Assembly (NCBI RefSeq): GCF_000400465.1
Contig: NW_008806281.1
Location: forward strand, 90,001-122,000
Length of the DNA: 32,000 nucleotides
Direction: 5' to 3'
From: Wallemia ichthyophaga EXF-994
Lineage: Eukaryota > Fungi > Basidiomycota
Of this stretch, positions 1 to 32,000 are shown piece after piece. The stretch's first letter is position 1, and each line of letters opens with the position of its first letter. The notes below the pieces were generated by a model. It had not been told where the DNA came from and made no database searches. It saw only the letters and a list, made by a program, of their open reading frames with translations. The translations under genes and the position numbers were made by a program.

Positions 1-404
1 TTCGGCAGTTGGCAGACGTCTGTTCAGTTCATTCATAATGGATGTAAAACCTGCAATTGAAACACCTGACTGCTATCCAAACACGAATTGTGGCAGTGGT
101 GGGTACACCTTAATTGATGCGCTTTCACTTGAGCCGTTGCTATTGTTAATTCCAGACAGACTTGGTCTGTTTACGAACCAAGGTTATGGCGATGGCGGTT
201 TATTGTCATTGCTGACTAGTTTAACGGTATCGTCAATGATTTTGAAGAAAGAGAATTGACACGACACGTCTGTAAGATGTTAAAATGTAAAATAGAAAAT
301 AACATGTATATAAATATCAATAAACAATAGATTTACTTAAAATAAAATAAAAATAAAAATAAAATGACAATCAATTAAGATACCTTTATCAAGTACATTC
401 ATCA

Positions 405-3400
405 ATGAATAATAATGAAATTGGTAGATTGCTTCAACAACAACAACAGCAGCAATTTAATCAATTAAATCCACAACAGAGGCAGCAGGTGGGTTATTTG
501 TTATATTAATTTAATTGCTCTGATTAGTGGATTTCCTTATAGGCGATGATTGCAACTCAAATGAGTAGAATGCAGCAGCAGCAGCAGCCCCAAGGACAAC
601 CTCAACAAACACAAAATCATCCTCAGGACCTTAACCAATCACCTTCCCTTGAACAAGCATTTCAATCAAACAACCTCCACTTCCTAATCGACGCTGCAAA
701 ATTAAATAAATTAAATAACGATAACCTTCAAAGATTACAGAGGCTTATTAGAAATTCTCAACTTGAGCATATTCAACGGGGCGGTGGACAGGGTGCCGGT
801 GGTGGCCAGCAAGTTAGACAGCAACCACAGCAACAGCCACAACAACAACAACCTCAACAACCCCAGCAACACCCTCAGCAACCACCACAACATCCGCACC
901 TAGTCCCCTCCCAAATAGCTGCCGCTAAGAACCTCCAACAGAAAATAGAAACCATCGATTTACAATTGAGAAATTCAAATTTATCCCCACAAGACCGAGA
1001 TAACGCTAGAAAGTCTTATGATGAAGCTAAAAATTTACAAGCTTTGTTTATTCAACAGCTTAGGAGTAATCAATCGACTAAACAATCAACCAATATGTTA
1101 CACTCTCAATCTCAGCCACAAGTTACAACCAACTACGATAACAACTGGGCTAATCAACACCAATTTCCCAGTCTCTCAAATAACTTTTCCGGCGATCATC
1201 ACTCAAACATCCTTGGTCTTGGTTTGGTTGGTACTTCAAATCCTCCACAGCAGCAACAACCTCCACAACAACCTCCACAACAACCTACACCCACTCACCA
1301 ACCTCCCACTCAACCCCGCCCAAACCTCTCCATGCTCCCTCAACTTCAACCCGAAAATTTTCTCAAAGCCCTTATCGATCTCATGAAGAAGCGTGGCACT
1401 CCTATTGAAAAACTACCTGAAGTTGATGGTAAAGGTATTGATTTACACAAACTCTACATGACTGTCATCCAATCTGGTGGCAGCTTGGAAGTTCATCGTC
1501 AATCAAAGTGGCCACTAGTTGGTGCAATCATCGGTTTACCAATGTCTAATCAATTCTCAGACTCTAATCCACGTATCTCTAACAACTCCTCCCAAGCTTT
1601 AGCAAACGTTTACAGAGAATACCTCGCTCCATTTGAACAAGTGTGGATGAAAGCTATTCATGATCAAGTCTCACAGAGAAGAGCCGCTGTCATGCATCAA
1701 CAACAATCACAACAACCACAACAATCACCTCTAACTAGACCAATGACTGGTTTCCCTCAACCAATTCCTCAACAATTCCCTCAACAATCTCAACCCCCCC
1801 AACCCCAACCTAATCAACCTCAACCTAATCCACCTCAGCCTAATCAGCCCATCCATCAACAACAACTAATGGCTTCTCTCTCATCAATGTCTGATGATCA
1901 GTTGAGAAATTTAAACTTGACTCCTGAGCAAATTTTTCAGCTTCGCAGAAAGATCCAACAACCACAAATGTCTACCACTGCGCCGTCTTTGGATGCCACC
2001 AGCTCTGTTACTAACCCTTCTAACCCTCCTTCTATCCAAAGCAACCCTTCATCTCAAGGTATCCCTCCTCCTATTCAAAACAACCCTTCATCTCAAGGTA
2101 TTCCTCCTCCAATGGCTAACAATTTGCCAATCATGATGCCTCCAAAAGAGAGACTATCACAGGCCTCTCAACTTGTTCAGTCCATTAAGCAGAGTATCAT
2201 GCAACAAAGACCTCCTGTTAACTCTCAACCCAATTTGAATCCTGCTGAACAACACCAAATCGCACAAACTTGCGCTGAAATTAAGCCTATGCTTATCTCT
2301 TTAGAAACTATCCTGCCAATTTTCTTGTGTTTGAACGATCCAATAGAACCAGGTAAAATTGAAGCTGTTAAGAAGATTTCTTTGATGGTATGCTGGTTTT
2401 GTGATATTTACACTTACTAACTATCAATGCAGACTGTTATGTATTACCAGCAAACTCTTATGCTTCCCCAGCGTCAATTTTGTTTCAATCTCGAGGACAT
2501 GACCAGGCTGCGGATTCAATTGGCTCGATGTAAGCGTTGTTTCAATGTCTCATTTGTTTTGATTAACCATCATTGCAGGCTTCATGTATGTTAAGAATCA
2601 GGTCAAGGACGTACAAGGAATACAAAGCATAGCACAAAATGCAGCACCGAGACCTGCTTCCCAGCCTCAAGCAGCACCTTCTCAACCACCGGACCAGTCT
2701 GCCATTTTCAACAATGCCATGAAGCAAGCGCAACAGCAACCCTCGCACTCTGCATCTCCAGCACAACCTTCACAAGTTGATCAGGTGGCTATGTTCAATA
2801 ATGCGCTCAAGCAAGCCCAACAGCAGCAGCAACAACAGCAACAGCAGCAACAGCAGCAACAACAACAGTTACAACAACAACAGCAACACCACCACCAGCA
2901 GTCACAAGTACCCTCTCCAGCTTTGATGAGTGGCGTACAGAGAAGCACTGACAATCTCAAAGCACCACCGCCATCCAAGCGCACAAAGACTTCTCCGCAG
3001 ATACAAAATACACCTATAGATCTTTCACCATCACCCATTCCTCCACCCGCACATTCAGGCCAGACGCCACCGAAATCTCCGTATTCTCAAAAAGCAGCTG
3101 CAGCGAGTGCCAGAGCGAGTGGTGGTCGTGGACGCGGTAGGCCACAAGCAAGACCACGGAATGCACAAAGAGGTGCAAATGGTACGACAAGCAACGACAA
3201 CACCCCAATCTCCATCGATATTGATTCACCAGCGCAAAACGTTGCGCCGTCTCTACCAAAGGCACCTACACCTGCACCATCACAACCAACGCAGCCACCT
3301 AAACCTACGGCGCTTGAAGATCCAGTCGCCTATTTGGAGAATGCACTCGCAGATTTCAAGCACAACTTGCCATCTTCAGCACCCCAACCTCAGCATATAA

Positions 3401-3876
3401 GTAACCCACAGATGTTCAACAGCCTAGATGAAGGTCATCCACTCAAACCATCACTGACGCTCGAAGATGTCCACTCGAAACCTGAGCCTGAGTTTATACT
3501 CTCGCCAGATGACAACATCCATGGCCATCTCCCACCTAACGAGGAGCTCGACTTTAGTCTATTGATTGATGAATCTTCATTCAATGATCAGGATCAGGAG
3601 CAGGATGAGGAAAGTGGTGAGAATGTAAGCTCGAAGAAGATGAACGTCGAGACGCCTGAACTCATCAATGGAATGAACCCTTCGCCTGAATCGGTCAACG
3701 ATGAACTCAAGTCGCCCAAGGATGCGTCGGCTAGCGGAAGGCAAAAGACGTCAAATAGCCAAACTTCCAACGCTGCTCAAGAATGGCTCGCTGGATCTGC
3801 GACTGACCAGTATGACGCAATGATTGATAACAACTTTGGCGCTAATTGGCTTCTTCAAGATGAGCAAATTAGTTAG
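405..3876 (+). CDS. ARID/BRIGHT-domain, polyQ-rich putative transcriptional/chromatin regulator (4 exons: 405-488, 543-2387, 2433-2529, 2579-3876)
   Basis: ORFs 546-2420 and 2584-3876 join in frame through GT-AG introns 489-542, 2388-2432 and 2530-2578. ARID-like segment at about 1354-1646 (FLKALIDLMKKRGTP...IDLHKLYMTVIQSGG...W...LANVYREYLAPFE). Q/P-rich low-complexity flanks and an AT-hook-like GRGRGRP at about 3124-3144. Confidence 0.8.
2037..2114 (+). repeat. 39-bp tandem duplication in coding sequence (QSNPSSQGIPPPI / QNNPSSQGIPPPM)
   Basis: Two near-identical units starting at 2037 and 2076 (core caacccttcatctcaaggtat[c/t]cctcctcc). Confidence 0.85.
2818..2901 (+). repeat. CAA/CAG trinucleotide polyglutamine tract
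   Basis: Mixed caa/cag run encoding a Q tract of more than 20 residues, interrupted by one Leu and followed by HHHQQ. Confidence 0.9.
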
Positions 3877-4098
3877 CAATATCTGGTAACACAGATATGG
3901 ATCATGGTTTTTATTCTTTTCACTCATCTCTCTCCCTCGCTATTGACACTATTTTCCATATTTTCATCACACTGCTCATCTCCACTATTTCGTTATCCCA
4001 GTCAGCCATTGTATTATTAATTGTTTCCATATACATGTTTTAGCCGCGACTACTTTGCCTTAGTTAATGTTTATGACAGTAAAGTCTAATGTCGCACT

Positions 4099-5617
4099 TT
4101 ATTCGCCATGGAATTCAGATTGGACAGCACTAGCAAAATCATCATCGCACAGAACCCTGAAAGCCGTTAGTGCGACACCTGTAGCCGCCTCGAGTGTTTT
4201 TCGATGGGCGATGGGTGTATCGGTGCACCTTGCGAACTCTGCGGTATGATTAGAAACGCCTTCCTGTGAATAAATTTCGTAAGCAGGGTGCAGACCGGGC
4301 ATAGCGTAAGTGACAGCGCCGAAATCTGTTGATGCGCCTCCAGGGACGTCCAAAGCGAGCTGGACATGCGTACCAAATCTGCGCATCAATGCGGCTGCGT
4401 ATTCAACGGCTGCAGAGAGTGTGTGAGTAAGGACAATCCGCAAGTGATCAAACCACGTACGCACCGAGAAGCCCATTATGACGAAGTTCAGGGTGAGGAG
4501 GGGTGGTATCATGCAAGACGAATTGGCATCCGGTAGCATCAGCAGCAGCTCTTAAGCACGCAACTACCCTCCTCTTCAGTTCCACCAGCTCAGCCAGGGT
4601 CGCGCTGCGCACGCCATACCTGAGGCACGAGTACGCAGGGATAACATTGGGCGAGTAGCCCGCGGTGTCGATGACACCGTGCACGCGCTCATACGGCTTG
4701 GTCTGCTGACGGAGAGCGTTTATGTTGGTGTATGCGAGGATGGCAGCGTCGAGTGCGTTTATGCCCTCGTGCGGTGCAAGCGCTGCGTGTGCAGCCTTGC
4801 CCAAGTACTCTGCACTGAACGAATCGATTGCCAACATGGGCGATATTAGATCAGTTTTGTACGGCGCACCTCCACCCGGATGGATCATCAGCATCGCATC
4901 TGCGCTTTTGTATGCACCGTGTCTCAACATTCTTATTTTGCCACCGCCCCGCTCTTCCGCTGGTGTACCTAGGAGGAGCACCCTCCCGGATACATCCATC
5001 TCTGCCATCGCTGCAGCCACACCCAAAGCTGCCGCTAATGCTCCCTCAGCTATCAGATCTGCCTGTGTTAGGCGGAAGATTAGGGCGTGAAATATTCAGC
5101 TACCCACTGTGTCCACATGCATGCCCTATGCCCGGCAAAGCCTGCCTATTCAGCATAAACCCCGGAATGACATCATACTCACATCCATCTCAGCGTTGAA
5201 TCCCACTGTGCGTCCACCTATTCCACGACTAAATGTAGCCTTCCACGCCGTTTCCATCCCGCAGATTCCTCTCTCCACTCGCCATCCCCTGCCCTGCATA
5301 AAGTGGGTGAGCGTATTCGCCGCGTAATGCTCTCTGAATGCCAGTTCGGGATTTTGGTGGATCGTCGAACCAAGCTCTCTCAGTACACTCTCTTCCATGT
5401 GCAACGTTCTTTCTATTACCCCCGCTGCCCTGTCTGCCACTGGCTCGAAATTGGCACGATCATATGATGGCAGGGTGTTGGTGTGTGAATCGGTTGCATC
5501 TACTTCCAAATAGGTTGGAAGGCATGACTCTTGCTGCTCCTGCTCTTCACAATCCCTTTGCTCTGCATTCCCTGGCTCCTCCTTGAATTGTTTGCGTTTC
5601 GATAAGCAATTCCACAT
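4099..5617 (-). CDS. Peptidase M20 family amidohydrolase, PM20D2/ACY1L2-like (exons 5617-5183, 5141-5108, 5058-4465, 4409-4099)
   Basis: Spliced product restores the family motifs IHQNPELAFREH, GFNAEMD-ALPGIGHACGHNLIA, LLGTPAEERGGGK, MIHP, GGASTDFG and NHTAEF. Introns of 41, 49 and 55 nt are all GT-AG. Confidence 0.9.
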
Positions 5618-5659
5618 GAAAGTTATTGGTTATTGGTTATATTATAATACACAACAAAA

Positions 5660-7429
5660 TCAACGCTGCTGCTTCATTTTATTCACCGCAAATTCATTCA
5701 ACGCCTTGATGATGCGAGCCAGCTGCTCTTTGCTGCTCAAGTCAGACCTCTGAATAACCTTAGCCAACAGCTCTTCTCGGACAGAACAACCGAGTGCTTC
5801 AAAAGTCTCTAGAACAAGTTTGATAGCATTGATGCGATTCTGCGCATTAATATCAGCCGACATGTACCTAACGCAGAGTTCCATAATCATTTTCTCATTC
5901 TTGCGCAAATTCTTGCGCCATATATCGCCATTATCGTGTATACTCCTTTTGCACCACGCTTGCTTGTACAGCTTGAGCATTCTACTCAGACCCACTCGTC
6001 CATTCCAATGAGGGGAGTGTTGATTCGTTTTCCAAAATAATCGCTGTAGGTGCTCGTATTCGTGTGTGTTGGCTTGTTGCATTACACCCGCATTCGCGAT
6101 ATCTATATACGCGCGCACGGCATAGCGGAACCCTATGTAAAAATTGCAGTAGATTGCTGTTTGGAAGATACTCATCGCTGATAGAAATACGCGTCGGCGT
6201 ATATTCCTAGCCCTAATCTGGGCTACGATTGGCTTAGATTCGGGCTGGAATGACATTGGTGTTCTTTTACTTTCATACAACTTAAGCAAACCCGTAAAAT
6301 GCATATGAGCCTGCTTAAATGCTACTTTGCGTTGATTATTCGTAAGTGATAGTCTAATTAAGTGATGTAGATTGCTAGTATTGGTATGTAGATGGGTGTT
6401 GTCCTCACTCATCTCAAGTCGTCTCATGACTTTTGCTCTATGCGTCTTGTAGTCTACAGATGAAGTTGTGCCTTTCAATTTAAAGGATTTGAGTAACGTG
6501 GATGATGATAACGATGCTGATGCTGATTTAGATCCTTTTTCTATATTCTCTACTATTGTTAATAATTTCTTGGTGTTTTCTATTGTGTCGCATTCTGCTA
6601 GTTGTCGCAAACGATCTGTTATTGCTGCTTTGTCTTGTCCCAACTGTAGGAAAGCGGAGGATATAAAACTAAGAAACTTCCTATCTAATTTGATGTAAGT
6701 TTGAGAGATTAGCGATAGTATGGCTGTGATATCGACTAGAACACTTTCCTTATCTGATGCAACAGATTTGTACTCATGTATTAGTGATCGTATGAGGTGT
6801 ATATGGGTACCATGAGTGCGATCAACATTGAGTAGTTGTTGTTCAGCTAACAAACTAGGGGTAGATTCGATATCGTAACGCTGAAGCAGCTCATAAACGC
6901 GTGAAATAGCATGTGGGTAGGGAGAATTAATGTTCTCGCTCCATTCCTCAGTATAACAACGAAGGCTGTGGTGTAAATGCTGAGCTAGCTTGTTAAGCTG
7001 TTCTAAATCTGTACCTTGACAATCAACTTTAGCCGCAACGACGGCAGAAATGATAGTTACGAGAGTCCTTGGAGCGTAGCAAATATTCCTCCCACCTTTG
7101 CTAACGTTTGGATGAATGGAATACTTAAAGAAACGCAAAGCAGCGCTAAAGTGTTTACGATTGAGTAATTCAACGACGGCTCGAACATAAGGATCATGAT
7201 TTGAATGTACGCACAAGTTACTAGGTAAAGTGTCTAAAAGAGAGCGTAATTGGGCATTTGTGGGTCTACTGCGAGTGTTTTTGAGTGAAAACTTGTGCGA
7301 TCTAGTGAGCTTGAATGGAGAAGGAGAAGGAGGAGGAGTTAGACTAGATTTTAGATTAGACGAAGTACTAGGAAAAGGCTTGAACGATTTGGATAATTGA
7401 ATTAAGCACTTTAGTGGGTGTATGACCAT
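5660..7429 (-). CDS. Hypothetical 589-aa protein, apparently intronless; basic Ser/Pro-rich N-terminus
   Basis: 1.77-kb stop-free ORF filling the space between two recognisable genes. I recognise no motif. Confidence 0.7.
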   Translation of the reverse strand: MVIHPLKCLIQLSKSFKPFPSTSSNLKSSLTPPPSPSPFKLTRSHKFSLKNTRSRPTNAQLRSLLDTLPSNLCVHSNHDPYVRAVVELLNRKHFSAALRFFKYSIHPNVSKGGRNICYAPRTLVTIISAVVAAKVDCQGTDLEQLNKLAQHLHHSLRCYTEEWSENINSPYPHAISRVYELLQRYDIESTPSLLAEQQLLNVDRTHGTHIHLIRSLIHEYKSVASDKESVLVDITAILSLISQTYIKLDRKFLSFISSAFLQLGQDKAAITDRLRQLAECDTIENTKKLLTIVENIEKGSKSASASLSSSTLLKSFKLKGTTSSVDYKTHRAKVMRRLEMSEDNTHLHTNTSNLHHLIRLSLTNNQRKVAFKQAHMHFTGLLKLYESKRTPMSFQPESKPIVAQIRARNIRRRVFLSAMSIFQTAIYCNFYIGFRYAVRAYIDIANAGVMQQANTHEYEHLQRLFWKTNQHSPHWNGRVGLSRMLKLYKQAWCKRSIHDNGDIWRKNLRKNEKMIMELCVRYMSADINAQNRINAIKLVLETFEALGCSVREELLAKVIQRSDLSSKEQLARIIKALNEFAVNKMKQQR

Positions 7430-7573
7430 CGTCGAGATAGCATCAATTGGTTAATAGAGGATATGAAATTACTAGTGACCTAGGCAATTAATTTAATAGT
7501 GATTTATAAAATTTAGACTATTAAAATCCAGCGATGTTTCCTTGTGATCCTTGGTGATTTACGTTAAAGAGAG

Positions 7574-9621
7574 ATGAAAATAACGGACAAGCTGTTGGCT
7601 GCAGAAAGGGAAGACAGGCTTTGGTGGAGTTTTGAATTCTTCCCGCCAGTGAGTTTTGTAGACTGGTTGCTTCTTGAAATTCTAATGAAATTTACAGAGA
7701 ACTGCTCAGGTTGGTTGATAGTCTAAGCTGGCTGGACATTTCAGCTAACATGTTCAATACAGGGAATGACAAATCTCGTTGATCGTATCGAAAGAATGAG
7801 ACGCTTGGGTCCTGAATTTATCGACATCACTTGGTTAGTGCACTACCAGCCAACGTATTCAACAAAGTCTAAACAATTTCAGGCACTCTGGCGGCAGAAC
7901 TGCTGAATTGACTACTGAACTCGTCAAGACTTGCCAGGCTTCAATCGGCGTTGAGACTTGCATGCATTTGACCTGTACTGGCATGCCTCGTGAAAAGGTC
8001 ATTAATGCTTTAGAGGTGCGCTTATAATAATATCCCTCTTCGTCTGCTTACATATATCCAAGGAAGCCAAGAAGAATGGCTGCACGAACGTCCTTGCTTT
8101 GCGTGGTGATCCTCCCAGAGGTCAGACTGAATGGTATCCTCACCCAAATGGCTTCACTTACGCGGTTGATTTGGTCAAGCACATCAAAAGTGTCTACGGT
8201 GACTACTTCGAAGTTGCCGTCGCTGGTTTCCCTGAAGGAAACCTCCAATACAAACACTCATCAGACAAAGCCCTTGAAATGCAATACTTAAAGGAAAAGG
8301 TCGAAGCAGGTGCTGATCTTATAATGACTCAAATGTTCTACGATGTTGATAACTTTATCGATTGGTGCAAACAAGTTCGCAAAGCTGGCATCACCGTCCC
8401 AATCGTTCCCGGCATCATGCCGATCCAAACTTGGAACGGTTTCCAAAAAGCTGTACAAATGGCTCAGGCTAACGTTCCTGAATCATGGATGCAACAACTC
8501 GAAGCAGTCAAAGAGGATGATGCATCAGTCAGAAAAGTTGGTACTAAGCTCGTTTCTCAAATGTGCAAACAGATACTAGACGCCAATATCGGTATCAGAG
8601 GGCTTCATTTATATACTATGAACCTTGAACGTGGCCCTAAAATGATTTTACAAGAGTTGAATCTCATCCCACAAACTCAAATACTCAATCCCCTTCCATG
8701 GAGACCATCACTCACGCCTATGAGACGCACAGAAAACATCAGACCAATATTTTGGGCGAATCGTCAGAAATCATACTTGTCGCGCACGGAAATGTGGGAT
8801 GAGTTTCCAAATGGTAGATGGGGTGACTCACGCTCTCCTGCATACGGTGAATTAGACGGTTGGGGTCCAACAATCAACCTTAAGGCTGAGGAAGCTCTTG
8901 AAATCTGGGGTGAACCATCAAAGTACGATGACATTTGCAGTTTATTCTCCCGTTTCTGCTTGAATGACTTAAAAGCTTTACCATGGTCTGATCAACCGCC
9001 AGCTCGTGAAACTAGCGTCATTGATAGACAACTCGCAAAAATGAATGATATAGGCTTCTTTACGATTAATTCTCAACCTGCAGTCAACGGTGCTCGCTCA
9101 GATGATAAAGTGCACGGTTGGGGTCCTAAAGGCGGATACGTATACCAAAAAGTTAGTTGAAATGACTACCCAATTACACTGCTGACAATCAATTCAAGGC
9201 TTATCTGGAGTTTTTTGTGTCTCCAGACAATCTAGACAAATTAATCAGTCGTATAGAATTGAATCCGATGATGACATATTACGCAGTCAATAAGCGCGGT
9301 GATTTGAGAACAAACACTCACTCAGAAGGCCCTAATGCAGTCACGTGGGGTGTCTTCCCTGGCAGTGAAATAGTCCAACCCACAATCGTCGAAGCAGTCA
9401 GTTTCATGGCATGGAAAGACGAAGCATATGAATTGGGCTATCAGTGGAGCGATATGTACAAGTACGGATCGGCAAGTCAACAAATCATCAGACAGATCAT
9501 GGACACGCATTTCCTGGTGAACGTCGTCCACAATGACTTCAAGAATGGTCAAGACATATTCAAACCTTTTATCAATGAATTCGATAAAAAGACAGTGCTT
9601 AACGATACCACAAAGAATTAG
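7574..9621 (+). CDS. MET13: Methylenetetrahydrofolate reductase (eukaryotic type, with C-terminal regulatory domain); exons 7574-7648, 7698-7709, 7763-7833, 7883-8015, 8063-9151, 9199-9621
   Basis: Motifs SFEFFPP-RT, PEFIDITW, ETCMHLTCT, NVLALRGDPP, TQMFYD, HLYTMNLE, WDEFPNGRWGDSRSPAYGE, TINSQP, AYLEFF and NAVTWGVFPG. MET13 versus MET12 orthology is inferred, not tested. Confidence 0.95.
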
Positions 9622-9703
9622 CACACTCAAGACACTCTCACACCTATAGAACTAATTTCACCTTGGTCTACAAAGGTTCAACCCCCTTTTTGACATAACA
9701 TTA

Positions 9704-9724
9704 GTAAAAAAGAAAAAAAAAAAA
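9704..9724 (+). repeat. Poly(dA) tract between convergent genes
   Basis: gtaaaaaagaaaaaaaaaaaaaccc-type A run in the 9622-9853 intergenic region. Confidence 0.7.
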
Positions 9725-9853
9725 CCCGGATCAAATCAGTACAAGTCGACATTTACCCCCAACATGTTTTAATAAGCAACATCTTTTCCATCTCAGAATC
9801 TCAATTGTACACAATTTGCATATTGCACTTCAACTTGCATAAACTACCCCTTG

Positions 9854-10799
9854 CTATCCTTTAATAAAAAGTTGCCATGTGCGCTCAAAGATGCTATCCA
9901 AAGTATTTTTGATTGCTTCGCTGAAAACGTCCTGAGTTATTGTCGACTTTGATCCAGATAGCGGGGCAAGAAGCACGAGAATGCTAATTTGCGATGAACG
10001 AGTTGGCTCGACGTTGAGTGCAGATATTGATAAAAGGGCGAAGAGCGATGAAATGCATTGACAATTTCCTGTGCGTTGTTCTGACGCGAAATTGTAAATC
10101 GGAGTAATAATCTCTTTAAAAATGGACATCGCGACACTATTATCTTGAGTGTTGAGGAGGTCGAGAACCATCTTGACGATTTTAATTTGAATACAGGCAG
10201 GAGATTGAGGATGTATCAACAACCATATCAAAGATCTAACGACTGTGGATGCAAAGAGACTCTCAAACCCAATTAGCTGACCTTTATTGTTGAGTGAATT
10301 GAGTTGGTGCAAAGTCTGCTGGCGTATGTTGCCAACCATATCGATCAGCATGATAATGATACGCGGTTGAATCTTATCATAGAGACAAGACATGAAAACA
10401 TTTTGAAGGGAATGATAAATGGATTTGGTGAGTGTAGTTTGTGACTCAAGGTTAAATGTATTGTGGCTGAGTAATTGTAGCTGTCTCATAAGTGCCCGTG
10501 TCGCGTCTGTTGAAGATTTCAGCGTGTATCAAACGAATGAGGTCATCTAACCAAATCCATATTGTGAGCTGTGCGGGTTGTGTGTGGTGTGTATTTCTAC
10601 ACTCTCATACTTCCCGTTGTCGATAAATCTCAATAAATCTAGCCTGGCTCTTGGATCGTCGAGTTGTGCAGCCAATTGATAAGGATAAGTACCACTGGAA
10701 ACAGCTTCAATAGACAACTTGAATAGCTCTACGCAGTCTAATGTGAGCGTAAGAGTCGCATTGCATAGTTCTACACCAGATTTCACCGGTAGTGGCCAT
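9854..10799 (-). CDS. Hypothetical 283-aa protein (exons 10799-10787, 10737-10552, 10506-9854)
   Basis: ORFs 10547-10786 and 9854-10489 join in frame via a 45-nt intron (10551-10507). A 49-nt intron (10786-10738) supplies an ATG (MATTD-CVELF...). Total 852 nt, a multiple of 3. No recognised motif. Confidence 0.55.
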
Positions 10800-10968
10800 A
10801 TCTCGGTGTGCTGTTGCAGCCACGACGATAGCCTGAGATGGTAAGAGATGTGAGATGAAATAGACCATCAAGACGCAATTCTAACCAGCGACAATCTCAA
10901 ATCATCAAATCTCATCGAATTTTGAGATGATGATGGTGCAAGGCTAACAGCGGTTGGAACTCGAGTAG

Positions 10969-10995
10969 AACGCGCAAATCCAATTAAACGCGAAA
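10969..10995 (+). promoter_or_regulatory. Two tandem AACGCG(C/A)AAA MCB/SCB-like motifs upstream of FEN1
   Basis: aacgcgcaaa at 10969 and aacgcgaaa at 10987, about 85-110 bp before the FEN1 ATG. These resemble MBF/SBF G1/S elements; function is inferred. Confidence 0.4.
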
Positions 10996-11078
10996 TAGAT
11001 ATATTGAAAGTAATTTCAAGGTAAATTCAACGCCCTTATCACGCCATCTACCCACTTCAATATCAACAATCAACACCT

Positions 11079-12522
11079 ATGGGTATTAAAGCACTTGCCA
11101 ACGTAATTTCAGAAGAGTCACCAAAAGCAATAAAGCACACAGATATTAAATCATTATTTGGCAGGAAGGTTGCAATCGATGCTTCCATGTCCATCTACCA
11201 ATTCCTGATAGCAGTTAGGCAGAGAGACGGCGAGCAATTAATGAGCGACACAGGCGAAACTACATCTCATTTAATGGGATTTTTCTACCGTACACTGAGA
11301 ATGGTCGATAATGGTTTAAAACCGTGTTATGTCTTCGATGGTAAACCTCCTGATCTCAAATCGAACGTCTTAAAGTCTCGCTTCGAGAAGAGAGAAGACG
11401 CGACTGAACAAGGTGAAGAAGCTAAAGAGACTGGTGACGCAGAGACTATGGATAGATTATCTAGACGCACTGTAAGAGTAACAAAGGAGCATAACGCTGA
11501 ATGTAGAAAACTGCTCAAACTCATGGGCATTCCTGTGATTGAAGCTCCTTCTGAAGCTGAAGCTCAGTGTGCTGAACTCGTTAGAGGTGGTAAGGTTTGG
11601 GCTGCAGGTAGTGAGGATATGGATACTCTCACTTTCGGCGCACCCATCTTACTCAGACATTTGACTTTCTCTGAGCAAAAGAAAGAACCAATCAGTCACT
11701 ACTATTTCGAAGAAGCCCTCAGTGGATTAGCCATGGAGCGTGAACAATTTACCGACCTCTGTATCTTGTTGGGATGTGATTATCTAGACCCTGTCAAGGG
11801 TGTTGGTCCTTCAACAGCACTCAAGTTAATTAGAGAGCATGGCAGTCTAGATGAGATTGTGCCAATCTGCAGAGCCAATCAAGAGAAGAGGGCTAAGGAA
11901 ATGGAAAAGATCAAAGAGGATGAAGATGAGAAAGAAGAGGAAGAAGAGAAGCTCGAAAGAGAGGAATCGGGTAGTGAGAATGAAGAGTCCACACCAAAGA
12001 AGAAGACCAAGAAGAGAGGTAAACAGCCTAAAACCAAGTCAGGTCCAGTCATACCAGAGTATTGGCCATACGAAAAGGCTCGCGAGCTCTTTTTGAACCC
12101 TAATGTACACAAAGCTGACGAAGTTGAGGTGCGTGTGTATCTTGAACTTAAACTGGCTCTAACGTTTGATCAGCTCAATTGGGAGAGTCCAGATATAGAT
12201 GGACTGATACAATTCTTGTGTCACGAGAAGGGTTTTGCGTGAGTGCAGTTGTAAACCAAACGATATTGAGCTGACATCCCGTTTAGTGAGGACAGAGTCA
12301 GAAAAGGTGCTGACAGATTGAACAAGATGTTAAATACCAAACAACAAGGACGTCTTGACGGATTTTTCTCAGTGATTCCTAAGGTAAGACATCTTGAGTC
12401 TGTGATTCATCACTAACGCCTATTCACAGGCAAACGACGACAAAATGACAGATAAGAAAGGTGGAGGTAAACGCAAGGCAGAAGATGCCAAAGGCAAGGG
12501 CGGCAAAAAATCAAAGAAGTAA
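11079..12522 (+). CDS. FEN1: Flap endonuclease 1 (exons 11079-12128, 12174-12238, 12287-12383, 12430-12522)
   Basis: MGIKAL...[51 protein letters not shown]3TH GVGPSTA, PIP box QGRLDGFF and a basic C-terminal tail. Confidence 0.97.
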
Positions 12523-12565
12523 ACATGTAACTAGTGTAATATTTTGCTTTATTTATTCTTGGTAT

Positions 12566-13630
12566 TTATGGGATGTCAATTCTTCTGCCCTCCTTGGAGG
12601 ATTGATGGGCTAACTCAATCAGTCTGATGGTAAGAGCAGCAGAGTAAGGATCGACAGCAAGCTTCTCAGTTTTGTTGATTGCATTGGCGACATTTCTGTA
12701 GAAATCGATCCAGACACCTTTTACAGTCTCTACAGTTTCAGTCTTGCCATCTGAGTTGGTAAACGTTCCATGGGCATTCTTATCATCAACGCCAAAGTTG
12801 GCATCAAGTGCATTCAGCCCAGCCTTGATTTGTGATTCTTGAACATCAAATCCATACTTGATGAATGAGCCATTTTCACCACTGATCTTAAACCTCAACT
12901 GATCATTGAAGCACGCCAAAACAGAAGCACCGAGTGTGACAATCAGTGGAATCTTGTTTTGGTAATGAAGGTGAACAGTGAAGCTATCATCGACAGATAA
13001 ATCACCTTTCTGGCGACTATTTTGTACGATAGCGCTGATTTGATGAGGTTTACCAAACAGCTTCACAGACTGGTCGATTAAGTGACTACCCAAATCATAC
13101 AGAACACCGGAGCCTGGTACGTTTTCCTCACGCCAACCACCCTTATTTTGTGGACGGTATCTATCGAAACGCGACTCAACTGAGCTAATGTCACCAAGCT
13201 TACCATCCTTGATGAGCTTGCTAGCGGTAAGGAAATCACTGTCGTATCTTCTGTTCTGAAATACACTCAAGATTAAACCTTTTTCAACGGCCAAATCAGC
13301 CAATTCCAATGCTTGCTCTGATGAAGGTGTCAAAGGTTTCTCAACAACCACATTCTTGCCTGCTTTGAGTGCTTCCTTGGTAAGGTTGTAATGGGAAGTG
13401 TTTGAAGTGGTAATAACAATGAGGCTGACGTTAGTGTCTTTGAGGATATCGTTATAATCGTTTATGACGGTAAAAGGCTCTAAGTGCTGCCACTTGCTTC
13501 TCGCAACGCTGTTTTCTTTCGTAGCTCTACGCTCGAGTACATGTGTCAACTTGAAGTCGTCGACTGCGTCTATGAAGGGAATGTGCAAGTCAGATGAATT
13601 TCCAACACCAATTATTGCCACGTTTATCAT
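12566..13630 (-). CDS. Gfo/Idh/MocA family NAD(P)-dependent oxidoreductase (IolW/YdgJ-like), single exon, 354 aa
   Basis: Rossmann start VAIIGVG, then HYNLTKEALKAGKNVVVEKP, VFQNRRYDSDF, GSGVLYDLGSHLIDQ. Confidence 0.92.
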   Translation of the reverse strand: MINVAIIGVGNSSDLHIPFIDAVDDFKLTHVLERRATKENSVARSKWQHLEPFTVINDYNDILKDTNVSLIVITTSNTSHYNLTKEALKAGKNVVVEKPLTPSSEQALELADLAVEKGLILSVFQNRRYDSDFLTASKLIKDGKLGDISSVESRFDRYRPQNKGGWREENVPGSGVLYDLGSHLIDQSVKLFGKPHQISAIVQNSRQKGDLSVDDSFTVHLHYQNKIPLIVTLGASVLACFNDQLRFKISGENGSFIKYGFDVQESQIKAGLNALDANFGVDDKNAHGTFTNSDGKTETVETVKGVWIDFYRNVANAINKTEKLAVDPYSAALTIRLIELAHQSSKEGRRIDIP

Positions 13631-13749
13631 TTTACTTGGTTGTTCGGATACAAAGGCTAAATTGACTGAGTAAAGACTTGTGAGATCACATCATGAGAAC
13701 AGAAAATGATACCATATCGGTAATTGAAACTTGTACATTGTTGAGATAT

Positions 13750-14991
13750 CTAGCTATTTAGCTTGCCCAATTCAGATCCTAGCTTGTAATTGACAACCTT
13801 GTCCCAATCGATCTTCTCCCTAGTGATTGGTAATGCTCTGCGAAGACTTTTGAACAGCTTCTCACTCAATTTATCTTGATAAAGCACATTCAGATGTGCT
13901 TGGTATTGCCTATCAGATTCAATGATTGCCTTGACTAGCTTCTTGGCTTCTTCGGGCGTTGTTGGTGGTCCTTGAAGTGGTGATTTAATTTTTGGCGCGT
14001 GAGATGCTTGTAATTGTACATTTCCGTTTCTGTGGGAATTGTGAGAGTGTGATTAGATCTTTTGTACCACTCACTCAAAGTAATGGATCGAAATGTCGAT
14101 ATTTCCGACTATCTCGTCGCTTGTCAGGTCATACACCCACCTGGCTCTCCATCTGCCAGACCAATAATTTGATTGGTTGAACTTGTTACCAGTGTAGTAT
14201 AAATTGATTTCTGAGATATCCTCTGATTTGGTTTCCTGGGTATTTTGAGCAGCAGGTTCATCAACTGGATTAGGTTGTGCTTCTTCCAATTTGTCTTGAG
14301 ATTCCTTGGGTGATGACTCTTCTTGCTGCTCTGTCTTGCCTGCATCCTGTTGCTCCTCGCTATTTTCCTCATTTTCGGAATCACCCTCTTCTGGCAGCTT
14401 CTCTCCACTCTCGTTTACAGCTTCGTCTGTCTGCTCGACTTGATTCTGCTCTTTTTCCAGTTCCTGCTCTTGTTCCTGTTCCATGTTATCGAGACATTTG
14501 ACGGTAGTATAAACAGCAGCTGTTCCGTTAGAGTAGAACTCTTCAACGTATTCATCTAAAGCGTGTTCGAGGAGGCTGCGAATGTGATTCTGATAGTTAA
14601 GCTGATCGACTGTCTCAACATTCTCGGCCTTAAGATCAAGCTGGTTGAGTTTGTAGACTTTGGATGACTTTGGATCGTAGTATTTATCATGATTTATATG
14701 CGATTGTGGTGTTATCAACGTCTTTGTCGGTGTTAAGGGGATGAACGCGTGCTGAAAGATACGGGACTTACTCTAACGCCATCTAAATCGATAGTATTCA
14801 GTTGCTGCTCGTTAAACTCCTTTAAACAGCCATTCAAATCGTCTTGATCGATCTCTGTCAATACCTTCAAGTCTGCGCGGAAATTAGCATGTGTGATCAG
14901 CCAGGAGATGGAATTTACCTTCCAGCACCTCCTTTAGCTCATTTGGTGGTGATTGTTTTAGTATTTTGCGCACAATTTCCGCTGATGACAT
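13750..14991 (-). CDS. CAP1: F-actin capping protein alpha subunit (exons 14991-14919, 14872-14772, 14721-14075, 14029-13750)
   Basis: SPPNELKEVLEDLKVL, NYWSGRWRARW, IHYFE-NGNVQL and KSLRRALPITREKIDWDKV. Introns of 46, 50 and 45 nt are GT-AG. Confidence 0.93.
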
Positions 14992-15008
14992 GGTTGATCA
15001 ATTCAACC

Positions 15009-15691
15009 ATGTGGGACTACTTCAATCAGATACCTACTGTCTCCAAATTTTGGCTGATTGGAAGTATATGCGTATCTACGCTCGTTCAAGTAAACGTTCT
15101 TAGTCCTCTTAATCTTTATTTCAGCTTTCACTCTGCATTCGTCAACAACCAGGTGAGCTGGTGTTATCTAATCATCATTCATAACGCTCACACCCAAATT
15201 AGCCCTGGAGAGCTCTTACAACGTTTTTTTACTTTGGAGATATCTCTATTGACCTCTTCCTTCACCTATTCTTCTTCATTAGGTATTCAAGAATGCTCGA
15301 GGAAGAGCAATTCTCCTCGAACAAGGCTGAATACGTTTGGAGCTTAATTGTCATGTCTACTCTGCTACTAGGAATATCCCCCCTTATCAACTTGCCTTTC
15401 TTATCAACAGCATTGTCTTCAGCTTTGGTTTACGTTTGGGCGAGAAGTCACCCAAATGCTCAAATTGGTCTCTTAGTATTCATAATTAGAGCCAGCTACC
15501 TCCCTTGGGCTATTGTTATGCTTTCGTGGGCGATTACAGGTAGAGCTTCTGCAGCTAGGACCGAGTTGGCTGGTATAGCAGTAGGTCATGTCTGGCACTT
15601 TTCAAAGTCAATCTGGCCAAAAGAACTCGCTGCGAGAGGCAAACCACTGCTACCAACTCCTAGATTCCTGACAGAGACGTTGAACAGTTAA
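15009..15691 (+). CDS. DER1: Derlin (Der1/Derlin-2-like ERAD membrane protein; exons 15009-15152, 15203-15691)
   Basis: IPTVSKFW, Q-PWRALTTFFYFG, FFIRYSRMLEE, LVYVWARSHP, YLPWAI and GIAVGHVWHF. 50-nt intron at 15153-15202. Confidence 0.92.
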
Positions 15692-15737
15692 TCTCGCATA
15701 GCATTTAATCTTTTGTATTCTAATGTAGCTCATATAT

Positions 15738-17602
15738 TTACATCTTCAACACACTAGTTGTGCTCTTGATTAAATCGATTATGCAGTAGTTGTCGATTGG
15801 TATATACTGATTCGTAATCACTTTGATGATCTCCTGACTGGCTAATCCACCTAGGAAAGCTGCTGTATTTGGTAAATCACTACCACCGCCTCTAACCAAC
15901 TCCAGAAGCGAATCAGAAATGACTTTAGATGGTTCTTTACCACATAAATCTTTCGTAACTTTCTCCAGTTCACTATTCACTCTCATTACGTCATTCTCGA
16001 AATCCTCTAATTTACAGTCTCCTGGTTGCCTTTTGTACTTTTCACTGAATGCGTCTGAGATTATAAAAGCTACGTAAATAGCGTATGCAGATTCCGTGAA
16101 TTCATCACTTATACCACTAGCTATGAGTAGCGTTAGTTTGGAAGCATCACTAAATCTGTCTTCTCACAAATTACGTCGCGTCTTGGCGAAGTGTACTCAT
16201 CTCCGATACTGCTTCCTTTGATAACTTTCAAGAAGGCGGAGTGCTTCGCGAATGCTCCAATCAAATCGTCACTGAAAATGTTGATAGAAACGCTAAATTT
16301 GTCAATAATGCCGATGAGAATGCTTTTCAGCTCTTCGACATCTTCACGTGCTTTGTTCTTGTAGATGGTTTGAAGGTGGACGTAAGTCTGAGTGTCAGTG
16401 TGCAAGTCTGGCAGAGTACCAGGATGAGGCAAGACACCATGCCTGTCACTGAACACCTTCAATGACGCTACCAAAAACCAGAACGGAGATGAGTCTTTTG
16501 AAAGGTTTTTGAGGGAATCGTCTTGATACAGTTCAGCAACTTGGTGCGGTATATCATTACTCTGGAACGCTCTGTATGCTTGCGACTGAGCCTCGTCAAA
16601 ATTTTGCTCATCTACACCTTTCCTACGATGGCTATCCATGACTTTTTTGAATTCTCTCTTCTCAGTGATATTCTTTGGGAGTGCACCGTCGTGGCTCTTT
16701 TTCCACTCATCGAGTTGTTTAATGAGCACGACAATGTATGGTATGTGAGCGTGATCGTTGTCTGAAACCTTATTTAAATCGGTCGACTGCACGAATTTTT
16801 TGAGCTGTTCAAATGGCTTGTTTAAACGCAAGTCTACGATGGCGTCTGGATGAGTGTCTATTATGGTTTGTTCGGGTAGTTGTACGCGCAAAGATGCGTA
16901 AAAACCTGAAGTTTTCATTGAGAACAAAGGAAGATGATTACTCCAAGCCAAATCGGATAACTTTAAAGTGAGATCAGTCTCAGTGTTGTGTAAAATAACG
17001 GCCGAGAAGTTTGTGAAGAAGTCTGGTTGAGTTTCCAACACATGATATGGATTCTTCACCAGCCCTTCGCCCTGTACGCTGTCGTTCATTTCTAACAACA
17101 ATCTAACTGTTTCTGTAGCGCGTGGCTTACCAACAGACTCAGGCTCCAAGAAGAAGTTGTTGCCAATATCTGCGTCTGTGACCAATTGATCGTCCATAAC
17201 GGTGAAATGACCAATGCCTTGGAATTAAGAATGAGACTGCAGATAAGAAAGGCAAGGAGCTAAAACACACCTGGTAAGACTAGGTTCTTCAAAGTTGCGC
17301 TTGATGTGGCTGAACCGTTTATGACTAAAACTCGAGCGTTTTCCAACGCAGATTGGCCAGCGGCTGCCCACAACCTTGATATTCTGTTGATCAGAGCCTA
17401 ATGAAATGATATTACCCACCTCAACTGTCTATCGTAACGTCTAGTTTTACTGAATCGTGTTTAAATTGAGTGTGTGTGGGGATATGGATATGCTTACTGA
17501 TCAGGTCTCTGGCTGTGTGGATTTTGAGTGCGATAAACGATAATAAGCGTCAACTAACTCTGTAACTTTGAATTCTGCTGAAGTTATTTGTTCTAAGTCC
17601 AT
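15738..17602 (-). CDS. ULA1: NEDD8-activating enzyme E1 regulatory subunit (APP-BP1/NAE1; exons 17602-17559, 17512-17498, 17449-17420, 17374-17271, 17217-16168, 16120-15738)
   Basis: KTRRYDRQLR-LWAASGQ-like start (LWAAAGQSALE), LKNLVLP-GIGHFTVMD, GNNFFL, LRLNKPF, HAHIPYIVVL, NFDEA, PGTLPDL, TYVHLQTIY and AAFLGGLASQEIIKVITNQYIP. Confidence 0.93.
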
Positions 17603-17720
17603 CGCAAGTCGCAGTTGTTAAGCAAGAGGAGATGAAATATTAATATAATTTTTGCTCCAGTAGACCCAATTAGATTTAACATTCTTTCTTCATTATCAAC
17701 CTCTATGATCTAATCTCATT

Positions 17721-19835
17721 ATGTCCAGATTAGCTCCTCGATTGCCAATCCCTCCTTTAGAATCAAGCTTAGAAAAATATTTAAAATCTTTGGAACCTTT
17801 TATAGACGACGATAACCACGTCAGGTCTCATCTCCGCGCTATCGCTGACGATTTCAGAGATGGCCTTGGGAAGAAGTTACAGACGAGGCTTAAAGGTGAG
17901 AATTTCCAGCACACAAAATGTCATCTTATATTCCTCAAGACGTTGACAGAGTTTCCCCTACAAATTGGCTCGATGATCGTTGGTGGATTAAACTGGCCTA
18001 TCACACCAATAGGGCTCCCTTGCTCATAAACTCAAATTGGTGGCTCTTATACAAAGATGATCCATCCACCCCCAACGACCTCAAAATGACTAAAGATAGC
18101 CGTGGTTTCACAAATTGGCAGATTCTTAGAGCTGCGTGGCTGACGAGAGGATTGTTGCACATAAAACAGCTCCTCGACAAAGGCGAACAGCTCCCAGACT
18201 TATCTAAAGCTGGTCAGTGTCTTACTCTTCACTGTCTTTGTCTGACCAAGTCATTACAGCTCGATGGTTCGGTCCTCGTGCTAACAAGCTGTTTGGTATG
18301 ACACGCTTACCTCAGTACGACTGTGATCACTTGACACACGTACCCTTGCCCAATCTCACAAAGCACATTGTCGTGTTTGCTAAGAGTCAGGCGTTTAAGG
18401 TGGACGTAATAGATGCAGAAGGTGGTATATTTGGTTGGGATACCATTGCCAAGTCTTTCAGTGGTATTACAGAGAGTCTCAGCAACGATCTCGACTCACC
18501 TGTAGGTGTCATGACGGCGGTTGATAGGGATACATGGACTAGAGTGGGTGATATCGATCATGTCTCATAAATACCCGCTAAACCTTTAACAGAATCGTGA
18601 ACATCTCAAGATAATATCGCAAAAAAATGAGCTTACTTTGTCTGCTATCGAATCAGCACTGTTTACGGTCTGTTTAGACGATTACACTCTCCCTCCTCGC
18701 AGTAAGGAGCAGGACGTGTTAGATGGCCATATGATTAATATAGCTGGTGGAATAAACGGCAAAAATAGATGGTTTGACAAGTCAATGAGTCTTATTGTCG
18801 AAAATAATGGCAGAGCAGGTATGAACGGTGAACACTCATTCGTTGAAGCCCTGGTGCCATCGATAGTAGCTGATTATACGCTTTATGAAGATATGCCAGT
18901 GAATGCTTCAATTGCTTCTCAGCAACAATCTTGTCGCTCTGAAAGGCTTCGGTGGGTTTTAGATGATCACATTATCAGTGAAATCAAGAGTGCAAATTCA
19001 GTAGCTGAGCGTATACTGAATGATTCAGAGCCTTCAGAGTTACTTTTCAGCGAATTCGGTGTGGATTGGATGAAGGAAGTTGGTGAGGTTTCACTTGCTG
19101 TATTGGCATCTTCTCACGAAATCGAAAGCCGGTCTCGCGCCAGATGCGTTCATACAAATGGCGCTGCAATTAGCATGGTTCAAGAACCAAGGATACTTTA
19201 CAGCGACGTATGAGACTGCGTCCACTAGAATTTTCGATAATGGCAGGACAGATACGCTTCGAACTCTAACAAGCGAGTCGAAGCGCTTCGTAAAGACAAT
19301 GATGTCGAAAGATGTCAATGTGAGTAAATAATTGATCATCATCATTTTTCTCACTTAAACTTTATAGGATTCTGCCAAGTACGACAGCTTACTGCAAGCT
19401 ACAAAAACACATGCTAAGAATATGCGGGATGCAACCACCGGCAAGGCTTTTGATAGACACCTGCTGGGATTGAGGATGTTGCTGCGGCCTGGAGAAAGCC
19501 ATGAGTTGTTCGACAACAAGTATAATGCGATGAGCTCGGAATGGAAACTTAGCACAAGTGGACTAAGCGCTGGACCTCGTTTTAATGGAACTGGGTGCGT
19601 TTTTGTTAAGACTTTAACGTAACACTCATAGCGCTGCAGCTTTGGTACTGTCTATCCAGATGGATATGGTATTAATTACATGGCGGGGCCCTCCGAACTT
19701 AAATTTGGTATAGAAAGCAAATTACACTGCTCAGCGACGTCAACGTACGGATTCAAGCGTGATTTGCTTTCGTCTCTCCAAGAAATGCGACACGTTTGTG
19801 AAACACAGCAAAAAACCCTGAAAGCTAGATTATAG
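17721..19835 (+). CDS. Choline/carnitine O-acyltransferase family protein (introns 17896-17939, 18213-18259, 18544-18592, 19083-19128, 19320-19367, 19595-19639)
   Basis: PRLPIPPLESSLEKYL, NWLDDRWW, ESALFTVCLDD, NRWFDKS, GMNGEHS, PDAFIQMALQLA, TYETASTRIFDNGRTD, FDRHLLGL, LSTS and GFGTVYPDGYGINY. Confidence 0.92.
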
Positions 19836-20026
19836 AGTCTCTTATAAAGTATAGTGACCTACTTAAATACTGCTAATTTTTGTAAACTAGTATTCAACAT
19901 TGAATTTTTCGTATGAAGGATATCAAGACATGTTAGTGATATAAAAATAGAAGAGATGAAGACCCCATTTCATAAGTAAGACTTATCTGCCTTATTTAGT
20001 GGTAAATTTAGATAGTTAATTCAATA

Positions 20027-20580
20027 TTAATTCATCTTCAGATGTGCTTCTTCAGGTCTTTGTAACCTTCCACTGCGGGAGTATTCGATACACAGGTCGG
20101 AAAGTTTGAGGTTCGAGAATATTAATGCGTTCTTTTCTAAAAAGAGCATAAAATCATTTATAAAAGAGAAGTTGAATCTAAGTCGCAGAATCTTACTGTT
20201 TCCTCTCGACATTCTCGAAATTGACCATCTGTAAAGAGTTTCTTCGGTGGGCTCTTCAAATTTTGGATACTCTGAATTGGGAATCATGCGATGAAAAAAT
20301 CAGCGGTTTTGGGGCTTTACAACGCAAAGTGCCAGTGATTGTTGACGAAATAAGGCTGCCTTAGTGGCATACCAGTTAAGTGCGCGGAATTGTGAAGACT
20401 TGTATCAACAATTTCATGGGTTATTTCAGCCGCCAATGTCGCTATTTTTATGAAGGCACAGTGATCAAAGTCATGAATGGTATGAGGCACAAACAGGTGA
20501 TACTTTATTTTATCGGAATGTACCGGGAAAAGGAAAAGTAGAACAATTAAGTTATCCAAGTAGACAGAAAGCGTCTGCAT
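20027..20580 (-). CDS. Speculative 150-aa orphan protein (exons 20580-20373, 20271-20027)
   Basis: Two minus-strand ORFs join in frame via GTATG...TTCAG (101 nt, long for this genome). A competing plus-strand model exists. No homology recognised. Confidence 0.25.
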
Positions 20581-20687
20581 CACTGCTTCAAAGCCTCCAT
20601 CATGGCTACTAGATAGACAAAGAGAATTAAAAAACCTCGAAACGCACGCGAATGATGAAATGATAATGTAATCCACTAATACACCAA

Positions 20688-21548
20688 TTACTCTTCTTCC
20701 TCGCCGACCCTGTACGCAACAAGAGCTTCCACCTTGTGCACCGAGGTATCGAAAGAACGCAACCTGACTTGCTCCGTTTTATCTGATTGGATGAGATGTG
20801 GGTCTGCATCCACCCAGGAATCAGAAACTTGCATAGTCTTTGCTTCTTCGGTATCGGATGTATAGATGAGAATATTGAACGCACAAGGCTCATCGATCAT
20901 AGGAAGGAAAGTGACTGATGCTGTTATTTGACGAATGATGGCTTGTATTTCGCTGTGGATTTCTTTTTCTGTCTTTGGTTTGTTTTGTTTTTCGCTGTTT
21001 TGGCTGCTTTCACTATTTCTTTTGTCAGGAATAATATAATTCGCGCTTAAAAGCACCACTCACTCTGAGGCTGTGTTCTGTATGTCAAATTGCCATCTCT
21101 CTAACGTTTCCCTCGATTCCTTGCTCACAATCGCCAAAACTAATTTGCTTACTTGATTACCTAGGAGCCATTCACTCAATTGAGAAATAACTTTGCTGAT
21201 GTAAGTTTTCAATCCGTCATCGTTTGTTACTAGCATGTTTAATCCATACTTCTTCACCATCGAGAAGTCTTCTGGCTAGCAGTTGAGTTAGAATGGGCAG
21301 TGAGCGTACAATAGCCACACTAACAGGGTATACAGCTCTTTGGAATAATATACTTTCGCGTTTTGTTAGAATTTGACGCGTTAAATTGGTATACTATCTG
21401 CGCACCTGTTCACAGCATACTAAAAGCCCATTCAGCTAAATCCTATTTAACAGACTAGGAAACTTACACTGAAGAATTCTGTAACAATTTTAGTTGATCC
21501 CTTCAAATTTATCGTCGAACGCGTTGGTGCTGCTTGAGCTGTAGCCAT
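20688..21548 (-). CDS. MAD2: Spindle assembly checkpoint HORMA protein Mad2 (exons 21548-21468, 21419-21406, 21352-21325, 21275-21064, 21018-20688)
   Basis: [64 protein letters not shown] and VRLRSFDTSVHKV. Four GT-AG introns of 45-53 nt. Confidence 0.95.
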
Positions 21549-21580
21549 GGTGAGTGGTGGTGATAAAGAGAACAACGCGT
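21354..21580. promoter_or_regulatory. Cluster of MCB-like elements (ACGCGT x3, ACGCGAAA x1) around the MAD2/BET4 start
   Basis: ACGCGT at 21376-21381, 21519-21524 and 21575-21580; ACGCGAAA on the minus strand at 21361-21354. Confidence 0.4.
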
Positions 21581-22670
21581 CTAAGGAAAGCGATAGCACG
21601 GAATCAAAAGACAGCAAGCTGCTAAAGATTCAGATGACAATATAAGCAAGAGTATAGCCCACTATAGATGTGTAGAGGCTGGCGTTATGGACTTGGTGGG
21701 TAGGCGCATTTGCATAGCGCACGGCACATAGCAAACAGCAAACACTCACATAGAAGACTAGAGGAACCACGCAGTCAAGACAGCAGAGAGTTTAGATGCT
21801 GTGACGGAGTTGCTCAAAATCAATCCTGAATACTACACGATGTGGAATTATCGTCGTATTATATTATTAAACCTATTCACGGAAATCGGTGTGGATGCAA
21901 CGCAGGAGAAGCTTTCATTTGAGCTTATGTTTACTCTTGGTCTGCTGAAGGAGTTCCCGAAAGTCTACTGGATCTGGAATCACCGGACGTGGGCATTGGA
22001 GACGTTGTCGGCTACTTTCACAGACGAGCAAGCCGATGGGAGATTGTGGGAGTGGAATAATGAATTGAAGATGGTTGACAGTCTGCTGAAATTAGATTCA
22101 CGCAACTTCCATGCCTGGGGATACAGAAGACAGCTGCTCACTCTCATGAATTTCAAGGAAGATAGAAATACAGTCAGCACATTCCCACACGTACTCAGTC
22201 GAGATCAGCTCCTCAAAGAGAAACAGTCGACACTTCACTTCATCGAAAACAACTTCAGTAATTTCTCGGCATGGCATCAAAGAACGAAGATTTTGAGCCA
22301 ATTATGGGCGTTAGATGGAGGCGTTAGTATAGACGATCTCAATGAAGAGTTTGACTTAGTCAAACAGGCTATGTACACCGATCCATCGGATCAGTCGGTT
22401 TGGCTGTATCACAAGTGGTTGATACAACAGGTAGCTGATGAAAATATCGTAGATGTGCTACAAAGAGAGCTGGAGTCTATTAACGAGCTTTATGAGCTTG
22501 AGCCTGAGTCGAAGTGGTGCTTAGAATCTCTCGCTCACTACAACAAACTACTTCATCAACATACTCAAGCGAACGAGCTGCTCCGTAGATACAATGAATA
22601 CCTTACTGAACTCATCACAATTGATCCAGACAGAAAAAATAGATATCTAGACTCCCTTGTAAAGCTGTAA
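21547..22670 (+). CDS. BET4: Rab geranylgeranyltransferase (type II) alpha subunit (exons 21547-21549, 21597-21695, 21762-22670)
   Basis: ATG|GTGAGT...GATAG|CACGGAATCAAAAGA gives the family-typical MHGIKR start. PPTA repeats: NPEYYTMWNYRR, FPKVYWIWNHR, DSRNFHAWGYRR, NFSNFSAWHQR and TDPSDQSVWLYH. Confidence 0.93.
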
Positions 22671-22786
22671 TAATGCAAAATTTCATACAAAAAAATCTAA
22701 TGCATCGCAAGCAATGCTAAATTTATAACAAATTGATTTATCGCTTTAACAAAACATTGCGTAAAATTGTCGTCATTAATAATTAT

Positions 22787-23857
22787 CTACTCGATAGCAC
22801 TGGTTTGATCCTTTGGTGGTTGGTAATCTGGTCTGAAGATGGAGTCAAGGAAGACACCAACACCACCTTCGTTGTTGGTGAGAGTTCTGTGTGTACAGTT
22901 TTCTCTTGGTGCCTTCATGGCGTTACCCATAGAACAAGAGAAACCTGAAGCCTTGAACATTCCAACGTCGTTCTCACCGTCACCGAACGTTATTGTGTTT
23001 TCTGGTGCAATACCGTAAACCTTGCAGAAGTGAGCCAATGCGACAGCCTTGTCAACACCTGGTGGACACAACTCAATAATGTATGGGAGTGCACGAGTCA
23101 ACTTGAATGAGTCTCTTGGGAAACGTGGCTCGTGGAGAAGGAGAGTCATGAAGTCTAAACTATGTCAATTTGACAAATAAGCTAAGTAAAACCAATACTC
23201 ACCTTCAATGACGGTTTCCTCCATTGGACAGAAAATCTTGCAGATGACGACTTCCTCCTTATCAACTTTTTCTAAGAAGTCGGTGCCTCTCTTGTCAGAA
23301 ATTGAAGGATCGAAACCCTTTGAGATTTCGAAGAAATCCTTGTCTGGCCTCTCTTCCAAAGAGACACAGTGGACCTTGTCGTGCTCGTAAAGCATACAGG
23401 TCTTGTTGTGCTTCATCATCATGTCAACAACAGACAAGACGGTGTTTTTGTTGATCTTTTGTTGAGATTGGACGGTGCCGTCTGGGTTGTAAATAATAGC
23501 ACCGTGACAGGCACCAACTGGCATATCGAGGAGGTCACATTCGATACGCATATCATTGATAGATACCAATTGTTTACCAGTAACTGGCAAAATTGGAATT
23601 TCAGGCTTGTTGGCTCTCAACCACTTGAAACAGTCAATAACTCTTGGGTGAACACCGTGGTCATCGTCGAAGAGAGTACCATCAACGTCGGAGATGATCA
23701 TTTTGATCTTGTCTGCAGGGATATTTGGGCCTTCTGGCTTCGATGGTCTTTGCTGGACCGAAGGCTTAGCGAGGGCCTTGATAGAGGAGCGACGACGCTC
23801 AGATTGCTTTGGATCCCAACCTGAGCTGGAGCGACGTTGGTTTTGGCTGCTAATCAT
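22787..23857 (-). CDS. Cof-type HAD-IIB hydrolase/phosphatase (exons 23857-23203, 23154-22787)
   Basis: Motif I ISDVDGTL, motif II VTGK, GVDKAVAL and motif IV FGDGENDVGMF...MGNA. 48-nt intron. Confidence 0.9.
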
Positions 23858-24213
23858 TTTTGTATTTAGCTGTTTTTAGTTAAGAATCAACCAGCGAACG
23901 AAGTACGCTTAAAATGTCCAAACGTGGAGTGCCTGTTTAGATGACGTTGTGATAATACGTCAAATGAATCAATTAATATCTGTATGAATATATTCTAGTT
24001 ATGTGCTCTTCTGCCCGCTATTTATCTCGATTAAATTGTTTCGCGTAATCTTCTTTGGTAAAAATTTTGCAATCGATTGAAATCTAATCGGTTAGGGACA
24101 AAAAAGTTTATTAGGGTGACTTTGTAAGCACATGAATATCTCAGCGTTTCGAGGAAATTCTCATTCACTCCACTCACATCGCCGTAATAATCCGGATTAC
24201 ATTACATTTCATT

Positions 24214-24249
24214 GGATAATATGAGGAGGATAATATGAGGATAGTATGA
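24214..24249 (+). repeat. Short 14-bp direct repeat (GGATAATATGAGGA x2 plus a degenerate partial) downstream of the MetRS stop
   Basis: Units at 24214-24227 and 24228-24241, followed by tagtatga. Confidence 0.6.
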
Positions 24250-24264
24250 TTCTAAATAGATATT

Positions 24265-26479
24265 TTACATGGATTCTAACTTCTTTATCATTGCTTCCAT
24301 ATCATTCTTAAGCTGCTTCAAATGCGCTACTTCTTTATCAAGATCTGCATCATTGATTGAGCCTGACTTGACGTCACGGATCCGATCACCCTGAGCTAAG
24401 ATACTATCATTCAATACCTTTGCTTCTGGTGTATCTGGCACTTTCACTACCTCCTTGGCTGCTTTCGCTGCTTTTGCTTGCTTGGCCAGCTGCTTTTTCG
24501 ACAATTCTGGTTTTGGCTCCTCGCTTTGCATACCACCAAACTTCTTTCTCCAGACGTCTTCCATCTTCTCATCTATACGAGTGAATAGAATGCTTGGTGT
24601 TCCAATTCTGTGTCCTGGGTAAAGATCTATGGCGAATGTTTCTGGTAGAGTGCGTGGTGGTGCGTTCAATTGATTTATGATTGATTCTGAGGTTGATGGC
24701 ATGAATGGGTGCACAGCTGCGCTAAGTATGTAGATGAGATTAATAGCTACCAGTATTGTTCTCTGAGCTCTACGTGGGTGCTCAGCTTATCGCTTTGTTA
24801 GTTTTTAGGGTCTTTCTCACTCTAATCGACTCACCCAAAAGCGCATTGTCGAGCTTGTTCTCTTGTATCCACTCATTACCACGTCTGGACAGTGCAAGGA
24901 CATCCTCCAAGCCAGATCGCAGATGTGCGCGCTCCATAGAGTCAATGTATCTTTTCAGAATCTCATTGATATCCTTAACGAAGCTATTTTTACGTGCCAT
25001 GAATTCGGAATCATCTGAAAAGATGAGATTAGTGTCTTGAGCTTCACCAGGCACAAGACTGTCGAATTTGGCAGCGGTGAACTTGAGAACCTAGACTTCA
25101 CGTTAGCTTTGAGAAGTAAGACAAAATATAACTCACTCTATTGACAAAGTTTCCGAAATTCTTGAGTAAGTTGTTGTTGTTCGCACTGACAAAGTCACTC
25201 CATGTGAACTCAGTGTCACCAGATTCGGGACGACGACTGAGTAAGAAGTATCTCCATACGGATGGTGACAAGCCTGTTTCCTTAGCACTGTTACCAAATA
25301 CACCAACACCCTTTGATTTACTGAACTTTCCACCTTCATATTGGAGATAGTCTGTCGATGAAATGTACTTGAGTCTAGTCCAGTCACGTCCATCTGCTAA
25401 CAACAAGGAAGGGAAGAAACACAAATGGAAATATACGTTATCCTTGCCCATAAATTGGTATAAGTTGACGTTCTTTGGATTTAACCACCATTTCTGCCAC
25501 TGATCGGTGTAATTTGCAGTGATGGAGATATAACCAATTGGAGCATCCATCCAGACATACATGACCTTTCCAGCCATTTCAGCGTCTTCCTCAGCATCTC
25601 CTACGGCTGGTACAGGGACGCCCCACTTAAGATCACGAGTGATTGCAGAAGGTTGAAGACCAGCTTTCATTCTAGCCTCGACAATCTCTCTATCTGAGTT
25701 GATGATAATGTTTGCAGGCCAGTTGTATTGCTTTGCAGTGTCTTTCAACCAACCTTCTAATGATGGCTGCAATTTACCCAAATCCAGGTACATATGAGCA
25801 GTTGGACGAGTTACGAGCTGTGAATTTGGATTCATTTTAGACCTTGGGGATTGTAATTCGAGTGGACTATCAAAAGTACGCGAACACTTGTCACATTGAT
25901 CACCACGAGCGTCGTCTGCTTGACAGTATGGACAAGTACCTTCAACGAATCTATCAGCCAAGAATTTGTCTTCTTCGACGGAATAGATTTGTTCCCTGGT
26001 AGACTTGACAAGGAGATTGTTGCTTCTAATGTTCTTGTAGAAGTCTTGAACAATCTCCGTTTGCTTATCTGTGGAAGTGCGCCCAAATTTATCAAACTCA
26101 ATTTCAAACCAATCGTAGACCTGCTTGTGGATGGCTGTGAACTTGTCACACAATTCCTTCGGAGTGATGCCATCTTCGATAGCCTTCGTCTCTGTTGCCG
26201 TACCGTACTCGTCAGTACCACAAACGTAGAGAGTGTTGCGATTTCTAACTCTGTTAAATCTAGCAAATACGTCTGCGCTGAGTGTACTGCCAATCACATT
26301 TCCCAAGTGCGGTACATTGTTGCAGTCTGAGGTGCTTGTGAGCTGTTGATGGGTATGCCAGCAACCAACCCACAAGGCAGTGCAGATGTGATGAGCACAT
26401 TTTCCCTGTCATCCTCTGGAAGTATAACTTTGTCCTTTTCGACTAATTTCCTCTCCACTTGCTCGTTATACGTCGTCAT
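24265..26479 (-). CDS. MES1: Cytosolic methionyl-tRNA synthetase (exons 26479-26374, 26326-25137, 25090-24835, 24785-24265)
   Basis: [17 protein letters not shown] (HIGH), [10 protein letters not shown], Zn knuckle CPYC...[28 protein letters not shown] (KMSKS-like) and HPFMP. C-terminal WHEP-like helix pair. Confidence 0.97.
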
Positions 26480-26641
26480 AGTTTGAAATGAAGAAAGAAG
26501 ACAGGCTATTTACCGACAAATCTCGTCAAGCTACCAATGTATATCTTTTAAAAGCCACCGCTATTAATCAACACTATTAACATCTGCTGTAAATCTAAAT
26601 TCCCATCTCATCTCTGCACCACCACCACTGAATTCCAGGAT

Positions 26642-29600
26642 ATGGGTGTAAAGGGTCTCTGGCAGCTGCTTCAGCCAGTCGCTAGGCCTGTAAAGTGTGT
26701 AGATCTTGCCATCATCTCCATCTCCCGCTAATTAGATCACCAGACTTGAAATGCTGGGCGGCAAGAGAGTCGCGATAGATTCTTCCATCTGGCTCTACCA
26801 CTTTCTTCGAGCTATCAAGGATAAGCAAGGCCACACCCTCACCAATGCCCACATTCTCGGTTTCCTGAGGCGTATACTCAAAATCCTGTTTTATGGCCTC
26901 AAGCCTGTATTTGTATTCGACGGTGGCGCGCCTAAGCTCAAGAAATCTACCATTGTCAGTTTCGCCTACAAGAACAGCGTGACACCTTATTGACTTACTC
27001 CCAGTCTGAGCGCAAGAACAGACGAGAGGGTGCACGCCAGAGCCACGCATTGATAGCGTCTAAGCTTCTTTCCGCACAGCTGCGCAAGGCAGCTATACAG
27101 CAACAACAGAAGGCGTGAGTCGCGCTTACATTTTAAATGACATCATTACAAACATCACTAACATCACTAATCAGTGAAAAGCGTCCTTCTAAAAGTGGTA
27201 TAGACAACGACGACGCAGATGGAGATGGGAATATAGCTTATCTCGATGATCTCAATAACACAGCTTCACCAGCAAAAAAAGAGCAGAAAGCAGCAACGCA
27301 GAAAAAAAGGCGTCTAGATCCCTACGAATTACCAGCAGCACCTCAGCGTCCCAAGTCCAGCATACCCGATCCGCGTCTAGCTACTGAAGATGAGCTGCGT
27401 GATTTCATATCGACAATGAAACCATCAGATTTCGACACCACTTCCGATGCATTCAAACAGCTTCCTCCGGAAGTGCAGTACGAGCTGATTGGTGATATGA
27501 GATTGAAGTCGAGAAGCACATCTTTCTCTCGCTTAGAGAATATGTTACGAAAATCGTCGACAGCTATCGATTTCTCTAGAGCTCAGATTAATAATTTGAT
27601 GCAAAGGAACGATCTCACTCAAAAACTCATCAACCACTCCGAAGGTATGGGTAAAGAAGAAGACGCGCCGGTTGCTTTACGCGTTTCTACTTCGCGGAAT
27701 AGAGAGTATGTCCTCATGCGTAAGTCTGACAATGAAGGTGGTGGATGGGTGCTCGGTATACAAGACAAGCGAGGTGAAAAAGGTCAGAAACCGATTGAGA
27801 TATCGAGTGATCATGAGAATGAATATGAAAATGATGAAATGCACGTTTCAGAAGACACAGATGAGGATGATTTTGACATGGAGGAGGTGAACATACCTCC
27901 AGCTGTGGTAACAGATATTCCAGTGGTGGAAGATAGACCATCTTCAACGCCACAGCCACCGCAACTTGGATTCGAAGAGAATGAAGCGCAGTCTACCGGT
28001 CTCGATGCTGCTTTAGATGAGAGTATGGTAACCAAAGCCAAAGAAGATAGCTTGAGACTGCTGAAGGAATCTACACGCAGACATCAAGAAAAGGAAAATG
28101 CTACTGAGAGTCTTGACAAGCAGCTGGATTCCATCAAGCATGTGAGGGGTACTGGGAGTGTGGAAGCGTCTAAAAAAGTGGATCATACACCGCCCGATGT
28201 TAGACAAACCATTGTAAAGCCTCCAGTCAAAGCCACATCTGAACGGAAGATGATACCAAAGTATGTACCAGCTAAACCACGAGGAGAGAAGAAGCGGAAT
28301 GTCACGCTGCAAGACTTTCATGCTAAGCAGCCGCAGCAGCTTCCTCAGGAGACACCCCCACCTGACAAAGATATTCCGTTGTTCCCTGACGAAAGTGAGG
28401 AGGAAGAGGCACAGGAACAGGAGCAGAAGGAAAAGGAATCTATGAGCAGCGATGCTGATATGGAGGCGGTTTACTCGAAAGAGAAAGACGAAGTCAAGGA
28501 AAAAACTGAAAATGTTCGTGAGCAGAAGCAGGAGCCGTCAGGGATGATACCAGAGAAACCAAGTAGTCCAATTACAGTGAAGGAGGAAAAGGTCGAGCCA
28601 CTACCTCAGCCTTACGATGTGACGGAGAAGGAAGAGTCAATTGAAGCTTCAGGCGCAGTACCAGCGCAGCCTGATACTGGAGGTGTAGGATTAGACTCAG
28701 ATTCCGAAAGCGCTTATAGCGGCTGGGAGCCAACACCTTCACCCGAAGCATCCACTTCTGCTGAGCAGGCAGTTGAGCATGAAATAGAGCAAGCAGTTGC
28801 ATATGCCGCTGAACAAACCACGGAGCAGCCAAAAATGCAACCCGATGGTGCGCGAGAAATGTCACCACCAATCGACATTGACGCCTCCGATAATGAAATG
28901 GAAGCGCAAGAAGCGATAGAGAATGAAGAAAAGGACTATATAGCATTCAGTAGCAAAGCGAATAACAAAAATTATGATGAGATGCTTGATGAAGCAGACA
29001 AGGATATTCGACGTTTACAGCAGAGTGCGAAGAAAATGTCGGGTGGTAGTGACGACCCTACAGTTCAGATGACTGGCGAAATACAGAAAATGCTCAAAGC
29101 TTTCGGTATTCCTTATATAACAGCTCCAATGGAAGCTGAGGCGCAATGTGCGAAACTCGCCCAACTAAATCTAGTAGATGCAGTTATAACAGATGACAGT
29201 GATATCTTTCTGTTCGGTGCGCCCATCGTATACAAGAATATGTTCAACGATAAGCAGTTTGTGGAGTGCTACGTGTTGGGCGATCTGGAGAAAGACCTGT
29301 CTTTGTCTCGCGATAGACTTATTGAACTGGCATATATCCTTGGATCAGATTATACAAATGGCTTCAGTGGTGTGGGACCAGTCATGGCCATGGAACTATT
29401 GGGTGATTTTGCTCACGAGTCCCCCAACACGCTCACTGGATTCAAGAATTGGTGGACAAAGGTTCAGAATGGCAAGGATACTCAACAGGATACGAGTACG
29501 AAATTTAGAAAGACATTTAAAAAGAAGAATAAGAATTTGCTTCTCGATAAGGAGTTCCCGGATTCTGGTGTCAGAGCTGCTTACTACGGTGCACAGGCTG

Positions 29601-30144
29601 ATGAAAGCAATGAAGAGTTTGTGTGGGGTATACCGGATCTCGATTCTTTGAGAGATTATCTTTACAATTATCTGGGATGGCCTGCTCATAAGACTGACGA
29701 TACTATCATACCTGTCATCAAGCACATGAACAATAGGGTGAGTGGGAGTTTGATTAAATACTGTTTACTAACAAATCTCAGAAACCAGCGCCTCAAACAT
29801 CTCTCGATAGGTTCTTTGATGATAGCGCGGGTAGTGGTGTGTTAGGTCCACGCCCAATGGCTGCGTACTCCAGCAACCGCCTGAAGGAGGTAGTGAGAGC
29901 GTTTAGGGGTGGTAGAGTAGAAGACGACAACGAGGAGGTGGACGAAGATACAGGCAGCAGCAGAAGTAATGGTAAAGGTAGAGGTAGAGGTAGAGGCAAT
30001 GGCAAGAAAGTGACCGCCAGACCACGCAAATCAGCCAAAAATCAGAAGGAGGCTACTAAATCCACAAAGAAAAGGAAGAAGGTGAGCAGCGAAGAAGACG
30101 ACGCTAGCGATAATGCTAGTGCATGGGATAGCGAGGACAATTAG
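26642..30144 (+). CDS. RAD2: XPG/Rad2 nucleotide-excision-repair endonuclease (exons 26642-26694, 26744-26954, 27005-27114, 27175-29737, 29782-30144)
   Basis: N domain MGVKGLWQLL...RVAIDSSIWLYHF...VFVFDGGAP, a long acidic spacer, I domain PYITAPMEAEAQCA...ITDDSDIFLFG...LGSDY, and PIP box QTSLDRFF. Confidence 0.96.
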
Positions 30145-30188
30145 TAAACTAAACTATGAAATGTATTATGAACTGTTGTAACAGTACG

Positions 30189-31371
30189 CTATTGCGAAGT
30201 ATAGAAGTGGTAATCGTCAATGAGAGGTATGTAGTCGCCGACGATGCCTGCTGCAATACCGACCAGTGGCCAATTCTGCAGCCTGCTAACGACTGATTCG
30301 ACGCGCGGTTTAGTGAAGTCGTGCCAAATAGGACCCCGAAGCAAGTATCTATGGGATTGTTAGTGGGGTGTATATATTCATAGCATAACCCACCTAATAA
30401 ATGATTGCTCCCGTCTATTCTGTTCATTAGCCTCAATGCTTGACTTGTTGACGTCAAACGAGTATGGCGACACACCGCTCCTGCTCTTATGACCATACTT
30501 GCGCAGCTGTCTGCTCATTACCGACATGGAAAGCGATAGAAGTAGCGGTGTCCATTCGGATTTGGTTCTCCAAGGTTTAGTGCGCGTCTGTGTCCTAGCG
30601 AACTGGCGTCTGAGTGCCAAAACATACACTAGAGGTTCGGCAATAAGCATGAGTTCCGAGAAAACCTGCGCGCCACTACTCAGCGGCCTCACTAATGCAG
30701 ATGGCGGAGTGAGTGAGTCAGTATCGAGCGCAGTGGCATGCAAGTAGTTATCGACACTTCCATACTTGGTCTTGAGATCGACTACACTCCTCGCTCCTCG
30801 CACACCCCTATTGGCCTCATCGCACTCTGGATCGAGGCTTACATCCTGGTCACGAGAGGGCGTGCATGGCGTTACTAGCGGTCTTAGTTGCGTTTTCAAC
30901 AGAATGACTAACTTCAGTGTAAACTTTAACGCTTCAATTGCCGTTATGTAATTCCATCGATGGCGCGCATATCGACCTTGCTCATCGCGCTTTTCTCGCC
31001 GGTGCATCACTATCTCGCCCAGGAGCTGCAGAGAGGTCGTCAAGGAAAGCAGCTTGGCTGATAGGGCGTGCAGGCGTCCCCAGTTGGAGGATGTGTATCT
31101 GCTGTGTGCGTTGAGAGAGTGCTTCGCAGAGTGCGCATCTTGTGATTGTGTGAGCATGTTGAGTGAGCTGAAGACTGTGTAGCGTATTCGTTAGTATTTT
31201 GCTGTGTATACACTATCATCCCTCACTCATCTCGGCTACTAACTCTGAATCGTCGAAGCGGCCAGGAAGTAGCCATGCCAGCGTACGCAGAGTCGGCTCT
31301 ATAGATTTAGAAAGAGCGATTACTTTGTCTTTCCTGTTAACGTTCCTCACGCTACCGATGTCGTTTGACAT
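30189..31371 (-). CDS. PEX16: Peroxisomal membrane biogenesis protein Pex16 (exons 31371-31227, 31174-30394, 30348-30189)
   Basis: IEPTLRTLAWLLPGRFDDSELVAE, QLLGEIVM, RWNYITAIEALK, IRYLLRGPIWHDFTKP and DYIPLIDDYHFYT. Confidence 0.88.
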
Positions 31372-31431
31372 TTTCGTGATGATTGCTAATGACACAAAGA
31401 AATGCGGTAATTATCTTTACACTACTCATAA

Positions 31432-32000
31432 CTAGTTTACAAGTATCAGGCCGTCAATGCGCTCCCCTGTCTCCGTGCGTTTCCAAGACTCAATTGTCTC
31501 TCCCCACTCACTCACATCATACACTCTGAATCTACGGTCGTGGCCCTTCTTCCCGTAGCCCGAGTATGAGCTTCCACCCCCGAAACAGATCCATGTTCCT
31601 TGAATCAGCCTACATTCGTCAGTCAGGTGGCAGTGTCCATGTGCAATCACTCTTATTTCGTTGGTGGTGGTGTCGCTACCGCGGCGGAGCTCGTTAGCGA
31701 CGTTGAAGAAGCCACCATTTATGCCACTCGCACCGTCACCATCTTCAATGCCTTTACTACCCCATCCTTCTATAGGGGTCCCGTTGGCGTCGAGATCGGC
31801 GGGACTGTCGTAGTATTCACGCAAGGGGATGTGCGCAAATACCAATGCGTTAGCTTTTTGTGGTGTTTGTGATATTCTCTTGTGCGTGTCATCGAAGACT
31901 TCGCCTTGCTTTGGTATGAATGGTCGATTCTCTAGTTTGATGTTGTCCGATTCTTCGACGAACCAATCGATCTGATTCTGCGACTGGTGTGAGAAACGAA
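31432..32000 (-). CDS. Calcineurin-like metallophosphoesterase (Dcr2/Sia1-like), 3' part only; gene extends beyond the window
   Basis: The frame is open from near the window end: SQNQIDWF...ANALVFAHIPLREY...IAHGHCHLTDEC...CFGGGSSYSGYG...RRFRVYDVSEWGETIESWKR. Confidence 0.85.
   Translation of the reverse strand, partial: RFSHQSQNQIDWFVEESDNIKLENRPFIPKQGEVFDDTHKRISQTPQKANALVFAHIPLREYYDSPADLDANGTPIEGWGSKGIEDGDGASGINGGFFNVANELRRGSDTTTNEIRVIAHGHCHLTDECRLIQGTWICFGGGSSYSGYGKKGHDRRFRVYDVSEWGETIESWKRTETGERIDGLILVN

Follow-up and report, generated by a model that had tools for sequence, protein, structure and literature searches.

Head-to-head gene pairs and bidirectional promoters are a familiar feature of compact genomes. 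When the members of such a pair overlap, it is usually only their untranslated regions that do so. Start-codon introns form another known class: they lie in phase 0 between codons 1 and 2, they are found in fungi, animals, and plants, and they are enriched in short, lysine-rich proteins, e.g. ribosomal proteins (Nielsen and Wernersson 2006, PMC1626468). In Saccharomyces cerevisiae, BET4 (YJL031C) and MAD2 (YJL030W) are a divergent pair with a 218-bp spacer, as we confirmed on the retrieved locus. Owing to this adjacency, the prenyltransferase alpha subunit was reportedly first published under the name “Mad2p” (by Jiang et al., in 1993). The first coding exon of the yeast BET4 gene is listed as “AUG”, with a length of 3 (PMC3226532, Table 2); in the genomic sequence, this codon is followed directly by the donor (ATG/GTATGT), an 87-nt intron, and then CATGGCATTAAAAGG. 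Nothing specific emerged from literature searches on the adjacency or the intron of BET4 and MAD2, or on head-to-head overlapping genes in fungi.

Wallemia ichthyophaga is a salt-loving basidiomycete with a compact genome. The genome comprises 9.6 Mb, of which 73.6% is coding, and the mean intron length is 61 bp (PMC3849046). The window studied here, a stretch of 32,000 nucleotides, is an exact match to scaffold KE007231.1 of strain EXF-994 over the 401 nt compared (21400–21800). In it, MAD2, a gene of the spindle checkpoint, and BET4, which serves Rab prenylation, are divergent as they are in yeast, and BET4 likewise has a predicted first coding exon of AUG only, an intron, and then HGIKR. 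The dimensions are different: a 218-bp spacer and an 87-nt intron in S. cerevisiae versus a spacer of −2 or 0 bp and an intron of 46–47 nt in Wallemia. MAD2, which has no introns in S. cerevisiae, has four in Wallemia. As in other head-to-head pairs of compact genomes, the two genes occupy opposite strands, their 5′ ends face each other, the spacer is much shorter than 1 kb, and the overlap that we expect between the 5′ ends of their transcripts would resemble that of known head-to-head overlapping pairs; unlike in the usual pairs, however, the initiation codons themselves share two bases. The phase-0 intron directly after the ATG of BET4 resembles the start-codon introns of the published class, but it also sits where the leader of the neighboring gene must be. 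The yeast parallels, i.e. the ancient start-codon intron of BET4 that is documented in S. cerevisiae and the divergent pair in the same organism, are facts beyond those in the initial annotation of this locus, as are the abutting start codons of the sister species, W. mellicola, described below.

Two start codons within one palindrome

A single CCATGG palindrome holds both start codons (Table 1), CAT for MAD2 and ATG for BET4, with A21547 and T21548 common to the two genes. The spacer between the start codons is −2 nt. CATG is the sole geometry that lets two ATGs on opposite strands overlap. When the BET4 donor, GGTGAG, is read on the other strand, it gives the CTCACC context just 5′ of the MAD2 ATG. 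The initial annotation had described overlapping start codons and a negative intergenic distance at this site; on direct reading, every one of its coordinates proved exact, and the start codons do share 2 nt.

Table 1. Features of the MAD2/BET4 locus of W. ichthyophaga, in window coordinates
Feature	Position	Strand	Remarks
MAD2 exon 5, stop codon included	20688..21018	-	3′ end is that of the public model; whole protein 221 aa
MAD2 exon 4	21064..21275	-	exon/intron conservation
MAD2 exon 3	21325..21352	-	exon/intron conservation
MAD2 14-nt micro-exon TATGCTGTGAACAG (YAVN + 2 nt of Ser)	21406..21419	-	conserved island between two diverged introns
MAD2 exon 1, 27 residues	21468..21548	-	highest conservation in the locus (identity to both relatives, 0.91)
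CCATGG palindrome	21545..21550		read directly; same CCATGGTGAGT in Wallemia sp. L002
MAD2 start codon, context caccATGg	21546..21548	-	first ATG after in-frame stop; public EXF-994 model spans 20688-21548
BET4 exon 1, coding part (ATG only)	21547..21549	+	GTGAGT donor next; orthologues start MHG[IV][KR]R; W. mellicola reference model MHGIKR
BET4 intron 1 (predicted), 47 nt, phase 0 (GTGAGT...TCTAAG...TAG)	21550..21596	+	47/47/46/46 nt in four lineages
GATAAAGA block in BET4 intron 1 (TCTTTATC on MAD2 strand)	21562..21569		identical in all Wallemia lineages
BET4 exon 2 (HGIKRQQAAKDSDDNISKSIAHYRCVEAGVMDL)	21597..21695	+	99 nt in all lineages, then GTGGGT or GTGAGT donor
BET4 intron 2, 66 nt, phase 0	21696..21761	+	frame restored into RNHAVKTAESLD...NPEYYTMWNYRR
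BET4 exon 3, stop codon included	21762..22670	+	whole protein 336 aa, the length of the W. mellicola reference protein

The minus-strand gene carries a HORMA domain (PF02301, E 1.8e-23), and its product is closer to Mad2 (E 7e-57 for S. pombe Mad2, 2e-47 for human MAD2A) than to MAD2B/Rev7 (~3e-6), which upholds its earlier identification as MAD2. The start codon assigned to it is also sustained: exon 1 contains no other ATG, the frame upstream has a stop and no ATG, the protein encoded by exon 1 is 100% identical to that of W. mellicola, and solved Mad2 structures (S. pombe and human N-termini were aligned) begin matching at residues 6–12 of the 221-aa protein. A 230-aa model was considered and discarded; it has an insert of 9 residues that solved Mad2 structures lack, and a three-species alignment shows the 14-nt micro-exon instead, giving 221 aa. 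The micro-exon restores a 13-residue stretch that matches the S. pombe counterpart. Across the locus, exons are 0.62–0.91 identical to those of W. mellicola and introns 0.27–0.55, consistent with both gene models.

A probable start-codon intron in BET4

The plus-strand gene had been taken for the alpha subunit of Rab geranylgeranyltransferase (RabGGTase), and its domain content agrees. PPTA repeats (PF01239) were detected in five stretches (E 3.8e-38; 127 bits vs. a cutoff of 29.5), and the protein is closer to solved RabGGTase alpha (E 1e-38) than to farnesyltransferase alpha (E 5e-10). Its database neighbors carry the name Rab geranylgeranyltransferase.

The reading of the 5′ end is as follows: the donor, GTGAGT, occupies 21550–21555, the intron ends in GATAG, and CAC GGA ATC AAA AGA (HGIKR) runs from 21597. 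The first exon thus contributes only the ATG (ATG/GTGAGT ... TAG/CAC), and the AG acceptor restores the frame at conserved residue 2. Because a TAG codon immediately precedes the CAC, HGIKR is unreachable without splicing; unspliced reading from the BET4 ATG is out of frame and meets a stop after 32 codons. Upstream of this ATG, a TGA lies four codons away in frame. In none of the four Wallemia lineages is the length of the intron a multiple of 3, and reading through it meets stops. Its identity to W. mellicola is 0.55, versus 0.91 for the flanking MAD2 exon. In exon 2, the differences from W. mellicola fall at codon positions 1, 2, and 3 in the numbers 9, 6, and 23, respectively. Of all segments of the locus, intron 2 shows the lowest conservation, with an identity of 0.27 to W. 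mellicola.

All 12 of the full-length BET4 orthologues retrieved from basidiomycetes other than Wallemia begin with MHG or MHN, and the conserved N-terminus, MHG[IV][KR]R, is obtained in W. ichthyophaga only with the spliced model, M/HGIKR. The reference protein of W. mellicola CBS 633.66 (XP_006955746.1) starts with MHGIKR and has 336 residues. Introns directly after the start codon are also present in C. neoformans BET4 (ATG/GTAAGG, 62 nt, then CACGGAATCAAGCGA) and in that of C. cinerea (Coprinopsis; ATG/GTAAAG, 57 nt, then CATGGGATAAAACGG); among the orthologues compared, those of Malassezia and Tilletiaria lack it. Judged from these sequences and that of S. cerevisiae, the BET4 start-codon intron dates back at least to the divergence of Ascomycota and Basidiomycota. 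The exact spliced 336-aa protein was absent from a collection of 15 billion proteins, and a search of metagenome contigs for the spliced junction, ATGCACGGRATYAAAAGACAR, gave 20 loci, all of them chance matches with no similarity to BET4 beyond the pattern itself. The ATG-only exon, 47-nt intron, and MHGIKR N-terminus of the initial annotation are nonetheless backed by comparative evidence from orthologue N-termini, Wallemia loci, and distant fungi. We conclude that comparison supports a one-codon first exon and a 47-nt intron for W. ichthyophaga BET4, the splice junction in this species being a prediction.

The pair in Wallemia and in other fungi

The MAD2/BET4 layout is kept, despite diverged intron sequence, in eight other Wallemia loci that represent at least three lineages, and it is therefore more than chance. 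In these eight loci, the start appears as ATG/GTRRGT, followed by an intron of 46–47 nt and then CACGG. The 2-nt overlap within CCATGG occurs in W. ichthyophaga and one close relative (Wallemia sp. L002). In W. mellicola-like genomes, which carry CCATATGGTGGGT at the site of CCATGG, the sequence is CCATATGG, and the start codons abut (CAT/ATG) rather than overlap; a 2-bp AT indel distinguishes the CCATGG of the W. ichthyophaga clade from the CCATATGG of the W. mellicola clade. Indeed, the public gene ranges of W. mellicola CBS 633.66 already meet (MAD2, 2157–3001, minus strand; BET4, 3001–4099, plus strand). The BET4 protein of that reference likewise begins with MHGIKR; its start codon abuts that of MAD2 where the W. 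ichthyophaga codons overlap. On the strength of sequence and comparison, the exon–intron structure, the identities of the genes, and the conservation throughout the genus can be regarded as established.

Several features of the locus may bear on its control. The GATAAAGA block lies 14–21 nt upstream of the MAD2 ATG, whereas the rest of BET4 intron 1 has diverged. Synonymous codon change in MAD2 exon 1 amounts to 7/27 vs. 230/409 elsewhere (Fisher p = 0.0025, in one post hoc test); with the closer relative, the figures are 6/26 vs. 140/431, a difference that is not significant. The low synonymous change hints at additional constraint in the expected place of the BET4 leader or promoter, although it could reflect a general constraint on the 5′ ends of coding sequences. 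We count as a similar hint that, in all four lineages, the BET4 ATG is preceded by 147 nt or more that contain no other ATG.

Outside Wallemia, MAD2 and BET4 were not adjacent in the five other fungi sampled (Cryptococcus, Coprinopsis, Malassezia, Tilletiaria, and Aspergillus niger). On this sampling, descent of the Wallemia and S. cerevisiae pairs from one ancestral pair is no more than a possibility.

Probable spacer loss, possible coupling, and alternative starts

How might two genes come to share their start codons? It is very probable, in our view, that MAD2 (minus strand) and BET4 (plus strand) are a real head-to-head pair whose starts overlap by 2 nt, and that this overlap is a tolerated result of compaction rather than a dedicated regulatory device. 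The overlap would be tolerable because BET4 carries an ancient start-codon intron: the first exon of BET4 would need to supply only the ATG, and the 47-nt intron, being free of coding constraint, would lie where the MAD2 leader must be. Since a eukaryotic mRNA needs a 5′ leader, each transcription start would have to lie inside the partner gene. BET4 transcription would begin within MAD2, opposite either exon 1 or the intron-rich 5′ portion of that gene, and MAD2 transcription within BET4, either in intron 1 or beyond it. The leader and core promoter of MAD2 would accordingly be found on the strand opposite BET4 intron 1, and the BET4 leader opposite MAD2 exon 1; with such starts, the 5′ ends of the transcripts would overlap, and each core promoter would be embedded in the partner gene. 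We infer these embedded 5′ UTRs and promoters, the positions of the transcription starts, and the antisense overlap from the requirement for a leader. As to origin, an older divergent spacer between MAD2 and BET4 (218 bp in S. cerevisiae) most likely shrank during compaction of the Wallemia genome, the two being low-expression housekeeping genes that would tolerate crowding. The locus is an extreme case, but one that can be explained; it belongs to known kinds, start-codon introns and head-to-head overlapping genes, and is not a new kind of element.

The same structure could instead be a selected device in which the antisense 5′ overlap couples MAD2 and BET4 expression or makes it mutually exclusive through polymerase collision, promoter occlusion, or double-stranded RNA; the transcriptional interference or dsRNA coupling raised in the initial annotation is speculation of this kind. 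Selection for coupling would account for the persistence of the fused pair throughout the genus, perhaps since an ancestor shared with Saccharomyces. At least three Wallemia lineages, with synonymous sites near saturation, have retained a spacer of zero or less, the nucleotide sequence of MAD2 exon 1 is conserved to an unusual degree, the GATAAAGA block persists in BET4 intron 1, and the genes are divergent in S. cerevisiae as well. We nevertheless consider a selected device unlikely. The separation of the genes in the five other fungi sampled argues that coupling is dispensable, and divergent genes in this genome commonly have short spacers: in the same window, the genes for MetRS and an XPG-family protein are 30–162 nt apart. 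Moreover, promoters embedded in coding sequence make separation hard, and persistence of the pair therefore needs no selective advantage. We likewise doubt that the fused start is a bidirectional control region inside coding sequence that couples MAD2 and BET4 or sets their low expression, with the divergent pair possibly a remnant of synteny in the ancestor of Ascomycota and Basidiomycota. If this were true, MAD2 exon 1 would double as the promoter and leader of BET4, and BET4 intron 1, with its GATAAAGA block, as those of MAD2.

The remaining alternatives would do away with the overlap altogether. In all public W. ichthyophaga annotations, BET4 starts at ATG 21687 (Met32) and encodes 305 residues beginning with MDLRNH, which would leave HGIKR untranslated and give a coding spacer of 138 nt. 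This start, which had been named beforehand as the case against the overlap, fails on comparison, and we think it highly improbable. In Wallemia sp. L002 and W. mellicola-like genomes, the residue at this position is Leu, and the stretch of 31 codons before Met32 behaves as coding sequence, with its length kept and variation mainly at third positions. The MHG or MHN beginning of every full-length non-Wallemia orthologue retrieved also speaks against it, as do the ATG-only exon already present in the W. mellicola reference model and the start-codon intron of three distant fungi. Because the comparison supports the one-codon first exon, the public 305-aa model appears to be truncated by 31 residues in every strain annotation examined. 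Many BET4 models of W. mellicola strains contain an artificial 7-residue insert that rests on an impossible 25-nt intron.

There is scant likelihood, finally, that the start codons are separate in vivo because a different upstream exon supplies the ATG of HGIKR or because MAD2 starts elsewhere: ATG/GT occurs only twice in 20000–21600, at the BET4 start and at 20477, beyond the 3′ end of MAD2, and we reject the latter as a BET4 start because it would need a 1.1-kb intron extending across the whole of MAD2, against a genomic mean of 61 bp, and because it has no counterpart in W. mellicola, where 27 nt separate MAD2 from the end of a carnitine acyltransferase gene; the 258-aa MAD2 of one strain annotation (GCA_004917865.1), which reaches 21709 across the BET4 start, has an extension antisense to conserved BET4 coding sequence, in a frame that holds a stop and no ATG upstream of the MAD2 start, and the N-termini of solved Mad2 proteins already find their match within the 221-aa protein.

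For annotation, the locus calls for several corrections: BET4 is probably truncated, one MAD2 model is over-extended, and the 14-nt MAD2 micro-exon is easily missed. If the overlap arose by spacer loss, as we favor, it would indicate that a start-codon intron can permit the complete loss of an intergenic spacer. The MAD2/BET4 pair would then be a natural test bed for RNA polymerase II promoters that lie wholly inside the exons and introns of a neighboring gene.

Identity of the genes and reading of the junction

The region from 21400 to 21800 (401 nt compared) is an exact match to scaffold KE007231.1 of Wallemia ichthyophaga EXF-994, a halophilic basidiomycete. Of its 9.6-Mb genome, 73.6% is coding, and its introns average 61 bp (PMC3849046). 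The initial annotation had named the two genes BET4 and MAD2, and both names are correct, as judged by domains and by the best matches among solved structures. Prenyltransferase alpha repeats occur five times in the BET4 protein (E 3.8e-38). Its match to solved alpha chains of Rab geranylgeranyltransferase (E 1e-38) is better than that to farnesyltransferase alpha (5e-10), and it is 100% identical to a W. ichthyophaga protein across the shared part. MAD2 encodes a HORMA protein; among solved structures, S. pombe Mad2 (7e-57) and human MAD2A (2e-47) match it best, and MAD2B/Rev7 reached only ~3e-6.

Direct reading of the window located every element of the junction at exactly the coordinates first proposed. 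The 47-nt first intron of BET4 ends in GATAG at 21596, and CAC GGA ATC AAA AGA (HGIKR) begins at 21597. Because the codon immediately 5' of CAC is TAG, HGIKR can reach the initiator by splicing only. Unspliced read-through from ATG 21547 is not in the HGIKR frame and terminates after 32 codons, and an in-frame TGA lies four codons 5' of this ATG. In 20000-21600, ATG followed by GT occurs in a single other case, at 20477, past the far end of MAD2.

Features of the MAD2-BET4 junction, in window coordinates
Feature	Position	Strand	Remarks
CCATGG	21545-21550		direct reading
MAD2 start CAT	21546-21548	-	direct reading
BET4 start ATG	21547-21549	+	direct reading
BET4 intron 1 donor GTGAGT	21550-21555	+	direct reading
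Block GATAAAGA	21562-21569		inside BET4 intron 1; identical in all Wallemia lineages, remaining intron diverged
Spliced BET4 model, 336 aa	21547-21549, 21597-21695, 21762-22670	+	three exons
MAD2 14-nt micro-exon TATGCTGTGAACAG	21406-21419	-	conserved in three Wallemia lineages, between two diverged introns (48 and 53 nt)

Gene models on the two strands

The proposed first exon of BET4, ATG alone before the 47-nt intron, had been set against a start at ATG 21687. The latter is the start in the public W. ichthyophaga annotations (305 aa, MDLRNH), and five independent observations contradict it. Among 12 non-Wallemia basidiomycete orthologues fetched, 11 begin MHG and one MHN, followed by basic residues. 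In the sister species W. mellicola (CBS 633.66), the reference model of BET4 is a 336-aa protein with the start MHGIKRQNVAKD; the DNA there reads ATG/GTGGGT, a 46-nt intron and TAG/CACGGGATTAAAAGA (slashes mark splice sites). ATG/GTRRGT, an intron of 46-47 nt and a CACGG acceptor recur at eight further Wallemia loci from at least three lineages: L002, a Logan assembly close to W. ichthyophaga; the W. mellicola loci L001, L005 and L030-L032; and the slightly divergent W. mellicola-like loci L033 and L034. In none of the Wallemia loci is the length of this intron divisible by three, and every read-through meets stops. The following exon is 99 nt long in all Wallemia lineages and differs from that of W. 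mellicola at 9, 6 and 23 sites in codon positions 1, 2 and 3, the signature of translated sequence. The annotated initiator, Met32, is itself Leu in the other Wallemia lineages. From these sequence comparisons, we conclude that the public 305-aa model is truncated and that the predicted ATG-only first coding exon is right.

Many W. mellicola strain models (e.g., P0002; L001 4001-4052) encode 343 aa beginning MVGLNDKE-HGIKR. They run into the start-codon intron and then take a 25-nt “intron”; they are almost certainly a gene-prediction artefact, the 336-aa model of the reference strain being correct.

The MAD2 start assigned by the initial annotation is backed by several lines of evidence: it is the first ATG past an in-frame stop, with no further ATG in exon 1; the public model for EXF-994 has the exact range 20688-21548; exon 1 encodes 27 residues, all shared with W. 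mellicola (100% identity); and solved Mad2 proteins align, from close to their own N-termini, to residues 6-12 of the model. One W. ichthyophaga strain annotation (L003 3002-4023, equivalent to window 20688-21709) has a 258-aa MAD2 that extends N-terminally across the BET4 start, antisense to BET4 exon 2, and overlaps the BET4 model. We treated it as an artefact because the BET4 coding sequence on the strand opposite the extension is conserved and other Mad2 proteins lack any such extension. A first MAD2 model with a 9-residue insert was replaced after a three-species alignment revealed the micro-exon. The corrected model has five exons and 221 aa, with a 21-residue stretch that agrees with S. 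pombe Mad2; the public models, at 219 and 218 aa, may place the micro-exon splice sites differently.

Conservation and history of the junction

Throughout 21000-21950, each modelled exon is more conserved than each modelled intron (identity to W. mellicola 0.62-0.91 vs. 0.27-0.55), which supports both gene models. The most conserved segment is MAD2 exon 1 (0.91), although in Mad2 the N-terminal tail usually varies. Where the encoded amino acid is unchanged, 7/27 codons differ from W. mellicola in MAD2 exon 1 vs. 230/409 in the rest of MAD2 and BET4 (Fisher p = 0.0025); against the closer relative, the counts are 6/26 vs. 140/431, which is not significant. As the former is one post hoc test, we regard it only as a hint of extra nucleotide-level constraint on MAD2 exon 1, as would be expected if this exon were also BET4 leader or promoter. 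In 4/4 lineages, no other ATG occurs within at least 147 nt 5' of the BET4 ATG. The GATAAAGA block lies 14-21 nt 5' of the MAD2 ATG on the opposite strand; it could be a GATA-factor site, which it resembles, or could belong to the leader or initiator of MAD2.

Start-codon introns (phase 0, right after ATG) are a described class (PMC1626468), and a list of yeast genes with AUG alone as first coding exon includes S. cerevisiae BET4 (PMC3226532, Table 2). Our direct reading of the yeast locus gave ATG/GTATGT, 87 nt, then CATGGCATTAAAAGG. The orthologue of Cryptococcus neoformans has ATG/GTAAGG, 62 nt, then CACGGAATCAAGCGA, and that of Coprinopsis cinerea ATG/GTAAAG, 57 nt, then CATGGGATAAAACGG; the intron is missing in the Malassezia and Tilletiaria orthologues. 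Judged from these loci, its position in BET4 is ancient, which is the fifth observation against a BET4 start at ATG 21687.

CCATGG, with its two-base overlap of start codons, is found in W. ichthyophaga and its close relative L002. All W. mellicola-like genomes have CCATATGG, in which CAT and ATG abut (0-nt spacer); the two states are a 2-bp AT indel apart. The MAD2 and BET4 gene ranges already meet in the W. mellicola reference annotation (L005), where 2157-3001 and 3001-4099 have one base in common and the MAD2 ATG is at 3000-2998; base 3001 could reflect a 1-nt UTR or a coordinate convention. In S. cerevisiae, the two genes are likewise adjacent and divergent, with 218 bp between start codons. 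MAD2 was not among the BET4 neighbours in C. neoformans, C. cinerea, Malassezia or Tilletiaria, nor BET4 among the MAD2 neighbours in Aspergillus niger. The yeast and Wallemia pairs may share ancestry or may have had two origins.

A carnitine acyltransferase gene lies beside or near BET4 in Wallemia, Malassezia and Tilletiaria (window 17721-22670; L028 and L029, the Malassezia/Tilletiaria loci), which suggests an old neighbourhood of the two genes in Basidiomycota; in Wallemia, MAD2 sits between both. An unannotated 850-nt gap (19836-20687) separates this gene from the MAD2 3' end. It has translated similarity to L002 (47-56% identity, minus strand) and no counterpart in W. mellicola, where only 27 nt lie between carnitine acyltransferase and MAD2; the gap may hold a small gene specific to the lineage, or the remnant of a gene. 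Elsewhere in the window, GC skew is strongly negative (down to -0.41) at 546-3876, coinciding with two long Gln/Pro-rich ORFs (624 and 430 aa) that probably belong to a single intron-containing gene. Within these ORFs are CAA/CAG repeats (2818-2900) and a tandem repeat of 39 nt (2024-2110), and their central part resembles an ARID-type DNA-binding region.

Probable genome compaction and predicted embedded promoters

Start codons on opposite strands can overlap only as CATG, and the overlap would be without cost to BET4 because its first exon is Met only, with the intron directly after it. The BET4 donor GGTGAG reads CTCACC on the opposite strand, just before the MAD2 ATG; through this sharing, about a dozen base pairs hold two start codons, one 5' splice site and one initiation context. 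MAD2 has three short introns within its first 270 nt. Since neither mRNA can do without a leader, transcription of BET4 should start within MAD2, and that of MAD2 within BET4 intron 1 or deeper. The 5' ends of both transcripts would thus overlap in antisense, each core promoter lying inside the partner gene.

A second tight divergent pair, methionyl-tRNA synthetase (MetRS, -) and an XPG-family nuclease (+), occupies window 24265-26642 (6579-8956 in L003/L004, W. ichthyophaga loci of the same region); the annotated starts are 30 nt apart in one annotation and 162 nt in the other. Divergent spacers are short elsewhere in this genome too, and the MAD2-BET4 adjacency is dispensable in other fungi. 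For these two reasons, we consider it probable that the arrangement, structure and embedded promoters taken jointly, is a tolerated end-point of genome compaction; that it reflects selected regulatory coupling of the two genes seems unlikely. The overlap described by the initial annotation is confirmed at the level of sequence, and its interpretation, with promoters that would lie within the partner genes, is supported.

Each component belongs to a known kind: start-codon introns, the yeast BET4 exon of AUG alone, overlapping head-to-head genes and the meeting gene ranges in the W. mellicola reference annotation. Among these known kinds, the MAD2-BET4 overlap is an extreme case. Its practical use lies in annotation correction, and it has some value as a natural system for the study of promoters within coding sequence.
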